DNA of 64,000 nt. Origin: an uncultured Mariniplasma sp. GTDB taxonomy: Bacteria; Bacillota_I; Bacilli_A; Acholeplasmatales; Acholeplasmataceae. Positions 1-64,000 of the stretch are shown here, one piece after another. The position numbers and the translations under genes are program-made. The notes beneath the pieces were generated by a model that made no database searches, was not told where the DNA came from, and saw nothing but the letters and a program-made list of their open reading frames with translations. The stretch spans positions 5,100 to 69,099 of the forward strand of contig CAZKLF010000002.1 of NCBI GenBank assembly GCA_964553665.1, read 5' to 3'. How positions within the stretch are numbered: the first letter of the stretch is position 1; each line of letters begins with the position of its first letter.

Positions 1-1
1 A

Positions 2-721
2 CAGGTTTGTGATGGTGTCATGGTTGCTAGAGGCGATTTAGGTGTTGAAGTATCAACCGAACTAGTTCCTCTATATCAAAAGAGAATTATTAAGATAGCA
101 AATGCAATGGGAAAACCTGTCATTACAGCGACACATATGCTAGAATCTATGGTGTATTCACCAAGGCCTACAAGAGCTGAAGCTTCAGATGTTGCTAATG
201 CAATATTAGATGGTTCAGATGCAATTATGTTATCAGGTGAATCAGCAGCTGGTGAATATCCAGTAGAAGCTGTATTAACAATGGATACAATCGCTAAAGC
301 AATTGAAAATAGTATTCCATATGGTGAAAGATTACAAAGAGCAATATTGACAAGTCAACAAACTGTTAATGACGCAATCGGTATTGCAGTAAGCCAAACG
401 GCACTAGCATTACCTAAAGTAGAAGTTATTATCGCTTTTACTGAAACTGGTGGAACTGCAAAACGTATGTGCAAGTTTAGACCTTCAGTGCCTATTATTG
501 CGGTAACTGATAATATTGAAACATGCCAGAAATTATCGTATTATTGGGGAGTTTTTGCTGCAATGAAGAAAGTAGTCACTGATTATTCCGTGTTTGATGA
601 TCTTGCGATTGAAATTGCTAGAGAATATGGATTTGAATCAGGAACAACGCTGATCATAACTTCTGGTTGGGCACAAAAACATGGATCAACTAATACATTA
701 AGAATTATTGATATACCCTAA
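2..721 (+). CDS. pyk: Pyruvate kinase, C-terminal part (5' truncated by window edge)
   Basis: DGVMVARGDLGVE, KPVITATHMLES, PTRAEASDVANA, MLSGESA motifs; frame is open from base 2. Confidence 0.97.
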   Translation, partial: QVCDGVMVARGDLGVEVSTELVPLYQKRIIKIANAMGKPVITATHMLESMVYSPRPTRAEASDVANAILDGSDAIMLSGESAAGEYPVEAVLTMDTIAKAIENSIPYGERLQRAILTSQQTVNDAIGIAVSQTALALPKVEVIIAFTETGGTAKRMCKFRPSVPIIAVTDNIETCQKLSYYWGVFAAMKKVVTDYSVFDDLAIEIAREYGFESGTTLIITSGWAQKHGSTNTLRIIDIP

Positions 722-727
722 AGGCTG

Positions 728-753
728 AGTCTCACTCGTGTGAGACTTTTTTT
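728..753 (+). terminator. Intrinsic terminator after pyk
   Basis: AGTCTCAC-tcgt-GTGAGACT followed by T run. Confidence 0.85.
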
Positions 754-766
754 ATTGGAGGAAAAA

Positions 767-1111
767 ATGAAAAAAAGAAAATTATTGTTGATTAATTCAA
801 TTTTATTGTCTATCTATTTGATTGGATCTCTTCCATACTATCTGATAGCAAATGAAGAGAATTCGCGATTTGTTTTATTCTCAACGATTTATGTAGCTTT
901 CGTCTTAATTCATGAAGCATTTATTGCGGGTGCTCTTATTTTTCAGTGGAGTGGGTATATAAAACAAAAAAGAGGATTGATTAGATTTTCTTCTTTCATT
1001 ATGTTTTTGGGAGGGTTTGCCTTTATAATTTCATTTGTTATACTCATACCAATAATGATTATTAATATGATTTCAAAAGGCAAAAGAAAGAAGAAACCGT
1101 TGATTGATTGA
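767..1111 (+). CDS. Small hypothetical membrane protein (about 3 TM)
   Basis: GGAGG RBS before ATG 767; three hydrophobic stretches; basic C-tail. Confidence 0.75.
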   Translation: MKKRKLLLINSILLSIYLIGSLPYYLIANEENSRFVLFSTIYVAFVLIHEAFIAGALIFQWSGYIKQKRGLIRFSSFIMFLGGFAFIISFVILIPIMIINMISKGKRKKKPLID

Positions 1112-1227
1112 TATTATTTGAACATAATATATTGAATTATTTATTCAACTATTTAGCATGCAGAGCATGATTTTAATTGGTAAAACTTTCATTTTTTATG
1201 CTATAATATCATGAGTTGAGGTAAGTT

Positions 1228-2598
1228 ATGAAAATGAAAAGTTTGATTGGTGACAGAGCATTTTACAAGCATTTAATTGCAGTCGCTGCACCGCTCGTTT
1301 TACAGCAATTAATCACTACATCTGTTCAGTTAGTTGATAATATCATGGTAGGCAAACTTGGAGAATCAGCAATCGGCTCAGTCTCTATAGTTAATCAATT
1401 ATATTTTGTAGTTATACTAATTACTTTTGGTGCCATGGGTGGTGCTGGGGTTTTTTCAGCACAGTATTTTGGATCTAAAAATTTTGGTAAACTAAAACAA
1501 ACATTTAGATTTAAAATTTTGATTGGTCTATTGATTGCTGTCGTTTCATTTATAGTGTTCTCCTTATTTGGAGAAAACCTTCTTCGACTTTTTACAGATA
1601 ATCCTGTAACCATAAAAGGTGGTTTAGAATATCTTAATATTGCTAAGTGGAGCGCATTTCCTTGGATTATATCTGTAGCAATATCTAACACATTTAGAGA
1701 AACTGGCATAACTAAGCCGTTGTTAAAAGTATCAGTTGTTGCTATTGCAACCAATACAATACTTAACTTTATTCTTATTTTTGGTTTGCTTGGATTTCCG
1801 GCACTAGGCATTGCGGGTGCAGCTATTGCAACTTTAATTTCTCGTTTTGTTGAAATGAGTTTATCAGTTTTGTTACTTAAAAAAAGAGGGAGCGCATTTA
1901 ATACTCAAATTACTCAATTATTTCATATTGATAAAAAAGTTTTATTTGCGGTCATTATTATGGCACTTCCATTAACTATTAATGAAGCATTATGGTCTAC
2001 TTCACAAACGGTTTTTTATCAGGCATATTCAACTAGAGGAGATAGTGCGCTTGCTGCAATGAGTATCACTGGATCAATTAGTCAACTCGTATTTGTTACA
2101 TTTGGGGGTATTTCAACTGCTGTAGCAGTTTTAGTTGGAAATGCATTGGGAAATAATCAGTTAGAAGAAGCTAAAGATAATGCAAAAAAACTCATAGCTT
2201 TTTCTGTTTTTATTGCGATTATTGCTGGAATGATTCTATTTCTATTAAGTTTCTTCATACCTGAATTATATAATGTCCCAAATGCAGCAAAACAAATCGC
2301 AGAATTTAATATTCGGGTTAATGCAATATTTATTCCAATATATTCATTTAATATCGCACTATATTTTACATTAAGATCTGGTGGAGATATGAAGTCTACG
2401 ATTATGATGGATGCAGGATATATGTGGGTTCTACCAGTCCCAGTTGCATTAGGCTTAGCATATTTCACTTCATTGCCAGTTATCTACATGTTTCTTATTG
2501 TTTCAATGTTGGATATTCCTAAAATGATTTTTGGAATTTCTAGGTATAGAAAAGGCCATTGGATAAAAAATCTTGCACTTGATTCAGATATAGAATAA
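1228..2598 (+). CDS. MATE family efflux transporter
   Basis: 456 aa, about 12 TM, PLVLQQLITTSVQLVDNIMVGKLG N-terminal MATE signature, two-repeat organisation. Confidence 0.93.
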   Translation: MKMKSLIGDRAFYKHLIAVAAPLVLQQLITTSVQLVDNIMVGKLGESAIGSVSIVNQLYFVVILITFGAMGGAGVFSAQYFGSKNFGKLKQTFRFKILIGLLIAVVSFIVFSLFGENLLRLFTDNPVTIKGGLEYLNIAKWSAFPWIISVAISNTFRETGITKPLLKVSVVAIATNTILNFILIFGLLGFPALGIAGAAIATLISRFVEMSLSVLLLKKRGSAFNTQITQLFHIDKKVLFAVIIMALPLTINEALWSTSQTVFYQAYSTRGDSALAAMSITGSISQLVFVTFGGISTAVAVLVGNALGNNQLEEAKDNAKKLIAFSVFIAIIAGMILFLLSFFIPELYNVPNAAKQIAEFNIRVNAIFIPIYSFNIALYFTLRSGGDMKSTIMMDAGYMWVLPVPVALGLAYFTSLPVIYMFLIVSMLDIPKMIFGISRYRKGHWIKNLALDSDIE

Positions 2599-2683
2599 TA
2601 GCTATCCATAGTTGTTTGCTAATAGAGTTTTAAAAAAACATGTATAATGTAAATATAAATTGGGAAATATTTGGGGTGAAATA

Positions 2684-4324
2684 GTGCAAAATAACAATCG
2701 CAACAACCATAAAAGACATAGTTATGATACTGATAACATTCTTAATGCAACACTCGTAACAGCTAAAATTATTATTTTTTATATATTTATTGGATTCGCC
2801 TGGATTCTTGCATCAGATTATTTTGTGAATTTGTTATTCACTGATCCAAATCAAGTTATCAGAGTACAAAGTATTAAAGGTATTTTATATGTGATAATAA
2901 CTGCAGTAATATTTTATTTTATCATTCACAAGAGCATGCGTATGTATATTGAACTTATAAGCGATTTGAAAATTACATATAAAAATTTAGATTTAAGCTA
3001 TCAAAAAACTCTAGAGTTGGATGATAAATTATTTCAATTAGCTTATTATGATTTGTTAACAGGCCTTCCAAATAAAGTATTATTAGAAAAAACTATAACT
3101 CAATATATTGGTGATCATCCAGATGATGGCATCGTTGGGTTTATTTATTTTGATATCGATGAATTTAGCAACATAAATGAGGTAAAAGGACATTCTGTAG
3201 GAGATCAATTACTGATTCAAATCGCAAAAAGTTTAAGTCAAGATATTGAAGCACCGAATATGTTAGCTAGAATTGGTGGCGATGAATTTGTTCTTGCATT
3301 ATTCAGCATGAATCAACTCGAAACTTTCATTCCACAAGTTGAACATTATATTGATACAATTAGAAAAATATTTATATTAGAAAAAGATGAGTTTTTTGTG
3401 ACATATAGCGTCGGTGTTGCTCTTTATCCTGATAATGGCAAAGATTATATTACTCTATTGAGACATGCTGATGCAGCACAATCAATCGCCAAATCTAAGG
3501 GAAAAGATCAAATTGTAATCTTCGATGATGAAATGGTTTCAATAATTAGGCAACAAACTGAACTCATTGCTCAATTAAGAAAAGCCATAGGAAATCAAGA
3601 ATTTTCTTTGCACTACCAACCGATTATAGACCTTAAAACAGACCAATCAATTGGCGTTGAAGCATTAATTCGTTGGCAGCATCCAACAAAAGGATTTATT
3701 CCCCCTTTAGAGTTTATTTCAATTTCAGAGAAAAACGGATACATTAAAGAGATTTCAGAGTGGGTATTTAAAGAGGTAGCTGAGCAATATGAGACATGGA
3801 ATGTAGAAGGTAAACAGTTTAGAATTGCAATCAATATTTCAGCAATAATGCTGATGTATGATCCATTTATACCTTATATGAACGAGTGGATAAACACGTA
3901 TCATTTAGATAGTTCAAGAATTGTATTAGAAATCACTGAATCCGCAATTATTGAAGATATTGAGAAAAGTATCCATGTTATTCATCAATTGAAAAAACTT
4001 GGTTTTATTGTTGCTTTAGATGATTTTGGTACTGGATATTCTTCTTTAACATATTTACAGAAATTGCCTATTGATATTATAAAAATAGATAGAGGCTTTA
4101 TTAGTAATATCAAACCGAACACAGAAGAGTTTTATGTTTTAAGATATATGATTGAATTAGCACATCATTTGAATTTGCTTGTTGTTGCAGAAGGAATTGA
4201 AACAATTGAACAAGCAAATATGGTTAAAAAGTATGATGTAGATTTAGCTCAAGGTTACTTTTTCTGTAGACCAATGCCTCAAACGAGAGTCGTTGAATAT
4301 TTAAAAGAAACGGATAGAAACTGA
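2684..4324 (+). CDS. Membrane-anchored GGDEF-EAL protein (diguanylate cyclase/phosphodiesterase)
   Basis: 2 N-terminal TM; YYDLLTGLPN, RIGGDEF, GVEALIRW, EITES, DDFGTGYSS; GTG start at 2684 follows GGGGTG RBS (track start 2660). Confidence 0.93.
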   Translation: MQNNNRNNHKRHSYDTDNILNATLVTAKIIIFYIFIGFAWILASDYFVNLLFTDPNQVIRVQSIKGILYVIITAVIFYFIIHKSMRMYIELISDLKITYKNLDLSYQKTLELDDKLFQLAYYDLLTGLPNKVLLEKTITQYIGDHPDDGIVGFIYFDIDEFSNINEVKGHSVGDQLLIQIAKSLSQDIEAPNMLARIGGDEFVLALFSMNQLETFIPQVEHYIDTIRKIFILEKDEFFVTYSVGVALYPDNGKDYITLLRHADAAQSIAKSKGKDQIVIFDDEMVSIIRQQTELIAQLRKAIGNQEFSLHYQPIIDLKTDQSIGVEALIRWQHPTKGFIPPLEFISISEKNGYIKEISEWVFKEVAEQYETWNVEGKQFRIAINISAIMLMYDPFIPYMNEWINTYHLDSSRIVLEITESAIIEDIEKSIHVIHQLKKLGFIVALDDFGTGYSSLTYLQKLPIDIIKIDRGFISNIKPNTEEFYVLRYMIELAHHLNLLVVAEGIETIEQANMVKKYDVDLAQGYFFCRPMPQTRVVEYLKETDRN

Positions 4325-4352
4325 TTATAATATATAATGAATTAAATATAAC

Positions 4353-4384
4353 AAAGCCTATCGGAACCTCGATAGGCTTTATTT
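4353..4384 (+). terminator. Intrinsic terminator
   Basis: AAAGCCTATCG-gaacct-CGATAGGCTTT then T-rich tail. Confidence 0.75.
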
Positions 4385-4452
4385 GTTCATAGACTCATAG
4401 AAATAGCATTTTTTATATGTTATAATAACATTTAGAAAAGGAGAATAAAAAA

Positions 4453-5688
4453 ATGCCATCTGAAAAATTAATTAGTAAATTAGCAAAACTTGCAGTTAGA
4501 GTTGGAGTGAACGTTCAAAAAGACCAATTGGTTGTTGTTCGCGCGACTACTGAAACAAAGGAAATAACACGTGAGGTTGTCAAAGAAGCATATTTAGCTG
4601 GAGCTAAAAGGGTTCATGTTCAATGGAGTGACGACTATGTTTCTCACAGCGGTTTGACATATCAAAGTGTTGAGACACTCGAAGATATACCAAATTGGGT
4701 AGTTGAACAATACAAAGGATTTGTTGATCAAGGGGCTTGTTTTATCTCAGTAAGCTCACCAATCCCTGGACTTAATAAAGATGTTGATCCAAATAAAGCA
4801 CAAAAAGCAGGAATAGCGGGTCAAAAAGCCCTCGGTTTCTTTAGAGAATTCTTAATGGGTAATAAATCACAATGGACAATAATTGCTGCACCAAACTCAG
4901 TCTGGGCAAAACAAGTATTTTCTAATTTAAACGAAAAAGATGCTGAAGAAGCATTATGGGAAGCAATACTTGAAGCATCGAGAGTTACAAAAGACAATGA
5001 TCCAATTGCTGATTGGGCTAAACACAATGAAACATTACTTAAACATAATAAGATTCTTAATAATTATAATTTTAAACATTTACATTTTAAAAATTCACTG
5101 GGTACTGACTTAATCGTTGAGCTTGTCAAAGATCACGTTTGGGCAGGTGGTGGAGAAAATGCCACAAATGGTGTTTATTTTAATCCAAATATTCCAACAG
5201 AAGAAACGTTTACAATGCCATATAAATGGGGAACAAGAGGAAAAGTGTTCTCTACAAAACCACTTAACTATCAAGGTAAATTAATTGAAGATTTTTGGCT
5301 TGAATTTAAAGATGGAAAAGTAGTGAACTATGATGCTAAAAAAGAAAAAAAGGCATTAGCAAATATTCTTGACACAGATGAAGGTAGCAGATATATTGGG
5401 GAAATAGCATTAATATCACATGATTCTCCAATATCAAATACAAATATTTTATTTTTAAACACATTATTTGATGAAAATGCTTCATGCCATATGGCATTAG
5501 GTAGAGCTTATCCTATGAATGTTAAAAATGGAGTCAATGAAAAGATTGAAACGCTTGAAAAAATTGGATATAACAATTCAATGGTACATTCTGATTTCAT
5601 GTTTGGTAGTGAAGATATGGAAATCACTGGTGTTACACAGGATGGAAAAGAAATTCGCGTATTTGAAAAAGGGAATTTCATTATCTAG
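4453..5688 (+). CDS. Aminopeptidase, M29 family (AmpS/PepS-like)
   Basis: PNIPTEETFT, GEIAL, DENASCHMALG, HSDFMFG metal-binding motifs; 411 aa. Confidence 0.92.
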   Translation: MPSEKLISKLAKLAVRVGVNVQKDQLVVVRATTETKEITREVVKEAYLAGAKRVHVQWSDDYVSHSGLTYQSVETLEDIPNWVVEQYKGFVDQGACFISVSSPIPGLNKDVDPNKAQKAGIAGQKALGFFREFLMGNKSQWTIIAAPNSVWAKQVFSNLNEKDAEEALWEAILEASRVTKDNDPIADWAKHNETLLKHNKILNNYNFKHLHFKNSLGTDLIVELVKDHVWAGGGENATNGVYFNPNIPTEETFTMPYKWGTRGKVFSTKPLNYQGKLIEDFWLEFKDGKVVNYDAKKEKKALANILDTDEGSRYIGEIALISHDSPISNTNILFLNTLFDENASCHMALGRAYPMNVKNGVNEKIETLEKIGYNNSMVHSDFMFGSEDMEITGVTQDGKEIRVFEKGNFII

Positions 5689-5753
5689 TTCTATTGAATT
5701 AAACTATAGTTGAATATATATTAATGAAATAAAGAAGAAAGTATGGTAACTAT

Positions 5754-7727
5754 ATGGGAAAAATAGAGTTAAATCAATTTTTAAATTTCAAATATATTTC
5801 AGGTTTAACAAGTAATCCAAATAAAACACTTATGGCATTTGCTGTAGCTAAGGCTAAGTTAGAAAAGAATACTTATGATTATGACTTATATTACAGCGAT
5901 GGTAAGAAGCATACTAAAGTAATGTCAATGCATGATAAATCTAGTTTTATATGGGAATCGGATGATTCGATTTTATTTCAGTTAGCTAAAAGTAAACTTG
6001 AAAAGAAGGCTGTTAAAAATAAGTCTTCAATTTATTATAGATATAAGATAAGCACTAAACAAACGGAAAAAGCTTATGAGTTTTCATTTCCTGCTTCAAT
6101 TGATAAAATCTTAAAAGAAAACCAAATGCTGTTATCTGCCAAATTAACTAAAAAACAACGCCATCTTTATTTAGATAGTGCGGAAGCGCGCAAGTTATTC
6201 CTAGAAGAAGAAAAGAAAAAAGATTTATACGTTGATATCAGCGAGATACCGTTCTATTTTAATGGTGGTGGTTTCACTGCAAATGTTAGAGATCAATTAT
6301 TTATTTATCAAATAGATAATAAGAAGATTACACCATTGGTTGACAATGATTTTAGTGCTGAGCAAGTTAAGGTTTCTGATGATTTAACTCAGATTTATTA
6401 TACTGGCTCACAATCAAAAGGAATTAAGCCATTAACATCACAAATTTATTGTTACGATATTAAACAGAAGCAAACAAATAATTTGTACAATAAAGATGAT
6501 TTTTCAATCAGTAATATATATTTATTTGATAATCAGATCGTTGTTACAGCTACAAACATGAAAGACTATGGTATCAATCAAAATGATTTATTTTATGTTC
6601 TAAAAAACAATGCATTACAATTATTAGCAACCCCTAAGCACAATATCGGTAATTCTCTTGGAACTGACGTCAGACTTGGTGCTAGTCAAAAGACTATCAC
6701 CAAAGACAAATCTTTATTATTTTTATCAACTGTTGATGATCATATTGAACTTTATTCACTAGATAGTAAAGGATTAATACAACCACAATACATATTTGAT
6801 GGAGCGATTGAGGGATTATGTGAGATTAATCAAAAACTATATATTATTGGGTTATATCGCCAAAAACTTCAAGAAATCTATGCACTTGATTTAGAAATGC
6901 ATGAACAAAAACAAGTTTCTAGATTTAATCAAGGTGCTCTCAAAGGGTTGTATGTTGCTAAGCCTAAAACGTTTGTTGCTAAATTCCCTTCTCATCAAGT
7001 AAAAGGTTTTGTTCTATATCCTGAAGGTTACGAGGCTACAAAAATATATCCAGCAATTCTCGATATCCATGGTGGTCCCAAGACTGTTTATGGTAAAGTT
7101 TATTATCATGAAATGCAATACTGGGCAAACCAAGGATATATTGTTTTTTTCTCAAATCCTAGAGGTAGTGATGGAAAAGGGAATGAGTTCGCGGATCTTA
7201 GAGGAAAATATGGAACAATTGATTACGAGGATTTAATGGCATTTACTGATTTAATTGTCAAAAGACATCCTTCGATTGATCAAGACAAAATGTTTGTTAC
7301 AGGGGGTTCTTATGGTGGTTATATGACCAATTGGATTGTCGGTCAAACAAACCGTTTCAAGGCAGCAGCCACACAAAGAAGTATTTCTAATTGGCTAGCA
7401 TTTCATGGAACTTCAGATATTGGTTTCTATTTTTCACAAGATCAAACTGATGGACATCCAAATACAGATACAACGAAACTATGGGATCAATCACCAATGA
7501 AACATGCACTTAATGTGAATACACCGTTACTCTTTATTCATTCTGATTTAGATTATCGTTGCCCAATTGAACAAGCAATGGAATTTTATACAATTTTAAA
7601 GCAAAAAGGGCTTGAGACTAAATTTATTTGGTTTAAAGGTGAAACACACGAGTTATCAAGAAGTGGAAAACCTCAAGCTAGAATTAAACGTTTAGATGAG
7701 ATTACAAAATGGTTCAAACAATACTAA
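5754..7727 (+). CDS. S9 family serine peptidase (acylaminoacyl/dipeptidyl peptidase-like)
   Basis: beta-propeller-like N-terminus, IHGGP, GGSYGG nucleophile, catalytic D (DYRCP) and H (ETHELSRSG). Confidence 0.92.
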   Translation: MGKIELNQFLNFKYISGLTSNPNKTLMAFAVAKAKLEKNTYDYDLYYSDGKKHTKVMSMHDKSSFIWESDDSILFQLAKSKLEKKAVKNKSSIYYRYKISTKQTEKAYEFSFPASIDKILKENQMLLSAKLTKKQRHLYLDSAEARKLFLEEEKKKDLYVDISEIPFYFNGGGFTANVRDQLFIYQIDNKKITPLVDNDFSAEQVKVSDDLTQIYYTGSQSKGIKPLTSQIYCYDIKQKQTNNLYNKDDFSISNIYLFDNQIVVTATNMKDYGINQNDLFYVLKNNALQLLATPKHNIGNSLGTDVRLGASQKTITKDKSLLFLSTVDDHIELYSLDSKGLIQPQYIFDGAIEGLCEINQKLYIIGLYRQKLQEIYALDLEMHEQKQVSRFNQGALKGLYVAKPKTFVAKFPSHQVKGFVLYPEGYEATKIYPAILDIHGGPKTVYGKVYYHEMQYWANQGYIVFFSNPRGSDGKGNEFADLRGKYGTIDYEDLMAFTDLIVKRHPSIDQDKMFVTGGSYGGYMTNWIVGQTNRFKAAATQRSISNWLAFHGTSDIGFYFSQDQTDGHPNTDTTKLWDQSPMKHALNVNTPLLFIHSDLDYRCPIEQAMEFYTILKQKGLETKFIWFKGETHELSRSGKPQARIKRLDEITKWFKQY

Positions 7728-7732
7728 AATTG

Positions 7733-7758
7733 ATGCTATCTTTGATAGCATTTTTTTT
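7733..7758 (+). terminator. Intrinsic terminator
   Basis: ATGCTATC-ttt-GATAGCAT plus T run. Confidence 0.75.
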
Positions 7759-7847
7759 ATTCAATTATGTGAATTAGTATAAAAGGATATATATAATTCA
7801 TTATATATGATAAAATTAACTCAAATGAAATAAAGGGGGTTTAATGT

Positions 7848-8435
7848 ATGTGGTGGGATAGCTTGTACGCATTTCAACAGATTATGCTTGTCTTAGCTAT
7901 TACAGCAACTGCTGTAATGTTGATTTTTATTGTATTAATGATTATCGGGATAGATAACTCTGATTTTGATGGTATTGACTCTCCGGATTTTCATTTGGAT
8001 ACGATCAATGATGAGCCTTTAAGCGCTATAGGAGGATTAAGAATTCTTAGTGTTAGAGGAATTCTTGCATTTATTAGTATTGGTGGCTGGGCAGCATTTT
8101 TATTCGCTGAAATCTTGTCCCCATTATGGTCATCTCTTATCGGGATTGCATTTGGAACTCTTGCTGCTTATCTCGTAGCATTAGCATTTAGAGCAATCTT
8201 TAAACTCGAAAGCTCGGGAAATATTGTATATGAGAATTCGATTGGTAAGGTAGGCACGGTCTATATACGTATTCCAAAAAAGAAGAGTGGTAAAGGTAAA
8301 GTATCAATTATTGTTCAAGAACGTTTGATTGAAGCAGATGCGATTACAGAAGAAGATCAAGATATCATGCCAAAATCAGAAGTTGAGGTTATAGGAATTA
8401 TCGAGACGACAACTATGATTGTCAAATCGAGATAA
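7848..8435 (+). CDS. NfeD-like membrane protein with C-terminal OB-fold (YqiJ-type)
   Basis: 3 TM then IGKVGTVYIRIP...GKV..IVQ...EADA NfeD C-domain pattern; directly upstream of flotillin. Confidence 0.8.
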   Translation: MWWDSLYAFQQIMLVLAITATAVMLIFIVLMIIGIDNSDFDGIDSPDFHLDTINDEPLSAIGGLRILSVRGILAFISIGGWAAFLFAEILSPLWSSLIGIAFGTLAAYLVALAFRAIFKLESSGNIVYENSIGKVGTVYIRIPKKKSGKGKVSIIVQERLIEADAITEEDQDIMPKSEVEVIGIIETTTMIVKSR

Positions 8436-8453
8436 AAAAAGGAGAATAAATTT

Positions 8454-9887
8454 ATGGATTTCATTGTATTATTAACATTTATGGACATTATTGGTCCAGT
8501 ATTTGCAGTTTTAGTTATAGTAGTTTCATTGCTAGCATTTGTAGTTGTAAGAATCAGAAGATGTCCATCAGATAAGATTTTAGTTGTTTATGGGAAAGTT
8601 GGCTCAAATGCCGATGGTACGCTTAAATCAGCATTATGTATGCATGGTGGGACAAAATTCATCATTCCATTTGTACAAGCATACCAATTCTTAGATTTGA
8701 CACCAATGTCAATTCAAGTTGATTTAACCAATGCACTTTCAAGACAGAACATTCGTATTGATGTACCTTCAAGATTTACTGTTGGTATCTCAACTGAAAC
8801 AGGTGTTATGCAGAATGCAGCTGAAAGATTATTAGGTCTGAAAATGACTGAAATACAAGAATTAGCAAAAGATATCATTTTTGGTCAATTACGTTTAGTT
8901 ATTGCAACAATGGATATCGAAGAAATAAATACCAATAGAGATAAATTTCTTGAAGCAGTTTCGGACAATGTTGAAACAGAATTAAAGAAAATTGGCTTAA
9001 GATTAATCAATGTTAATGTCACGGATATTAATGACGAATCTGGATATATTGAAGCATTAGGTAAAGAAGCAGCAGCAAAAGCAATTAATGATGCTAAAAA
9101 AACTGTTGCTGAAAAAAATAGAGATGGTTCTATTGGTGAAGCAAATGCACATAGAGATCAAAGAGTTCAAGTTGCTGATGCAAACTCTAAAGCTATCGAA
9201 GGTGAAAATAAATCACTTGGTGATATTTCACAAACAAATGCTTTACGCAGAGAAATTGAAGCTGAATCATTAAGAAGAGCCATGGTAGCTGAAAAAGTTG
9301 CAGCTGCAAAAGCTTTAGAAGATTCTTATTTGGCAGAACAAAATGCCGAACTCGCTCGTGCAACTCGTGAAAAAGCTACACTTGAAGCGGATGTTATTGT
9401 TAGATCTGAAATTGACAAACAAAAAGTTGTCATCGCTGCTGAAGCAATCGCTGAAGAAACAAGAAGAAAAGCTCGTGGACAAGCAGATGCAATCTTTGCA
9501 AAATTAGATGCAGAAGCTCGTGGTAGCCTTGAAATTTTATCTAAACAAGCTGAAGGTTTCAAACTCGTTGTTAATGCTGCTAATGATAATACAGATGCGG
9601 CAGTTAAGATGCTGATTGCTGATAAACTTGAAAAACTTGTTGCTATCCAAGTTGAAGCAATTAAGAACCTTAAATTTGATAAGATTACTGTTTTGGATAG
9701 TGGCTCAAAAGATGGAACAACCTCAACAGCTAATTTTGCATCAAATTTGATGAAATCAATTCCTCCTATGAAAGAACTATTTGATATGGCTGGACTTGAA
9801 TTGCCTAGATATTTAGGAACTGAAAAAGAAGTAAAATCTATCGAAGTTAAAAAAGAAGAAGTAAAAGTCGAAAAACCTAAAAAATAA
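8454..9887 (+). CDS. Flotillin-like SPFH domain protein
   Basis: N-terminal TM, SPFH domain (IEEINTNRDKF, NVTDIND), EA-rich coiled coil. Confidence 0.92.
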   Translation: MDFIVLLTFMDIIGPVFAVLVIVVSLLAFVVVRIRRCPSDKILVVYGKVGSNADGTLKSALCMHGGTKFIIPFVQAYQFLDLTPMSIQVDLTNALSRQNIRIDVPSRFTVGISTETGVMQNAAERLLGLKMTEIQELAKDIIFGQLRLVIATMDIEEINTNRDKFLEAVSDNVETELKKIGLRLINVNVTDINDESGYIEALGKEAAAKAINDAKKTVAEKNRDGSIGEANAHRDQRVQVADANSKAIEGENKSLGDISQTNALRREIEAESLRRAMVAEKVAAAKALEDSYLAEQNAELARATREKATLEADVIVRSEIDKQKVVIAAEAIAEETRRKARGQADAIFAKLDAEARGSLEILSKQAEGFKLVVNAANDNTDAAVKMLIADKLEKLVAIQVEAIKNLKFDKITVLDSGSKDGTTSTANFASNLMKSIPPMKELFDMAGLELPRYLGTEKEVKSIEVKKEEVKVEKPKK

Positions 9888-9896
9888 ATATTAAGT

Positions 9897-9925
9897 AAAT
9901 ACCCCTTAAATGGGGTATTTTTTTT
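9897..9925 (+). terminator. Intrinsic terminator after flotillin
   Basis: AAATACCCC-ttaaat-GGGGTATTT plus T run. Confidence 0.8.
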
Positions 9926-9932
9926 GATAAAG

Positions 9933-9960
9933 AAAAAGTAGAAACATATGTTTCTACTTT
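9933..9960 (-). terminator. Terminator for the convergent minus-strand gene
   Basis: AGTAGAAAC-atat-GTTTCTACT with A run on + strand side. Confidence 0.65.
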
Positions 9961-9982
9961 GTTGTTAAATTAATTATTTTCT

Positions 9983-10636
9983 TTAGTTTACACAAATACC
10001 TTCATTTGATTGTCCTTGACCTTTACTTCCATGATTGCCTTGACCACCATTTGCAGATCCTTTTTTAAATTGATTTCTAATCATTTGACCTAAATCATAT
10101 CCAGCACCAGCAATGCGATCTCTAGAAAATGCTTGTAAGTGATTTTCTGATGCACTTTGTAGATATTCAAATACTGTTCTTACATCATCAGGTAAATCAG
10201 TTTGTGCTAAAAATACGTCATATAGTGCAATGTTTGCTATTTCAGCTTCAACACCAGTTGCTAGTGCGCTTGAAATAGAATCAGGAAGAACTACATATTG
10301 TGCAGCATCATTTACTGGAACTTCAATACCATAAGCATCGAATAAAGGTAATAATAAATTGATATGTGTTTGTTCAGCTAATACGATTTTTGAAAATGGT
10401 CTTACGTTACCATAAGCGTCGATGATTGCATCATATGTTGCTTGTGCTAAATATTCATCTTGAATTGCGTATGTTAACATTTCCTCAAGAGTGTAAACAC
10501 GGTCTGCAGATACAGCGGTTGCTCCAAATCCTTCAACCCCAACATAATCAGATGATGCATTAACACCAATTCCTATGAAAATAAAACTTCCAACAACTAA
10601 ACCTAAGAAAACGAATAATACTAATTTTTTGCTCAT
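9983..10636 (-). CDS. Ferritin-like (DUF2202-type) protein with N-terminal signal/TM
   Basis: AIQDEYLAQATY, AEQTHI, GVEAEIANIALY, ASENHLQAF carboxylate/His motifs; AGGAGG RBS before ATG 10636. Confidence 0.75.
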   Translation of the reverse strand: MSKKLVLFVFLGLVVGSFIFIGIGVNASSDYVGVEGFGATAVSADRVYTLEEMLTYAIQDEYLAQATYDAIIDAYGNVRPFSKIVLAEQTHINLLLPLFDAYGIEVPVNDAAQYVVLPDSISSALATGVEAEIANIALYDVFLAQTDLPDDVRTVFEYLQSASENHLQAFSRDRIAGAGYDLGQMIRNQFKKGSANGGQGNHGSKGQGQSNEGICVN

Positions 10637-10872
10637 TTTGAATGCCTCCTTGTTTGACTTCATTTAATATACTCTGGTTTTACTATTTTATTGGTATATA
10701 AATGAAAAATGGTAAACCATGTGAAGAAAAATCTATCATATTACACTTAATTTTTTTATATCATAGCATAATAGGTGGGTTTTCGTGAGAAATAAGATAA
10801 TTTGTACTATTTATTTTGTCTTTGTATTTATTTGTATTATAATGAAGTTAAACTAGTAAGGGGGTTTTACCC

Positions 10873-11358
10873 ATGGGATTTTTTAAAAAAAGAAAGGCTC
10901 GCAAATTAGCAGAGCAACAAGCAGAAGAAGCTTTAGCAAGAAAAAAAGCTGAGCAAGCAAATGTTAAACCAGTGGTTAAGGTCAAAAAAGAAGTACCTGC
11001 AAAACCACAGCCAGTTGTAGAGAAAACTGTTAAGCAAGCAAAACCAACTCCAGCACCAAAAAAAGTAGTTGCTAAACCAAAAGTAGAAAAATCAAAACCA
11101 GCACCAAAAAAAATTGAGGACAAAAAAGAAGAAAAACCCGCGAAATATCATGTCTCTCAAAATAACAACGCAAAGAGTGAAAGACATAAAGATTGGCGCG
11201 TTAGAAAGCAAGGTTCTCAGAAGACAATTAAGTTTTTTGAAACTCAAAAAGAAGCTATTGAATATGCGGAGGATTTAGCTGAAACAGCTGGTTCATCAAT
11301 TGTAATACACAAAATGGATGGATCAATTAGAAAGCAAGATTATTCAAAAAAAGCATAG
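10873..11358 (+). CDS. DUF2188-domain protein with Lys/Pro/Ala-rich N-terminal extension
   Basis: C-terminal YHV...WRVRKQGSQKTIKFFETQKEAIEYA...IVIHKMDGSIR resembles DUF2188; low-complexity N-half. Confidence 0.75.
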   Translation: MGFFKKRKARKLAEQQAEEALARKKAEQANVKPVVKVKKEVPAKPQPVVEKTVKQAKPTPAPKKVVAKPKVEKSKPAPKKIEDKKEEKPAKYHVSQNNNAKSERHKDWRVRKQGSQKTIKFFETQKEAIEYAEDLAETAGSSIVIHKMDGSIRKQDYSKKA

Positions 11359-11385
11359 AAGTTAGTCACCTAACTTCTTTTTTTT
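11358..11385 (+). terminator. Intrinsic terminator
   Basis: GAAGTTAG-tcac-CTAACTTC plus T run. Confidence 0.8.
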
Positions 11386-11403
11386 GTAGGTTGATAGAGA
11401 AAA

Positions 11404-11460
11404 ATCGCAACTTAATGAGAAAAAATTGCAATTTATACGTATATTCAGTTATGATATGAT
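11404..11460 (+). promoter_or_regulatory. LytTR-type direct repeats plus extended -10
   Basis: ATCGCAACT (11404-12), 12-bp spacer, ATTGCAATT (11425-33); TG-a-TATGAT at 11452-60. Confidence 0.65.
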
Positions 11461-11480
11461 TGATAAGGCTTGGTGAAAAG

Positions 11481-11921
11481 ATGAAAATAAAAATAAATAG
11501 ACATCCAAAATATGGTGAAGCAGAGATATTAATTGATTGTGATAAAAATGATACATCTATTGATCAGTTAGTGCAAATAATTCAACAACCCACAATTGAT
11601 TTTAATGGAAAAAAAGAAGATAAGATGTTTGTTTTTAAGGCTGTAGAAGTGTTTTATGTTGAGAGTATTGATGATCAATGCTTTTTATATACTAGAGATG
11701 ATGTTTTTGATTGTAAATACCGTTTATACGAAGTTGAAAATAAAGATTCAGATTTTGTTCGAGTCAATAAAAACATTGTTGTGAACTATAAAAAAATCAA
11801 GTTTTTTAAATCAAGTTTTAATGGAAGACTGGATGCAACCTTAACCAATGGAGATAGAGTTGAAATATCTAGAACTTATGTACAGCATCTAAAAACATTA
11901 CTAGGAGGTAAGACGATATGA
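11481..11921 (+). CDS. Stand-alone LytTR DNA-binding regulator (no receiver domain)
   Basis: VFYVESID, RLYEVE, FVRVNKNIVVN, L.NGDRVEISRTY LytTR pattern; likely start ATG 11481. Confidence 0.9.
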   Translation: MKIKINRHPKYGEAEILIDCDKNDTSIDQLVQIIQQPTIDFNGKKEDKMFVFKAVEVFYVESIDDQCFLYTRDDVFDCKYRLYEVENKDSDFVRVNKNIVVNYKKIKFFKSSFNGRLDATLTNGDRVEISRTYVQHLKTLLGGKTI

Positions 11922-12343
11922 AAAATTATTTAAAACTTTATGCAATCATCTACGCTATCGTAAACCTTGCAGTATTTGTCTTGGCACTCGCAATTATGAG
12001 AAACTCAAATATCATTTTATCCATTAAAACTCTTTTTTGGGGTAGTATTATAATATCATTATTAATAGCGCTATCTATTAAGGTATTTAAAAAAACTTGG
12101 GGTAATGGTGTTTTAAATGTTATTTTAGGATATTTGATTATATTGCCAGCAACAGTTGTTTTAAGATCTATGTATGGAACTTTCTTGTTTAGACGAACGT
12201 TTGTTGTTTATTTACTCGGGTTAATCTACGCAGTGATTTATTCGCTCGTTATTCTCTATGCCTCACTTAGAAATAAAAAAGAAGAAGGCAAGTTAAATCA
12301 ACTATTAGAGCAACAAAAAGATCGTTCAGATAAATCATTGTAA
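11918..12343 (+). CDS. 4-TM membrane protein, probable LytTR inhibitor (DUF3021-like)
   Basis: ATGA overlap with LytTR gene; four TM; C-terminal KLNQLL typical of DUF3021-like partners. Confidence 0.7.
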   Translation: MKNYLKLYAIIYAIVNLAVFVLALAIMRNSNIILSIKTLFWGSIIISLLIALSIKVFKKTWGNGVLNVILGYLIILPATVVLRSMYGTFLFRRTFVVYLLGLIYAVIYSLVILYASLRNKKEEGKLNQLLEQQKDRSDKSL

Positions 12344-12471
12344 AAATGTAATTTTAATATCAATATATATAAAAAAGATGAGGTCACAAAATGATTTTTG
12401 TCTTTTTTTTAAGTTAAATTTTATTTCATTATATGTTAAAATATAAAGTATTAAAAGAGAGAGGTTCACCT

Positions 12472-13479
12472 ATGGGAAATACCCTTATTTTTGCATTAAA
12501 TGCCATATTACCTATCATACTACTTGTTTTATTAGGGTATTCATTAAAACGAATCAATTTTATTGATGATGGTTTTGTAAAAATATTAAATAAATATGTA
12601 TTTAGAATAGGGCTACCCATTTTACTTTTTTATAACATCTATTCTATAAATAGTCTTAATGATATTGATTGGTCTATCGTGTTATTTTCTGTTGTTGCTG
12701 TTTTACTTGTCTTTTTACTAGGATTAGTATTTGTTAGGGTAGCAATTAAAAATGCTGAACAAAAAGGGGTTATTTTACAAGGTATCTTTCGTTCAAACTT
12801 TGCTTTGATTGGTATTCCACTAGCTCAAGCATTAGGAGGACTTCAAGGATTAGTAGTTGTATCTATTATCTCTGTATTTGTTATTCCATTATTAAATGTA
12901 CTTTCGGTCATATCATTAACAGTTTTCTTAAAGAATGAAACTGGAGAACGCATAAGTATAATAAAACTCATAAAGGCAATTATCACAAACCCTCTGATTA
13001 TAGGTGTAGTCCTTGGACTTATTACCTTAGTTATCAGATCAATGATTCCTGTTGTGAATGGTGAACCAGTATTTTCAATAAAAAATGACTTGGTTTTTGG
13101 TTATACATTTATTAAAGCAATCAAAGAAACAGCATCACCTATGGCTTTGATTGCACTTGGTGGTCAATTTGAGTTTGCTATTGTTAAAACTTTAGCGAAA
13201 CAAATAGCTATTGGTGTGATATGGAGAATCGTCTTAATTCCTGCGATTGTATTAACATCTGCATACTTTCTTGCTTCAAGAATACCAGCTATTAGTGATT
13301 CATACCCAGCACTTATTGCTTTATTTGGATCTCCAATTGCTGTATCTAGTGCTATTATGGTCAATGAAATGGGCGGAGATAAGCAACTTGCTGCACAACT
13401 AGTTGTTTGGTCTACGATCTGTTCGATTGTAACTATTTTCTTTACAATTGTAATCATGAAATCAATTGGAGCAATTTAA
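12472..13479 (+). CDS. AEC (auxin efflux carrier/malate permease) family transporter
   Basis: about 10 TM; LNKYVFRIGLP, SNFALIGIP, PMALIALG, SPIAVSS; GAGGT RBS before ATG 12472. Confidence 0.9.
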   Translation: MGNTLIFALNAILPIILLVLLGYSLKRINFIDDGFVKILNKYVFRIGLPILLFYNIYSINSLNDIDWSIVLFSVVAVLLVFLLGLVFVRVAIKNAEQKGVILQGIFRSNFALIGIPLAQALGGLQGLVVVSIISVFVIPLLNVLSVISLTVFLKNETGERISIIKLIKAIITNPLIIGVVLGLITLVIRSMIPVVNGEPVFSIKNDLVFGYTFIKAIKETASPMALIALGGQFEFAIVKTLAKQIAIGVIWRIVLIPAIVLTSAYFLASRIPAISDSYPALIALFGSPIAVSSAIMVNEMGGDKQLAAQLVVWSTICSIVTIFFTIVIMKSIGAI

Positions 13480-13859
13480 ATTATATATTAAAAATTCTAA
13501 AGACAATTCATCTTTAGGATTTTTTATTTGTTTGAACATGTTCAATCTTATTGAATGATTCTACCCTATAACCCTCATTTTAAGGGTTTATTCTTGGCGT
13601 AAGAGCTTTTCTCTATCATATAGCACCCAATTTAGAGATAGAAATTATGTCTGCTTAGAAACGCCGTGTGGGGTATTTTCATATCCTTACTACACGCAAT
13701 CAATTTGTTCTAATTTCGTGATATCATTTCTACGGAGACTTATAAATTAAATTGACAAATCTATCATAAAATATGTTTTGTAAGGTGTAAATAATCAACT
13801 TTAATATGCATACAATTTGAAGATTTTATGATACAATAATTGTTAAAGGATGTGTAAAA

Positions 13860-14489
13860 ATGATTAAGATACTTTTTGTTTGCCACGCGAATAAATCTAG
13901 ATCACCAATGGCTGAAGGTATATTTAAAAAAATGGTTGAAGATGACGGTCTATCTGAATTTTTTTTGATTGATTCAAAAGCCGACTCCACTGAAGAAATA
14001 GGAAGTAAACCTGCCCCTGAAACAATTAAGAGACTTGAAAGTATTGGAGCTTCTTGGGAAGGTATGATTGCTGAAAAGATTAAACAAAAAGATTATCGTA
14101 ATTTTGACTTTATTATCTGTATGGATGATAAAAATGAAAACTATCTTAAGAAACATGCAGGCATTTACCGGGATAAAATTTATTTAGCTTTAGATATTAA
14201 CCTAGAAACAAAAGGACAAAATATTCCCGATCCCTATTTTACTGGAGATTATGATGAGTCATTTAATTTTTTAATGAAATCATTAGAGCAATGGTTGACG
14301 ATGTTTAAAATCAATAAATTAAGCAAAGGTATCGATGTGGAAGACTATAGAATAGCAACTATACCCTTGTTTCTAAGTAATATCGGTTGGTATGGATGGG
14401 ACATAGATTCAAAGCAATATGAATTAACAGATTTGGCAACTAATGAAGCTAGATTAAGTTATAATGCGTATTATGAAGAAGAATCATGA
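13860..14489 (+). CDS. Low-molecular-weight protein tyrosine phosphatase with C-terminal extension
   Basis: ILFVCHANKSRSPMAE (CX5R-S), IICMD, IPDPYF general acid Asp. Confidence 0.85.
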   Translation: MIKILFVCHANKSRSPMAEGIFKKMVEDDGLSEFFLIDSKADSTEEIGSKPAPETIKRLESIGASWEGMIAEKIKQKDYRNFDFIICMDDKNENYLKKHAGIYRDKIYLALDINLETKGQNIPDPYFTGDYDESFNFLMKSLEQWLTMFKINKLSKGIDVEDYRIATIPLFLSNIGWYGWDIDSKQYELTDLATNEARLSYNAYYEEES

Positions 14490-14515
14490 TTAAAGAAAAA
14501 CACATTCGTTTGTAG

Positions 14516-14545
14516 TTGACTTTTTAGTAGATAAACAGTTATAAT
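14516..14545 (+). promoter_or_regulatory. Sigma-A promoter for tRNA-Cys
   Basis: TTGACT-18 bp-TATAAT. Confidence 0.65.
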
Positions 14546-14561
14546 AATAAGGCATGTTTAT

Positions 14562-14635
14562 GGCCTCATAGCCAAGTGGTAAGGCAAGGCACTGCAACTG
14601 CCTGACCATCGGTTCAAATCCGTTTGAGGCCTCCA
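14562..14635 (+). tRNA. tRNA-Cys(GCA)
   Basis: GGCCTCA/TGAGGCC acceptor stem, U73, encoded CCA, AGGCA-CT GCA AC-TGCCT anticodon arm, GGTTCAAATCC T-arm; 74 nt. Confidence 0.97.
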
Positions 14636-14646
14636 TATAACAATGC

Positions 14647-14680
14647 AACACTCAATCATCTGGTTGAGTGTTTTCTTTTT
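14647..14680 (+). terminator. Terminator after tRNA-Cys
   Basis: AACACTCAA-tcatctgg-TTGAGTGTT plus T run. Confidence 0.85.
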
Positions 14681-14845
14681 AAGAAATCAATTCGTTAGTA
14701 AACAATAAAAAAAATATGACATAAACAATTCAATGATGTATCAAAAAGACTCTCTAATGAGATTTCAATTTCCTTTTATAAGGCTTTTGCTATATAATAG
14801 AGGTATCAATTTGATATAAATTAAAATTAAAAATAGGAGAAAAAA

Positions 14846-15748
14846 ATGGAAAAAACAGATTATAAAATTGCATTAATGATTGATTCGGAGAATGTGTCAT
14901 ACAAATATATTAAATCAGTCATGAATGAGATTGCTAAATATGGGAAGATAGTCATTGCTAGATTTTATGGGGATATATATAATCTTTCGAAAGATTGGCA
15001 CAAAACAGCGCAAGATTATGCAATTAAACCAGTTCATCAATACAACGTAGCTATTGGGAAGAATGCTGCAGATATGGCTATGGCCCTTGATGCTCAGGAA
15101 ATGATGTATCAAGAAAAGGTTAATACTTTCTTTTTAGTAACGAGTGATAGCGATTTTACACCACTTGCTATGAAATTAAAAGAAGGCGGCATGCATGTTA
15201 TTGGAGTAGGTAATGAAAAAAAGGTTACATCAGCATTTAAATCGGCATGCAATGAGTTCAAGTACTTTGAATATTTGGATGATGAAGATAGCAATGAAAA
15301 AGAAGATAATTCAGTTATTGAAAGTCAAGAAATAGGGAATAGTATTAAAAATATTATTATTGAAAACGGTGTAGATAATAAGATTCAATTAAGTAGATTA
15401 GGTGATATTCTTGTCAATCGTTTTTCAGATTTTGATTCACGAAAGTATGGCGCTAAAAGTCTATCTAGTTTAGTAACAACAATCAGTGGATTATCCATCT
15501 CACTTGAAAAGACAACTACGTATGTTACTTTGAATTCGAAAATCTCGATGAATGATGTTTCTAAAACAATAACATCAATCATCTTAAAAAACAAAAGTAA
15601 GGAAATGATGCTTACAAAAATTAAACAAGAGTTAGAAAAAATATTTCCAGATTTTAATTATCAAGAGCTAGGTTTTACGCGCTTTAGTAAGCTTGTTGGA
15701 AGTATTGACTCTGTAACTGTTAAAAATAATGCAGCAAAGATTAAATAA
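14846..15748 (+). CDS. NYN-domain ribonuclease with two OST-HTH/LOTUS domains
   Basis: IALMIDSENV, GKNAADMAMALDA, TSDSDFTPLAMKLKEGG NYN acidic motifs; FSDFDSRKYGAKSLSSLV and FPDFNYQELGFTRFSKLV LOTUS repeats. Confidence 0.9.
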   Translation: MEKTDYKIALMIDSENVSYKYIKSVMNEIAKYGKIVIARFYGDIYNLSKDWHKTAQDYAIKPVHQYNVAIGKNAADMAMALDAQEMMYQEKVNTFFLVTSDSDFTPLAMKLKEGGMHVIGVGNEKKVTSAFKSACNEFKYFEYLDDEDSNEKEDNSVIESQEIGNSIKNIIIENGVDNKIQLSRLGDILVNRFSDFDSRKYGAKSLSSLVTTISGLSISLEKTTTYVTLNSKISMNDVSKTITSIILKNKSKEMMLTKIKQELEKIFPDFNYQELGFTRFSKLVGSIDSVTVKNNAAKIK

Positions 15749-16083
15749 TGAAGACGTTTGATATAAAATCAGATATGCCGTTAGTTTCTGTTGCAGGAAC
15801 AAGACTTGCTAATATTATTAGATCATGCAATGGGAAAGATAAGGTCATTAAGATTATCCATGGATATGGATCATCTGGGACTGGTGGTTCAATTAAGAAA
15901 TCCGTTCATGCTTCATTAAGAACTAGAGTTAGACAAGGAACAATTAAGGCATATATACCAGGTGAAGCATTTGCACAACCTATGGGATTTGATGAGATTA
16001 TTCACACATATAGCAATCTTCTTAAGTCAGATTCAGATTATAGGAAAGCTAATGATGGTATCACATATATAATATTAAAATAA
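15748..16083 (+). CDS. Stand-alone Smr (small MutS-related) domain protein
   Basis: DIKSDMP...VIKIIHGYGSSGTGG...N.GITYIIL Smr-like pattern; TAATG coupling to NYN gene. Confidence 0.8.
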   Translation: MKTFDIKSDMPLVSVAGTRLANIIRSCNGKDKVIKIIHGYGSSGTGGSIKKSVHASLRTRVRQGTIKAYIPGEAFAQPMGFDEIIHTYSNLLKSDSDYRKANDGITYIILK

Positions 16084-16099
16084 AAGGAAGAACTACTTT

Positions 16100-16558
16100 A
16101 TGAAAAAAGAACTTGGATATAAATCTATATCTGAAATTGTTGCAACTATCGTCATTCTAATCATATCAATTGTAACGGCAATCTATATTTTAATTTATTA
16201 TGATTTTTCGTTGATTTTGATTGATAGGGCAATACTGGTTATATTAGTGGTTATTGTTTTAATTATTGTTGTATCAGTTATGCAGTTGCTTCTGCTTAAT
16301 TCAAATCCGAAAATCATGATTGAATATGATGATTTGAATATCTATTATTATAAAGGTAATCGGTCTTCAAAAATAATTGCATTCGCTGATATCCAAAATA
16401 TTTATACAAAAACAAGTATTTGGACGAAACCTTTCGTAGTATATACCGCAATTGTTATTGTTACACAAAATGAAACGTATTATTTAAGACATATGACAAA
16501 AATGAATGAAGTACAAGAATTTATTCAAAATATAGCATATCATGAAGATCAGAAGTAG
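16100..16558 (+). CDS. 2-TM membrane protein with cytoplasmic beta-rich (PH-like) domain
   Basis: Two long hydrophobic segments then IAFADIQNI...IVIVT..ETYYL; AAGGAAG RBS. Confidence 0.7.
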   Translation: MKKELGYKSISEIVATIVILIISIVTAIYILIYYDFSLILIDRAILVILVVIVLIIVVSVMQLLLLNSNPKIMIEYDDLNIYYYKGNRSSKIIAFADIQNIYTKTSIWTKPFVVYTAIVIVTQNETYYLRHMTKMNEVQEFIQNIAYHEDQK

Positions 16559-16576
16559 GCCTAGCCTACTTTTTTT
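16553..16576 (+). terminator. Terminator ending NYN-Smr-membrane operon
   Basis: AAGTAGGC-cta-GCCTACTT plus T run. Confidence 0.8.
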
Positions 16577-16580
16577 GTAT

Positions 16581-16612
16581 AAAAAAAAGCCTTCTAATTA
16601 TTTTAGAAGGCT
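16581..16612 (-). terminator. Terminator for P-type ATPase
   Basis: AGCCTTCTAA-ttatt-TTAGAAGGCT preceded by A8 on + strand. Confidence 0.8.
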
Positions 16613-16622
16613 CATTTATTAT

Positions 16623-19289
16623 TTATTTTTTGAAAACTTTAGTTAGTTCAACAATTAACAATGGCAATAGAACAAGTACTAAGATAATTATCCATTGTAC
16701 CAACGAAGGCATAATGATTTTGAAGATATCCCTTGCAAATGGTAAACAAACGACGAGTAATTGTAAAGTAATACTGACAATAAGGGCATAAATAATATAT
16801 TTATTTCTAGCGAGTTTAAATGTAGAGCGTTTTTGACTTCTTACATTGAATGCATGAACTAATTGTGATAAAGCTAAGACGATAAAGGTCATTGTCTGTG
16901 CTGTAATCATTTTCATTGATACATCTGATGTCATAAACCAACCAATGATATAAGCGGTGAAAGCAATTAAACCTAGCATCGCACCTTGCCATGCTATTTT
17001 TTTACCTAATCCATCAGCAAATATTGATTGATTGCTATTTCTTGGTTTTTCTTTCATAATATCTTTTTCTTTAGGATCTAAACCAAGTGCAATTGCCATT
17101 AATGAATCTGTAACAAGATTGACCCAAAGAATTTGAACAGCAGTTAGGGTTGTAACTCGAGTACTAAAGATTAATATACCAATGGTTGTTCCTAAGAATA
17201 TAACAAGAATTTCACCAATGTTACAGGAAAGAAGGAAATGAATAGCCTTTTTAATGTTAGAGAAGATTGTTCGCCCTTCGCTAACAGCATTGACTATTGT
17301 TGAAAAGTTATCATCAGTTAGAATCATATCAGCTGCTCCTTTAGCAACTTCGGTGCCAGTAATACCCATAGCAATTCCAATATCAGCTTTTTTAATTGAT
17401 GGTGCATCATTAACACCATCACCTGTCATTGCAACAACATGCCCTGATTTTCGCCAAATATCTACGATGCGAACCTTATTTTCTGGGCTTACCCTTGCAT
17501 AAACGCGAATTTTATCATATTTTTCTAAGAATTCTTCATCATTCATTTGATCTAGATCATGACCAGTAATTGCTAAGTCGTCTGATTTAAGTATTGCTAA
17601 ATCCTTAGCTATTGCAACTGCAGTATTGATGTGATCGCCAGTAATCATGATTGTTTTAATACCTGCTTGATCGCATAAAGCAATAGAATCTTTAACCTCG
17701 GGTCTTGCTGGGTCAATCATGCCAACTAGTCCAAGTAGTGTTACATCATGTTCTAACTCAAGATTACCAAGTGATTTTAACTCGATATTCGAGTCGATTT
17801 TTTTATATGCAACAGCTAAAACTCTAAGTGCTTGATTTGACATGTCTTGATTTGCTTTATCAAATTCACTAACATTTTTATTTGGTGAATTGTGAATGGC
17901 AGTCACTCTTTTAAATAAAACATCTGGAGCGCCCTTAATGATTGCGTATCTACCATCCTCAAAATCATGAACTGTTGTCATTAGCTTTCTTTCTGAATCA
18001 AAAGGTAATTCGTAGATTCTAGGGTATTTCTTTATGATATCAATTGGATTTTGTTTGATTGCTATTGATAAATCAGTGAAAGCAATTTCTGTAGGATCTC
18101 CTATTTTAATGTATTGACTATCTTTATATTGCAATTTAGTATCATTACATAAGGAACCATAGATACCTAACTTATTAAGAGCTGTGTTTTCTTCTATATT
18201 CGAATTAATGTCAATGAAACCACCATGTAAAAATACTTTTTTTACGGTCATTAGATTTTGAGTTAAAGTGCCTGTTTTATCTGAGCAAATAATACTTGTT
18301 GAACCTAATGTTTCAACAGCGGGGAGTGTTCTAATAATTGCTTGTTGTTTGACAAGATTTTGCATACCTAAGGCTAGTACGATAGTGATAATTGCTGGTA
18401 GACCTTCTGGAATGGCTGCAACCGCTAATGCAATTGAGGTTAATAAAGCTTCCTTCCATACTTCAAAGTCTGCACCACCACTAAATAGATAAGCTTCAAT
18501 AATTGTAATTAAAAATATAATAAGTGTAATGCCAAGTGCAATAAGAGCTAGGAGTTTACCTAGTTGACTCATGCTTTTTTGTAATGGTGTGAGTTCATCT
18601 TTTGTTTCATTAAGCATGGTCGCAATCTTACCGAGTTCGGTTTGCATACCTATTGAGATAATAACAGCAACGCCTCTACCATAAGTGACTACGGTTCCCA
18701 TAAAACCTAAGTTGATCCGATCGCCTAATGGAATATCAGATTCAACAAGTGAATCACTTGTTTTATATATGGGGGCTGCTTCACCTGTTAAAGTTGATTC
18801 GTCAATCTTTAGATTGATAGATTCTATAATCCTAACATCTGCAGGCACATAATCTCCTGCATCAAGAATTACAACATCACCAACAACTAAGTGTTTGACA
18901 TCTATCACAATATCTATGCCATCTCTTTTTACCTTTGCATGAGGAGATGACATCGCTTTAATAGAAGCAAGTGCTTTTTCTGCTTTAGATTCTTGAAATA
19001 ATCCCAAAAATGCATTTAATATAACGATGCCAATGATTAAAAAACCTTCAGCATAATCTCCCGTAACGAAAGATAAAACTGATGCACCGATTAAAACAAT
19101 AATCATAAAATCCTTAATTTGATCAATAAATTTTGAAAAAAGAGATTTTCCTTTAGCTTCATCTAATTGATTAGGGCCATGTGATAATAATCTACTTTCA
19201 GCTTCTATTACAGATAAGCCTTGCTCTATATTTGTTGAAACTAAAGATTCTATTTCCTTAACTGATAATTGATGCTTTTCTTTTTTCAT
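16623..19289 (-). CDS. Cation-transporting P-type ATPase (Ca2+-type, P2A-like)
   Basis: TGE, PEGL, CSDKTGTLT phosphorylation motif, KGAP, GDGVNDAP, NLVTD. Confidence 0.95.
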   Translation of the reverse strand: MKKEKHQLSVKEIESLVSTNIEQGLSVIEAESRLLSHGPNQLDEAKGKSLFSKFIDQIKDFMIIVLIGASVLSFVTGDYAEGFLIIGIVILNAFLGLFQESKAEKALASIKAMSSPHAKVKRDGIDIVIDVKHLVVGDVVILDAGDYVPADVRIIESINLKIDESTLTGEAAPIYKTSDSLVESDIPLGDRINLGFMGTVVTYGRGVAVIISIGMQTELGKIATMLNETKDELTPLQKSMSQLGKLLALIALGITLIIFLITIIEAYLFSGGADFEVWKEALLTSIALAVAAIPEGLPAIITIVLALGMQNLVKQQAIIRTLPAVETLGSTSIICSDKTGTLTQNLMTVKKVFLHGGFIDINSNIEENTALNKLGIYGSLCNDTKLQYKDSQYIKIGDPTEIAFTDLSIAIKQNPIDIIKKYPRIYELPFDSERKLMTTVHDFEDGRYAIIKGAPDVLFKRVTAIHNSPNKNVSEFDKANQDMSNQALRVLAVAYKKIDSNIELKSLGNLELEHDVTLLGLVGMIDPARPEVKDSIALCDQAGIKTIMITGDHINTAVAIAKDLAILKSDDLAITGHDLDQMNDEEFLEKYDKIRVYARVSPENKVRIVDIWRKSGHVVAMTGDGVNDAPSIKKADIGIAMGITGTEVAKGAADMILTDDNFSTIVNAVSEGRTIFSNIKKAIHFLLSCNIGEILVIFLGTTIGILIFSTRVTTLTAVQILWVNLVTDSLMAIALGLDPKEKDIMKEKPRNSNQSIFADGLGKKIAWQGAMLGLIAFTAYIIGWFMTSDVSMKMITAQTMTFIVLALSQLVHAFNVRSQKRSTFKLARNKYIIYALIVSITLQLLVVCLPFARDIFKIIMPSLVQWIIILVLVLLPLLIVELTKVFKK

Positions 19290-19600
19290 ATAATACCTCT
19301 AATTCTAATTATGATTGATACTGATTTATTGTATCACGAAACCAATTGACAGACAAGATGATAACCTTGAAAAATCATAGTATCGACTCATAAGATTTAA
19401 GGAATATTTTCTATAAATATATATTTACTTTTATAACAGTTGAGAATAAAATTAAAAAAACAAGAAAACTAAAGTTAATTATTTTTTTAGAAAACGTTAT
19501 CACAAAAAAAATGGAGTCATATATGTTGACTTAATACAATTCTATCGAAAAAATGATATAATGTGAATGCACATAACGATACGATAAAAAGGAGTTACAT

Positions 19601-20101
19601 ATGAACAGTCGATCAAAAATAACAAGCGAAAAACTTGGACTTTTTGAAATTCAAATTCAAAAAAACAAGCAACTTCCAGGACCACTAATGCCAACATTGC
19701 ATGATGCACAGCATATATTTGGTTATATTCCGATTTCAGTTCAAAAAATTATTGCAAAGGAATTAAATGTAAGTGTTGCTAAAATTAACGGTGTTGTAAC
19801 ATTTTACAGCAATTTTTCAGTTACACCTAAAGGAAGAAAATCCATTGGTGTATGTTTAGGTACTGCATGTTACGTCAGAGGTTCACAAACTATTATGGAT
19901 ACCCTAGAAGAAGATTTAGGTATCAAAGCTGGCGAAACAACTAAAGATGGTGAAATCACCTTATGCGCAACAAGATGTATTGGCGCATGTGGCTTAGCAC
20001 CTGTTTTTTCTATTGATGATCGTATTTTTGGAAATGCGACCATTTCAAAAGCAAAACAAATTATAAAAGATATGAAGGCAGAAGACAATGAAACTAAGTG
20101 A
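19601..20101 (+). CDS. hydC: [FeFe]-hydrogenase subunit HydC/NuoE-like ([2Fe-2S])
   Basis: VCLGTACYVRG ... RCIGACGLAP four-Cys motif. Confidence 0.92.
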   Translation: MNSRSKITSEKLGLFEIQIQKNKQLPGPLMPTLHDAQHIFGYIPISVQKIIAKELNVSVAKINGVVTFYSNFSVTPKGRKSIGVCLGTACYVRGSQTIMDTLEEDLGIKAGETTKDGEITLCATRCIGACGLAPVFSIDDRIFGNATISKAKQIIKDMKAEDNETK

Positions 20102-20471
20102 TATTATTCAAAAATACGACTTTAAGGTTTTTACACCCTTGTTGTTAAAGGAAAAAGAAATAACCTACGGTTTTTGTTCCGATTTGATGAGTGATGCTTT
20201 AATGATTTTAAATTCAGTTAAGAACCAGCGTATTTTAGATGAATCCATATTAATTACTGGATTAGCAACAAATCAATCCATTAGAACAGCAGAAATGTTA
20301 GATGTTGAAGTTGTTTTAATAGTTAGAGGGAAAGTCGTTTCACAAAAAGTAATTGATCTAGCTATAGAATCTAATATTATATTGATTGGTACCAATCTTA
20401 CGATGTTTAATACAAGTGGGAAGTTATTTGCAGATGGTATCAAGGGGATTTGTTACAACGAACAATGGTAG
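20088..20471 (+). CDS. DRTGG-domain protein
   Basis: GFCSDLMSDAL, ILITGL, IRTAEMLD, VRGK pattern; overlaps both neighbours. Confidence 0.8.
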   Translation: MKLSDIIQKYDFKVFTPLLLKEKEITYGFCSDLMSDALMILNSVKNQRILDESILITGLATNQSIRTAEMLDVEVVLIVRGKVVSQKVIDLAIESNIILIGTNLTMFNTSGKLFADGIKGICYNEQW

Positions 20472-20899
20472 AAAGAGAATATCAAATTATCGCACGTAAC
20501 TATGATTTAGCTGGAAGAGCATCAAGTAATATTAAACGGACATTAAAAGCATTATCATTAGATAATTATCTTATAAAAAAGGTTTGTTCGGCTTCATATG
20601 AAGCTGAGATTAATGTTGTTATACATTCTGTCGGTGGATATGCTTTATTTAATATGGATGAAGAAAAAATAGTTTTAGATTTTTATGATGATGGACCTGG
20701 GATTTTTGATATCGAATTAGCAATGGAAGAGGGATTTTCAACTGCTAATGAACTTGATCATGCAAATGGTTTTGGTGCTGGAATGGGTTTATTAAATATT
20801 AAACGTTCCGCAGATATTATGGAATTGACATCAGAACCTGATGAAACTCATATGAAACTTACCTTTTATTTAAAGGAGAGCCCAAATGACTTGTTATGA
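20465..20899 (+). CDS. RsbT/anti-sigma-like Ser/Thr kinase (GHKL ATPase)
   Basis: YEAEINVVIHS, DDGPGI, EGFSTA, GFGAGMGL. Confidence 0.85.
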   Translation: MVEREYQIIARNYDLAGRASSNIKRTLKALSLDNYLIKKVCSASYEAEINVVIHSVGGYALFNMDEEKIVLDFYDDGPGIFDIELAMEEGFSTANELDHANGFGAGMGLLNIKRSADIMELTSEPDETHMKLTFYLKESPNDLL

Positions 20900-21218
20900 C
20901 ATCCTTAATAGCCAATATCAATTATTGACAGCTGAATCTACTCAAATGAATTTATACAACGGCATATATACGACAGATCTATTAAGTGCAGCAATAAAAA
21001 GCTCAAAATCTGGAAATATATTGGTAACAATTATTTCTCATGGAAATACTGTAGCAACTGCAATGATGATTGATCTACCAATCATAATCATTTCTGAGTC
21101 TAGAAAAGTAGACCAAGAAATGATTGATAAAGCAAATGAATCAGGTATTGCTATTATATCAACACCTCTTTACACATATGAAGTCGTTATTGATTTAAAT
21201 AATAGAGGGTTGCTATGA
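20886..21218 (+). CDS. Second DRTGG-like protein
   Basis: GIYTTDLLS, NILVT, VATAMMIDLPIIII, KANESGIAIIST pattern. Confidence 0.7.
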   Translation: MTCYDILNSQYQLLTAESTQMNLYNGIYTTDLLSAAIKSSKSGNILVTIISHGNTVATAMMIDLPIIIISESRKVDQEMIDKANESGIAIISTPLYTYEVVIDLNNRGLL

Positions 21219-21916
21219 TTTATTACTATGACATACATATCCATTCGGTTCTATCAGCAGGTGCTGATGATTTAATGACACCAAATAATATATTTAACAT
21301 GGCTAATCTTAAAGAACTAAATATCATTGCTATTACTGATCACAACAGTATGAAGCAACTTCAAATATGTCAAGAAATATCAGAAAGTTATGATATGCTT
21401 TTCATTCCTGGAGTTGAAATATCGGTAAAAGATGGATTCCATGTTTTATGTTACTTTAAAAAAATAGAAGATGCTTTGAAATTTGATCAAACATTAGAAA
21501 AATATATGGATAAAATGATATATGATCACGAATATTATGGTGAACAACAAATTGTGGACATCGATGATCAAGTTGTTGAATTATATCCTTACTTTCTTTC
21601 ACCAAATCTTTCATTGAAGTTGAATGAATTAAAATTGGAATTAGAATTATACGATCATTTATTATTTTATGCACATATCAATCGAAAAGCGAATAGTGGA
21701 ATATCATATTACACACTTGATGCACTAGATGGTGTTGAACTCACAATGAATGCAAACTCAAAGTTTGCTATAAAACACCAATTAAAACAAGATAGAATAA
21801 TCTATAATTCTGATGCTCATCAAATCGTTGATATTTTAGAAAAAACAAACAAAAATCAAATCGAATTAGATGAATTATCAATAGATGCATTCTTCAGGTA
21901 TTTCACTCATGGATGA
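21215..21916 (+). CDS. PHP-family metallophosphoesterase
   Basis: DIHIHS, ITDHN, PGVEI, HVLCY, NSDAH. Confidence 0.9.
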   Translation: MIYYYDIHIHSVLSAGADDLMTPNNIFNMANLKELNIIAITDHNSMKQLQICQEISESYDMLFIPGVEISVKDGFHVLCYFKKIEDALKFDQTLEKYMDKMIYDHEYYGEQQIVDIDDQVVELYPYFLSPNLSLKLNELKLELELYDHLLFYAHINRKANSGISYYTLDALDGVELTMNANSKFAIKHQLKQDRIIYNSDAHQIVDILEKTNKNQIELDELSIDAFFRYFTHG

Positions 21917-22442
21917 TCTTAGTTTATATTTACAGGATATCATCCAAAATTCGATTACTGCAAAATCTTCAGTAATAGAGTGTATTATCAGCGAAGATCA
22001 AAATATCATGATTACCATCATTGATAATGGTATTGGAATGGCTCAAGAAGAGTTAAAAAAAGCAATAACACCATTTTATACAACAAGAACAACAAGGAAA
22101 GTTGGATTAGGATTGCCAATGATTCAAATGCTTGCTGAACAAACAGAAGGACATTTCGAAATCCAATCTAAAAAGAATGAAGGCACAAAACTGATGATTA
22201 CACTTAAACATCATCATATTGATATGCCTCCAATTGGTAATCTTGGAGAAATGGTTTACATGATAAGCATTCATCAAGATGTCGAAGAATTTATATTTAC
22301 ATATGAATTTAAACAAAAACAATATCAATTTGTACTATCAGAAATTAAAGAAGTATTAGGACCTACTATTGGTCAATATTCAATGATGAAAGCAATCATT
22401 GATATGGTTAACAAAGAAATTGAAAATATACGAGGTGTATGA
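21909..22442 (+). CDS. Histidine-kinase-like ATPase (HATPase_c only)
   Basis: QDIIQNS, DNGIGM, PFYTTRTTRKVGLGLP; no HisKA domain. Confidence 0.85.
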   Translation: MDDLSLYLQDIIQNSITAKSSVIECIISEDQNIMITIIDNGIGMAQEELKKAITPFYTTRTTRKVGLGLPMIQMLAEQTEGHFEIQSKKNEGTKLMITLKHHHIDMPPIGNLGEMVYMISIHQDVEEFIFTYEFKQKQYQFVLSEIKEVLGPTIGQYSMMKAIIDMVNKEIENIRGV

Positions 22443-22810
22443 TGAAATCACTAGAAGAACTAAAAAAATTGAGAGATGAATCTCTTAAAAAAATGACAAT
22501 GCGTTATGTCAAAGATGGCTTCCGTATCCAAGTCGGTATGGGAACTTGCGGTATAGCTTCAGGCGCACGACCAATTTTGGCAACTTTTTTAGAAGAAGTT
22601 GAAAAAAATGATTTGGGTAATGTAAGTGTTACTCAGGTTGGATGTATGGGTGAATGTGCTTATGAACCAATGGCTGAACTCATTGATGAACAAGGACAAT
22701 CATTTGTTTATTGTAATTTGACAGAGGCAACAGCAAGAGAAGTTATTTTAAGACATGTAATGAATCATGAGCCCATTTCAAAATTGTTATTAACAACAAA
22801 GAAAGGTTAG
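22439..22810 (+). CDS. hydD: Thioredoxin-like [2Fe-2S] ferredoxin subunit (HydD/HndB)
   Basis: VGMGTCGIASGA ... QVGCMGECAYEP. Confidence 0.88.
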   Translation: MMKSLEELKKLRDESLKKMTMRYVKDGFRIQVGMGTCGIASGARPILATFLEEVEKNDLGNVSVTQVGCMGECAYEPMAELIDEQGQSFVYCNLTEATAREVILRHVMNHEPISKLLLTTKKG

Positions 22811-22819
22811 GAGAAAATC

Positions 22820-24631
22820 ATGCTAGAAAGAAATCAAGTATTAATATGCGGTGGAACTGGGTGCATGAGCTCTAACTCAAAAGAAATCAAGGCTGAATTC
22901 GAAAAACAACTCACATCATTTGATTTGACTAGTGAAGTAGGACTTGTACTTACAGGATGCTTTGGATTATGCGAAAAAGGACCAATCATCGTTGTTTATC
23001 CAGAAGAAACCTTTTATACACATGTAAAAGTTGAAGATGTTAAAGACATATGCTCAGAACATCTACTCAAAGGAAGACCTGTCGAACGTCTTATGATTAA
23101 AGATCCTATCGATAAGAAAAAGATTAAAAATATGAGTCAACTCAAGTTTTATGCAAAACAAAAGAGAATTGTTTTGAGAAACTGTGGCAATATCAATCCA
23201 TTAGACATCAATGAATATATTGCAAAAGACGGATATCAAGCACTCGCTGATGTTTTAACATCTTATACACCTCAACAAGCTATTGATGAAGTGACTAAAT
23301 CAGGTTTAAAAGGTCGTGGTGGTGGAGGATTCTCCACAGGTAAAAAATGGCAATTCGCAAAAAATTCAGAATCTGATCAAAAATATGTTATTTGCAATGC
23401 TGATGAAGGCGATCCAGGTGCATTTATGGATCGTGCAGTATTAGAAGGCGATCCACATTCAATCTTAGAAGCAATGGCCATTTGTGGCTATGCAATTGGC
23501 GCGAATCAAGGGTATATATATGTACGCGCAGAATATCCTGTTGCGGTAGAACGTTTGAATAATGCAATTAAACAAGCACGTGAATATAATCTATTAGGAG
23601 ACCATCTATTTGATACAGACTTTAGTTTTGATATAGATATTAGACTGGGTGCTGGTGCATTTGTATGTGGGGAAGAAACCGCATTAATCGCATCAATTGA
23701 AGGTTATCGCGGGATGCCTAGGTTAAAACCTCCATTTCCAGCAATCAAAGGTCTTTGGGGAAAACCTACAAACGTCAATAACGTTGAAACATTCGCTAAT
23801 ATTCCGGTTATCTTTTTAAAAGGTGCTGATTGGTTTAAATCAATTGGAACTGAAAATTCAAGTGGAACAAAAGTCTTTGCTTTAGGTGGAAAGATTAATA
23901 ACACAGGTTTGGTTGAAGTTCCAATGGGAACAACACTTCGCGAAGTTATATTTGATATTGGTGGAGGTATTCCTAACAAACGTAGATTTAAAGCTGTTCA
24001 AACAGGTGGACCATCAGGTGGATGTATCACTGAAAAGGATTTAGATACGCCAATTGACTTTGAGAATCTTAAAAATCTAGGATCGATGATGGGTTCTGGT
24101 GGAATGATTGTAATGGATGAAGATAATTGTATGGTCGATGTTGCACGTTTCTATCTTGATTTTACGGTTGACGAATCATGTGGAAAATGCACACCTTGTC
24201 GTGAAGGAACCAAACAGATGCGTGATATTTTAAATCGCATATGTGAAGGACAAGGAACGTTAATAGATTTAGATGCATTGGAAGTTCTTGCACATATGAT
24301 TCAAAAAACTTCGTTATGTGGATTAGGTCAAACTGCACCTAACCCTGTCTTATCTACGCTTAAACATTTTAGAGAAGAATATATTGCGCATGTTGTTGAT
24401 AAGGCTTGTCCTGCAGGCGTATGCCGTGAGTTAACAAATTTCGTTATTGAAGATAATTGTATTGGTTGCACAATATGTGCTAGAAATTGCCCAGTTAACG
24501 CAATTTCAGGTTGGCCAAAACAAATACACAGAATAGACTTAGAACTTTGTATCGGTTGTGGAGCATGTAAAAAAACATGTCCTGTTGGCGCAATTTCAAG
24601 TCAACCTATGAATCAGGAGACAAGCTTATGA
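22820..24631 (+). CDS. hydB: NADH/FMN-binding hydrogenase subunit HydB (NuoF-like)
   Basis: GRGGGGF, CNADEGDPGAFMDR, GAGAFVCGEETAL, GGPSGG, CGKCTPCREG, two C-terminal CxxCxxCxxxCP. Confidence 0.95.
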   Translation: MLERNQVLICGGTGCMSSNSKEIKAEFEKQLTSFDLTSEVGLVLTGCFGLCEKGPIIVVYPEETFYTHVKVEDVKDICSEHLLKGRPVERLMIKDPIDKKKIKNMSQLKFYAKQKRIVLRNCGNINPLDINEYIAKDGYQALADVLTSYTPQQAIDEVTKSGLKGRGGGGFSTGKKWQFAKNSESDQKYVICNADEGDPGAFMDRAVLEGDPHSILEAMAICGYAIGANQGYIYVRAEYPVAVERLNNAIKQAREYNLLGDHLFDTDFSFDIDIRLGAGAFVCGEETALIASIEGYRGMPRLKPPFPAIKGLWGKPTNVNNVETFANIPVIFLKGADWFKSIGTENSSGTKVFALGGKINNTGLVEVPMGTTLREVIFDIGGGIPNKRRFKAVQTGGPSGGCITEKDLDTPIDFENLKNLGSMMGSGGMIVMDEDNCMVDVARFYLDFTVDESCGKCTPCREGTKQMRDILNRICEGQGTLIDLDALEVLAHMIQKTSLCGLGQTAPNPVLSTLKHFREEYIAHVVDKACPAGVCRELTNFVIEDNCIGCTICARNCPVNAISGWPKQIHRIDLELCIGCGACKKTCPVGAISSQPMNQETSL

Positions 24632-26388
24632 ACAAGCAAGTACACGTAACAATAAATGGTCAATGCTACACAGCTAATTCTGATCAATCAATCTTAAAAG
24701 TAGCAGAAGAAAATGATATTTTTATCCCTAGATTATGCTTTTTAGAAGGCATACATGAAGAAGGTAATTGTCGACTATGCTCTGTTAGAGTCAATGGACA
24801 AGAAAACTTAAAACCTGCATGCCGGACTCAAGTTGAAGATGGCATGAATATCATCACAGACGATCTGGAAATCTATCGTTCAGTTTCAACAAATTTAGAG
24901 TTATTATCTCACAAACATCGCTTTGAATGTTTTACTTGTTCAAGAGAAGATAATTGCGAGTTTCTAGATTTACTGAGAAGATATTCAGTTGAAAACGATT
25001 TAAATCATATGTATGGTCTTTATGATAAGCCTCTTTATTTTTCTGATTCTTCAGGTGTTATGGTTATCGATAGCAGCAAGTGCATTTTATGTGGACGTTG
25101 CGTATCAGCATGCGAACAATTAACTGGATTAAGTATTCTTGGGTTTAATGGTAGAGGATCTGATACGTATATTGGACCAGCTCTTTTCCATAACTTAGAA
25201 GATTCTGGATGTATTTATTGCGGTAAATGTATTCAAGCATGTCCAACTGGAGCATTAGGTGAAAAAGATGATGTTAAGAGTCTAGAATACGCACTTAGAG
25301 ATTCAAGTAAAACAATCATTGTTCAGGTCGCTCCATCAGTTAGAGCTGCTTTAGGTGAAGAATTTGGATATCCTATAGGAACCAACGTTGAAGGCCAAAT
25401 GTTTGCTGCACTTAGAGCATTAGGTATTCATCAAATTATGGATACCAATTTTACGGCAGATTTAACGATCCTTGAAGAAGGTACTGAATTTATAAATCGC
25501 CTTGAAAATGGTGGACCATTTCCAATGTTTACATCATGTTCACCAGGTTGGGTGAATTATTTAGAACTTTACAATTCTGAGCTCATTCCAAATTTATCAT
25601 CATGTAAATCACCACAACAAATGGCTGGAGCGCTTATAAAAACTTATTATGCAAAAGAATTGAGTTTGGATCCTAAAAATATTGTTTCTCTATCAATCAT
25701 GCCTTGCATCGCTAAAAAAGAGGAAGCAAGAAGAGAAGATATGGGTAGAGATGGATATCAAGATGTTGATATTGTCTTGACAACAAGAGAATTTGCAAGA
25801 TTAATTAAACATAAACAAATAGAATTTAGAAAGTTAGAACCAATTAAACCATTTGGTGCATTGGCAGTATATACGGGTGCTGGTAATATTTTTGGAGCAA
25901 CTGGTGGTGTTATGGAAGCTGCATTACGAACTGTTACAGAAATCCTAGAAGAAAAATCAACACCAATAGAATTCAAAGAACTTCGTGGTAATCAAGATAT
26001 TAAGGAAGCTACGTATAATGTTAAAGGCACAGATATCAATGTTGCTGTTGTGCATGGTGGGAAAGCTATTAAGACATTCTTAGACAATCTTAAAACAAGT
26101 GAAAAACAATATCATTTTGTTGAATTTATGGGATGTACTGGTGGATGTATTAATGGCGGAGGACAACCTATTGTTCCTGCAAAATTATTTGAAGCAAATG
26201 ATGTTAGAACACTAAGAGCATCAGTTCTTTATGGCATAGATGATAAAGCAACACTAAGGAAATCTCATCAAAATCCATCAGTTGTTAAATTGTATGAAAC
26301 ATTTTTAGGTAAGCCTAGTAGTCATTTATCACATGAACTACTTCATACACATTATCAAAAACGCGAAAGTTATAGTAAAATAAAATAG
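24628..26388 (+). CDS. hydA: [FeFe]-hydrogenase catalytic subunit HydA (group A3-like)
   Basis: N-terminal [2Fe-2S], His-ligated and 2x[4Fe-4S] motifs; H-cluster motifs TSCSPGW, MPCIAKKEE, EFMGCTGGCINGGGQP; ATGA overlap with hydB. Confidence 0.95.
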   Translation: MNKQVHVTINGQCYTANSDQSILKVAEENDIFIPRLCFLEGIHEEGNCRLCSVRVNGQENLKPACRTQVEDGMNIITDDLEIYRSVSTNLELLSHKHRFECFTCSREDNCEFLDLLRRYSVENDLNHMYGLYDKPLYFSDSSGVMVIDSSKCILCGRCVSACEQLTGLSILGFNGRGSDTYIGPALFHNLEDSGCIYCGKCIQACPTGALGEKDDVKSLEYALRDSSKTIIVQVAPSVRAALGEEFGYPIGTNVEGQMFAALRALGIHQIMDTNFTADLTILEEGTEFINRLENGGPFPMFTSCSPGWVNYLELYNSELIPNLSSCKSPQQMAGALIKTYYAKELSLDPKNIVSLSIMPCIAKKEEARREDMGRDGYQDVDIVLTTREFARLIKHKQIEFRKLEPIKPFGALAVYTGAGNIFGATGGVMEAALRTVTEILEEKSTPIEFKELRGNQDIKEATYNVKGTDINVAVVHGGKAIKTFLDNLKTSEKQYHFVEFMGCTGGCINGGGQPIVPAKLFEANDVRTLRASVLYGIDDKATLRKSHQNPSVVKLYETFLGKPSSHLSHELLHTHYQKRESYSKIK

Positions 26389-26423
26389 AAAGTCTAGTAT
26401 AGACTTGTTTTGAAAGGACAGCT

Positions 26424-27326
26424 ATGAAAAAATTGCTTATTTTAATGATTTTATCAGTATTTATACTAACAGGATGTTCAAAAACTGATCAAATCTCAAT
26501 AATAGTACCATTTGGTGGACCAGAGATTGCAGTACTTTATTTAGAAGCTAGTGAAGATTATAGTGTTGATGTCATACAAGGACCAGATCCACTGGTTGCT
26601 GCATTTGGTTCAAGAAACTATGATGCAATCTTTGCAGGATCGAATCTTGGCGCTAAAATGTATAATTCACAACCTGAATATATATTGCTTGCAACAATTG
26701 TTTGGGGTAGTACATTTCTTGTGTCAACCACCGAACTAACAAATATGGAAAGCTTAGAAGGTAAAGAAATCATAGCGTTTGGTCAAAACTCTACACTAGA
26801 TATTATATTAAAATATTTATTAGATGAGTTCGATGTGAATGCGACAATTACATACGTTGATTCAGTGGCGTCAGCTTCTGCAATTTTCATAGAAGATCCA
26901 ACAAAAATTGTTTTAACTTCAGAACCCATCTTAACAAATCTTAAAAATACTGTTTCTGATATCAATATTTTAGATTTCCAAGTTCTATATGAACAAGTCT
27001 CAAGTACAAGTTCATATCCACAAGCAAGTGTCTTTATTAAAGCTGACTTAGAACAGTCTAAAATTGATAAACTGATCAGCGATTTAAGAGCATCAGTTGG
27101 AAAAGTTAACTCAGATAAAGAAGGCACTGCTAATTTAGCAGTAGAGTTAAATATCGGGTTATCTTATGATGTAGTATATAATTCAATACCAACAAATAAC
27201 TTTGAATATCTTTCCGCTCAAGAAGCTAAAACAGCGCTTGTAGATTATTTTAATTTGTTAGCAAATACCAATGATGCTTTAATTGGTGGCATGTTACCTG
27301 ATGATGGGTTTTATTACGGAGAATAA
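26424..27326 (+). CDS. ABC transporter substrate-binding lipoprotein (SsuA/NMT1-like)
   Basis: Lipobox LTGC at Cys18; LEGKEIIAFGQNSTLDIIL; followed by permease. Confidence 0.8.
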   Translation: MKKLLILMILSVFILTGCSKTDQISIIVPFGGPEIAVLYLEASEDYSVDVIQGPDPLVAAFGSRNYDAIFAGSNLGAKMYNSQPEYILLATIVWGSTFLVSTTELTNMESLEGKEIIAFGQNSTLDIILKYLLDEFDVNATITYVDSVASASAIFIEDPTKIVLTSEPILTNLKNTVSDINILDFQVLYEQVSSTSSYPQASVFIKADLEQSKIDKLISDLRASVGKVNSDKEGTANLAVELNIGLSYDVVYNSIPTNNFEYLSAQEAKTALVDYFNLLANTNDALIGGMLPDDGFYYGE

Positions 27327-27328
27327 GA

Positions 27329-28063
27329 ATGAAAAAAACGATTTGGATGACAAGCTCAATCTTTACGATGTTTCTCATCTGGGTGATTGCTTATCAAGCA
27401 GTTAATCATCCAATCATTTTACCTTCCCCAATTGATGTTTTTAAAGCAATCATTGAAATTTTCACTCATCAGGATACTTTAAGTGCATTTGGATTAACTA
27501 TTGTTAGATTATTGTTGGCTATATTGATTTCCGCAGTCTTAGGTATCACTTTAGGTATCTTATCTGGATTTAAAAAGAATGTAGCAACATTCATGAAGCC
27601 ATATGTAACCATTTTAAGAACGATTCCAGTGATTTCTATTGTTGTTATCTTATTGATTCTATTTGGTTATGAGTACACTCCATATTTGATTACATTTTTA
27701 ATGGTTTTTCCGATTATTTATTCAGGTGTTTTAGAAGGTATTCATCAATTAGATCAAGAGTTGCTTGATGTCTACAAATTAGAACAACATGACTGGAAAC
27801 TTGCTCTAAAATTCATATATTTTCCTATGATTAGTAAATATATCTTCTTGTCTTTCCTTCAATCGTTCGGATTAGGTATCAAGGTATTGGTAATGGCTGA
27901 GTATTTATCTCAAAGTAAGCACTCAATTGGGAACGCAATATATTTAGCAAAGGTCAACATTGAATATGATTTAGTTTTTGCTTGGACAATTATTTTGATT
28001 TTAATGGCATTTTTAATAGAATACATTATACAAAACTATCAGAAGAAAAAACTGGCTAATTAA
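27329..28063 (+). CDS. ABC transporter permease (SsuC/TauC-like)
   Basis: ILPSPIDV, LRTIPVIS, EAA-like loop, SIGNAIY. Confidence 0.9.
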   Translation: MKKTIWMTSSIFTMFLIWVIAYQAVNHPIILPSPIDVFKAIIEIFTHQDTLSAFGLTIVRLLLAILISAVLGITLGILSGFKKNVATFMKPYVTILRTIPVISIVVILLILFGYEYTPYLITFLMVFPIIYSGVLEGIHQLDQELLDVYKLEQHDWKLALKFIYFPMISKYIFLSFLQSFGLGIKVLVMAEYLSQSKHSIGNAIYLAKVNIEYDLVFAWTIILILMAFLIEYIIQNYQKKKLAN

Positions 28064-28179
28064 TCATAGTGTTTTGTTATTCTTTAGGCGCGCATAAAAA
28101 CCAATAAATTATTAATTATTTAGAATTTTATATTTTTGAATAAGTTAGAGGAAATAATAAGGATTTGCATACGTTTTGG

Positions 28180-28208
28180 TTGATATTTTTTGAGCCATCG
28201 TGTATAAT
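28180..28208 (+). promoter_or_regulatory. Sigma-A promoter with no downstream ORF
   Basis: TTGATA (28180-85)-17 bp-TATAAT (28203-08). Confidence 0.7.
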
Positions 28209-28212
28209 AATA

Positions 28213-28298
28213 GTGTTTCTCCTACCCTTTAGTAGGTGAGACCCGTGAATTAGTCCTAATGTCTACATCCCCCCCCAAGACATTAGGACCTTTTTTAT
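28213..28298 (+). ncRNA. Candidate small RNA (about 85 nt) with two hairpins and C-rich loops
   Basis: Promoter upstream; hairpin with CCCTTT at its apex; 12-bp stem GTCCTAATGTCT/AGACATTAGGAC with ACATCCCCCCCCA loop then T run; no ORF. Confidence 0.6.
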
Positions 28299-28364
28299 TT
28301 TTTTACTAAAAAAAGATAAAAATGATTAATCTCATTTCTATCTTTTTTATTTATTTAGAGTTGA

Positions 28365-29159
28365 TTATTTTGTTTTGCTAGCAAATCGGATAAAATCTAC
28401 AAATACTTTTTTCCATGCCGATTCATCGTGAATATCATCAGTTTCAATATAGAGAACATCTAGGACTTGTTTAGATTTGAGCAAGGACAGAAGATTTCTG
28501 CTATTTTCAAGATATATTTCATTGAATTCTCTTATAGAGGCATCGCTAGTTTCATGACTTCCAATTGAAATGAAGAATTTTTGATTAATATCTATATTTG
28601 AAGATTCTAAGAATTCTAAAAATGCATCTTCATTAAACCATGATGCTATTGAGAAAATACCAACATAGTGAAATAGATTAGGATATTTGATGGCTATATA
28701 TGCAGAAATATAAGCTCCCATTGAACTACCGGCAATCATTGAATGCTCATAATCAGGCATCGTTCTATAGGTGTTATCAATAAACGGTTTGACCTTATTA
28801 ACAACGAAATCAGCGTATATATCTCCTAATCCACCAACTTCAATATTAGAAATATTCTTTACGATAGATGATGATTTCCAAGGTGAGTACTCAAAAAGTC
28901 TTAAATCAGAGTTGTCAATACCCACTACAATGAGGTCCTGAATTGCTTTCTTTTCAACAAGATCTGAAATTGTTTTTGAAATTCCCCATGACTGACTAGA
29001 ATAAGAAGTTTTATCATCAAATAAGTTTTGTCCATCGTGCATATATAAAACCGGATATTTTCGAGAAGAAGTAACGTAATCTTCAGGTAAGAGAATTCTA
29101 ATTTTTCTTTGACTCTGGGTCGTATCAATGAATAGAGATTTTATTTCAGTAGTTTTCAT
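28365..29159 (-). CDS. Alpha/beta hydrolase (putative esterase)
   Basis: YPVLYMHDGQN, GSSMGA nucleophile elbow, HDESAW. Confidence 0.9.
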   Translation of the reverse strand: MKTTEIKSLFIDTTQSQRKIRILLPEDYVTSSRKYPVLYMHDGQNLFDDKTSYSSQSWGISKTISDLVEKKAIQDLIVVGIDNSDLRLFEYSPWKSSSIVKNISNIEVGGLGDIYADFVVNKVKPFIDNTYRTMPDYEHSMIAGSSMGAYISAYIAIKYPNLFHYVGIFSIASWFNEDAFLEFLESSNIDINQKFFISIGSHETSDASIREFNEIYLENSRNLLSLLKSKQVLDVLYIETDDIHDESAWKKVFVDFIRFASKTK

Positions 29160-29257
29160 GCAATCCCTTCCTTTGTTTTCATTTTATCATAAAGCAAATT
29201 AAGTAGTCTTCATTTTATGAAATATGTTAAAATAGAGTTAGATTGTAGGAGGTCTTT

Positions 29258-30190
29258 ATGTCTAATCATGGTAATCAAATCACAAAGCTAAAAATAAATA
29301 AGTTAGGATTTGGTTCTTGGCAACTCGGGAATACGGATTTTTGGGGATACATGTCAGTTGATGAAGGTATAGAATTGGTGAAAGAAGCAGTTAATGGAGG
29401 CATAAACTTTTTTGATACTGCACCAGGATACGCTGCTGGCTTAAGCGAATCAATAATTGGTACTGCAATCAAGGGACAAAGAAAAAAAGTTTTTATTAGT
29501 ACTAAATTTGGTCACACAGCAGACGGTGAAACGGATTTTTCTGTATTTTCACTTAGAGAACAAATTTATGAAAGTCTAGAAAGATTAGAGACAGATTATT
29601 TAGATAGTATACTTTTACATAATCCTAGTATGATAATACTTGAAGGGAAAACAAAACATTTTCAAGAATTAGAAAAACTTAAAAAAGAGAAAATGATCAG
29701 ATCGTACGGCGTCAGCATTGATACCTATGAAGAGTTTAGAACAGTATTAGATCACGTTAAGGTTGATATTGTAGAAATTTTGTTTAACGTATTCTTTCAA
29801 GAAGCTTCCCAATTGTTTCAAGAAGCACATCAAAAAGGAATTAAAATTATTGTAAAAGTCCCTTTAGATTCGGGGTGGCTATCTGGTAAATATGATGAGT
29901 TTTCAGAATTTGAGGGTATTAGATCTCGTTGGGATGATGAAACAATTCAAAGAAGAGCTGCATTAATTAGAGAAGTTAAGGAGATTACACAAGCTGACGG
30001 CTTGGTTAAATATGCAATAGGGTTTATATCAAGTTATCCGGAAGTTACTGCAGTCATACCCGGTATGAAGAATTTAATGCAACTTAAACAGCATCTTAGT
30101 TACAAAGATTTTGTTATACCAGAAACAATTAAGGAAAAACTGATTGATTTATATCAAAAGAAAATTAAAGATAATCCATTATATTGGTGA
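29258..30190 (+). CDS. Aldo/keto reductase
   Basis: LGFGSWQLG, FFDTAPGY, ISTKFG, SLERLETDYLD, VIPG. Confidence 0.93.
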   Translation: MSNHGNQITKLKINKLGFGSWQLGNTDFWGYMSVDEGIELVKEAVNGGINFFDTAPGYAAGLSESIIGTAIKGQRKKVFISTKFGHTADGETDFSVFSLREQIYESLERLETDYLDSILLHNPSMIILEGKTKHFQELEKLKKEKMIRSYGVSIDTYEEFRTVLDHVKVDIVEILFNVFFQEASQLFQEAHQKGIKIIVKVPLDSGWLSGKYDEFSEFEGIRSRWDDETIQRRAALIREVKEITQADGLVKYAIGFISSYPEVTAVIPGMKNLMQLKQHLSYKDFVIPETIKEKLIDLYQKKIKDNPLYW

Positions 30191-30360
30191 TATAAGTCGT
30201 AATAAAGCCAATTCAAGTGTTGCTTGATGTCAGAAAGTGATATCTCAAGTATCAATTGGTAGGCTTTTCTTTTAATGAATAGAAGAAGATTTCACTAAAA
30301 ATGAAACAAAATTAATATTTCATACTATAATAGTAATATTAGCATCATAGGAGGGTTTTT

Positions 30361-31068
30361 ATGGGAACATTGATTAATGTAGCTGCAATTATAGTTGCAA
30401 GCATTTTAGGTGTCATTTTCAAAAAAGGATTGCCTGAAAAGATTCAAAAAAGTATCATGCTGGTGTTAGGTTTAGGATTAGCAGCTGTATCTTTAGGTTG
30501 GTTTTTACAAGAATTCTTCAATGTTGAAGGAACATCCTTAGGAACTTCAAGAGAATTACTAATTATTGTTTCACTAGTCTTAGGTATGTTGATTGGTGAA
30601 TGGATTGATATTGATAAAAGATTGAATAACTTGGCTCAAAACATTGAGAAAAAGTACAAATTACCTCCATTAGCTAAAGGATTTATTGCAGCTACTTTGA
30701 TATTTTGTGTTGGAGCAATGACAATCATTGGTCCAATAAACGATGCTCTTTTAAATGATCAAACAGTTCTAATCATAAAAAGTGCTCTAGATTTTGTTAC
30801 TGCGCTCATCTTAGCATCCATTTTTGGCATAGGCGTCATTTTCTCAGCTATAAGCGTACTCGTTGTTCAAGGGAGTATCTATTTACTGGCTTCTATTGCT
30901 GGTGATTTCCTACCAAATGATATGAGAAGTGCTATATTAATGGTTGGGTCTATATTACTTATAGCTATTGGTATTAACTTTATGGAACTTAAAAAGATTA
31001 AGGTTGCAAATATGCTTCCAGCTCTCTTTGTTCCAATTGTTTATTATTTAATCATATCTTTATTTTAG
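30361..31068 (+). CDS. DUF554 (YdfK-like) membrane protein
   Basis: MGTLINVAAII, FCVGAMTIIG, KSALD, GVIFSA pattern. Confidence 0.88.
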   Translation: MGTLINVAAIIVASILGVIFKKGLPEKIQKSIMLVLGLGLAAVSLGWFLQEFFNVEGTSLGTSRELLIIVSLVLGMLIGEWIDIDKRLNNLAQNIEKKYKLPPLAKGFIAATLIFCVGAMTIIGPINDALLNDQTVLIIKSALDFVTALILASIFGIGVIFSAISVLVVQGSIYLLASIAGDFLPNDMRSAILMVGSILLIAIGINFMELKKIKVANMLPALFVPIVYYLIISLF

Positions 31069-31088
31069 ATGATAGGAAGAGGAAAATC

Positions 31089-31733
31089 ATGATTAAGTGT
31101 AAAATTTGTGGAAATGATACGATTTCCTATGAACACCCTAAATCTCATATTTTATTTCACGAATGTAAAAATTGCGAATTCATTTTTAAAGATGAAAAAC
31201 ATTACATCTCAGAACTAGATGAGATTCGCAATTATGATTTACATAATAATAGTATTGAAGATGTAGGTTATGTGAATTATTTAACAGACTTCATTGAGTC
31301 CGCTGTTATGCCCTTTATTAAACAAGGGAAGGTATTGGATTATGGTAGTGGACCAAATCCTGTGTTAGCTCAAATACTAAAAACCACTTATAAATTTGAT
31401 GTTGATATCTATGACTTATATTATGCAACTGATAAAGTATACGAAAACAAAACCTACGATTTAATCACTTCAACAGAAGTCGTTGAACATATAGGAACTC
31501 CATTAGAAGCATTCGACCTATTTCAGAAACATTTAAAATCAAATGGCATATTAAGTATCATGACTCTTTTTCACCCTAAAAATAGAGATTTGTTTTTTGA
31601 CTGGCATTATATTAGAGAAGTAACTCATATTTCTTTCTTCACACCTAAAACACTTAGGGTTATTGCTCATCTCAATCATCTCAAGTTAATTGATACAAAC
31701 GATTATCGTTATGCAGTTTTTCTAAAAATATAA
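31089..31733 (+). CDS. Class I SAM-dependent methyltransferase with N-terminal Zn ribbon
   Basis: CKIC...CKNC; VLDYGSGP motif I; EVVEH; HISFFT. Confidence 0.88.
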   Translation: MIKCKICGNDTISYEHPKSHILFHECKNCEFIFKDEKHYISELDEIRNYDLHNNSIEDVGYVNYLTDFIESAVMPFIKQGKVLDYGSGPNPVLAQILKTTYKFDVDIYDLYYATDKVYENKTYDLITSTEVVEHIGTPLEAFDLFQKHLKSNGILSIMTLFHPKNRDLFFDWHYIREVTHISFFTPKTLRVIAHLNHLKLIDTNDYRYAVFLKI

Positions 31734-31944
31734 TCTATATATAGTCTACAGATGTTAGGGAATATGGCTATATAGGGCTTTACTTAGTGATTATTATTGT
31801 TGATTTATGGCATTCGTGGTTATTTCAATAATCCAAATGACCACGGTTAATCCGTATTTTTTAAAGCAAATTGACTTACAAAAAAATGACAAGAGTTTTT
31901 TATTTTCTATCTAAAATCATGTATTATAATAAAGAGGTGCTCAA

Positions 31945-32799
31945 ATGAATAAAGTTGCTGTCGTTACAGGTGCTACATCTGGTATTGGAAAAGCAGTAGT
32001 TGAACTATTGTTAAAAGAAAATATTAATGTGATTGGTCTTGGAAGAAGTATTGAAAAGATAGATAAAGCTAAACATGATTTTGCACATTTGACATCAAAT
32101 GCGAATCTCGACTTTATTTTAGGTGACCTTGCTGATCATAGACAAACCACTTTAGCTTGCATGCACATTGGTGAATTTATTAAACAAAAATATGATGGAA
32201 AAATAGATATATTAATGAATATTGCAGGCATAGTTAGTTCAGGTTACCAGGAGAATGAAGATGGAAACGAAGTTACTTTTGCGATTAATCATTTAGCTGT
32301 GTTTTTAGTAACATACAATATGGTTCCTTATTTAAGGAAAAGTAGTGATTCAAGAGTACTTGTTGTAAGTTCCCTATCTCATTATTGGGCATCTATTAAT
32401 TGGAAGAATATCCAATCAAGAAAGTTATATAATATTTTAAAGGGCTATAAAAGATCGAAACTCTATAACGTCCTTTTTGTCAAAGAATTCTCAAGACGCT
32501 TCAATGATATTAAAATTTATGCGATAGATCCTGGATTAGTGAAAACTGATTTAGGGCTTAAGAGGACAACTGGTTTAGCATTTATGATATGGAATTCAAG
32601 GATGAATAAAGGAAAGAATCCTTTATTTCCAGCAGGATTCATGATTGATGTTGCTACTAAACCTGAGTATTTATCACAATCAGGACTTTATATTAAAAAA
32701 GGTGTTGCTATTGAATCAAGCAAAATATCTTATAGATTAGACTATGCACGCAAATTATGGGCTTATTCAGAAGAAATATCACATGTTAAATTTGAATGA
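31945..32799 (+). CDS. Short-chain dehydrogenase/reductase
   Basis: VVTGATSGIG, NIAG, FAINHL, YKRSK catalytic YxxxK. Confidence 0.92.
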   Translation: MNKVAVVTGATSGIGKAVVELLLKENINVIGLGRSIEKIDKAKHDFAHLTSNANLDFILGDLADHRQTTLACMHIGEFIKQKYDGKIDILMNIAGIVSSGYQENEDGNEVTFAINHLAVFLVTYNMVPYLRKSSDSRVLVVSSLSHYWASINWKNIQSRKLYNILKGYKRSKLYNVLFVKEFSRRFNDIKIYAIDPGLVKTDLGLKRTTGLAFMIWNSRMNKGKNPLFPAGFMIDVATKPEYLSQSGLYIKKGVAIESSKISYRLDYARKLWAYSEEISHVKFE

Positions 32800-32863
32800 A
32801 TTGAATTCTTTTCTTCAATGTTTTGGTATAATATAAGGTGTCGGTATCGAGGTGACATCCTAA

Positions 32864-35182
32864 ATGAAAACGATAGAATTATTAGCACCATCGGGTAACC
32901 TAGATTCACTTATAGGTGCAATAAATGCTGGAGCAAATGCTGTTTATTTAGCTGGGAAAAGATTTGGCGCCAGAGCATTTTCCAATAATTTCGATGATGA
33001 AAATCTAATAGATGCTATACACTACGCACATTTGCGTGGTGTTTTTGTGTACGTTACGATTAATACTTTAATATTTGATGATGAAGTTGATGAACTTATC
33101 AAATTTACAGATATGCTTGTCAAACATCATGTAGATGCTCTAATCATTCAGGATTTTGGAATGATTGATTTGCTTTCTAAAAGATACCCCAAAATAGACA
33201 TTCATGCATCGACACAAATGAACGTTCATAATATCAATCAAGCGAAAATATTAAAAGAATTAGGTGTCAAGCGCATCGTAATGGCAAGAGAAACACCTTT
33301 GACTACAATTAGACAAATTAAGAAGACAATGGATATTGAAGTGGAAGTTTTTGTTCATGGCGCATTATGCGTGAGTTATTCAGGGAATTGTTTAATGAGT
33401 TCGATGCAAGGTGGTAGATCAGGTAATCGAGGACAATGTGCTCAGCCTTGTAGACTACCATATAGATTATTTAAAGATGATCAATCGATTTCTGATCAAA
33501 GTTATTTATTATCAACAAAAGATTTGATGACAATTGAATATATTGATCAACTCATAGAATCTGGTGTAGATTCGCTCAAAATAGAAGGTAGAATGAGAAA
33601 AGCAGAATATGTTGTGCAATCCGTACTTTCTTATCGCAAAGCAATCAATTCTTATCATAAGAAACAAAAAATGAGCTTTCAAGAAGAAGTGAATCGACTA
33701 AAACGTGTCTTCAATAGAGAATACACAAAAGGCTATATAATGAGCGAGGAACCGAATCAAATCAATAATAATTTCAGACCTAATCATCTTGGAGTACCTA
33801 TAGGAACAGTCATAAATTACCAAAACAATAGGGCAACAATTCAATTATCTGATAGCCTTGAAGTCAAAGATGGATTTAGGATTATTGGAGAATCAGATTT
33901 TGGTGATCAAGTCTCAAGAATCATTTCAAGAAATAAGATAGTTAAGCACGCAGATGCTCAAGAAATCATTCAATTAGATGTTCCTGAATTCGTTTCTAAA
34001 GGATCCTTAGTTGTGAAAACTTTAGATTATGAATTAGAAAAAAGTTTATCACTCTTTTTAAATGATACATATAAAGCGGTTGGGCTTTCATGTGAAGTGT
34101 ATGCATTCATCAATCAACCAATAAAATTAATCATTTCAGATGATACACATCAAGTAACTCTGCATTCTGAGGGCATTATTGAACGCGCGATGCATACACC
34201 GGTAATTGAAAACAAAATTATTGAGCAAATATCCAAATTGGGACAAACACCGTTTTATTTTAATCCGCTTAAGGTTAAAACTGATAATGAGTGTTTCATA
34301 CCGCTTAGATTGCTTAATGAGTTAAGAAGACAAGCTATCGAAGAAATATCTCTTTTAAGAATAAAAAGAGAAGAGCCAGTGATTATAAAGGATACTGATT
34401 TAGGCCAATCAAGTTTTAAACAGAACTCATTTCAACTTATTGCTAATGTTACAAATGAAGAACAATTGAGCGCTGTAAAGGAAAAGAAGATTAAAACAAT
34501 CTATTATAATGATAATTTAATAATCAAAAATGATTTTAACTTTGATTTGATACCCGTATTAAAAAGAATAGAGTTTCATCCTAAATTAATTACAAATAAA
34601 ACAAGTGTAATTGACGAAATCGGAAGTCTTTTTGGACATAAAAATGAAATGATAAGCAACACTTTTTTAAATGTGACAAACATTTATACTGCGCATTTAT
34701 TATCGAAATATCATGTTTCTCGGATTACTTTATCACCCGAACTATCAAGAGAGCGACTTATAGCCTTTGCAGATAATTATAAGAAAAGATTTTTACAGTA
34801 TCCAAATTTGGAACTCGTAGTCTATGGACGAATAGACCTAATGATTTCAAAATATTGTCCAATAGCAAAAACATATAAAACAAGAGTGAATTGTCATCTT
34901 TGTGAGATGAATCAGTATTATCTTCAAAATCGGTTAGGTTCGAAATTTCCACTTGTTAATGATGGGAACTGCAATATTCGGGTTTTAAATTCTAAACCGC
35001 TCAATTTAATCGAATACATAGATGAACTGCGTTTGGCAAATATTAACACGATTAGATTAGATTTCACAACAGAAAAATACCATGATGTAACACATTTGAT
35101 CAAAACTTATCAGCAAGTCTTGAATGGTGGTAAAATGTTACTGAATTCAGAAGAATTCACAAAAGGTAGATACTTAAGATAG
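32864..35182 (+). CDS. U32 family protein with DUF3656-like region (RlhA-like rRNA hydroxylation protein)
   Basis: ELLAPSG, GANAVY, HASTQ, EVFVHGALCVSYSGNC, RGQCAQPCR, KIEGRM; 772 aa. Confidence 0.88.
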   Translation: MKTIELLAPSGNLDSLIGAINAGANAVYLAGKRFGARAFSNNFDDENLIDAIHYAHLRGVFVYVTINTLIFDDEVDELIKFTDMLVKHHVDALIIQDFGMIDLLSKRYPKIDIHASTQMNVHNINQAKILKELGVKRIVMARETPLTTIRQIKKTMDIEVEVFVHGALCVSYSGNCLMSSMQGGRSGNRGQCAQPCRLPYRLFKDDQSISDQSYLLSTKDLMTIEYIDQLIESGVDSLKIEGRMRKAEYVVQSVLSYRKAINSYHKKQKMSFQEEVNRLKRVFNREYTKGYIMSEEPNQINNNFRPNHLGVPIGTVINYQNNRATIQLSDSLEVKDGFRIIGESDFGDQVSRIISRNKIVKHADAQEIIQLDVPEFVSKGSLVVKTLDYELEKSLSLFLNDTYKAVGLSCEVYAFINQPIKLIISDDTHQVTLHSEGIIERAMHTPVIENKIIEQISKLGQTPFYFNPLKVKTDNECFIPLRLLNELRRQAIEEISLLRIKREEPVIIKDTDLGQSSFKQNSFQLIANVTNEEQLSAVKEKKIKTIYYNDNLIIKNDFNFDLIPVLKRIEFHPKLITNKTSVIDEIGSLFGHKNEMISNTFLNVTNIYTAHLLSKYHVSRITLSPELSRERLIAFADNYKKRFLQYPNLELVVYGRIDLMISKYCPIAKTYKTRVNCHLCEMNQYYLQNRLGSKFPLVNDGNCNIRVLNSKPLNLIEYIDELRLANINTIRLDFTTEKYHDVTHLIKTYQQVLNGGKMLLNSEEFTKGRYLR

Positions 35183-35192
35183 GATGATATTA

Positions 35193-36386
35193 ATGAATGA
35201 AGAGAAAAAAATAACGATAGGATTATTCATCGATGTCTTTTATCCAATGGTGGATGGGGTAGTCGTAGTTGTAGATAATTATGCTAGACAATTATCTCAA
35301 AAAGCTAATGTGATTGTATTTGCACCTGGTGCAAGAGATCGCAAGTATAAAGGTGAATTTCCATATCAAGTGATTCGCAGCAGATATATTAAGGTACCTT
35401 TTACGGATTACGATATGTCTATACCGTTTTTCGATTTTAGATTTCGAAGAAGATTAAAAAAAACAAATCTTGATATTGTTCACATACATTCCCCTTTTCT
35501 CATAGGTAAAGCGGGTATTGCATATGCAAAAAAACATAATGTGCCCGTGATTGCTACATTGCATAGTCAATTTAAGAAAGATTTTTATGAAAGAACTAAA
35601 AGTCAAATTTTAACCAATATCGCAATTAAAGAGATTATGAGAACATTTAATCAATGTGATGAATGCTACGCAGTTAACCATAAGGTTGCAGAAATATTCC
35701 ATGAATATGGACTTTCTCGGGAACCAAAGGTTCAATTGAATGCAACCGACTTAATGCCATTTGAAGACTTGAAAGAGATCGATAAGCTCAAGAAAAAATA
35801 TGAGATTAAAGCTGACGAAAAAGTATTTTTATATGTGGGTAGATTAGATGTTTTGAAGAATCTCAAATTTACAATTCAAGCATTATATCGATTAAGATTG
35901 AAACATTATAAGTTTAAAATGATTTTTGTAGGTTCTGGTCCATATGAGCAAGAAATGAAACAACAAATTAAAAAGTCTGGATTAACTGACTTTGTTCATT
36001 TCACAGGGAAAATTAATGATCGAAAGGTGCTGGCTTGTCATTATAGACTTGCTCAACTATTTCTTTTCCCATCACTTTATGACTCGAGTTCTTTGGTTCA
36101 GATTGAAGCTGCAAGTCAAAAAACACCAACATTATTTTTAAGAGATGCTGCTACGGCAGATACGATAACTGAAAATGTGAATGGCTACTTATCGGAAGCC
36201 GATTCAAATCTATATGCTCAAAAAATCATTGAGATTATGGATAATACAAAATTATACAATAAGGTTGCTAAGCAAGCATATAAAGATCTATATGTAACTT
36301 GGAAGGATACAACCAAACAAGTTTACGCGAATTATCTAAAATTGATTATTTCAAGATTAAAAGAAGAACAAAATAATAAAGAATAA
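35193..36386 (+). CDS. GT4 glycosyltransferase (monoglucosyldiacylglycerol synthase-like)
   Basis: IGLFIDVFYP..DGV, DIVHIHSPF, LYVGRL..KN, FLFPSLYD; alternative start 35184. Confidence 0.88.
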   Translation: MNEEKKITIGLFIDVFYPMVDGVVVVVDNYARQLSQKANVIVFAPGARDRKYKGEFPYQVIRSRYIKVPFTDYDMSIPFFDFRFRRRLKKTNLDIVHIHSPFLIGKAGIAYAKKHNVPVIATLHSQFKKDFYERTKSQILTNIAIKEIMRTFNQCDECYAVNHKVAEIFHEYGLSREPKVQLNATDLMPFEDLKEIDKLKKKYEIKADEKVFLYVGRLDVLKNLKFTIQALYRLRLKHYKFKMIFVGSGPYEQEMKQQIKKSGLTDFVHFTGKINDRKVLACHYRLAQLFLFPSLYDSSSLVQIEAASQKTPTLFLRDAATADTITENVNGYLSEADSNLYAQKIIEIMDNTKLYNKVAKQAYKDLYVTWKDTTKQVYANYLKLIISRLKEEQNNKE

Positions 36387-36387
36387 G

Positions 36388-36411
36388 AAGCGCACCTTGC
36401 GCTTTTTTTTT
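36388..36411 (+). terminator. Intrinsic terminator
   Basis: AAGCGCA-cct-TGCGCTT plus T run. Confidence 0.8.
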
Positions 36412-36489
36412 GTGTGTGTTGATAACTTTAATTAATGATGTATAATAATATTACACTAAAAAACGATTGTAAGAATTATGGAGGTTCGA

Positions 36490-37008
36490 ATGATGGGAAA
36501 ATATAAAGAAGAAAACAGAATGAATGATACCAAACGGTTTGACGTTGTTGTAGAAAGATTATCATTAAGAGGAGCGGAGCTTAAGGATATTGCTCAAATA
36601 ACACTTGACTTGCAAATTAAATATTTACCAAATCTAACATTTGAGTTATGTTATGAACATGTCGAAAAGGTTGTGATGAAAAGAGAAGTTCAAAATGCCA
36701 TTTTAACTGGATTAGAACTTGATGAATTAGCGGAAAAAGGGTTGTTGTCTGAACCACTTGCATCAATGCTTCTATCTGATTATGGATTATATGGGATTGA
36801 TGAAGTTCTTGCATTAGCAATAGTAAATGTTTATGGATCAATTGGATTTACTAATTTTGGTTATGTTGATAAAACGAAGCCTGGAATTATTGGAATTTTA
36901 GATGCTGAAGGAAAAAAAGAAAATAAGTGTAATACGTTTTTAGATGATATTGTAGGAGCAATAGCTGCGGCAGCAGCAAGTTCAATTGCACATCGATTTA
37001 CTGAATAG
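36490..37008 (+). CDS. pgpA: Phosphatidylglycerophosphatase A family (YutG/YpjQ-like)
   Basis: KREVQNAILTG, YGIDEVLAL, GFTNFGYVDKTKPG, FLDDIVGAIAA. Confidence 0.85.
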   Translation: MMGKYKEENRMNDTKRFDVVVERLSLRGAELKDIAQITLDLQIKYLPNLTFELCYEHVEKVVMKREVQNAILTGLELDELAEKGLLSEPLASMLLSDYGLYGIDEVLALAIVNVYGSIGFTNFGYVDKTKPGIIGILDAEGKKENKCNTFLDDIVGAIAAAAASSIAHRFTE

Positions 37009-37031
37009 AAATGAGGGCAACCTCATTTTTT
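37009..37031 (+). terminator. Intrinsic terminator
   Basis: AAATGAGG-gcaa-CCTCATTT plus T run. Confidence 0.75.
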
Positions 37032-37264
37032 ATTTATTAATTAGCCACATCATTATTAGAATTTTTAAGGCAATTGAGAAAAAATATGATTTTATTGAAA
37101 ACCCAATATTAGTACATAAGTGTTTTTTTGTTTTAACTGCGTTCTAATTACGAACTTATACTCATTAAAATCTTTAATAATTTTGAAAATTTATGTAAAC
37201 TTAATATAGTGTAATCATATTATAAGTTATAATAGATATATAAACTGTTTGAAAGGATCCTTAC

Positions 37265-39679
37265 ATGTCCAAAATAAGTGAACAAATACACGTTAATCAG
37301 ACACCATTAAAATCTGTAGAAGATTTACTTTTGGATGTTGTCATGCGCTTTTCTAATATGACTTTAGAAAACTTTGATCATAAAATTCAAAGTATTTTTG
37401 AACTTGTTGGAAAGTATTTTGATATAAGCTGGGTTTGTTTGTATCAATATCATTCGGATACTCAAACAATAGATAATACAAATGAATGGCTTAATATCAA
37501 TGTCACATCTAAAATAGCTAACATACAAAATACTCGGGTAACTGCCTTAAGTGATAATTTTTCGGATAAACATACAAAGGGTGAAGCTGTAATCTTGGAT
37601 GATGTTAAGAAGATGGGAAAAGATAATGCTCTTTCACATGCTTTGATTTCTCAAGGTATTTCATCTCTTGCAAGCGAGTCTATCATTCGTGATGGAAAAT
37701 TATATGGATATGTAAGCTTTGAGCAGAATAAAACACATGTGTGGAATGATTCTGAAAAGTTAGTTTTAAAAATTATTGCTCAACTCATCAGCACAGGGCA
37801 AATTCAATTGGAGTCTCAATTTAGCACAAATGAATTAGAAAGAAAAATTACTTTAAATAATAAATTACAAGGCGAATTTTTATATAAGATGAGCCATGAT
37901 ATAAGAACACCTCTAGGTGGTATTTATAATGCGATATATCTTTTGAATTCGACGAATCTTAGTATTGAACAAAAAGATTTTTTAGAAATTGGTCAAGCTT
38001 CTGCAGACGTCATGTCAAGTATTATTGATGGTGTGCTTGATATTTCAAAGATTGAAACTGGTAGTATGGAATTGTTCCATGATTTATTTAATCTTGAAGA
38101 AGAACTTATCCGTGTTTATAGAGTAGAAAAAGGATTTGCTGCTGAAAAAGGTTTAGACTTTATATTTGATTATGATTATGGAATCAAACATGATTTGATT
38201 GGAGACTATCATAAACTAAGACAAATCATGCTGAATATCTTGAGTAATGCGATTAAATATACAGAACATGGATTTATCAATATTTCAACAAAACATATCC
38301 AATTAGATGGAAAAATAATGGTTGAGATTAGTGTTTCAGATAGTGGGGTAGGTATAAAAAATGACGAACTCCTCACCTTAAAGGAAGTATTTATTACATC
38401 TGATCATTCAGACTTTGATAAATTTAGGAATATTGGTTTTGGGTTATCAGTCAGTTATGAACTTATTAAGTTAATGGGTGGACATCTTGAAATTGAGAGT
38501 GAACCTGAAAAAGGTAGTACTTTTAAAATAGTTCTACCATTTGATATCGGATCATCAATTGAATACCCTTTTTCAAAACAATATAAAGCGTTACTTGTTT
38601 CTGACGAATTACCATATAACTCAATAAAATTATTAGATTCAATGGGAATCAAAGGTTACAGTCTCCAAACAATAAAGGATCAAAAATGCAATTTAATATT
38701 TCTTGATAAAGAAATAAATGATGAGAACTCAATTGCTAAACTAAAAGAAAAATATGGAAGCAATCATGCCTACATTATTTCTATATACCCATATGATCAA
38801 AAGAAACTTAATTCAATCAATCTATTTATGGAGTATCCAGTCTCTAGAAGAACACTTCATCAAAGATTGACAAGCATTACGAATATTTATGTTGAAGAAA
38901 TGTCAGATGATTTTTCAAATCAAGCTGTTCTTAATGGGAATGCATTGATTGTTGACGATAATAGATTAAATCGAATTGCATTGGAAAGCATCTTAACTAA
39001 AGAAGGTATGACTTCAAAATCAGTGAGTAGTGGATTAAAGGCGATTGAAGCTGTTAAAAACGAATCTTTTGATATTGTTTTAATGGATGTTCAAATGCCA
39101 GATATGGATGGTATGGAAACAACAAGAAGAATAAGAAGCCTTGGAAAAAATTATGAATCATTACCAATCATAGCAGTAACAGCTAATTCATTTTTAAGTG
39201 ATTATGATTTTATGAAGTCGTCATTGATGAATGATATCATTTTAAAACCTATACGTGTAAAAAATTTAAACCGTATTTTAAGAAAATATATTAAGGCAAC
39301 AGCGACGATACAAATTCCTAACGAACTATTCGTATTCGATCAAAAAGATTTTGAAATAAGATTCGAAGGCAGTTTGGATATAGCTGATGAAGTTATTGAG
39401 TCCTTCTTAATTGAATACCACAAAGATCTTGAAAAAATCAAAATAGCTGTTAGTGAAAGTGATTCAAAGAAGATTATTGAAGCAACACATTATTTTAAGG
39501 GCTCATGCTCTTATCTAAGCGGTAAAAGAACTGTTTGGTTATTAAGCTATATGATTAATGCGGCTAAAAAACATTCTTTAGACATGATGCAGATGTGTTA
39601 TGAACTGCTAGAAAAAGAAATAGTGCTGTTACTGATTGAAATAGATAAATATAGAAAATTGAACAATCTTGTAAACTAG
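37265..39679 (+). CDS. Soluble hybrid sensor kinase GAF-HisKA-HATPase-REC-HPt
   Basis: GAF-like N-terminus; MSHDIRTPL H-box; SNAIKYT; DSGVGI; IVDDN...LMDVQMPDMDG...ILKP receiver; HYFKGSC HPt. Confidence 0.9.
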   Translation: MSKISEQIHVNQTPLKSVEDLLLDVVMRFSNMTLENFDHKIQSIFELVGKYFDISWVCLYQYHSDTQTIDNTNEWLNINVTSKIANIQNTRVTALSDNFSDKHTKGEAVILDDVKKMGKDNALSHALISQGISSLASESIIRDGKLYGYVSFEQNKTHVWNDSEKLVLKIIAQLISTGQIQLESQFSTNELERKITLNNKLQGEFLYKMSHDIRTPLGGIYNAIYLLNSTNLSIEQKDFLEIGQASADVMSSIIDGVLDISKIETGSMELFHDLFNLEEELIRVYRVEKGFAAEKGLDFIFDYDYGIKHDLIGDYHKLRQIMLNILSNAIKYTEHGFINISTKHIQLDGKIMVEISVSDSGVGIKNDELLTLKEVFITSDHSDFDKFRNIGFGLSVSYELIKLMGGHLEIESEPEKGSTFKIVLPFDIGSSIEYPFSKQYKALLVSDELPYNSIKLLDSMGIKGYSLQTIKDQKCNLIFLDKEINDENSIAKLKEKYGSNHAYIISIYPYDQKKLNSINLFMEYPVSRRTLHQRLTSITNIYVEEMSDDFSNQAVLNGNALIVDDNRLNRIALESILTKEGMTSKSVSSGLKAIEAVKNESFDIVLMDVQMPDMDGMETTRRIRSLGKNYESLPIIAVTANSFLSDYDFMKSSLMNDIILKPIRVKNLNRILRKYIKATATIQIPNELFVFDQKDFEIRFEGSLDIADEVIESFLIEYHKDLEKIKIAVSESDSKKIIEATHYFKGSCSYLSGKRTVWLLSYMINAAKKHSLDMMQMCYELLEKEIVLLLIEIDKYRKLNNLVN

Positions 39680-39764
39680 TAAAATAATAATTAACAAGTA
39701 ATACTCTCAAGTGTTACTTGTTTTTTTATATATAAAATATGATAAACTAGCAGTGGGTGATTTT

Positions 39765-40193
39765 ATGATAAAAAAAGAAGATTTGAAAAAGAAATTAACA
39801 CCAATTCAATTTCATGTAACACAAGAAAATGGTACTGAAAGAGCTTTTGAGAATTCATATTGGGATTCACATGAACAAGGCCTTTATGTTGATATTGTTT
39901 CAGGAGAACCCCTATTCACATCATTAGATAAGTTTGATAGTAGTTGTGGATGGCCAAGTTTCGCTAAGCCAGTTGAAAAACTGACGAATAAATATGATGA
40001 AGCTTTTGGGATGCATCGAACTGAAGTTAGAAGCAAACAAGCGGATAGTCACTTGGGACACCTGTTTACAGATGGTCCATTAGAACTTGGTGGATTGAGA
40101 TATTGTATTAATTCTGCAGCATTAAAGTTCATTCCTGTTGACCGATTGGAAAAAGAAGGTTATTCAAAGTATTTATCTTTATTTAAGAAATAG
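39765..40193 (+). CDS. msrB: Peptide-methionine (R)-S-oxide reductase
   Basis: [35 protein letters not shown]; start 39765. Confidence 0.95.
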
Positions 40194-40201
40194 GAGATTT
40201 A

Positions 40202-41140
40202 ATGAATAAATACGATATTGATCATGAACTGAATATCTTAAAACCACTTAAGTTTACTAAATATACGAACTCGAGACGTTTTCTTGCGAATTTGGTTTTT
40301 AAAATTTCAATGTTTTTCACTAAACCAAAAAAAGGTATTCGCGAGAAAAGATTTGTTTTTCGTGGTTATCAACATCAAAAAGTGAAACTATCAGTTTATG
40401 AGTTGAAAGATCAGATAGGCAAAGCACCAGGACTACTTTACATTCATGGGGGTGGTTTTCAAATTCAAGGAACACCCGTTCATGAGCATCTTGTTGCTAA
40501 TATCATGAAAGAAACAAAACAAAAAACGGTTTATGTTGATTATAGACTTGCACCAAAATATTCATTTCCGACAGCTTTAGAAGATTGCTATCATGCTTTG
40601 CTTTGGATGGTTGAACATGCGGATTTTCTCAATATTGATATCAGTAATATCTCCATTGCCGGAGATAGCGCTGGTGGGAATCTTGCAACTGCTGTTGCAT
40701 TGCTATCGAGAGATCGCAAAGGTCCAAAGATTCAAAGACAAATGTTACTATATCCTGTAATTGATCAGGAACAAAAAACTAAATCAATGCTTGAATATGA
40801 TGATGTACCGATGTGGAATTCCTTACTCAATAAAAATATGTGGGAAGTTTACTTAAAAAATGGAGATTTTGGGATGATTCAATATGCATCTCCATCATAT
40901 GCTGATTTAAAAGGATTACCAGATACATATATTGAGACTGCTGATTATGATTGTTTAAGAGACGAGGGGATTTTGTATGCTAAAAGACTCAAAGCAGAAG
41001 GTATAAGAGTTGTTGAACACCATACAAAGCATACGGTCCATGGATATGATGCAGTTTTTTATAGCAGGTTGGTAAAAAATCTAACTAAGGAAAGAATATA
41101 TTTTTTGAGAGGAAAAATTAATGAAAAAAATAAATCTTAA
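40202..41140 (+). CDS. HSL-family alpha/beta hydrolase (esterase/lipase)
   Basis: IHGGG, DYRLAP, GDSAGG, D.LRDEG, HGY. Confidence 0.93.
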   Translation: MNKYDIDHELNILKPLKFTKYTNSRRFLANLVFKISMFFTKPKKGIREKRFVFRGYQHQKVKLSVYELKDQIGKAPGLLYIHGGGFQIQGTPVHEHLVANIMKETKQKTVYVDYRLAPKYSFPTALEDCYHALLWMVEHADFLNIDISNISIAGDSAGGNLATAVALLSRDRKGPKIQRQMLLYPVIDQEQKTKSMLEYDDVPMWNSLLNKNMWEVYLKNGDFGMIQYASPSYADLKGLPDTYIETADYDCLRDEGILYAKRLKAEGIRVVEHHTKHTVHGYDAVFYSRLVKNLTKERIYFLRGKINEKNKS

Positions 41141-41744
41141 ATCTTGGGATAGAATCGAGGTATATACTTTTTTTAAGGATTTGGATATACCAAGATATTT
41201 AGTAACTGTAGAGCTTGATATGACGCAATTCATCCAGAAGGTTAAAGAAAGGAAAGATTCATTCTACTTATCCTTTATATTTTTAGTTATGCAAGAAGTA
41301 AATAAAATAGAAAATTTTCTATATAGAATTGTGAAAGACGATGTTTACTTGTTGGAATCCTCACATCCATCATTCACAGATAGTATTGGGAGTTCCGATC
41401 TATTTAAGTTTGTTACCGTTGATTTAGAACACGATTTAGAGACATTTCTAGTCAAAGCAAAACAAAAATCAAAGGATCAAGGTAACAAGTTTATTGATTA
41501 CAATGAAGAACAGCGTATTGATCTTGTTTATATTACTTCATTTCCTTGGGCTAAATATACATCTGTTACTCATGCTCATAATATAGATAATAAAGATTCA
41601 GTCCCAAGAATTTCATGGGGAAAGTATGAAAATGAAAATGGGAAACTAATGATGCCACTTTCAATCGAAGTGCATCATGCTTTAGTTGATGGCTCACATG
41701 TTGGAAAACTCATTCAGAATATACAAAAGGCACTCAATAAATAA
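41121..41744 (+). CDS. cat: CatA-like chloramphenicol O-acetyltransferase family protein
   Basis: ITSFPW, PRISWGKY, MPLSIEVHHALVDGSH catalytic His motif. Confidence 0.85.
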   Translation: MKKINLKSWDRIEVYTFFKDLDIPRYLVTVELDMTQFIQKVKERKDSFYLSFIFLVMQEVNKIENFLYRIVKDDVYLLESSHPSFTDSIGSSDLFKFVTVDLEHDLETFLVKAKQKSKDQGNKFIDYNEEQRIDLVYITSFPWAKYTSVTHAHNIDNKDSVPRISWGKYENENGKLMMPLSIEVHHALVDGSHVGKLIQNIQKALNK

Positions 41745-41764
41745 AAAAAGGCGGATGCCTTTTT
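41743..41764. terminator. Bidirectional terminator
   Basis: A run-AAAGGC-ggat-GCCTTT-T run. Confidence 0.7.
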
Positions 41765-41789
41765 ATTTTGCCAAATATGATTGGACTGT

Positions 41790-41988
41790 ATTTTATAATA
41801 ATTCAACTCGTCCATCTTTATTTTTATCATAATATGCTTTATTCGCTCAACCTCATAACTTCAATAATTTCTATAACCTGATGAACTTAAAACACTGGAT
41901 TTTTAGAATATTAATTTGATTATAATAACTTAATATGCACGTGATTATTGATGCAATTTTTCGAATATATATTTATTTTATATTCCAT
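41790..41988 (-). pseudogene. Degenerate MerR-family regulator N-terminal HTH
   Basis: Three frames in order: MEYKINIYSKNC / ILSYYNQINILK / SSSGYRNY*SYEVERIKHI, matching MerR consensus MYxIGEFSKLC..TLRYYDxIGLLKP..GYRxYxxxxVxxLxxI; frameshifts and stop. Confidence 0.6.
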
Positions 41989-42012
41989 TTAATTAACCTG
42001 TTTCATATACAT

Positions 42013-42043
42013 ATTATAGACCTTTATGTTACGGCAAAGTCAA
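42013..42043 (-). promoter_or_regulatory. MerR-type promoter (19-bp spacer with dyad)
   Basis: Minus strand TTGACT-19 bp-TATAAT; imperfect inverted repeat GACCTTT...AAAGTC (42019-42041). Confidence 0.6.
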
Positions 42044-42159
42044 GAGGAAATACGAAAAATATATAATATATAAATTATATGATATTATCATATACATCTT
42101 AATCGCGAAGTGTTATAATACTTATGTAAGCGCTTTTAGAAAATTGAAGGGAGATTAAC

Positions 42160-43239
42160 ATGAGCGATTTTAAACACTTTGACTACATGGAAAAACACAG
42201 GTATGAACAGATAGTTTATTTTTATGATAGGACTACTGGTTTAAAGGGTATTACATGCATTCACAACACAACGTTGGGGCCAGCCCTTGGTGGCACTAGA
42301 CTTTGGAAGTATGAATGTGAATCAGATGCAATCTTAGACTGCTTAAGACTTGCAAGAGGTATGACGTATAAAGCTGCAGCTGCTGGTCTAAATCTTGGTG
42401 GTGGAAAAACCGTCTTAATTGGAGATGTAGATGTAGTAAAGAACGAAGGTTATTTTAGAGCTTTAGGGCGTTATGTTCAAAGTTTAAATGGTCGTTACAT
42501 CACAGCAGAAGATGTTAACACTAGTACAAAAGATATGGACTATGTCAGTATGGAAACTGACTATGTTGTTGGATTAGAGGGTAAATCGGGTAATCCATCT
42601 CCAATGACATCACTTGGCGCATTTCATGGTATTCGCGCAGCACTACAATATAAGTTTGGTGACGAAGATATTTCTAAATATTCATTTGCTGTTCAAGGCG
42701 CAGGTCAAACTGGATACTATTTGATTAAGAAACTAATTGAAATGAAAGCTAAGAAAATTTATTTTTCTGAAATTAATGAAAAACACATTAAGCGTTTGAA
42801 GAAAGAACATCCAGATGTTATATGTGTTGATCCTAAAGATATATACGGACTTGATGTGGATGTGTTCTCCCCATGTGCATTAGGTGCATCCTTAAATGAT
42901 GAAACAATTCCTCAAATTAAAGCAAAAGTTATTGCAGGTACTGCAAATAACGTATTAGAAGAGGAGGATATTCATGGTAATATGATTAAAAATATGGATA
43001 TTTTGTATGCTCCTGACTTTGTTATTAACGCAGGGGGCTTAATTAATGTATATCATGAATTAAAAGAATACAATATTGGTCGCGCTACAAGAGACATAGA
43101 AAAGATCTATGATCGTTTGCTAGAAATATTCCAAATTGCCGATCGCGAAAATATTCATACTCAACTTGCTGCAAAAGTATTTGCTAAAAAACGTATTGAA
43201 ACAATCAACAACATTCAAGATAACTATATAAAAAGATAG
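42160..43239 (+). CDS. Leu/Phe/Val dehydrogenase
   Basis: GPALGGTR, GMTYK, GLNLGGGK, TAEDV, VQGAG, PCALG, APDFVINAGG. Confidence 0.93.
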   Translation: MSDFKHFDYMEKHRYEQIVYFYDRTTGLKGITCIHNTTLGPALGGTRLWKYECESDAILDCLRLARGMTYKAAAAGLNLGGGKTVLIGDVDVVKNEGYFRALGRYVQSLNGRYITAEDVNTSTKDMDYVSMETDYVVGLEGKSGNPSPMTSLGAFHGIRAALQYKFGDEDISKYSFAVQGAGQTGYYLIKKLIEMKAKKIYFSEINEKHIKRLKKEHPDVICVDPKDIYGLDVDVFSPCALGASLNDETIPQIKAKVIAGTANNVLEEEDIHGNMIKNMDILYAPDFVINAGGLINVYHELKEYNIGRATRDIEKIYDRLLEIFQIADRENIHTQLAAKVFAKKRIETINNIQDNYIKR

Positions 43240-43250
43240 GGAGTGATGGC

Positions 43251-43475
43251 GTGAAAAAAGGAAAATTGACATTTAATGATGAATTCTGCAAAGGATGCGA
43301 ATTATGCGTATCTTTTTGCCCAGTCAATATTTTATATTTAGATAAAGATCGTATAAATTCAAGTGGTTATCATCTTATCTCTGTTACTGATATGGATAAA
43401 TGCATAGGTTGTGCTTCATGCGCAATCATATGTCCGGATTCTGTCATCAAAGTGGAGGTGTTTGAAGATGAGTAA
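43251..43475 (+). CDS. 2x[4Fe-4S] ferredoxin (2-oxoacid:ferredoxin oxidoreductase delta subunit)
   Basis: CKGCELCVSFCP and CIGCASCAIICP; GTG start. Confidence 0.92.
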   Translation: MKKGKLTFNDEFCKGCELCVSFCPVNILYLDKDRINSSGYHLISVTDMDKCIGCASCAIICPDSVIKVEVFEDE

Positions 43476-44535
43476 AGTATTGATGAAGGGAAACGAAGCT
43501 ATTGCAAGATCGGCTATATTAGCAGGATTAGATGCATTCTTTGGTTATCCTATTACACCGCAAAATGAAATTCCAGAGTATTTATCAAAACTGATGAAAG
43601 AAGCAGGAAAGATATTTGTTCAGGCTGAATCAGAAGTTGCAGCAATTAATATGGTTTATGGTGCTGCTGGAGCAGGTGCCAGAGTCATGACATCATCATC
43701 TTCAGTGGGTATAGCTCTAAAACAAGAAGGTATTAGTTATATTGCAGGAGCTGAACTGCCATGTGTTATCGTTTCGGTAATGAGAGCAGGTCCAGGTTTA
43801 GGTGGTATTCAACCTTCACAAGGAGACTATTATCAAGCAACTCGTGGTGGAGGAAATGGTGATTATCATGTTGTTGTATTAGCACCTGAATCCATTCAAG
43901 AAACCGTAGATATTATGAAGCAAGCTTTTGATATTGCCGATATTTATAGAAATCCAGTAATGGTATTAGTCGATGGATTAATTGGTCAAATGATGGAATC
44001 AGTTGATTTAGATAAACCCATCAAAAAGCGACATATAGAGCCAAAAACCTTTATTACAAATGGTACAGATTATCATAAGGGAAGAAATATAGTTAATAGT
44101 TTAGGATTAGATCCTGTATACTTGGAACAACATAATTTAGCATTACAAAGAAAATATAATGAGATTAGAAAACATGAAGTTCAATATGAAATGGTGAACA
44201 TGGATCATGCAGAATATGTGATTGTAGCGTATGGTACAGTTGCTCGAATCGTTAGATCAGCAATAGATTCACTATCTAAAATGAACATCAATGTGGGACT
44301 TATTCGCCCAATATCATTATGGCCATATCCTAAAAAAGCATTTGATCTAATACCGGAAACCTGCAAAGGTATTTTGGTTGTGGAAATGAGTTTAGGTCAA
44401 ATGTTAGACGATGTGCTTATTTCAAATAAAGATAGATATAAAGTTGGTTTCTATGGTAGATCTGGTGGTATGGTTCCAGATCCTGATGAAATAGTCGAGG
44501 CCATTCTTCATTTTGATGAAAAGGTGGTGGACTAG
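43468..44535 (+). CDS. 2-oxoacid (2-ketoisovalerate-type):ferredoxin oxidoreductase alpha subunit
   Basis: KGNEAIA, FGYPITPQ, QAESEVAA, TSSSSVG, VVEMSLGQ. Confidence 0.92.
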   Translation: MSKVLMKGNEAIARSAILAGLDAFFGYPITPQNEIPEYLSKLMKEAGKIFVQAESEVAAINMVYGAAGAGARVMTSSSSVGIALKQEGISYIAGAELPCVIVSVMRAGPGLGGIQPSQGDYYQATRGGGNGDYHVVVLAPESIQETVDIMKQAFDIADIYRNPVMVLVDGLIGQMMESVDLDKPIKKRHIEPKTFITNGTDYHKGRNIVNSLGLDPVYLEQHNLALQRKYNEIRKHEVQYEMVNMDHAEYVIVAYGTVARIVRSAIDSLSKMNINVGLIRPISLWPYPKKAFDLIPETCKGILVVEMSLGQMLDDVLISNKDRYKVGFYGRSGGMVPDPDEIVEAILHFDEKVVD

Positions 44536-45276
44536 ATGGTTAAATATGAACGTTCAAAAGGATTAACGGATCTCCGTACCCATTATTGTCCTGGTTGTAC
44601 ACATGGTATGATTCATAAATTAGTTGCCGAAGTTTTAGATGAATTAGGCCTTTTAGGTAAAACTGTTGGGATAGCATCTGTTGGTTGTTCAGTATTTAGT
44701 TATGATTATATCAATACTGATTTTCAACAAGCTCCACATGGTAGAGCATGTGCAACAGCAACAGGTATAAAGAGAGTTTTACCAGATCGAATTGTTTTTA
44801 CTTATCAAGGCGATGGCGATTTAGCTTCTATTGGTTTGGCAGAATCGATGCATGCTGCAAATCGTGGTGAAAATATTACAGTTATTATGGTAAACAATGC
44901 TACATATGGGATGACTGGTGGCCAAATGGCTCCAACATCACTTATTGGTCAAAAAACGACTACATCTCAAGAAGGAAGAATAAAAGCACAACATGGTAGT
45001 CCGATGAAAGTATCAGAGATTTTTGCACAAATTGAAGGTGCAGCGTACATAGAAAGAACTTCCATGCACGATATCGCGCATGTTAGAAAAACGAAGAAGG
45101 CTATTAAAAAAGCTTTCACATATCAAATGGAAAACAAAGGATTTACACTTATTGAAGTGGTTTCAACTTGCCCAGTTAATTGGAAGATGAAGCCAAGAGA
45201 AGCATTAGATTGGTCAAAAGAACATATGCTTCCGATTTTCCCATTAGGTGTCTATAAGGATGTGATGAAACCATGA
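44536..45276 (+). CDS. 2-oxoacid:ferredoxin oxidoreductase beta subunit (TPP-binding)
   Basis: HYCPGCTHG, VGCS, QGDGDLASIG, NNATYGMTGGQ, STCP. Confidence 0.92.
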   Translation: MVKYERSKGLTDLRTHYCPGCTHGMIHKLVAEVLDELGLLGKTVGIASVGCSVFSYDYINTDFQQAPHGRACATATGIKRVLPDRIVFTYQGDGDLASIGLAESMHAANRGENITVIMVNNATYGMTGGQMAPTSLIGQKTTTSQEGRIKAQHGSPMKVSEIFAQIEGAAYIERTSMHDIAHVRKTKKAIKKAFTYQMENKGFTLIEVVSTCPVNWKMKPREALDWSKEHMLPIFPLGVYKDVMKP

Positions 45277-45806
45277 TCAGAACAATCAGAATTTCAGGAT
45301 TTGGTGGTCAAGGTGTTATGTTAACAGGGCAATTACTTGCTCATGCAGCAAACGAACAAGGCCTATATAGTTTGTGGGTGCCAACATATGGCCCTGAAAC
45401 TAGAGGAGGAACTGCTAATTGCTCAATTACAGTGAGTGATCAACCAATTTATTCTCCAGTTTTCTCAAAGTCAGATGATTTACTCATATTTAATGAGCCT
45501 TCACTTTCGAAGTTTGGGAAAAACGTTAAAGATGGTGGTAATCTGTTCTATAATTCATCTTTAATTAAACATGATGTCAAATATGATCATGTAAACGTCT
45601 TTCCAGTACCTATGAGTGAACTTGCTATTTCACTTGAAATGCTGCAAGTTGCTAATATGGTTATGTTAGGTGCATATTTAAAAAAGGTTGATTTGTTCAA
45701 AGAAGAAGTGATTTTAGAATCATTAAAACATTTTCTTGGAGCAAAAAAGGTTGGTTTATTACCAATAAATCAGAAAGCAATAGCCTTGGGATTTAAATCT
45801 ATTTAA
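45273..45806 (+). CDS. 2-oxoacid:ferredoxin oxidoreductase gamma subunit
   Basis: SGFGGQG, TYGPETRGG, NMVMLGA. Confidence 0.92.
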   Translation: MIRTIRISGFGGQGVMLTGQLLAHAANEQGLYSLWVPTYGPETRGGTANCSITVSDQPIYSPVFSKSDDLLIFNEPSLSKFGKNVKDGGNLFYNSSLIKHDVKYDHVNVFPVPMSELAISLEMLQVANMVMLGAYLKKVDLFKEEVILESLKHFLGAKKVGLLPINQKAIALGFKSI

Positions 45807-45811
45807 TCTTT

Positions 45812-45844
45812 AAGATCCAATTGAAATATAATTGGATCTTTTTT
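45812..45844 (+). terminator. Terminator ending Leu-catabolism operon
   Basis: AAGATCCAAT-loop-ATTGGATCTT plus T run. Confidence 0.8.
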
Positions 45845-45962
45845 CGTATATGTTTCATATCTTTAATAGATACAAGTCTTTATAGAAACAATTTTTTAGA
45901 TAAGAAAAAACGTGATATAATATTTTTAAGTTAAATAAAAAATTAAAGATTAGGGTGAGAAG

Positions 45963-47564
45963 ATGAAGCTTGATTATAAGAAGACGTTTTATATTGGTTT
46001 AGCATTCTTTATTATTACTATTTTTTGGCAAACTTACGATTCAATCATTACTAAAATATTGATTGATAAGTTTGGTTTAAATCAAACCTGGTCTGGTGTT
46101 GTTATGGCACTAGATAACGTATTAGCACTATTCATGTTACCTCTATTTGGCGCATTATCTGATAAATCAAATAGAAAACGTGGAAGACGCACACCATATG
46201 TTATTGTTGGAACGATTGTTGCTGCATTTGCATTTATGGGATTATCCTATATGGATAATGTTCAAACTGAAAGAATTAAGTCAACCGAAATTATTACGAT
46301 GTATGAAGCAAATAATAATGACACGGTTGACAGACTAGAAATTGTTTACTGGAACACTTTGGTAAACGAAATGACGACTGAAAGAGAGGCTGCTTTAGCT
46401 GATGGAAGGATTGATCTAGCTGCTAAAGATAAATGGGAAGTAAAAGTTCTTGATCGAATCAATGTTATCATTGATGGAAGAACAACAGGGGATCTTGAAG
46501 TTAGTGATTTAGCGTTCTTAGATGGTTATTATAATGTTTATTTAAGTAGTTTAGCTTGGGAAGTTACAGCTCAAAATCCAGCTAATTTTATAATCTTTGT
46601 TGCGGTATTATTAGTTGCTTTAGTTTTCATGTCCATCTTTAGATCACCTGCGGTATCACTTATGCCGGATGTCACCATGAAACCTCTTAGAAGTAAAGCG
46701 AATGCTGTTATTAACCTAATGGGAGCTGCTGCGGGGGTAACTTCACTGGTTATCTTGACTTTATATGGATTAGGCGGGAAATCTTACGTTCATTACACGA
46801 TGGCTTTTGTAACTGTCGGTGTCGTGATGCTGATTGTACTAGGAATCTTCTTATGGAAGGTCAAAGAGCCTAAACTTGTAGAAGAGCGCATTGCAGATGA
46901 CGTCAAATGGGGATTATCAGAAGATGAAGAAGATGTTCATGATATGCATGAGCTTCCAAGAGATAAAAAGATTTCTCTATATTTGATTTTATTTTCAGTA
47001 TTCTTATGGTTTATGGGGTATAACGCAGTCATGACTAAGGTTTCTGATTATGCGCCTAAAATTCTTCAATTATCGTCCTTTACAATTCCTTTATTGATTG
47101 CTAATGTAACTGCAATTATTGCATTCATTCCTATTGGTATTCTATCAACTAGATTCGGAAGAAGAAAAATGATTTTATTGGGTATTGTATTATTGACATT
47201 ATGTTTTGGATCTGTATATTTTTTAAACCAAGATACAGGTTGGATAATGTATATCGTCTTTGGTTTAACTGGAATAGGCTGGGCAACAATTAACGTAAAT
47301 TCATACCCGATGGTTGTTGAATTAGCCAAAGGCTCAAATGTAGGTAGATATACAGGGTATTACTATTCATTTTCGATGGCTGCACAAATTTTAACACCGA
47401 TTTTATCTGGTATTTTAATGGATGTATTCCATCAAAAAATGTTATTCCCATATGCAACATTCTTTGTTGCTCTGGCATTCATAACAATGTATTTCACTAA
47501 ACATGGCGATTCAAAAGCAGGAAAGAAGACAATTCTTGAAAGCTTCGATGTGGACATGGATTAA
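45963..47564 (+). CDS. MFS transporter (SLC45/sugar-cation symporter-like) with large loop insertion
   Basis: GALSDKSNRKRGRRTPY and GILSTRFGRRK MFS motifs; PAVSLMPD; about 12 TM. Confidence 0.88.
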   Translation: MKLDYKKTFYIGLAFFIITIFWQTYDSIITKILIDKFGLNQTWSGVVMALDNVLALFMLPLFGALSDKSNRKRGRRTPYVIVGTIVAAFAFMGLSYMDNVQTERIKSTEIITMYEANNNDTVDRLEIVYWNTLVNEMTTEREAALADGRIDLAAKDKWEVKVLDRINVIIDGRTTGDLEVSDLAFLDGYYNVYLSSLAWEVTAQNPANFIIFVAVLLVALVFMSIFRSPAVSLMPDVTMKPLRSKANAVINLMGAAAGVTSLVILTLYGLGGKSYVHYTMAFVTVGVVMLIVLGIFLWKVKEPKLVEERIADDVKWGLSEDEEDVHDMHELPRDKKISLYLILFSVFLWFMGYNAVMTKVSDYAPKILQLSSFTIPLLIANVTAIIAFIPIGILSTRFGRRKMILLGIVLLTLCFGSVYFLNQDTGWIMYIVFGLTGIGWATINVNSYPMVVELAKGSNVGRYTGYYYSFSMAAQILTPILSGILMDVFHQKMLFPYATFFVALAFITMYFTKHGDSKAGKKTILESFDVDMD

Positions 47565-47623
47565 TCAAAATTACAATATTAAAAAACTAAAGGTTTCGCA
47601 GGTAATAATTAATTTTTGAATAT

Positions 47624-47658
47624 AGGGTATTCAGCATAATTTGCTTAATACCCTTTTT
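47624..47658 (+). terminator. Terminator after MFS
   Basis: AGGGTATT...AATACCCT plus T run. Confidence 0.7.
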
Positions 47659-47823
47659 ATTTATTCTAAATATATATAGACACGAAATCTTATTTCGAAT
47701 GAAAGTTTTTTTCGCATAATTGAAAGAAACGGCCAACTCTGATTATTTATAAGCACCATTGTTATTGTATAATGAGACTATAAATAAAACACCTTACTAT
47801 ATTTTGAGTGTGGAAGGAGCTAT

Positions 47824-50427
47824 ATGATTAAAAAAATAGGATTCATGGTAATCGCTTTACTATTGTCAACTCTTTTTAGTTGTGTAGAGATTATAGATAC
47901 GAATCCCTTAGCTTTAAACCTAGATACAATCAACCTATCTTCTGAAAATAGAGGTGTTGAAATCCAATTGATTCTTGATGAAACAAAATTGACCGTCGAC
48001 TCTACGAACATATTAACTTATGGGGTTATTTATCAACCTGGTGACGAAACAGACATGAAAGAATTGATATTCAATGATGATGCAATTATCATTGAGAACC
48101 AAGATTTGACAATGGTTATTTCCAATATTGATTCTGTTGATTATAACCAACAATTTTATTTTAGAATTTATTTTAAATATCTAGATGACAATAGTGAAGA
48201 ACAGATTGTCTATTCAAATGAAACATTAAGTTTCAATCTGTATGAAATGGCATTAGAAGGCGATTCATCATATGCAGAAGAGATTCTATTTATTGTAGAT
48301 AACGATGTTATCTCTGAAGTTGATTTTGATATGAATGTTACTGAGTATACAGTAAGTGCCACCTCAGTTACTTATGAAGTCTTAATGACAAAAGTTGATG
48401 AGGACATTCATATTACAGTTTCTCCTAATGATGGATATAGATTTACAAATCAGGTGACTCTCCTAATTAATGATGAACTTGTTAATGCATCTAAATATAC
48501 TATTGAAAATCAACTATTAACTTATATTTTTACAGATCCTAACACAACTGATTTGGAATCTTATGTTGATGTTGCAGTTACTTTTAATCCAGATGGTGGT
48601 TTTTGGAGTCGTGATATCTTTGAAAATTTCACTCCTCAAACAGTTTTATCAGTCACTTCATTAAATGATACAACGGGTCTGACACTTTCACTTGCAGATT
48701 CCTCAGTTTCTACACTTAGATGGTTTTATAAACTCTTTATCAAATACAATGATTTGTATGATGCATATGAAATTGTTTATACAGATGCTGCTGCGGCAGC
48801 AATCAGTGATCTAGTTTTACCATCATATGATTATGTATTAGCGATTCACGATAATTGTTCAGATGTAGCTGCAGTAGATGCAATTTCAAATTATTCAAAT
48901 GGATTAGACGAAATGCTATATATTATTTTTGATTCTGATATTTCATTATATACATCAGGTTCTATTCAAGCATCTTTCTATAGTGAAAGTAATCTATCAG
49001 TTCTCTATGAAGTTAGTATGAATGAAGCCGTAAGTCTTCCTATACCAAGTAAGCCAGAGTTTGAGTTTGTTGGTTGGAGTGATGGGGAAAGATTATTCAA
49101 CTCATTTCCTAGATATCAAGTAAAAGATAGCACGCTTCAAATTACATATGTTGCAATATGGGAGGCTGAAGTAATGAGTGATGTAGAATTGTATTTAGCG
49201 AATCTTATGCCTGATGATGTAGCAGAAGATCTAACTTTACCAACTAATTATAGCGATTTTTCAATTTCTTGGGTTTCGAGTGAGCCAGAAATAATAAGTT
49301 CTACTGGTACATACAGTAGACCATATCAGGCAACAACCGTAAATTTGACAGCTACCATACAATCTTCAGGAGAAACGTTAGTTAAAATATTCACAATAGA
49401 AGTTGCTGGATATAAATCATTAGCTGCTCCAATAGCCTCAAGTTATATCTATAGAGATTATGGACTTGTTACCGATGCATTTTTTGATACATTAGATGTC
49501 ATCAATTGTGCATTTATTAAAGCTGATGCATCAGGTGCATTATCAGGTTCGAGTGTCTTATCTAATATTAATTACTATATCATGCCTAAAGCTCGTGAAA
49601 GAGGAAATTGGGTTTTATTCTCAATTGCTCCTGATTCGGAATGGTCAACAATTGCTTCAAGTTCAACGAGAATCAATACGTTTGCTGATAATATTGTAGA
49701 TATGATTAACTTATATGGTTTTGATGGTGTTGATATTGACTGGGAAACACCAACATCAACAGAAGCAACAAGATTTACTACAATGATGCAAGTAATCTAT
49801 ACAAAAGTAAAATCAAATAATCCAAATCATCTTGTTACAGCTGCCATTGCTGGAGGCATGTGGCAACCCCCAAGATACGATTTGCCTAATTCTCACCAAT
49901 ATCTTGATTTTATCAATATGATGACATATGGTATGGTATCTAATAATGGATATTATCAAAATGCATTATCAAAAAGCACAGTTTATGCCTCTGCAGCAAA
50001 TAGTGCTGGTAGAACGTTGACCAGTTGCTCGATTGAAGAGAGTGTTGTTATATATAATTCATATGGTATTCCAAATAGTAAAATCATTGCTGGCGTCGCT
50101 TTTTATGGCATTAGACAAAATCGAACCTATGACTCAGCAACATCAACATATTCGAGCTGGGTGAATGGAGGATCAGTCTCATTTACGTCTATTACGAATA
50201 TTTATTTAAATAATAGTAACTATCAGAACTATTATGACTCGAATGCTGGTGTTCCATATATCATTAGTAATGATGGCACAGCTTTTATCTCGTATGATAA
50301 CCCTAGATCTATTGCAGCTAAGAGTGCCTATATTATTGATAACGGCCTAGCAGGAATGATGTATTGGGAAAATGGATTAGATTCGACTGGAACTCTACTA
50401 TCAGCTATGGAAGTTGGACTCAAATAA
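47824..50427 (+). CDS. Modular lipoprotein with C-terminal GH18 (chitinase-like) domain
   Basis: Lipobox LFSC at Cys20; FDGVDIDWETP (DxDxE), DFINMMTY, ISYDNP, GMMYW; Ig-like/repeat N-terminal region. Confidence 0.88.
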   Translation: MIKKIGFMVIALLLSTLFSCVEIIDTNPLALNLDTINLSSENRGVEIQLILDETKLTVDSTNILTYGVIYQPGDETDMKELIFNDDAIIIENQDLTMVISNIDSVDYNQQFYFRIYFKYLDDNSEEQIVYSNETLSFNLYEMALEGDSSYAEEILFIVDNDVISEVDFDMNVTEYTVSATSVTYEVLMTKVDEDIHITVSPNDGYRFTNQVTLLINDELVNASKYTIENQLLTYIFTDPNTTDLESYVDVAVTFNPDGGFWSRDIFENFTPQTVLSVTSLNDTTGLTLSLADSSVSTLRWFYKLFIKYNDLYDAYEIVYTDAAAAAISDLVLPSYDYVLAIHDNCSDVAAVDAISNYSNGLDEMLYIIFDSDISLYTSGSIQASFYSESNLSVLYEVSMNEAVSLPIPSKPEFEFVGWSDGERLFNSFPRYQVKDSTLQITYVAIWEAEVMSDVELYLANLMPDDVAEDLTLPTNYSDFSISWVSSEPEIISSTGTYSRPYQATTVNLTATIQSSGETLVKIFTIEVAGYKSLAAPIASSYIYRDYGLVTDAFFDTLDVINCAFIKADASGALSGSSVLSNINYYIMPKARERGNWVLFSIAPDSEWSTIASSSTRINTFADNIVDMINLYGFDGVDIDWETPTSTEATRFTTMMQVIYTKVKSNNPNHLVTAAIAGGMWQPPRYDLPNSHQYLDFINMMTYGMVSNNGYYQNALSKSTVYASAANSAGRTLTSCSIEESVVIYNSYGIPNSKIIAGVAFYGIRQNRTYDSATSTYSSWVNGGSVSFTSITNIYLNNSNYQNYYDSNAGVPYIISNDGTAFISYDNPRSIAAKSAYIIDNGLAGMMYWENGLDSTGTLLSAMEVGLK

Positions 50428-50442
50428 AATATAAAATTAAAC

Positions 50443-50468
50443 AAAAAGGCACTTCATCGAAGTGCCTT
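50443..50468. terminator. Bidirectional terminator between convergent genes
   Basis: AAGGCACTT-catcg-AAGTGCCTT. Confidence 0.7.
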
Positions 50469-51204
50469 AAATTTTTGGCTCAAAGAATTCAAAAACTGTA
50501 TTGTGATAGTGGCTTTTCACAAAATCATATTCCTTTTGTGATCGAGCAGCGTAGCTTATGACAGTAAGACCTTTTTTCATAAGTTTATCTAAATATTTAT
50601 TTGGCATATCATAGATGCCGTAACTAACGAAATCTGGCTTAGTAAAGCGATTGAAGAATAACGATTTCATAAGGTATTTCGCTATAAAGTTCATCTTTTT
50701 ATCATCTTTGAAATATTCAGAAATTTGTCCTCTGATGATTTCGGGGTGGTATTTTTTGAACCATGAAACAACTTTAGGATGAAATGAAAAAATTGCCCAA
50801 GCACCTTGATAATCTTGTATTGTTTTCATAAATGATTCACATAAGAATATGACGTCTCCATGAGGTTTGAGTTCTATCAAGAGAGGGACTTTTCCATTGA
50901 TTATTTTTAATACCTGATCAAATTTAGGTATTTTTTCTTCAGTTTTTAATAACTTGAGATTTTTACATTCTTCATAGGTGACATCTCTTAATTCTCTATC
51001 ATCATTACACATTCTTTTGAAATGATGGTCATGAAAAGCTAACACTGTCCCATCTTTTAATACATTGATATCAAGTTCGATTGAATATCCTTTTTCCAAT
51101 GCTTTTGTGTATGATGCAATTGAGTTTTCTGGGACTGATAAATCAATGGAATGGAGTCCTCTATGAGCGATTAAATTATTTTGTATCCAGTTTAAATTTT
51201 TCAT
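50467..51204 (-). CDS. Glycerophosphodiester phosphodiesterase
   Basis: IAHRG, PENS, IELD, FHD, IELK; start 51204 after GGGGA RBS. Confidence 0.9.
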   Translation of the reverse strand: MKNLNWIQNNLIAHRGLHSIDLSVPENSIASYTKALEKGYSIELDINVLKDGTVLAFHDHHFKRMCNDDRELRDVTYEECKNLKLLKTEEKIPKFDQVLKIINGKVPLLIELKPHGDVIFLCESFMKTIQDYQGAWAIFSFHPKVVSWFKKYHPEIIRGQISEYFKDDKKMNFIAKYLMKSLFFNRFTKPDFVSYGIYDMPNKYLDKLMKKGLTVISYAARSQKEYDFVKSHYHNTVFEFFEPKI

Positions 51205-51211
51205 ATATCCC

Positions 51212-51814
51212 CTAAGGCATAAGCCCATAAATAAGCATTCCTAAAATTGCAGAAAATAAAATGATTTTAATGGGAGACATCTTCTTATAAAAGATGGTTG
51301 CCACCCCTATAATAATAAGGATGATAAGACCTTTATAATTGAATCCTATAAAATTAAAAGTTAAGCTCTCAAAATCAATATTAGGTAATGCTGCATGAAC
51401 GATCAATGCAACAGAAACACTTATGATCAATCCAATAACTACTGGTTTGAGACCCAGAAATACGCGGTTAACAATTTTACTTTCTAAGAATTTACTTCCA
51501 AGACTTGCTATAAGTAAAATAATAATAAATGAGGGAAGAGCAACACCTAAAGTGGTTGCAACTGCTCCAAGTAACGAAGCGCCTATCCCAATATGTTCAA
51601 ACTGACTCATTCCAATAAATGTAGCCATATTGACAGCGACAGGACCAGGAGTTGATTCGCTAATTCCAATGAAATTATAAAGAATTTCAGCGGATATATA
51701 ACCACCACCAACAAGTTCTGATTTAATCAGTGGAATCATAGCATATCCACCACCAAAAGTGAACAATCCTATTTTGAAAAACATCCAAAAGAGATTAAGC
51801 AGAGTGAGAAACAT
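51212..51814 (-). CDS. Short-chain chromate transporter (CHR family) subunit
   Basis: FKIGLFTFGGGYAM, SESTPGP, GVALPSF. Confidence 0.9.
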   Translation of the reverse strand: MFLTLLNLFWMFFKIGLFTFGGGYAMIPLIKSELVGGGYISAEILYNFIGISESTPGPVAVNMATFIGMSQFEHIGIGASLLGAVATTLGVALPSFIIILLIASLGSKFLESKIVNRVFLGLKPVVIGLIISVSVALIVHAALPNIDFESLTFNFIGFNYKGLIILIIIGVATIFYKKMSPIKIILFSAILGMLIYGLMP

Positions 51815-52373
51815 TTGCTTTCGCCTCCTTTAAATGAATCAGTGAACCATAGATAATACCTAAGATTGCACCGGCAATGAGTATGTATATGACGTTAAAA
51901 CTAGTGAAAAGTGCAAACAGTAAGGATGCAACCAAAACAAGAATAGCGAATAGGTCAAAATGTATCTTTTTTGATAATTTAAGTGCTGCTTTAAAAATCA
52001 ATATAGCGACACCTGCTTGAATACCTTTAAAAGCATAAGCAACCCAAGTTAATTGTTGGAATTGGACAATAAATAATGAAATAATCGATATGATGATAAA
52101 AGAAGGAATGATAACTCCTAATGTTGCGACGCAACTTCCTTTAAATCCTGCTATTTTATAACCAATGAAGGTTGCAGAATTAATAGAGAGAACACCGGGG
52201 GTAGATTCTGAAATAACGAGTATTTTTAAAATATCATCATCATCTGCCCATTGTTTTTTTTCAACAATCTCTTTACGCATGATTGGCATCATTGCATACC
52301 CACCACCGAAGGTAAGTGCACCAATTTTCAAGAAAGTAGTAAAGAGATTGAACAAATTGTGTTGTTTTTTCAT
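51795..52373 (-). CDS. Short-chain chromate transporter (CHR family) subunit
   Basis: LKIGALTFGGGYAM, SESTPG, GVIIPSF. Confidence 0.9.
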   Translation of the reverse strand: MKKQHNLFNLFTTFLKIGALTFGGGYAMMPIMRKEIVEKKQWADDDDILKILVISESTPGVLSINSATFIGYKIAGFKGSCVATLGVIIPSFIIISIISLFIVQFQQLTWVAYAFKGIQAGVAILIFKAALKLSKKIHFDLFAILVLVASLLFALFTSFNVIYILIAGAILGIIYGSLIHLKEAKANVSHSA

Positions 52374-52461
52374 CTTGACACCTCACCAAATAATTATAGC
52401 ATAAAAGATGTTTAGAGTTAACATTGTATGTTATAATACTTTTGCAAAGGATGGATAACAA

Positions 52462-54246
52462 ATGAGAAAACTAAGATTAATCATATTATTAATAATTTTC
52501 GCACTCGTTTTATTTGGATGCGATACGAATTCAACGCCAAACGATTTAGTAGCTCCAAACCTTATAGGAACAAAAAATATAATTCATTATATTGGTTCAG
52601 CTGATACAGATTATTTAGAGGGCATTAGTGCTGAAGATTCTACTGATGGTGATGTAACAAGCTTGATTATTGTTGATGATGATGAAGTTGATTTAACAGC
52701 TGTTGGGATTTATAACTTAACGTATATTGCATCTGATAAAGACGGAAACAAAAATTCAGTAACAATCCAACTCACTGTTATAGATTTAGAACAAAACCAA
52801 AGTCCAGATTATTTGAATATATTTTATATCAATGACCTTCATGGTTCAATTCTTGAAGATGATGATGATGATCAAATGGGATTGTCAAAAATTGCAAACG
52901 TGCTTTCATATGAGAATACAATAAGTCCATCTAACACTTTATTTATCGCAGGTGGAGATATTTTACAAGGGTCTTTACTATCCAATTATTTTAATGGATC
53001 TTCAACGATGGATATTATTAACAATATGCAACTTGAAGCATTTACAATTGGAAATCATGAATTTGACTGGGAAATTGACATTATCACTAATTTCAGAGAT
53101 CCAAATTCAGATAGCCTTCAAGTTGATTTTCCATTATTAGGAGCAAACATCTTTTTAGATGGAACAACAACAAGACCAACTAATATTGATGCCTATACAA
53201 TCATTGACAAGGGTGATTTAAAAATCGGTGTTATCGGTGTTGTTGGATTAGGGCTTGAAGATACCATTGCAACATCAAAAATTACAGGTTACTATTTTGA
53301 TGATCCGGTATATTGGACAGCGCATTATGCAGAATATTTAAGAGATGTTGAAGAAGTTGATGTCGTTTTAGCTGTGATTCATGATAATGACCGAGGATAT
53401 AATCAAGCAATGGGTAACCTAACAGGTAACCAAAGAATTGATGCTGTTTTTAATGGACACAGTCACTCAACTTATGTTCAGTATATAACAAGAACGGGTG
53501 CTAGAATGCCAGTTATACAATCTGGTTCGAATGGTACTAGTCTTGGTAAAGTCACACTTGAATTTAATGATATGAGACAAGTAAGTAATGCATTTGCTGA
53601 GAATTTAACTGAAATATCGGATGCAAGATTGAGGGAAACAAACAAATCGATCGATGCACTTATAGAAACATATGTCACACAGATACAACCATTGTTAGAA
53701 GACGAGATTATTGTATCAGGTGGATATATGTCGACTACTTCATTAACTTATTATATGGCAGAGCTGATACGGTTAGCATCAGATAGCGATATTGGATTTC
53801 ATAATTCTGGTGGAACTAGAGCACCTTTAAATAGTGGCGAAAAAATAACGATTGCTACGCTTTATCAAATTTTTCCATTCGATAATAAGATTAAAACGGT
53901 TTATTTAAGTGGGGCAGAAATAAATGAATTTAAAGATAGTGACTACGGAAAATATTATAGCACTAGAGTTAATAACATGATTTTTGAAGATGATCAATTT
54001 TATAAAGCAGCTACGAATGATTATGTATTTGATTCAACAAGAAATCCTTTTGTTTACGGAACGGATATTGATGATACCGGCATTTTGGTTAGAGATATTT
54101 TGGAAACAGTCTTGAGAAATCAAAAAGCAGCTGGATATGATTCATTCTTGATATCGAATCCGATTGTTTTAGGGCAGATTTCATCATTAGAAATTGCTTT
54201 ATATTTACCTAAGAAAAATTCATATAGTTCATTTTTATCAATGTAA
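52462..54246 (+). CDS. 5'-nucleotidase/metallophosphoesterase lipoprotein with N-terminal Ig-like (DUF5011-like) domain
   Basis: Lipobox LFGC; A.DS.DGDVT...VD...G.Y.LTY repeat; NDLHG, GGD, GNHEFD, GHSH, NSGGTR, FPFDN. Confidence 0.9.
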   Translation: MRKLRLIILLIIFALVLFGCDTNSTPNDLVAPNLIGTKNIIHYIGSADTDYLEGISAEDSTDGDVTSLIIVDDDEVDLTAVGIYNLTYIASDKDGNKNSVTIQLTVIDLEQNQSPDYLNIFYINDLHGSILEDDDDDQMGLSKIANVLSYENTISPSNTLFIAGGDILQGSLLSNYFNGSSTMDIINNMQLEAFTIGNHEFDWEIDIITNFRDPNSDSLQVDFPLLGANIFLDGTTTRPTNIDAYTIIDKGDLKIGVIGVVGLGLEDTIATSKITGYYFDDPVYWTAHYAEYLRDVEEVDVVLAVIHDNDRGYNQAMGNLTGNQRIDAVFNGHSHSTYVQYITRTGARMPVIQSGSNGTSLGKVTLEFNDMRQVSNAFAENLTEISDARLRETNKSIDALIETYVTQIQPLLEDEIIVSGGYMSTTSLTYYMAELIRLASDSDIGFHNSGGTRAPLNSGEKITIATLYQIFPFDNKIKTVYLSGAEINEFKDSDYGKYYSTRVNNMIFEDDQFYKAATNDYVFDSTRNPFVYGTDIDDTGILVRDILETVLRNQKAAGYDSFLISNPIVLGQISSLEIALYLPKKNSYSSFLSM

Positions 54247-54265
54247 AGGCTCTTTGAGCCTTTTT
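54245..54265 (+). terminator. Intrinsic terminator
   Basis: AAAGGCTC-ttt-GAGCCTTT plus T run. Confidence 0.75.
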
Positions 54266-54344
54266 ATTTGAATATAATACAGGTATCACTGGTATGTGAT
54301 ATAAAGATATGATAAAATAATAATATGCATTATGATAAAGGAGT

Positions 54345-56729
54345 ATGAACATGCAAAATACAATGAATAACCAAGAAACCTTCAAAGCAGCATTTTTAGA
54401 AGGGCTAACTAAGACTTTCAGTGTTGATTTAAAGGATTCTACAATATATCAAAGATATACAATTCTCGCTACACTTCTTGAAAAAAGTCTAGAAGATGAT
54501 TACGAAAAGACAAATGAGGTTGTTAGACAAAAAAACTTAAAAAAGACAATCTATTTTTCTATGGAATTTTTGATGGGGCGTTTGGTAACAAATAATCTTC
54601 AAAATAGTGGCCATTATGATGTTGTGAAAGCAGCATTCAAAGAAATGGGAATTGATTTAAATGAAGTTGAGCACGCAGAAAGTGATGCTGGCTTAGGGAA
54701 TGGTGGGTTAGGTAGACTAGCTGCTTGTTTCTTAGATTCTGCAGCATCTTTAGGGTTACCATTATATGGAAATAGCTTACGTTATCAGCATGGATTTTTT
54801 ATGCAGGAAATCAAAAATCACAAACAAGTTGAACATCCTGATCCATGGTTAAATGAGCCGTTTATATGGGAAACCAAGAAGGAAGATGAAGCAATTGATA
54901 TCCCTTTATTTGGTTATGTTGAACACACACACTTAATCAATCCTGTTTGGATTAAGGCTGTACCTTATGATGTTAAAATTGTTGGAGATCAAAATCACAT
55001 TGTTACTGCACTGAGATTATGGTCAACTGAACCAAGTGAGAAACATCAAGTACACGATGAGAATTATTTGAGAATTATTAAGGGTATTTCGGATTCACTT
55101 TATCCTGATGATTCAACGGAAGATGGTAAAACGTTAAGATTGATGCAGTCATATATCTTTAGTGCTGCTGGAGTTAAGGCTGCTATATTAGAACACAAAA
55201 ATATGGGTAGAGATGTTAGAGCAATCCCTGATTTTTATACTTTCCAAATCAATGATACACATCCAACGCTTATCATCCCAGAAATGATGCGTATTCTTAT
55301 GGACGAAGAATTTATAGGATATGATGAAGCTTGGGATATAACTACGCGATCATGCGCTTTTACAAATCATACAATATTATCTGAAGCCTTAGAAAAGTGG
55401 AATATTCAAATTTTTAGAAATTTATTGCCACGTATTTTTGAAATTGTTGCTGAAATGAATCGCCGATTCAAGCAAGTTCTTGAAACAGATGGAAGATTTA
55501 ATCGAGAACAGATGTATCTTATGAGTTTAATAGGACAACATCATGTACGTATGGCACACATTTGTATATATGGTTCATTTAGTGTCAATGGTGTTGCTGA
55601 ATTACATACAGAAATCCTAAAGCATCATGAAATGAAAAATTTCTATATGCTTTATCCTAAGAAGTTTAATAATAAAACAAACGGTATTACCCATAGAAGA
55701 TGGCTTATTCATACCAATCACGAACTAGTAAGTATTTTAGATGAAAAAATTGGAACTGATTGGAGAAAAGATCTTAGAAAATTCGAGTTATTAGACTGGA
55801 TGAGACAAGATGAAGATACTCAAACTAAGATTCATCAAATGAAGCTTGCAAAAAAACAAGTATTAGCTAATCGTATCTTTGAAGATCAAAGTGTCATGTT
55901 AGATGTCAATAGCATCTTTGATATCCAAGTCAAACGTTTACATGAATATAAAAGACAACTAATGAATATTCTACATATTGTTTATGTTTATCAAAGATTG
56001 AAAACAGATGCAGAGTTTAAAGCAAACTACTATCCGCATTCATTTATATTTGGAGCAAAAGCAGCCCCAAGTTATCATATGGCAAAACTCATTATTGAAC
56101 TTATTGATACTATTGCAGATGTATTTAATAATGATCCAGAAACAAACTCATTACTTAAGGTTGTCTTTGTAAGAAATTATAATGTGACCTATGCTGAATA
56201 TATTATGCCAGCAGCTGATTTATCAGAACAAATTTCAACGGCTACAAAAGAAGCAAGTGGAACGGGCAATATGAAGTTCATGATGAATGGAGCAATTACT
56301 ATAGGCACTATGGATGGTGCTAACGTTGAAATCGTTGAAAAAGCAGGATTATCAAACGAGATTATCTTCGGCTTAACTGCAGAAGAAGTGACGAATTTAT
56401 ATGCACATAATCACTATAAACCCAGAGAAATATATGATAGAGATGATCGTTTAAAAAGCATCTTTAGTTTTATTAGAAAATTAAAGCCAAACCCACAATA
56501 TTTCGATTACATATTAAATGCTTTATTGAACAGTGATTACTTCTTTGTCTTAAAAGATTTTGCAGCATATGTTGATGCTCATGAAAGAGCGAATGATGCA
56601 TATAAAGATCGTTCAAAATGGCTAGCAATGTCGATTGCTAATATTGCTCATTCAGGTTTCTTTACATCCGATAGAACGATTACACAATATAATAAAGAAC
56701 TTTGGAAACTTAAAAAAATTAGTTTTTAG
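54345..56729 (+). CDS. glgP: Glycogen/maltodextrin phosphorylase
   Basis: GLGNGGLGRLAACF, INDTHP, TNGITHRRW, QVKRLHEYKRQ, EASGTGNMKF (PLP Lys). Confidence 0.96.
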   Translation: MNMQNTMNNQETFKAAFLEGLTKTFSVDLKDSTIYQRYTILATLLEKSLEDDYEKTNEVVRQKNLKKTIYFSMEFLMGRLVTNNLQNSGHYDVVKAAFKEMGIDLNEVEHAESDAGLGNGGLGRLAACFLDSAASLGLPLYGNSLRYQHGFFMQEIKNHKQVEHPDPWLNEPFIWETKKEDEAIDIPLFGYVEHTHLINPVWIKAVPYDVKIVGDQNHIVTALRLWSTEPSEKHQVHDENYLRIIKGISDSLYPDDSTEDGKTLRLMQSYIFSAAGVKAAILEHKNMGRDVRAIPDFYTFQINDTHPTLIIPEMMRILMDEEFIGYDEAWDITTRSCAFTNHTILSEALEKWNIQIFRNLLPRIFEIVAEMNRRFKQVLETDGRFNREQMYLMSLIGQHHVRMAHICIYGSFSVNGVAELHTEILKHHEMKNFYMLYPKKFNNKTNGITHRRWLIHTNHELVSILDEKIGTDWRKDLRKFELLDWMRQDEDTQTKIHQMKLAKKQVLANRIFEDQSVMLDVNSIFDIQVKRLHEYKRQLMNILHIVYVYQRLKTDAEFKANYYPHSFIFGAKAAPSYHMAKLIIELIDTIADVFNNDPETNSLLKVVFVRNYNVTYAEYIMPAADLSEQISTATKEASGTGNMKFMMNGAITIGTMDGANVEIVEKAGLSNEIIFGLTAEEVTNLYAHNHYKPREIYDRDDRLKSIFSFIRKLKPNPQYFDYILNALLNSDYFFVLKDFAAYVDAHERANDAYKDRSKWLAMSIANIAHSGFFTSDRTITQYNKELWKLKKISF

Positions 56730-56985
56730 AAGATGGTCGAATGGCTAAACAAGCTTATTTAGACAATCCCATTAAAGAAACATTTTAATTTGTTTAATAA
56801 AAATGAATAGGGTGAGTTTTCTTATAGGGTTGGAGATTTGAGTGATATCACCGATCTTGATTTCAATTAAAAACCTGTTGAAAGTATCTCAATATCCATA
56901 ATAATTAATTGATTCATATAACACATGGTAAAATAGAATTAGATCATCAACCGGTGATTGTTCACACAACAAAGGATGACATAAA

Positions 56986-58944
56986 ATGAGAATTTTTATT
57001 GACGGTTTGAATCTACTTCGTATTGAAAGCAGTGAATACATATATCAAATCAAACTATATCAAAATAAAACGAACTGGTTAAGAAATGATGGTATTAATC
57101 AGTTTTTTTCGACTGAAAAACCAATTATACTGCATGATATAGATCAAATAGAAGTTAATGAACAAACATATCCTTTAGAAATTGGTGTTGTTTGTGTGAC
57201 TAAAGAATTCGAGAAAAAGTATAGATATGATGGTAAACTTGGTGTTGATTATCATACGTCATATAGCTTGTTTTCACTTTTTTCTCCAGTAGCAAAAGAA
57301 GTTTTTGTTGTTATTGATGGGAAAGAATACCAGATGAATTACCAAGAACCTATTTGGACAGTTCGAGTTGAAGGCAATCTAGAAGGTTTACCATACCAAT
57401 ATAAAATTAGATTAGTTAACAAATTTAAATTGGTTAAGGATCCTTACGCCATTGCAGCCAATTTAAAAGATAATATTATTGTTAATTTAAACAAAACAAC
57501 TCCTTTGCAAAAAACGCCAATCAAAGTGAAAAACTATGTTGATACTGTCATCTATGAAGGACATGTCAGAAACATGTCGATTAATTTAGATGTTGAATCA
57601 CAAGGTGTATTTGAAGGTTTGATAGAACATAGTAAAAAACTTAAAGGCTCAGTCATCCATTATATTAAGAAACTTGGTATGACTCATCTACAATTACTTC
57701 CTGTTTTTGATTTTGAAGGTGTAAATGACGTAGCTAAAAAAGATTTATATAATTGGGGCTATAATCCTAGTCAATATTTTTGTGTAGACGGATGGCTCTC
57801 AAAAGCCCCTGATGATCCATATGATAGAATCAATGGATTAAAAAAGGTTATTAATCATGCACATGAGAATAAACTTGGGGTTATCATGGATGTTGTTTTT
57901 AATCACGTTTACGACCACCTAACGTTTCCTTATGATGAAATTGTTCCGGGTTATTTTTATCGGCATACGAAAGAGTTTCATAATACACATGCGTGTTATT
58001 TGGATAACGATGTTGAAACGAGAAATTATATGGTAAGAAAATTAATCATTGATAGCTTAGTTCATTTTGCAAAGAACTACCAAATTGATGGCTTTAGATT
58101 TGATTTAATGGGGCTTTTGGATATTGAAACAATGTTAAAGATAGAAAAAGAACTTAAAAAGGTTAATCCATACATCATGCTTTATGGTGAAGGATGGAAT
58201 ATGATAAATGAAGTTTCTAACAAAAATCGCTCTAATCTCAATAATCAAGCGTTATTCCCCTCAATAGGACATTTTAATGACTCATACCGGAATATTATGA
58301 AGGGTGAACTTCATGGGCCAAACTTGGGGTATACTATGGGTAACAAACAACTTGAGACTAAAGCAATGGAAGTAATTATCGGATCGCCACATATGTTTGT
58401 TTCACCCAATCAATCACTTAATTACATTGAATGTCATGACAACATGACATATTATGATAAAATGCTAATAAATTGCGGATATGAAAATCCTAAATTTAAG
58501 GTTTGTCAAGATTTTGCGAACCATTTAATAGCGATTTCTCAAGGAATACCTTTTTATCATGCGGGTCAAGAGTTTTATAGATCTAAAAAAGGTATTGAAA
58601 ACTCTTATGATAGTCCTGATGAGATTAATCAGATTCATTGGAATATTCATGAAGAAGGCGTTACGAAATTAAAACAAGTTCTCAAACTTAGAAAAAAACA
58701 CAAACTATATCGTCAGACAAGCTTTAACAAAACAGTCTCTATTGTTAAAGAAGGACACTTATTAATCTATAAGTTAGAAGACGATAAAGAAATACTCGTT
58801 CATTACATAAAGAATCAATTTGATTTAGAGAAATTGCCATTATTGAATGGAGAACTTATATTCCCTTCTCAAAAGGTTCTTTCTGAAGATGATTATTTAT
58901 ATGTAGATAAACCAGGGATTTATATTATTCATATTCAAAAATAA
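56986..58944 (+). CDS. pulA: Type I pullulanase / debranching enzyme (GH13)
   Basis: NWGYNP, DVVFNH, GFRFDLMG, YGEGW, YIECHDN; no signal peptide. Confidence 0.9.
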   Translation: MRIFIDGLNLLRIESSEYIYQIKLYQNKTNWLRNDGINQFFSTEKPIILHDIDQIEVNEQTYPLEIGVVCVTKEFEKKYRYDGKLGVDYHTSYSLFSLFSPVAKEVFVVIDGKEYQMNYQEPIWTVRVEGNLEGLPYQYKIRLVNKFKLVKDPYAIAANLKDNIIVNLNKTTPLQKTPIKVKNYVDTVIYEGHVRNMSINLDVESQGVFEGLIEHSKKLKGSVIHYIKKLGMTHLQLLPVFDFEGVNDVAKKDLYNWGYNPSQYFCVDGWLSKAPDDPYDRINGLKKVINHAHENKLGVIMDVVFNHVYDHLTFPYDEIVPGYFYRHTKEFHNTHACYLDNDVETRNYMVRKLIIDSLVHFAKNYQIDGFRFDLMGLLDIETMLKIEKELKKVNPYIMLYGEGWNMINEVSNKNRSNLNNQALFPSIGHFNDSYRNIMKGELHGPNLGYTMGNKQLETKAMEVIIGSPHMFVSPNQSLNYIECHDNMTYYDKMLINCGYENPKFKVCQDFANHLIAISQGIPFYHAGQEFYRSKKGIENSYDSPDEINQIHWNIHEEGVTKLKQVLKLRKKHKLYRQTSFNKTVSIVKEGHLLIYKLEDDKEILVHYIKNQFDLEKLPLLNGELIFPSQKVLSEDDYLYVDKPGIYIIHIQK

Positions 58945-58953
58945 GGGAGGGTT

Positions 58954-60804
58954 ATGATGCAAGTTATTACGGATCACGAAGTAGATGAATTTTTATTAGG
59001 TAGATTACATAATCTTAACGACATCATGGGTGCTCATTTATTAAGAGATAATGAATGCATGGTCACAGCAACACAGTTTACTGTGTATGCTCCCAATGCT
59101 AAAGAAGTAAGACTTGTTTCAGACTTTAATGGATATGAAGGTTGGAAACATGTTCTAACGAAAATCCATCATATGGGTTTTTTCAGAATAGAAATACCGG
59201 GAAATTATGAATGGTCAACTTATAAATTTGAGATTCATACGATGAAAGGACAAGTGTTCTATAAAGCTGATCCTTTTGCATTTTATGCCGAAGTTAGACC
59301 TCAAACAGCATCAAAAGTATGTGAACTTAAAGGTTATGAATGGCATGATCAAAAATGGCTATATGAAAAAAAGACCACATATGAAGAGCCACTTTTAATT
59401 TACGAAGTCCATTTAGGATCTTGGAGAAGGAAATTTGGTCAATTCAAACCTTATAATGAAGTTATTGATGAACTTGTAGCGTATGTGATTGACCAAGGGT
59501 TTACGCATGTTGAGTTAATGCCTGTCTATGAATATCCACTCGATGATTCTTGGGGATATCAAGGCACCGGATATTTTGCCGCAACCTCAAGATTTGGTAG
59601 TCCAAAAGATTACATGTATTTTATAGACCGCTTGCATCAAGCTGGTATAGGTGTTGTTATGGATTGGGTATTAGGACATATCTGCAAAGATGCACATGGA
59701 TTATCATTCTTTGATGGGACACCATTATATGAATTTGATGATAAAAAAAGACGTGAAAATGTAACTTGGGGAACTGATAATCTAGACTTTTCTAAAGGTA
59801 TAACAAGAAGCTTTATGCTTTCTGCTCTAACATTTTGGATGGATTATTTCCATATTGATGGATATCGTATTGATGCAGTGTCAAATTTAATATATTATTT
59901 AGGAAGTAGAGAAAATGGCGTTAATAAAGATGCAATCAATTTCATCCGTCAATTAAGTTTCCATTTATTCGGAAAAGATGATAGAGTCTTATTTATGGCT
60001 GAAGATTCAACAGATTATCCACTTGTCACACATCCAGTAGCAACTGGAGGTATGGGATTTAATTATAAATGGAATATGGGATTTATGAATGATACCCTTA
60101 AGTATTTTAAAGAAGATCCATTAAACCGCAAATATCATCATGATAAAATAACTTTTGGTTTGGTCTACGCATTTAACGAACAATTTATTTTGCCTTTCTC
60201 ACATGATGAAGTTGTTCATATGAAAGGTAGTTTAGTCAATAAGATGCCTGGTGATTATTTTCAAAAAATGGCGAATTGGAGATTGTTATTGACCTTATGG
60301 ATGACCCACCCTGGAAAGAAATTACTTTTCATGGGTCAAGAGTTTGCTTCATTTAGTGAATGGGCATTTGAGAAAGAACTCGATTGGAACTTACTTGAGT
60401 TTCCTGCGCATCAAAAAGCGAACAAATTTTTTAAGGATTTAGCACTTGTTTATAGAAATCATGATGCGTTATATAAATATGACCATCTTAGCATGGGATT
60501 TGAATGGTCTGTTGCAGATGATAAAGAACAAAGCGTCTTTGTATTTATAAGAAGAAGCGACGAAGAAACATTAGTTGTTATATTAAATATGACACCCAAT
60601 GTACATGAAACCTACGAAATAGGAGTTCCACATCGTGGTACATATGAAGAAATTCTTAACAGTGACAAAGAAATTTATTTTGGTAGTGGTCAATATAATG
60701 GAAAGCCTCTAAAAACATTTAAAGGAAGCAGAAATCAGTTTGATTATTTCATTAAACCAAGACTTGGACCATTGTCAGGCATTATTTTAAAGTATACCAA
60801 ATAG
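58954..60804 (+). CDS. glgB: 1,4-alpha-glucan branching enzyme
   Basis: YEVHLGSW, SWGYQ, GYRIDAV, MAEDS, SHDEVVH, HPGKKLLFMG. Confidence 0.95.
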   Translation: MMQVITDHEVDEFLLGRLHNLNDIMGAHLLRDNECMVTATQFTVYAPNAKEVRLVSDFNGYEGWKHVLTKIHHMGFFRIEIPGNYEWSTYKFEIHTMKGQVFYKADPFAFYAEVRPQTASKVCELKGYEWHDQKWLYEKKTTYEEPLLIYEVHLGSWRRKFGQFKPYNEVIDELVAYVIDQGFTHVELMPVYEYPLDDSWGYQGTGYFAATSRFGSPKDYMYFIDRLHQAGIGVVMDWVLGHICKDAHGLSFFDGTPLYEFDDKKRRENVTWGTDNLDFSKGITRSFMLSALTFWMDYFHIDGYRIDAVSNLIYYLGSRENGVNKDAINFIRQLSFHLFGKDDRVLFMAEDSTDYPLVTHPVATGGMGFNYKWNMGFMNDTLKYFKEDPLNRKYHHDKITFGLVYAFNEQFILPFSHDEVVHMKGSLVNKMPGDYFQKMANWRLLLTLWMTHPGKKLLFMGQEFASFSEWAFEKELDWNLLEFPAHQKANKFFKDLALVYRNHDALYKYDHLSMGFEWSVADDKEQSVFVFIRRSDEETLVVILNMTPNVHETYEIGVPHRGTYEEILNSDKEIYFGSGQYNGKPLKTFKGSRNQFDYFIKPRLGPLSGIILKYTK

Positions 60805-60873
60805 CATAAAAATCTAAAGGAAATCGCGATTAAAAAATATTGAATTAATTCTATTTTTTGTAAAGGAGAAACT

Positions 60874-62355
60874 ATGAGAACAAGCGGAATATTACTTCAT
60901 ATATCCAGTCTACCAAGCCGTTATGGTATTGGTACTTATGGTAAAGAAGCTTATAGATTTGTCGATTTTCTAGAACAAAGTGAGCAAACTTACTGGCAAA
61001 TACTACCCTTAGGTCCAACATCGTATGGAGATTCTCCATATCAAACTTTTTCTGCATTCGCTAATAATCCGTATTTTATTGATCTTGATTTTCTAGTTTC
61101 TGAAAAATTACTTAAAAAAAGTGAGATTACTGCAACATTTACGTCACCAAGATATGTTGATTATTATGAACTTTATGAAGAACGATTCATCATATTAAAA
61201 AAGGCATTTCATAGATTTAATTTAAAAAATGAAGATTATATTAGATTTCTTGAAGAAAATAAGAAATGGTTGAATGATTATGCTTTATTTATGGCCATCA
61301 AAGCTAAACATGATGGCGCTTCATGGTTAACATGGGAAGATAATCTTAGACTTAGAAATCCAGATGTTCTATCAGAATATGAGATTCTTTTAAAAGAAGA
61401 TATAGATTTCTATTGTTTTTTACAATTCAAATCATACGAACAATGGTTTTCCCTAAAGAAATACGCAAATGATAAAGGTATTATGTTTATAGGTGACATG
61501 CCAATATACGTCTCATATGATAGTAGTGACGTTTGGGCAAATCCTGAGTATTTCGATTTAAATGAAAAAAAATTACCTAACCATATTGCAGGTGTTCCAC
61601 CCGATAATTATTCTAGCGATGGACAATTATGGGGGAATCCCTTATATAATTGGGAATATCTAGAAAAAAATGATTTCGAATGGTGGGTTGATCGTGTTTA
61701 TTCATCAACTTTATTATTTGATATGATTAGAATTGATCATTTTATTGGCTTCCAAAACTTTTATAGTATTCCTTATGGTGAAAAAACTGCGATTAATGGA
61801 ACATGGAAAAAGGGTCCGGGTATAAACTTGTTTAACGTATTCAAAGAAAAACTCGGGGAAGTTAACATTATAGCCGAAGATTTAGGTGTTGTTACAAACG
61901 AAGTTAGAAATCTACTTAAGAATACTGGATTTCCTGGAATGAAACTTTTACAGTTTGCATTTGATCCCAGAGAAGAAAGTGACTATATCCCTTACCTCTA
62001 TACTAAAAATGTGATTGCATATACTGGAACACATGACAATGAAACGACGAAAACATGGTTTGATAAATTACCTGAAAAGGATTTAAGATATTGTCTAAGC
62101 TATATCAATCACTCTGATAATCAAAACAAGGTTGACAGCCTCATTAAAGCAACATTAGCGTGTATTGCAGATACAGCAATCATTCCTATTCAAGATTATT
62201 TGCACTTAGGATCTGAAGGTAGAATGAATACACCTTCAACAACTGGAAATAATTGGCGATGGAGATTAATGAGTAGTGAACTCAATTCAAAATTAATGAT
62301 TAAGATTAAAGATATGACAACTCTATATGGAAGAGGACAATCAAAGGATAGCTAA
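60874..62355 (+). CDS. malQ: 4-alpha-glucanotransferase (amylomaltase, GH77)
   Basis: SGILLHISSLP, WQILPLGPT, GVPPD, RIDHF, AEDLG, YTGTHDN. Confidence 0.96.
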   Translation: MRTSGILLHISSLPSRYGIGTYGKEAYRFVDFLEQSEQTYWQILPLGPTSYGDSPYQTFSAFANNPYFIDLDFLVSEKLLKKSEITATFTSPRYVDYYELYEERFIILKKAFHRFNLKNEDYIRFLEENKKWLNDYALFMAIKAKHDGASWLTWEDNLRLRNPDVLSEYEILLKEDIDFYCFLQFKSYEQWFSLKKYANDKGIMFIGDMPIYVSYDSSDVWANPEYFDLNEKKLPNHIAGVPPDNYSSDGQLWGNPLYNWEYLEKNDFEWWVDRVYSSTLLFDMIRIDHFIGFQNFYSIPYGEKTAINGTWKKGPGINLFNVFKEKLGEVNIIAEDLGVVTNEVRNLLKNTGFPGMKLLQFAFDPREESDYIPYLYTKNVIAYTGTHDNETTKTWFDKLPEKDLRYCLSYINHSDNQNKVDSLIKATLACIADTAIIPIQDYLHLGSEGRMNTPSTTGNNWRWRLMSSELNSKLMIKIKDMTTLYGRGQSKDS

Positions 62356-63382
62356 TCTATCCTTTTTGAAAAAAAACATGAGCGATATAAAAGGTGTAAA
62401 TTTAGGTGGTTGGTTCGTATTAGAATCATGGATTAAACCATCACTATTTAAAAATATTGATTCGAGAGATGAAACTGGGTTTTGTCTTCAAAATCCAAAT
62501 GCCGAAAGAGATCTCATCAAACATTGGGAGACTTTCATAACAAAAGATGATTTTATCTATTTAAAATCTATAGGGATTAATTCTCTTCGTCTACCGATTC
62601 CTTGGTGGCTTCAAGGTGAAAAGCCTTATTTTAGTGCGTTACCTTATATTCACCGTGCGATGCAATGGGCAGATGAAATAGGATTAGATGTCTTATTGGA
62701 TTTACATACTGCACCAGGATGTCAAAATGGGTTTGATAATGGTGGAATCGAATTCGTCTTAAAGTGGCATTTAGATCAAGCGAACCTTCAATTAACAGTC
62801 GAAAAACTAGGATTTATAGCAAAAACATTTAAAGATTATCCATCATTTTGGGGGATTGAAATATTAAATGAACCGCATTATGAAACGGATCTTCATCTGA
62901 TAGCTGATTTTTACATGAGTGCATATGAAGAAATACGTGAGCATACGGATAAAGTCGTCGTTTTCCATGATGCATTTAGACCAACAGATGAAATATGGGA
63001 ACCTTTTTTTGCGAATCCAGTCTTAAAAAATGTGATGTTCGACCTCCATTATTATCATTGTTTTGATGCGGATATGGCGGTAGGTTCATTTGATAATCAT
63101 ATTCAAACGATTATTAATAGAAGATTACCCGTCATTAGAAAGATTTCTAAATATGTTGATATCATTATTGGAGAATGGTCGTTAGGTATCAAATATGAAA
63201 AAATGGATTTAGGTGAAAATCCTGATTTAGCTTACTACGATAAGTTATTGGCGGCACTTCAGCTTTATATTTATTCATATGCGAAAGGTTTTTATTTTTG
63301 GACATATCGAGTGGATGGTATTAGACAAGGGTGGGATTTTAGAAAGTTGATTAGTGAAGGCATTTTACCTGATAAATATTAA
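62327..63382 (+). CDS. GH5 glycoside hydrolase (exo-beta-1,3-glucanase-like)
   Basis: KGVNLGGWFVLESWI, LRLPIPWW, LDLHTAPG, LNEP acid/base, DLHYY, GEWS nucleophile; start may be 62378. Confidence 0.88.
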   Translation: MEEDNQRIANLSFLKKNMSDIKGVNLGGWFVLESWIKPSLFKNIDSRDETGFCLQNPNAERDLIKHWETFITKDDFIYLKSIGINSLRLPIPWWLQGEKPYFSALPYIHRAMQWADEIGLDVLLDLHTAPGCQNGFDNGGIEFVLKWHLDQANLQLTVEKLGFIAKTFKDYPSFWGIEILNEPHYETDLHLIADFYMSAYEEIREHTDKVVVFHDAFRPTDEIWEPFFANPVLKNVMFDLHYYHCFDADMAVGSFDNHIQTIINRRLPVIRKISKYVDIIIGEWSLGIKYEKMDLGENPDLAYYDKLLAALQLYIYSYAKGFYFWTYRVDGIRQGWDFRKLISEGILPDKY

Positions 63383-63561
63383 TTAGCTATATCTAAAAAC
63401 CTAAAAAAATGGTTTTAATAGAAAAGCAATTCGATATCTTGAATAAATAAAAACTCATTTATTATCATATGAAAAGCTCAATAATAAAAAAAATATGATA
63501 ATGTTATAATGTTTTAAAAAAAAATATAAATGGTTTGAAGTTCAAAAAATATAATTATTGA

Positions 63562-63590
63562 TTGACAATTTCCCAAAAATGACTTATAAT
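63562..63590 (+). promoter_or_regulatory. Consensus sigma-A promoter for acpP
   Basis: TTGACA-17 bp-TATAAT, perfect consensus. Confidence 0.85.
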
Positions 63591-63618
63591 AACGTTTGAA
63601 ACAAGGAGGATATTACAC

Positions 63619-63846
63619 ATGATATTCAAACGAATTAAGGAAATGATTGTTGAAGAACTTAATGTTCCAGAAGAAAAAATCACAATGGAAGCAAGACTTT
63701 CAGAAGAACTTGGTGCTGATTCAATTGACGCAGTAGAACTAATCATGAACATCGAAGATGAATTCTCAATTGAAGTAAGTGATGAAGAAGCACAGAACAT
63801 TAAAACCGTAGGAGACTTAGTTAAATACGTCGAAGCATTGAAATAG
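63619..63846 (+). CDS. acpP: Acyl carrier protein
   Basis: LGADSIDAVEL phosphopantetheine Ser motif; AGGAGG RBS. Confidence 0.96.
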   Translation: MIFKRIKEMIVEELNVPEEKITMEARLSEELGADSIDAVELIMNIEDEFSIEVSDEEAQNIKTVGDLVKYVEALK

Positions 63847-63849
63847 GAC

Positions 63850-63877
63850 AAAAAGGGAATAGAAATTCCCTTTTTTT
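63850..63877 (+). terminator. Terminator after acpP
   Basis: AAAAGGGAAT-aga-AATTCCCTTTT (approximate pairing) plus T run. Confidence 0.75.
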
Positions 63878-63937
63878 GTTTTAAAATCTGCTTTTTTTAT
63901 ATATAATAGATATAGCATCGAAAGAAGGTACATAAAT

Positions 63938-64000
63938 ATGTTATATAATTTCAAAGAAATTGAAAAGAAGTGGCAAGCTTACTGGTATGAACAAAAGCTA
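63938..64000 (+). CDS. leuS: Leucyl-tRNA synthetase N-terminus (3' truncated by window edge)
   Basis: MLYNFKEIEKKWQAYW resembles the LeuRS start; only 21 codons visible, so ValRS/other not excluded. Confidence 0.65.
   Translation, partial: MLYNFKEIEKKWQAYWYEQKL

What the first reader, a model, noticed from the sequence alone, without database searches (positions are those of the whole stretch)
14846..16576. Three-gene NYN-LOTUS RNase + Smr nuclease + 2-TM protein operon beside tRNA-Cys
Two unrelated predicted RNA-cleaving domains are translationally coupled (TAATG). A membrane protein follows 16 bp later and a single terminator closes the unit, directly downstream of a tRNA gene (a common insertion hotspot). 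NYN-LOTUS proteins are RNA-binding RNases, and Smr domains cut mRNA at stalled ribosomes. Nuclease + nuclease + membrane protein suggests an undescribed RNA-surveillance/ribosome-rescue or anti-phage module. I know of no named system with this composition.
Basis: partly seen in the sequence, partly recalled or inferred. Interest (0 to 1): 0.62.

Follow-up and report, generated by a model that had tools for sequence, protein, structure and literature searches.

The report
Conserved NYN-LOTUS RNase and Smr-like pair
The three genes are real, but only the first two, an RNA-cutting NYN-LOTUS enzyme and a small Smr-fold protein without the usual catalytic histidine, stay together in related bacteria, at a fixed chromosomal site that looks like RNA housekeeping rather than anti-phage defence.

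Summary
tRNA-Cys is followed by three tightly packed plus-strand genes closed by a terminator.

- **ORF1** is a clear NYN + 2x LOTUS protein with all catalytic Asp residues intact.
- **ORF2** has a Smr fold but scores below Pfam's cut-off. Its family lacks the DxH catalytic motif (D/N-x-K/E instead) and keeps an extended HGYGSxGxGG loop.
- **ORF3** is a 2-TM protein with a PH-like domain.

The locus is core-syntenic in a Peloplasma-like Acholeplasmataceae genus: LMW-PTP, tRNA-Cys, NYN-LOTUS, Smr, a variable slot, then the hydrogenase operon.

- NYN-LOTUS and Smr are adjacent in about 31 of 33 genus genomes that have both.
- A sister genus has them adjacent in the swapped order, 5 of 5.
- ORF3 follows directly in only three genomes. 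Elsewhere DUF3137 or CorA fills the slot.
- Outside this lineage, 0 of 67 Smr-like loci have NYN nearby.
- In the Acholeplasma vituli genus the Smr-like gene follows PNPase in 7 of 8 genomes.
- There are no PADLOC hits, mobility genes or GC anomaly.

Best reading: a vertically inherited two-gene RNA-turnover unit, with a probably non-catalytic Smr partner and an active NYN RNase. A role at the ribosome is speculative. Defence is unlikely.

The parts
14562..14635 (+). tRNA-Cys (GCA). A conserved upstream neighbour with its own promoter and terminator. It is context, not part of the operon.
   Evidence: ARAGORN and Rfam at 61 bits. The same tRNA sits upstream of NYN-LOTUS in 10 related loci.
14647..14672 (+). 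Intrinsic terminator of the tRNA gene. It separates the tRNA from the operon.
   Evidence: 11-bp stem followed by a T-run.
14793..14798 (+). Probable -10 box (TATAAT) of the operon promoter, inside the conserved block TTTTGCTATATAATAGAGG.
   Evidence: The block is conserved in the 5 closest genomes while the surrounding spacer diverges. Read directly from the sequence.
14835..14839 (+). Shine-Dalgarno AGGAG of ORF1, 6 nt before the ATG.
   Evidence: Sequence. (A/G)GGAG is conserved in the alignment.
14846..15748 (+). ORF1, a 300-aa NYN-LOTUS (LK-nuclease + OST-HTH) predicted endoribonuclease.
   Evidence: Pfam NYN at 5.4e-31 and OST-HTH at 2.2e-19. It is 70-92% identical across the genus. D13, D76, D101 and D103 are invariant.
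14864..15262 (+). NYN nuclease domain (aa 7-139) with the motifs IDSEN, KNAAD and SDSDF.
15338..15541 (+). First LOTUS/OST-HTH-like stretch (about aa 165-232; the limits are approximate).
   Evidence: Pfam reports two OST-HTH stretches.
15554..15727 (+). Second LOTUS/OST-HTH domain (aa 237-294).
   Evidence: Best Pfam stretch.
15748..16083 (+). ORF2, a 111-aa single-domain Smr-fold protein of a DxH-less subfamily marked by HGYGSxGxGG. It is translationally coupled to ORF1 (TAATG) and has no Shine-Dalgarno of its own.
   Evidence: AlphaFold pLDDT is 93. The best Foldseek hits are Smr domains of MutS2 and YdaL.
16100..16558 (+). ORF3, a 152-aa protein with two TM helices and a cytoplasmic PH-like (bPH) domain. 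It is a lineage-restricted passenger of the operon.
   Evidence: bPH_2 at E=0.006. The model has helices 11-33 and 43-68 plus a beta-sandwich and a C-terminal helix. Foldseek hits are PH-like, including 3dcx and 3b77. Only 18 close clusters are known.
16551..16573 (+). Intrinsic terminator closing the plus-strand unit.
   Evidence: 10-bp stem plus a T-run.
16587..16613 (-). Terminator of the convergent P-type cation ATPase gene (16623-19289, minus strand).

Best explanation
This is a vertically inherited chromosomal operon. Its conserved core is two genes.

- **ORF1** is an active-looking NYN endoribonuclease with two LOTUS RNA-binding domains, the bacterial MARF1-like 'LK-nuclease + OST-HTH' type.
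- **ORF2** is translated by coupling to ORF1. It is a one-domain Smr-fold protein that has lost the DxH catalytic motif but keeps, and extends, the HGxG loop. In MutS2 the DLR/HGxG residues are needed for ribosome binding, not cleavage.

I infer that ORF2 is a non-catalytic RNA- or ribosome-binding partner and that ORF1 supplies the cutting activity. Together they would act in ordinary RNA turnover or quality control.

ORF3 (2-TM + PH-like domain) is a recent tenant of a fast-changing slot behind the pair, and is co-transcribed only because of where it landed.

Shown: gene structure, domains, fold, residue conservation, synteny and the linkage statistics. Inferred: physical or functional partnership, RNA or ribosome targets, and the non-catalytic role of ORF2.
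For: Domains and residues:
- NYN and LOTUS are well over Pfam cut-offs, and the four NYN Asp residues are invariant.
- ORF2 folds confidently (pLDDT 93) onto Smr domains: 4och, 9a5o_B, 3qd7, 3fau and 8qpp_W.
- Some family members pass the Pfam Smr cut-off, at 36.4 and 32.1 bits.
- Family motifs are D/N-[IL]-[KE] in place of DxH, with invariant H38-G-Y-G-S-x-G-x-G-G, IPGE and NxGxT.
- PMC10897456 reports that DxH is needed for SMR cleavage. It also reports that DxH-less SMR domains such as B. subtilis MutS2 still bind collided ribosomes through DLR/HGxG.

Linkage:
- The pair is adjacent in about 31 of 33 genus genomes holding both, with 0-6 nt between the genes. All 5 genomes of a sister genus have the swapped order.
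- The junction survived while the slot right behind it turned over: TM-bPH, DUF3137, CorA, P-ATPase.
- A second RNA-decay linkage exists. The Smr-like gene sits directly after pnp in 7 of 8 genomes of the A. vituli genus.

Core character:
- LMW-PTP, tRNA-Cys, NYN-LOTUS, then P-ATPase or NuoE are syntenic as far as Mariniplasma.
- The genes are single-copy and GC is flat.
- Flanks are housekeeping genes and PADLOC finds nothing.
- NYN-LOTUS is among the most conserved genes of the region compared (70-92% identity, against 41-56% for LMW-PTP).
Against: - Neither gene needs the other. NYN-LOTUS orthologues occur without an adjacent Smr-like gene in Mariniplasma and four other genera. Strong Smr-like genes occur without NYN-LOTUS in the A. 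vituli genus.
- 0 of 67 Smr-like loci outside Acholeplasmatales have NYN within 4 kb.
- Two genus members (G003, G017) have both genes unlinked.
- Flanking genes are conserved over the same evolutionary depth, so adjacency could be inherited synteny without function.
- There are no expression, interaction or activity data.
- The invariant His, Glu and Gly-rich loop could mean that ORF2 is an enzyme after all.
Confidence: 0.55

Rival explanations
1. The adjacency has no functional meaning. NYN-LOTUS is a standalone RNase, as proposed for the bacterial forms in 2010. The Smr-like gene is an unrelated small housekeeping gene that landed next to it in one ancestor and has been carried along in a compact genome.
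For: - Anantharaman et al. 2010 found no conserved neighbourhoods for bacterial LK-nuclease + OST-HTH genes.
- Each gene occurs without the other in sister lineages.
- The Smr-like family has different, lineage-specific neighbours elsewhere: a pseudouridine synthase, UDG4, an acyltransferase, a GATase.
- The flanks are conserved over the same depth.
Against: - Start/stop overlap or a gap of at most 6 nt is kept in about 31 genomes.
- Adjacency is retained after an order swap in a sister genus.
- The junction is stable next to a slot with at least four gene-content changes.
- ORF2 has no Shine-Dalgarno of its own.
- An independent linkage of the Smr-like gene to PNPase points to RNA decay.
Confidence: 0.3
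2. It is an anti-phage or abortive-infection module. Two nucleases would degrade RNA on infection and a membrane protein would act as sensor or effector.
For: - The composition looks defence-like on paper.
- More distant NYN-LOTUS relatives (the P0239 type, 53% identical) sit beside variable defence-like cargo: PRTase-CE + reverse transcriptase, a giant helicase + Macro, and NERD proteins. They are always followed by a small membrane-anchored protein.
Against: - No PADLOC hit for any of the three proteins.
- The genes are single-copy, near-universal in the genus and at a fixed site between core genes.
- No integrase, transposase or GC shift.
- The tRNA neighbour is ancestral.
- NYN-LOTUS is unusually conserved (70-92%), the opposite of fast-evolving defence genes.
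- The membrane gene is not a stable member.
- The Smr-like protein lacks DxH.
Confidence: 0.05
3. It is a toxin-antitoxin pair, with a PIN-like NYN toxin neutralised by the small downstream Smr-like protein.
For: PIN-superfamily nucleases are common toxins, and the two genes are tightly coupled.
Against: - Single copy, a core position and vertical inheritance.
- NYN-LOTUS persists without the partner in several genera, and the Smr-like family is widespread without any NYN.
- The order and sizes are atypical for VapBC-type systems.
Confidence: 0.03

Closest known systems
Bacterial 'LK-nuclease (NYN/DUF88, COG1432) + OST-HTH/LOTUS' proteins, the prokaryotic counterparts of eukaryotic MARF1/limkain-b1 (Anantharaman, Zhang and Aravind 2010, PMC2848206; Matelska et al. 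2017, PMC5499597)
   Same: ORF1 has the same architecture, an N-terminal NYN domain with the full acidic set followed by LOTUS domains. The predicted role is an RNA-degrading enzyme whose LOTUS domains recruit substrate. Bacterial LOTUS domains bind G-rich/G4 RNA in vitro (PMC7498356).
   Different: The 2010 survey reported no conserved gene neighbourhoods. Here the gene is stably and translationally coupled to a Smr-fold gene in two genera. In a wider set of Acholeplasmataceae it is followed by DUF3137.
SMR-domain ribosome-collision factors: E. coli SmrB, yeast Cue2 and C. elegans NONU-1 (active, with DxH), and B. subtilis MutS2 (DLR, binds collided ribosomes but does not cut mRNA; PMC10897456)
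   Same: ORF2 has the Smr fold and the HGxG motif. Like MutS2 and SmrA, it lacks the catalytic His of DxH.
   Different: - ORF2 is the bare domain of 111 aa. It has no SmrB-type N-terminal extension, no KOW domain and no MutS ATPase.
- The HGxG loop is lengthened to HGYGSxGxGG, and there are family-specific invariant IPGE and NxGxT motifs.
- It scores below the Pfam cut-off.
- The genome also encodes a canonical MutS2-Smr.
- Ribosome binding is untested.
Rae1/YacP, the NYN-family endoribonuclease of B. subtilis that cuts mRNA on stalled or collided ribosomes and feeds trans-translation (PMC13622287)
   Same: It is a NYN-superfamily nuclease acting in translation-coupled mRNA surveillance in a Gram-positive lineage. 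That is the kind of role the pair here could have.
   Different: It belongs to a different Pfam family (PF05991, against PF01936 here) and has no LOTUS domains. PF05991 is absent from this genome and from all 301 sampled Acholeplasmatales. Nothing here shows ribosome dependence.
Bacterial PH-domain membrane proteins (bPH_2, YdbS/YdbT type, PF03703)
   Same: ORF3 has two N-terminal TM helices followed by a PH-like beta-sandwich and a C-terminal helix.
   Different: The sequence match is below the cut-off, at 17.2 against 22 bits. The family is tiny and confined to close relatives.

Membership tests
NYN (PF01936) / LK-nuclease + OST-HTH | NYN domain match above Pfam's gathering score | tested here: met
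   108.5 bits against a cut-off of 24.2, covering aa 7-139.
NYN (PF01936) / LK-nuclease + OST-HTH | Conserved acidic active-site residues of the PIN/NYN fold | tested here: met
   D13 (IDSEN), D76 (KNAAD) and D101 and D103 (SDSDF) are invariant in 12 relatives down to 50% identity.
NYN (PF01936) / LK-nuclease + OST-HTH | One or more OST-HTH/LOTUS domains C-terminal to the nuclease | tested here: met
   PF12872 at 69.5 bits against a cut-off of 23.8, in two stretches, the best at aa 237-294.
NYN (PF01936) / LK-nuclease + OST-HTH | Endoribonuclease activity | not testable with these tools
   This needs an RNase assay with Asp mutants.
Smr domain (PF01713) | Sequence match above Pfam's gathering score | tested here: not met
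   ORF2 scores 20.6 bits against 25.7. Relatives of the same subfamily do pass, at 36.4, 32.1, 27.7 and 26.6 bits.
Smr domain (PF01713) | Smr alpha/beta fold | tested here: met
   The model has pLDDT 93. Top Foldseek hits are 4och (TM 0.75 on the target), 9a5o_B (rmsd 2.2), 3qd7, 3fau and 8qpp_W. E-values are only about 0.05-0.3.
Smr domain (PF01713) | HGxG motif | tested here: met
   H38-G-Y-G41 is invariant and extended to HGYGSxGxGG. It aligns to HGKG of the T. thermophilus and D. radiodurans MutS2 Smr domains.
Catalytic Smr nucleases (SmrB/Cue2/NONU-1 type) | DxH motif at the start of the domain | tested here: not met
   ORF2 has D5-I-K7. The family has D/N-[IL]-[KE]. The requirement for DxH is as stated in PMC10897456.
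Catalytic Smr nucleases (SmrB/Cue2/NONU-1 type) | Extra ribosome-recruiting element (SmrB N-terminal extension, KOW, CUE) | tested here: not met
   The whole 111-aa protein is the Smr domain. Some distant members carry Zn-ribbon extensions.
Known anti-phage defence systems (PADLOC-DB) | Significant match of any component to a defence-protein model | tested here: not met
   The best hits are E=0.011, none, and E=0.13.
Known anti-phage defence systems (PADLOC-DB) | Patchy, island-like distribution in a variable region | tested here: not met
   The pair is at the same site between LMW-PTP/tRNA-Cys and NuoE in most of the genus. GC is normal and the flanks are housekeeping genes.
Type II toxin-antitoxin (PIN-like toxin) | Toxin never maintained without its cognate antitoxin; multicopy or mobile | tested here: not met
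   NYN-LOTUS orthologues lack the partner in at least 5 genera. Both genes are single-copy.
bPH_2 (PF03703) | Match above the cut-off, or a PH-like fold behind two TM helices | tested here: inconclusive
   17.2 bits against 22. The fold is PH-like with Foldseek probability up to 1.0, but model pLDDT is only 76 and E-values are at least 0.026.

The most novel reading that the evidence does not exclude
The pair is a split collision-surveillance nuclease. [quoted passage not shown] It would deliver the coupled NYN-LOTUS RNase to cut the mRNA and feed tmRNA rescue.

This would stand in for Rae1, which is missing from all 301 sampled Acholeplasmatales. More broadly, the family of more than 1,100 HGYGSxGxGG Smr-like clusters would be a free-standing adaptor that different lineages pair with different RNA-decay enzymes: NYN-LOTUS here, PNPase in the A. 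vituli genus.
Probability: 0.15. Interest if true: 0.7.

Novelty: new variant of a known kind. Interest (0 to 1): 0.38.

Why it matters
Bacterial NYN-LOTUS proteins are widespread relatives of the animal germline factor MARF1. None has a known function or partner. The founding survey found no conserved neighbourhood for them.

A stable, translationally coupled partner is a concrete handle for experiments, even if it holds in only two genera. The partner belongs to an uncharacterised, broadly distributed Smr subfamily. It is found in at least 516 species and 1,111 clusters at 50% identity. It lacks the catalytic DxH, and it sits next to RNA-decay genes in two separate lineages.

Recent work shows that Smr domains act as ribosome-collision sensors and that a NYN nuclease (Rae1) acts as a collision-dependent mRNA cutter. 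Against that background, this pair is a reasonable candidate for a new arrangement of that machinery in Rae1-less Mollicutes relatives.

For defence-system hunters the result is negative. 'Nuclease + nuclease + membrane protein next to a tRNA' is core synteny here.

Tried and rejected
- **Defence module:** PADLOC gave nothing. Flanks are peptidases, SPFH, a transporter, LMW-PTP, a P-type ATPase and a hydrogenase operon. GC is flat.
- **tRNA insertion hotspot:** the same tRNA-Cys precedes NYN-LOTUS in 10 related loci.
- **Three-gene unit:** ORF3 homologues lie on other contigs in most of the genus at 35% identity. The slot holds DUF3137 or CorA instead. ORF3 is not related to DUF3137. This genome's only DUF3137 is a separate LemA-linked paralogue between metK and secA.
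- **Wider NYN-Smr linkage:** 80 Smr-like loci from GTDB genomes gave NYN neighbours only in Acholeplasmataceae. Look-ups in Clostridia showed unrelated housekeeping neighbours.
- **Domain fusions of the Smr-like family:** only Zn-ribbons or unassigned N-termini, never NYN.
- **Rae1 anticorrelation:** uninformative, because PF05991 is absent from the whole order.
- **Leader RNA:** Rfam finds only the tRNA.
- **PDB sequence search of ORF1:** gave no useful relative.
- **Complex prediction:** no tool was available.
Full report
**1. What is there**

The window carries tRNA-Cys(GCA) at 14562-14635. It has its own promoter-like site and its own terminator at 14647-14672. After a 173-nt spacer come three plus-strand ORFs:
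- ORF1, 14846-15748, 300 aa, preceded by AGGAG.
- ORF2, 15748-16083, 111 aa. It overlaps ORF1's stop as TAATG and has no Shine-Dalgarno of its own.
- ORF3, 16100-16558, 152 aa, preceded by AAGGAAG.

A hairpin with a T-run at 16551-16573 closes the unit. A second hairpin at 16587-16613 serves the convergent P-type ATPase gene.

In the five closest genomes the spacer keeps a block, TTTTGCTATATAATAGAGG, with TATAAT at 14793-14798. This is the likely promoter. Rfam finds no leader element.

**2. The three proteins**

ORF1 is an unambiguous NYN + LOTUS protein.
- NYN scores 108.5 bits and OST-HTH 69.5 bits in two stretches.
- The acidic set D13, D76, D101 and D103 is invariant in relatives down to 50% identity.

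ORF2 matches Pfam Smr only below the cut-off, at 20.6 against 25.7 bits from profile position 12 onward.
- A profile of 28 homologues finds the Smr domains of T. thermophilus and D. radiodurans MutS2 as best PDB sequences, at E of 0.02-0.04.
- The AlphaFold model is confident, with pLDDT 93.
- The model superposes on Smr domains: 4och, B. subtilis MutS2 in 9a5o_B and 8qpp_W, E. coli YdaL in 3qd7, and human 3fau.
- Some longer family members pass the Pfam Smr cut-off.
- The family alignment shows invariant H38-G-Y-G-S-x-G-x-G-G, I70-P-G-E73 and N102-x-G-x-T. The N-terminal DxH of catalytic Smr domains is D/N-[IL]-[KE] instead, D-I-K in ORF2.
- According to PMC10897456, DxH is the part tied to mRNA cleavage in SmrB, Cue2 and plant SMRs.
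- The same paper says loss of DxH is frequent. DxH-less domains such as B. subtilis MutS2 still bind collided ribosomes through DLR/HGxG without cutting.

So 'two RNA-cleaving domains' is probably one nuclease plus one binder.

ORF3 has two TM helices and a PH-like domain.
- bPH_2 matches at E=0.006.
- The model has pLDDT 76.
- Foldseek hits are PH-like, including the bacterial 3dcx and 3b77.
- Its family is tiny, 18 clusters, all at least 52% identical.

**3. Whose genome, and is the locus an island?**

Homologue names and contig lengths place the genome in a GTDB genus that includes Peloplasma aerotolerans, family Acholeplasmataceae.

The Smr-like gene and NYN-LOTUS are single-copy. Each is present in 23 of 24 relatives in a first sample of the genus.

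tblastn on the fetched loci gives a common order: LMW-PTP, tRNA-Cys, NYN-LOTUS, Smr, a variable slot, then the NuoE/hydrogenase operon. In Mariniplasma anaerobium, a different genus, the order is LMWPc, a PALP-family gene, NYN-LOTUS, DUF3137 and the same convergent P-type ATPase.

The flanks in the window are peptidases, an SPFH protein, a transporter, LMW-PTP, the ATPase and a hydrogenase operon. GC is flat at 0.27-0.33. PADLOC finds nothing. The locus is core-syntenic, and the tRNA is an ancestral neighbour, not an insertion site.

**4. Which genes are really linked?**

I compared coordinates from two order-wide searches of 301 Acholeplasmatales genomes.

| Lineage | NYN-LOTUS and Smr-like |
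|---|---|
| Own genus | Adjacent with 0-6 nt between them in about 31 of 33 genomes with both; unlinked in G003 and G017; a few genomes have NYN only or neither |
| Sister genus (g18) | Adjacent in all 5 sampled genomes, in the order Smr then NYN-LOTUS (also L031 and L032) |
| Mariniplasma and four other genera | NYN-LOTUS orthologue with no adjacent Smr-like gene |
| Acholeplasma vituli genus | Strong Smr-like genes, mostly without a NYN-LOTUS orthologue |
| Outside the order | Family found in at least 516 species of many phyla and 1,111 clusters at 50% identity; 0 of 67 loci have NYN within 4 kb |

Outside the order the neighbours are lineage-specific housekeeping genes. Examples are an RsuA-type pseudouridine synthase, UDG family 4, an acyltransferase and a GATase.

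ORF3 directly follows the pair only in G000, G022 and G018, and follows DUF3137 in G014 and G015. In other clades the slot holds DUF3137, CorA or both. The ORF3 homologue, at 35% identity, lies on another contig.

The conserved unit is therefore two genes, not three.

**5. Further association with RNA decay**

In 7 of 8 genomes of the A. vituli genus, the Smr-like gene lies 50-85 nt downstream of pnp (PNPase) on the same strand. This is a second linkage of the family to an RNA-degrading enzyme, independent of the first.

In the eighth genome (G059), a NYN-LOTUS gene and the Smr-like gene bracket three co-directional genes that look inserted. Two of them appear NERD-like by their motifs (my reading of the sequences; no family search was run on them), and the third is a membrane protein with an N-terminal region that looks like an HTH.

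Rae1/YacP is the NYN nuclease reported to cut mRNA on collided ribosomes in B. subtilis (PMC13622287). It is absent from this genome and from all 301 sampled Acholeplasmatales. A canonical MutS2-Smr is present.

In Synechocystis, a NYN/OST-HTH protein co-purified with the ribosome-associated Rbp3 (PMC12232666).

**6. Mechanism**

Best supported is a housekeeping bicistron for RNA turnover or quality control. ORF1 is the nuclease and its LOTUS domains select RNA. ORF2 is made by coupled translation and acts as a non-catalytic RNA- or ribosome-binding partner. ORF3 is a passenger.

Shown:
- The domains, the ORF2 and ORF3 folds and residue conservation.
- Start/stop coupling.
- The linkage counts and the synteny.

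Inferred:
- Partnership between ORF1 and ORF2.
- The substrates.
- Lack of catalysis by ORF2.

The main rival is inherited adjacency without function (0.3). The arguments for it:
- Each gene occurs alone in sister lineages.
- The flanks are conserved to a similar depth.

The arguments against it:
- The junction stays stable beside a fast-changing slot.
- Adjacency survived the order swap.
- ORF2 has no Shine-Dalgarno of its own.
- The Smr-like gene is independently linked to pnp.

Defence (0.05) and toxin-antitoxin (0.03) fail their defining features.

**7. Comparison and novelty**

ORF1 is an ordinary member of the known 'LK-nuclease + OST-HTH' class. The founding paper reported no conserved neighbourhoods for that class (PMC2848206).

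ORF2 belongs to an undescribed DxH-less, single-domain Smr subfamily. The lineage-specific coupling of the two does not appear in the papers I searched.

I rate it a new variant of known kinds, with moderate interest. The boldest reading still open is a split, Rae1-replacing collision nuclease. I put it at about 15%.

**8. Limits**

- No complex prediction was available.
- Many of the genomes are incomplete metagenome-assembled genomes (MAGs), so the 'absent' calls are soft.
- The adjacency counts were read by eye from two coordinate tables.

Noticed in passing
L027:4001-5705 (Mariniplasma anaerobium); L030:3084-5167; L031; L032; L004; L006-L010: DUF3137, a 2-TM protein, is linked to NYN-LOTUS over a wider range than the Smr-like gene. 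It overlaps NYN-LOTUS in Mariniplasma. It follows Smr then NYN in the sister genus, and follows NYN then Smr in Peloplasma. The copy at this site has been lost in the window's clade.
   Followed up: partly
L017:20-1833; L111-L114, L116, L117: In the Acholeplasma vituli genus the Smr-like gene sits 50-85 nt downstream of the PNPase gene on the same strand, in 7 of 8 genomes.
   Followed up: yes
L118-L121 (metagenome contigs); L115:582-4761 (G059): A NYN-LOTUS subtype 53% identical to ORF1 (P0239) occurs as the same exact protein on 15 contigs. It is always followed after 10 nt by a 122-aa beta-rich protein with a C-terminal TM helix. Variable defence-like cargo comes next: PRTase-CE + reverse transcriptase, or a 1601-aa DEAD/UvrD helicase + Macro. 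In G059 the cargo is two proteins with N-terminal TM helices that look NERD-like by their motifs (no family search run). This subtype may border or belong to a variable island.
   Followed up: partly
L029:4862-5833; L115:1473-2330; L120:1107-1475; L027:4890-5705: The gene directly after NYN-LOTUS in four different Acholeplasmatales lineages encodes a membrane-anchored protein of a different kind each time: a TM Endonuclease_1, a TM protein that looks NERD-like, a 122-aa TM protein, and DUF3137. This is a post-hoc observation with no explanation yet.
   Followed up: no
L045, L061, L062 and other Clostridia loci (Smr-like gene at 4001-4333): In Oscillospirales-type Clostridia the Smr-like gene is flanked by a divergent S4 + pseudouridine synthase (RsuA/RluB type) and a family-4 uracil-DNA glycosylase, in 11-13 loci. 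Matelska et al. noted NYN-Udg4 operons elsewhere.
   Followed up: partly
P0269, P0272 (Smr-like relatives): Some members of the HGYGSxGxGG Smr-like family carry one or two N-terminal zinc-ribbons. Others have long N-termini that match no family, up to 590 aa in total.
   Followed up: partly
whole order Acholeplasmatales (301 genomes): The Rae1/YacP NYN nuclease family (PF05991) is absent from every sampled genome of the order.
   Followed up: yes
G013:C10:17513-18256: In one genus member the NYN-LOTUS match covers only residues 55-300, inside a 484-aa open frame. This could be an N-terminal replacement, a fusion or an assembly artefact.
   Followed up: no
L014:876-1490 (G003): Where the Smr-like gene is unlinked from NYN-LOTUS in G003, it follows a 204-aa protein with a weak PD-(D/E)XK nuclease match, E=5e-4.
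   Followed up: no
G000:C10:18830-19231 (L110): The window genome's only DUF3137 gene lies between metK and a 184-aa ORF that looks like LemA (from memory; not scanned), next to secA. I treated it as a paralogue separate from the NYN-linked copy without comparing the two sequences.
   Followed up: partly

What the first reader, a model, noticed from the sequence alone, without database searches (positions are those of the whole stretch)
28180..28298. Orphan promoter-to-terminator small RNA displaying C-rich loops
A near-consensus promoter (TTGATA-17-TATAAT) drives about 85 nt with no ORF. There is a 5' hairpin with CCCUUU at the apex, then a perfect 12-bp terminator stem with an unusually large loop ACAUCCCCCCCCA. 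Exposed C-rich loops are how Firmicute sRNAs (RNAIII, RsaE/RoxS, FsrA) pair with G-rich Shine-Dalgarno sequences. G-run RBSs in this window are candidate targets: nfeD (TAAAGGGGG near 7831), DUF2188 (AAGGGGG near 10858) and GDPD (GGGGATAT on the minus strand, 51205-12). Trans-acting sRNAs are little described in this lineage.
Basis: partly seen in the sequence, partly recalled or inferred. Interest (0 to 1): 0.7.

Follow-up and report, generated by a model that had tools for sequence, protein, structure and literature searches.

The report
Conserved C-loop small RNA gene
The flagged 120 bases are a real, strongly conserved small-RNA gene of marine and groundwater Acholeplasma relatives, absent from Rfam, whose exposed run of cytosines probably pairs with the unusual G-run ribosome-binding sites of a few genes; no expression data exist yet.

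Summary
These are TTGATA-17-TATAAT, a 5' hairpin with a CCCUUU loop, and a 12-bp stem with the 13-nt loop ACAUC8A followed by U6. The promoter match alone is not above chance. The evidence for a gene comes from relatives. The window is a Mariniplasma-like (Acholeplasmataceae) MAG. Ten lineages reached through the neighbouring ABC permease protein (79% down to 53% identity) carry the same unit at the same site, and one lineage lacks it. Conservation starts at the -35 box and ends at the terminator. Permease third codon positions are 33-54% identical, while the RNA core is 89-98% identical. Five base pairs show compensatory changes. The loop always holds 7-9 C. In one subclade the C-loop hairpin is internal and a separate terminator follows, so it is more than a terminator. 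Rfam 15 has no matching family. No transcript evidence could be obtained. The best functional reading is an LhrC/RsaE-like riboregulator of G-rich Shine-Dalgarno sites. In about 250 kb held, GGGGG ribosome-binding sites occur only at a NfeD-position gene upstream of flotillin and at a DUF2188 gene. The NfeD-position site is conserved in 6 of 6 clade members. One assembly lacking the RNA at this site has GGGAGG instead. The near-invariance of the lower stem is unexplained.

The parts
28180..28185 (+). -35 box TTGATA
   Evidence: Conserved as TTGATA, TTGACT, TTGACA or TTGCTA with a 17-nt spacer in relatives.
28203..28208 (+). -10 box TATAAT, preceded by the conserved TCATG/TCGTG
   Evidence: TATAAT is invariant in all relatives.
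28215..28296 (+). Predicted small RNA, about 82 nt. The 5' end is inferred as G28215, 7 nt after the -10 box. The 3' end is inferred within the U tract.
   Evidence: Conservation begins at the promoter and ends at the terminator. CM R1 scores 115 bits here. The ends are inferred, not mapped.
28215..28242 (+). Hairpin P1: 28215-28225 pairs with 28232-28242. It has one U-U mismatch in the window and is 11 bp in most relatives. Loop CCUUUA lies at 28226-28231.
   Evidence: Fold -11.1 kcal/mol. Three pairs carry compensatory changes.
28243..28252 (+). Single-stranded linker CCGUGAAUUA. The CGUGAAUU core is invariant in all 17 sequences.
   Evidence: The CCC that spans the last P1 pair and the linker start (28242-28244) becomes CGC or CUC in L025 and L026.
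28253..28289 (+). Hairpin P2: a 12-bp stem with the 13-nt loop ACAUCCCCCCCCA (28265-28277)
   Evidence: Fold -16.8 kcal/mol, z = -8. Paired in 100% of cells, with two compensatory pairs and two G-U transitions, all in the upper stem.
28269..28276 (+). C8 run in the P2 loop
   Evidence: The only C or G run of 6 or more in the window. It has 7, 8 or 9 C in all relatives, including those found through the protein.
28291..28296 (+). U tract of the intrinsic terminator
   Evidence: It is absent after P2 in L013, L015 and L027, where a second hairpin plus U tract follows about 20 nt downstream.
7835..7839 (+). GGGGG Shine-Dalgarno of the 195-aa membrane-protein gene upstream of flotillin (NfeD/YuaF-like by position). 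Candidate target.
   Evidence: G5 is conserved in L021-L024 and L029. It reads GGGAGG in L030.
10860..10864 (+). GGGGG Shine-Dalgarno of the DUF2188 gene. Candidate target.
   Evidence: G5 is also present at the L023 ortholog.
28309..28348 (-). AT-rich hairpin plus U run: the esterase(-) gene's own terminator. It is not part of the small RNA.

Best explanation
This is an independently transcribed, non-coding small RNA gene of about 82 nt (about 125 nt in one subclade). It belongs to the core genome of a clade of Acholeplasmataceae that includes Mariniplasma-like MAGs. It sits at a fixed site between an ABC permease gene and esterase genes. A sigma-A-type promoter is inferred to start the RNA at the foot of hairpin P1. 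The RNA folds into two hairpins joined by an invariant single-stranded CGUGAAUU linker. It displays pyrimidine motifs in both apical loops: CC(C)UUU in P1 and C7-9 in P2. The most likely mechanism is antisense pairing of these loops with G-rich ribosome-binding sites of the type AAAGGGGGU. This would block 30S binding and perhaps trigger RNase cleavage, as the UCCC/C-rich sRNAs LhrC, RsaE/RoxS and RNAIII do in other Bacillota without needing Hfq. The best candidate targets are the operon of a NfeD-position membrane protein with flotillin, and a DUF2188 gene. Shown here: the gene's conservation, the structure with covariation, the conserved promoter, the conserved loops and the conserved G5 sites. 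Inferred: transcription and the RNA ends, the pairing, and the regulatory outcome.
For: Conservation. All six species-level genomes found through the permease protein (75-79% identity) carry the unit, with conservation bounded by the -35 box and the terminator. More distant lineages anchored on the protein also carry it: L025, L026, L027 and L031 (permease 59, 58, 60 and 54% identical).
Purifying selection. Permease third codon positions are 33-54% identical, while the RNA core is 89-98% identical.
Structure. RNAalifold predicts the same two hairpins on its own. 98.1% of cells are paired, against 40-50% when partners are slid. Five pairs have compensatory changes, and 0 of 500 shuffles reach that.
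Independence from neighbours. The window, L012 and L018 lack the co-directional esterase but keep the RNA. Relatives have a TGnTAnAAT promoter for that esterase after the RNA's terminator. L013, L015 and L027 have a terminator for the permease upstream of the RNA's promoter, and P2 there is not a terminator.
Loops. C7-9 is present in every member. The P1 loop always reads CC(C)UUU.
Targets. Only 2 of 56 starts in the window have a G5 Shine-Dalgarno site. In about 250 kb of window plus relatives, genuine G5 sites occur only at these two gene families. At the NfeD-position gene it is conserved in 6 of 6 clade lineages despite diverged 5' UTRs. It reads GGGAGG in assembly GCA_018818595.1, whose syntenic site lacks the RNA. 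The loop-to-site duplex energies of these two genes (-15.6 and -15.9 kcal/mol) fall below the 1st percentile (-13.3) of random sites in the window.
Precedent. LhrC uses UCCC motifs in loop A, the linker and the terminator loop to bind a G-rich Shine-Dalgarno region (PMC4132741). RoxS/RsaE uses C-rich regions, including a CCCCUUUGUU repeat (PMC4409812).
Against: There is no transcript evidence of any kind. The organism is known only from metagenomes, and no RNA run held the sequence.
Pairing with the candidates is only 5 G-C pairs for the C loop and 7 pairs for the P1 loop, with no extended complementarity.
Shine-Dalgarno sites are conserved in general; the flotillin AAGGAGAA site is conserved too. 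Conservation of G5 is therefore weak evidence by itself.
The co-variation rests on one outgroup assembly, and absence of the RNA elsewhere in that genome was not shown.
The lower six base pairs of P2 and the linker are invariant at divergences where stems should covary. A seed-presenting hairpin does not require that.
Only fragments of the genomes could be searched for targets.
Confidence: 0.45

Rival explanations
1. It is a real small RNA, but its main function is not Shine-Dalgarno pairing. It would be a protein-binding or RNP-forming RNA, such as a sponge or cofactor for an RNA-binding protein, a ribonuclease or the ribosome, recognised through the invariant linker, lower P2 stem and ACAUC(n) loop.
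For: The CGUGAAUU linker, the GUCCUA/UAGGAC lower stem and the ACAU-C7-9 loop are invariant in 17 sequences, across lineages whose permease is only 53-60% identical and whose third codon positions are saturated. All four stem changes lie in the upper four pairs. This pattern is typical of sequence-specific recognition rather than a generic stem.
Against: No candidate partner gene is linked to it; the neighbours are a transporter, esterases and an aldo-keto reductase. No known protein-binding RNA family matches. C-rich loops have a well-documented pairing role in Bacillota. The two functions are not mutually exclusive.
Confidence: 0.25
2. It is a cis-acting leader or attenuator of the downstream co-directional esterase gene found in most relatives, with P2 as the regulated terminator.
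For: In 12 of the 16 full-length lineages (L012, cut at its 5' end, is left out) an esterase gene follows on the same strand about 40-110 nt after the element. A promoter, a structured RNA and a terminator is the layout of a riboswitch-like leader.
Against: The window, L012 and L018 have lost that esterase. The next gene is convergent, yet the element is intact. A TGnTAnAAT promoter sits between the terminator and the esterase start in the relatives read. In L013, L015 and L027 P2 has no U tract. No conserved antiterminator alternative exists: the UAGGA/UCCUA pairing drops to 3-4 bp in the window and L013 (read directly from alignment A5). No Rfam cis-regulatory family matches.
Confidence: 0.06
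3. It is only the intrinsic terminator of the ABC-transporter operon (and/or of the convergent esterase), and the upstream promoter-like hexamers are chance.
For: In the window there is no stable hairpin between the permease stop codon and the element (z = +0.55), so operon transcripts probably do end at P2. A promoter match of this quality is not above chance in this AT-rich window.
Against: The promoter hexamers and their spacing are conserved in all lineages while the flanks are unalignable. P1 and the linker are conserved and covary. L013, L015 and L027 have a separate permease terminator upstream, and P2 there lacks a U tract. The esterase(-) gene has its own terminator, and on the minus strand P2 is not followed by U's. 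Terminators do not show 89-98% identity at saturated divergence.
Confidence: 0.03
4. It encodes a translated mini-ORF: GUG AAU UAG in most members and GUG AAU UGG UCC UAG/UAA in L025 and L026. A Shine-Dalgarno-like P1 3' arm (AGGAG, AGGUG or GGGGAG) lies 6-7 nt upstream. Ribosome loading there would modulate P2 formation.
For: The purine-rich P1 3' arm and the invariant GUG are correctly spaced, and an in-frame stop follows within 2-4 codons in all members (read from alignment A5).
Against: The Shine-Dalgarno-like arm is sequestered in P1 and is poor in L009 (GUAGUUGAG). The 'peptide' is not conserved in length. The longer frame through the loop is broken by the C7/C8/C9 length changes. Where P2 is not a terminator the model has no output. 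No precedent ties such a unit to an orphan transcript.
Confidence: 0.04
5. It is a DNA-level element: a palindromic protein-binding or recombination site with a phase-variable poly-C tract.
For: It has a perfect 12-bp inverted repeat with nearly invariant arms. The homopolymer tract differs in length (7, 8 or 9) between lineages.
Against: The changes in the arms preserve pairing (UA>CG, GC>AU, AU>GU, UA>UG) rather than a half-site sequence, and G-U intermediates only make sense in RNA. P1 covaries. The promoter and terminator are conserved. Nothing comparable occurs in phage or plasmid collections, and there is no mobile-element gene nearby.
Confidence: 0.02

Closest known systems
LhrC family sRNAs of Listeria monocytogenes (LhrC1-5; PMC4132741)
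   Same: About 100 nt with two hairpins, G-poor, and Hfq-independent. C-rich, U-flanked motifs are displayed in the first hairpin loop, in the linker and in the terminator loop itself. In LhrC all three can bind the G-rich Shine-Dalgarno region of a target. Here CC(C)UUU sits in loop 1 and C7-9 in the loop of the terminator hairpin.
   Different: No sequence or covariance-model similarity. One copy per locus, not multicopy. A homopolymeric C7-9 run replaces CUCCC. The linker CCC is not conserved across the family. The stem sequence is nearly invariant. Regulation and targets are unknown.
RsaE/RoxS (Rfam RF01820; PMC4409812)
   Same: A conserved Bacillota riboregulator with several C-rich regions in unpaired segments that pair with Shine-Dalgarno sites. 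Its repeated CCCCUUUGUU motif resembles the P1 loop here: CCCUUUAGU, CCCUUUGGU or CCCUUUUGU.
   Different: It fails the Rfam model. The best score on any member was 12.5 bits against a gathering score of 79, with E = 6.8, and it was not reproduced. The second C-rich site lies in a hairpin loop rather than a single-stranded stretch. The genomic context differs. No link to ResDE, SrrAB or Rex, or to TCA-cycle targets, could be examined.
UCCC-motif sRNAs of Staphylococcus aureus (RNAIII hairpins, RsaA/G/H, SprD) and FsrA/CsfG of Bacillus subtilis
   Same: The same general principle: a C-rich apical loop contacts a Shine-Dalgarno site (as summarised).
   Different: Unrelated sequences and sizes. 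None carries a C7-9 homopolymer loop, as far as the two papers read here describe.

Membership tests
RsaE/RoxS (RF01820) | Match to the Rfam covariance model at or above the gathering score (79 bits) | tested here: not met
   Not listed for the window at E <= 10. One 12.5-bit hit (E = 6.8) on L025 was not reproduced on a narrower range. None on L027.
RsaE/RoxS (RF01820) | Several C-rich regions in unpaired segments, including a duplicated CCCCUUUGUU-type motif | tested here: inconclusive
   C-rich motifs occupy both loops. The P1 loop CCCUUU(A/G)GU resembles the motif quoted in PMC4409812, but it is not duplicated, and the second site is a pure C run.
RsaE/RoxS (RF01820) | Control by a redox or NO-sensing regulator, and targets in central metabolism | not testable with these tools
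   No complete genome or expression data are available for this clade.
LhrC family | Match to an Rfam model of the family | tested here: not met
   No LhrC hit at E <= 10 on the window, L025 or L027.
LhrC family | Two hairpins with C-rich motifs in loop A, the linker and the terminator loop | tested here: inconclusive
   Met for both loops in all 17 sequences. The linker CCC is present in 15 and replaced by CGC or CUC in L025 and L026. In L013, L015 and L027 the second hairpin is not the terminator.
LhrC family | Multicopy gene family | tested here: not met
   CM R1 finds one copy per locus and none elsewhere in the 64-kb window. Complete genomes were not available.
Trans-acting base-pairing sRNA (generic) | Own promoter and own terminator, conserved as a unit and independent of the flanking genes | tested here: met
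Trans-acting base-pairing sRNA (generic) | A detectable discrete transcript | not testable with these tools
   Only metagenome DNA runs hold the sequence. RNA runs from the same studies had no contig on it.
Trans-acting base-pairing sRNA (generic) | A conserved accessible seed with conserved complementary sites in target mRNAs | tested here: inconclusive
   The loops are conserved. G5 Shine-Dalgarno sites are conserved at two gene families and occur only there in about 250 kb. The pairing is short, and only genome fragments were searched.
Riboswitch or attenuator leader | A co-directional downstream gene under control of the terminator | tested here: not met
   In the window, L012 and L018 the next gene is convergent. 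In relatives a separate promoter precedes the esterase.

The most novel reading that the evidence does not exclude
The RNA is the specific regulator of a small 'G5 Shine-Dalgarno regulon' that includes the flotillin/NfeD membrane-microdomain operon in wall-less Acholeplasmataceae. The targets would carry a deliberately non-canonical GGGGG ribosome-binding site that co-evolves with a homopolymeric C7-9 loop. In addition, the invariant lower stem and linker would be the binding site of a still unknown protein partner, which would make it a two-function RNP rather than a simple antisense RNA.
Probability: 0.15. Interest if true: 0.65.

Novelty: new member of a known kind. Interest (0 to 1): 0.5.

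Why it matters
Free-living and environmental relatives of Acholeplasma are known almost entirely from metagenomes. This locus gives a well-defined RNA family supported by comparative evidence. It comes with a covariance model, a fixed genomic address, a clear structure and two concrete candidate targets. It can therefore be annotated in MAGs straight away and tested in any cultured member of the clade. If the pairing model holds, the C-rich-loop mode of translational control would extend from Bacillales to the Mollicute branch of Bacilli. It would also link that mode of control to flotillin-type membrane organisation in cells without a wall. If the model fails, the very high sequence constraint still marks an RNA with an important unknown partner.

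Tried and rejected
- **Rfam.** The whole window was searched at gathering thresholds, and the element and two divergent members at E <= 10. No family matched. A 12.5-bit RsaE hit on L025 was not reproducible.
- **Transcript evidence.** Searches by 31-mer index and contig laying found only metagenome DNA. One 153-nt low-depth contig came from a run of unknown type (X15). It starts inside the promoter and runs about 55 nt past the terminator, so it says nothing about RNA ends. Metatranscriptomes from the same studies as a relative had nothing on it.
- **Mobile-element origin.** There was no blastn match in the phage or plasmid collections and no hit in viral contigs.
- **Paralogs.** The CM search found one copy per locus; the remaining low-scoring matches were mostly the antisense echo of the palindromic P2.
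- **Extended complementarity in the window.** No match longer than 10 nt was found. The 10-mers fit chance. The GTGAATTAGT upstream of the NfeD-position gene is an identity, not a complement, and is not conserved in relatives.
- **RNAcofold target ranking.** Rejected as a method, because it cannot represent loop-to-Shine-Dalgarno kissing and ranked a U-tail/A-run pairing first.
- **Antiterminator alternative** (P1 3' arm UAGGA with P2 5' arm UCCUA). It is not conserved.
- **Coding reading.** The 16-codon ATG frame through the loop is broken by the C7/8/9 length changes. The 2-4 codon GUG mini-ORF is kept only as a low-probability rival.
- **L009 and L010** place the RNA in unrelated contexts. 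They are low-coverage contigs; L009 starts with a sequencing adapter, and their flanks diverge exactly at the edges of the element. I treated them as chimeric.
- **L011** from the pattern scan is a GC-rich false positive.

Full report
**1. What is in the window**

Bases 28180-28298 lie in a 301-bp gap. The gap separates the stop codon of an ABC permease gene (27329-28063, +) from the stop codon of a convergent esterase gene (28365-29159, -).

- TTGATA, a 17-nt spacer, then TATAAT (28180-28208; 11 of 12 matches).
- Hairpin P1 (28215-28242) with loop CCUUUA.
- A 10-nt linker (28243-28252).
- Hairpin P2: a perfect 12-bp stem (28253-28264 with 28278-28289) closing the loop ACAUCCCCCCCCA.
- U6 at 28291-28296.

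The RNA folds far better than shuffles (-29.9 against -11.3 kcal/mol, z = -6.3). C8 is the only C or G run of six or more in the 64 kb, which is 32% G+C. No ORF of 30 codons or more overlaps the element.

The promoter match alone means little. The window has 8 matches of this quality, and shuffles give 6.4 +/- 2.0.

On the minus strand the esterase has its own AT-rich terminator (28309-28348), and P2 is not followed by U's there. Between the permease stop and the promoter there is no stable structure. In this genome, operon transcripts therefore probably also end at P2.

**2. Where the window comes from**

The exact sequence occurs in one marine-metagenome run.

A protein-anchored scan of one genome per species found six relatives of the permease at 75-79% identity. 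Their records are titled uncultured Mariniplasma sp., Acholeplasmataceae, Acholeplasmatales or Bacillota MAGs.

The local gene order is conserved: HydB, HydA, lipoprotein-type binding protein, permease, [element], esterase(+), esterase(-), aldo-keto reductase, DUF554.

**3. The element is conserved as a unit**

All six relatives carry it immediately after the permease gene. In the alignment, identity begins at the -35 box and stops at the terminator U tract. The flanks are unalignable.

An exact-pattern scan of metagenome contigs added 12 loci. That scan required the linker and six C's, so it is biased for those features. One further hit was a false positive, and two of the 12 loci are chimeric low-coverage contigs.

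To remove the bias, I fetched more distant permease homologs by protein identity:
- L025, L026 and L027 (58-60% identity) carry the element.
- L031, an 'Acholeplasma sp.' MAG (54% by global alignment; 53% in the search table), also carries it.
- L028 (57%, with a different downstream gene) does not carry it.

Against the window, permease third codon positions are 33-54% identical. The RNA from P1 to P2 is 79-92% identical. Its core, from the linker to the end of P2, is 89-98% identical, and most differences there are loop-length changes. A covariance model built from the family finds one copy per locus and none elsewhere in the window.

**4. Structure**

RNAalifold independently predicts the two hairpins.

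On 16 sequences, 98.1% of cells form standard pairs, against 40-50% when the 3' partners are slid by 1-3 columns. Five pairs carry compensatory changes: three in P1 and two in P2. No shuffle out of 500 reaches the observed paired fraction, number of compensatory pairs or covariation score. L031 adds a further P1 variant with a bulge and a U-A to U-G change in P2.

The G-U intermediates, and changes that preserve pairing rather than sequence, argue for an RNA helix and not a DNA operator.

**5. It is more than a terminator or a leader**

- In L013, L015 and L027, P2 is followed by unrelated sequence. A second hairpin plus U tract follows about 20 nt downstream. The permease gene also has its own terminator upstream of the element's promoter. 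In that subclade the C-loop hairpin is an internal domain of a longer RNA of about 125 nt.
- In the window, L012 and L018 the co-directional esterase has been lost, yet the element is intact.
- Where that esterase exists, a TGnTAnAAT promoter lies between the element's terminator and the esterase start.

These three facts exclude the 'terminator only' reading and make the 'leader of the esterase' reading unlikely.

**6. What is invariant**

Across 17 sequences the following do not change:
- the 5' GUUU, followed by C in all but L005;
- CGUGAAUU in the linker;
- the lower P2 stem GUCCUA/UAGGAC;
- the loop start ACAU;
- at least seven C's (7 in L005, L025, L026 and L031; 9 in L002, L009 and L018; 8 elsewhere).

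The P1 loop always reads CC(C)UUU. The CCC at the linker start becomes CGC or CUC in L025 and L026, so it is not a conserved C-rich site. The invariance of the lower stem is more than a stem that merely presents a loop would need. I cannot explain it.

**7. Function**

No Rfam 15 family matches the window or two divergent members. A 12.5-bit RsaE hit on L025 (gathering score 79) was not reproducible.

By architecture the closest described RNAs are two:
- LhrC. Its UCCC motifs in loop A, the linker and the terminator loop each bind the G-rich Shine-Dalgarno region of lapB (PMC4132741).
- RsaE/RoxS. Its C-rich regions, including a repeated CCCCUUUGUU, block ribosome binding (PMC4409812).

- Of 56 gene starts in the window, only two have a GGGGG Shine-Dalgarno site. 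One is a 195-aa membrane-protein gene directly upstream of flotillin. It is NfeD/YuaF-like by position only and has no Pfam or NCBIfam hit. The other is a DUF2188 gene.
- These two rank first for duplex energy with the C loop. Their values (-15.6 and -15.9 kcal/mol) fall below the 1st percentile (-13.3) of random sites.
- In about 250 kb of window plus relatives, genuine G5 ribosome-binding sites occur only at these two gene families.
- The G5 site of the NfeD-position gene is kept in six of six lineages of the clade, although the short 5' UTRs have diverged. These include L022, which lies on the same contig as the RNA copy L003.
- In L030 the site reads GGGAGG. L030 comes from the same assembly as L028, the one lineage without the RNA at the syntenic site.
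- The third named target, GDPD, has AGGGGA before an internal ATG and was not examined in relatives.

This evidence fits the pairing model but does not prove it. The pairings are short: five G-C pairs with loop 2 and seven pairs with loop 1 in the window. Shine-Dalgarno sites are conserved anyway. The co-variation rests on one outgroup, whose whole genome was not searched.

**8. Expression**

Nothing could be learned here. Only DNA metagenomes hold the sequence. Metatranscriptomes from studies that hold a relative had no contig on it, and such contig sets cannot show absence. Transcription, the start at G28215 and the 3' end in the U tract are inferences from the conserved promoter and terminator.

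**9. Verdict**

The element is a real, conserved, structured, independently organised small-RNA gene. It is specific to a clade of Acholeplasmataceae and is not catalogued in Rfam. I put that at about 0.85. That it works as a C-loop riboregulator of G-rich ribosome-binding sites is the best available mechanism, at about 0.45. A protein-binding role is the main rival and could coexist with it. It is a new member of a known kind, and of moderate interest.

Noticed in passing
window 28300-28365 compared with L002:1960-2780 and the equivalent regions of L003-L007: Most relatives have two esterase genes (PF00756) after the small RNA, one on each strand. The window, L012 and L018 have lost the co-directional one and keep only the convergent one.
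   Followed up: partly
L003:6755-6775, L006:6755-6775, L007:3250-3270: A short motif, (T)ATGCATAGCATA, recurs just after the permease stop codon in three relatives. It is absent from the window, and its function is unknown.
   Followed up: no
L009 (1-70) and L010: Two ENA marine contigs carry the small RNA between unrelated flanks. L009 begins with a sequencing-adapter sequence, and both have about 3.8x coverage. They look like chimeric assemblies joined at the edges of the element.
   Followed up: partly
window 7848-9887 and 10873-11358: The 195-aa membrane-protein gene plus flotillin (Band_7) operon and the DUF2188 gene both have short leaders behind TGnTAnAAT-type promoters and the motif AAGGGGGU(U). 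The 195-aa protein has no Pfam or NCBIfam hit. Its start MWW(D/E/N) is conserved.
   Followed up: partly
window 19601-26388: A gene cluster for an NADH-linked [FeFe] hydrogenase. It includes a NuoF-like 51K subunit with 2Fe-2S thioredoxin-like and 4Fe-4S domains, a HydA large subunit, a PHP-domain protein and a histidine-kinase-like ATPase. It lies directly upstream of the binding-protein/permease pair. No ABC ATPase gene is adjacent.
   Followed up: partly
window 14516-14632: A near-consensus promoter (TTGACT-18-TATAAT) lies directly upstream of the only tRNA gene in the window (14562-14632).
   Followed up: no
window 50467-51228 (-): The mechanical GDPD ORF probably starts at the internal ATG at 51203, which is preceded by AGGGGA. 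Its first 8 codons overlap the end of the upstream chromate-transporter gene.
   Followed up: no
window 2660-4324: A GGDEF-EAL protein (c-di-GMP turnover) is encoded in this Mollicute-related genome. Its mechanical TTG start has no recognisable ribosome-binding site.
   Followed up: no
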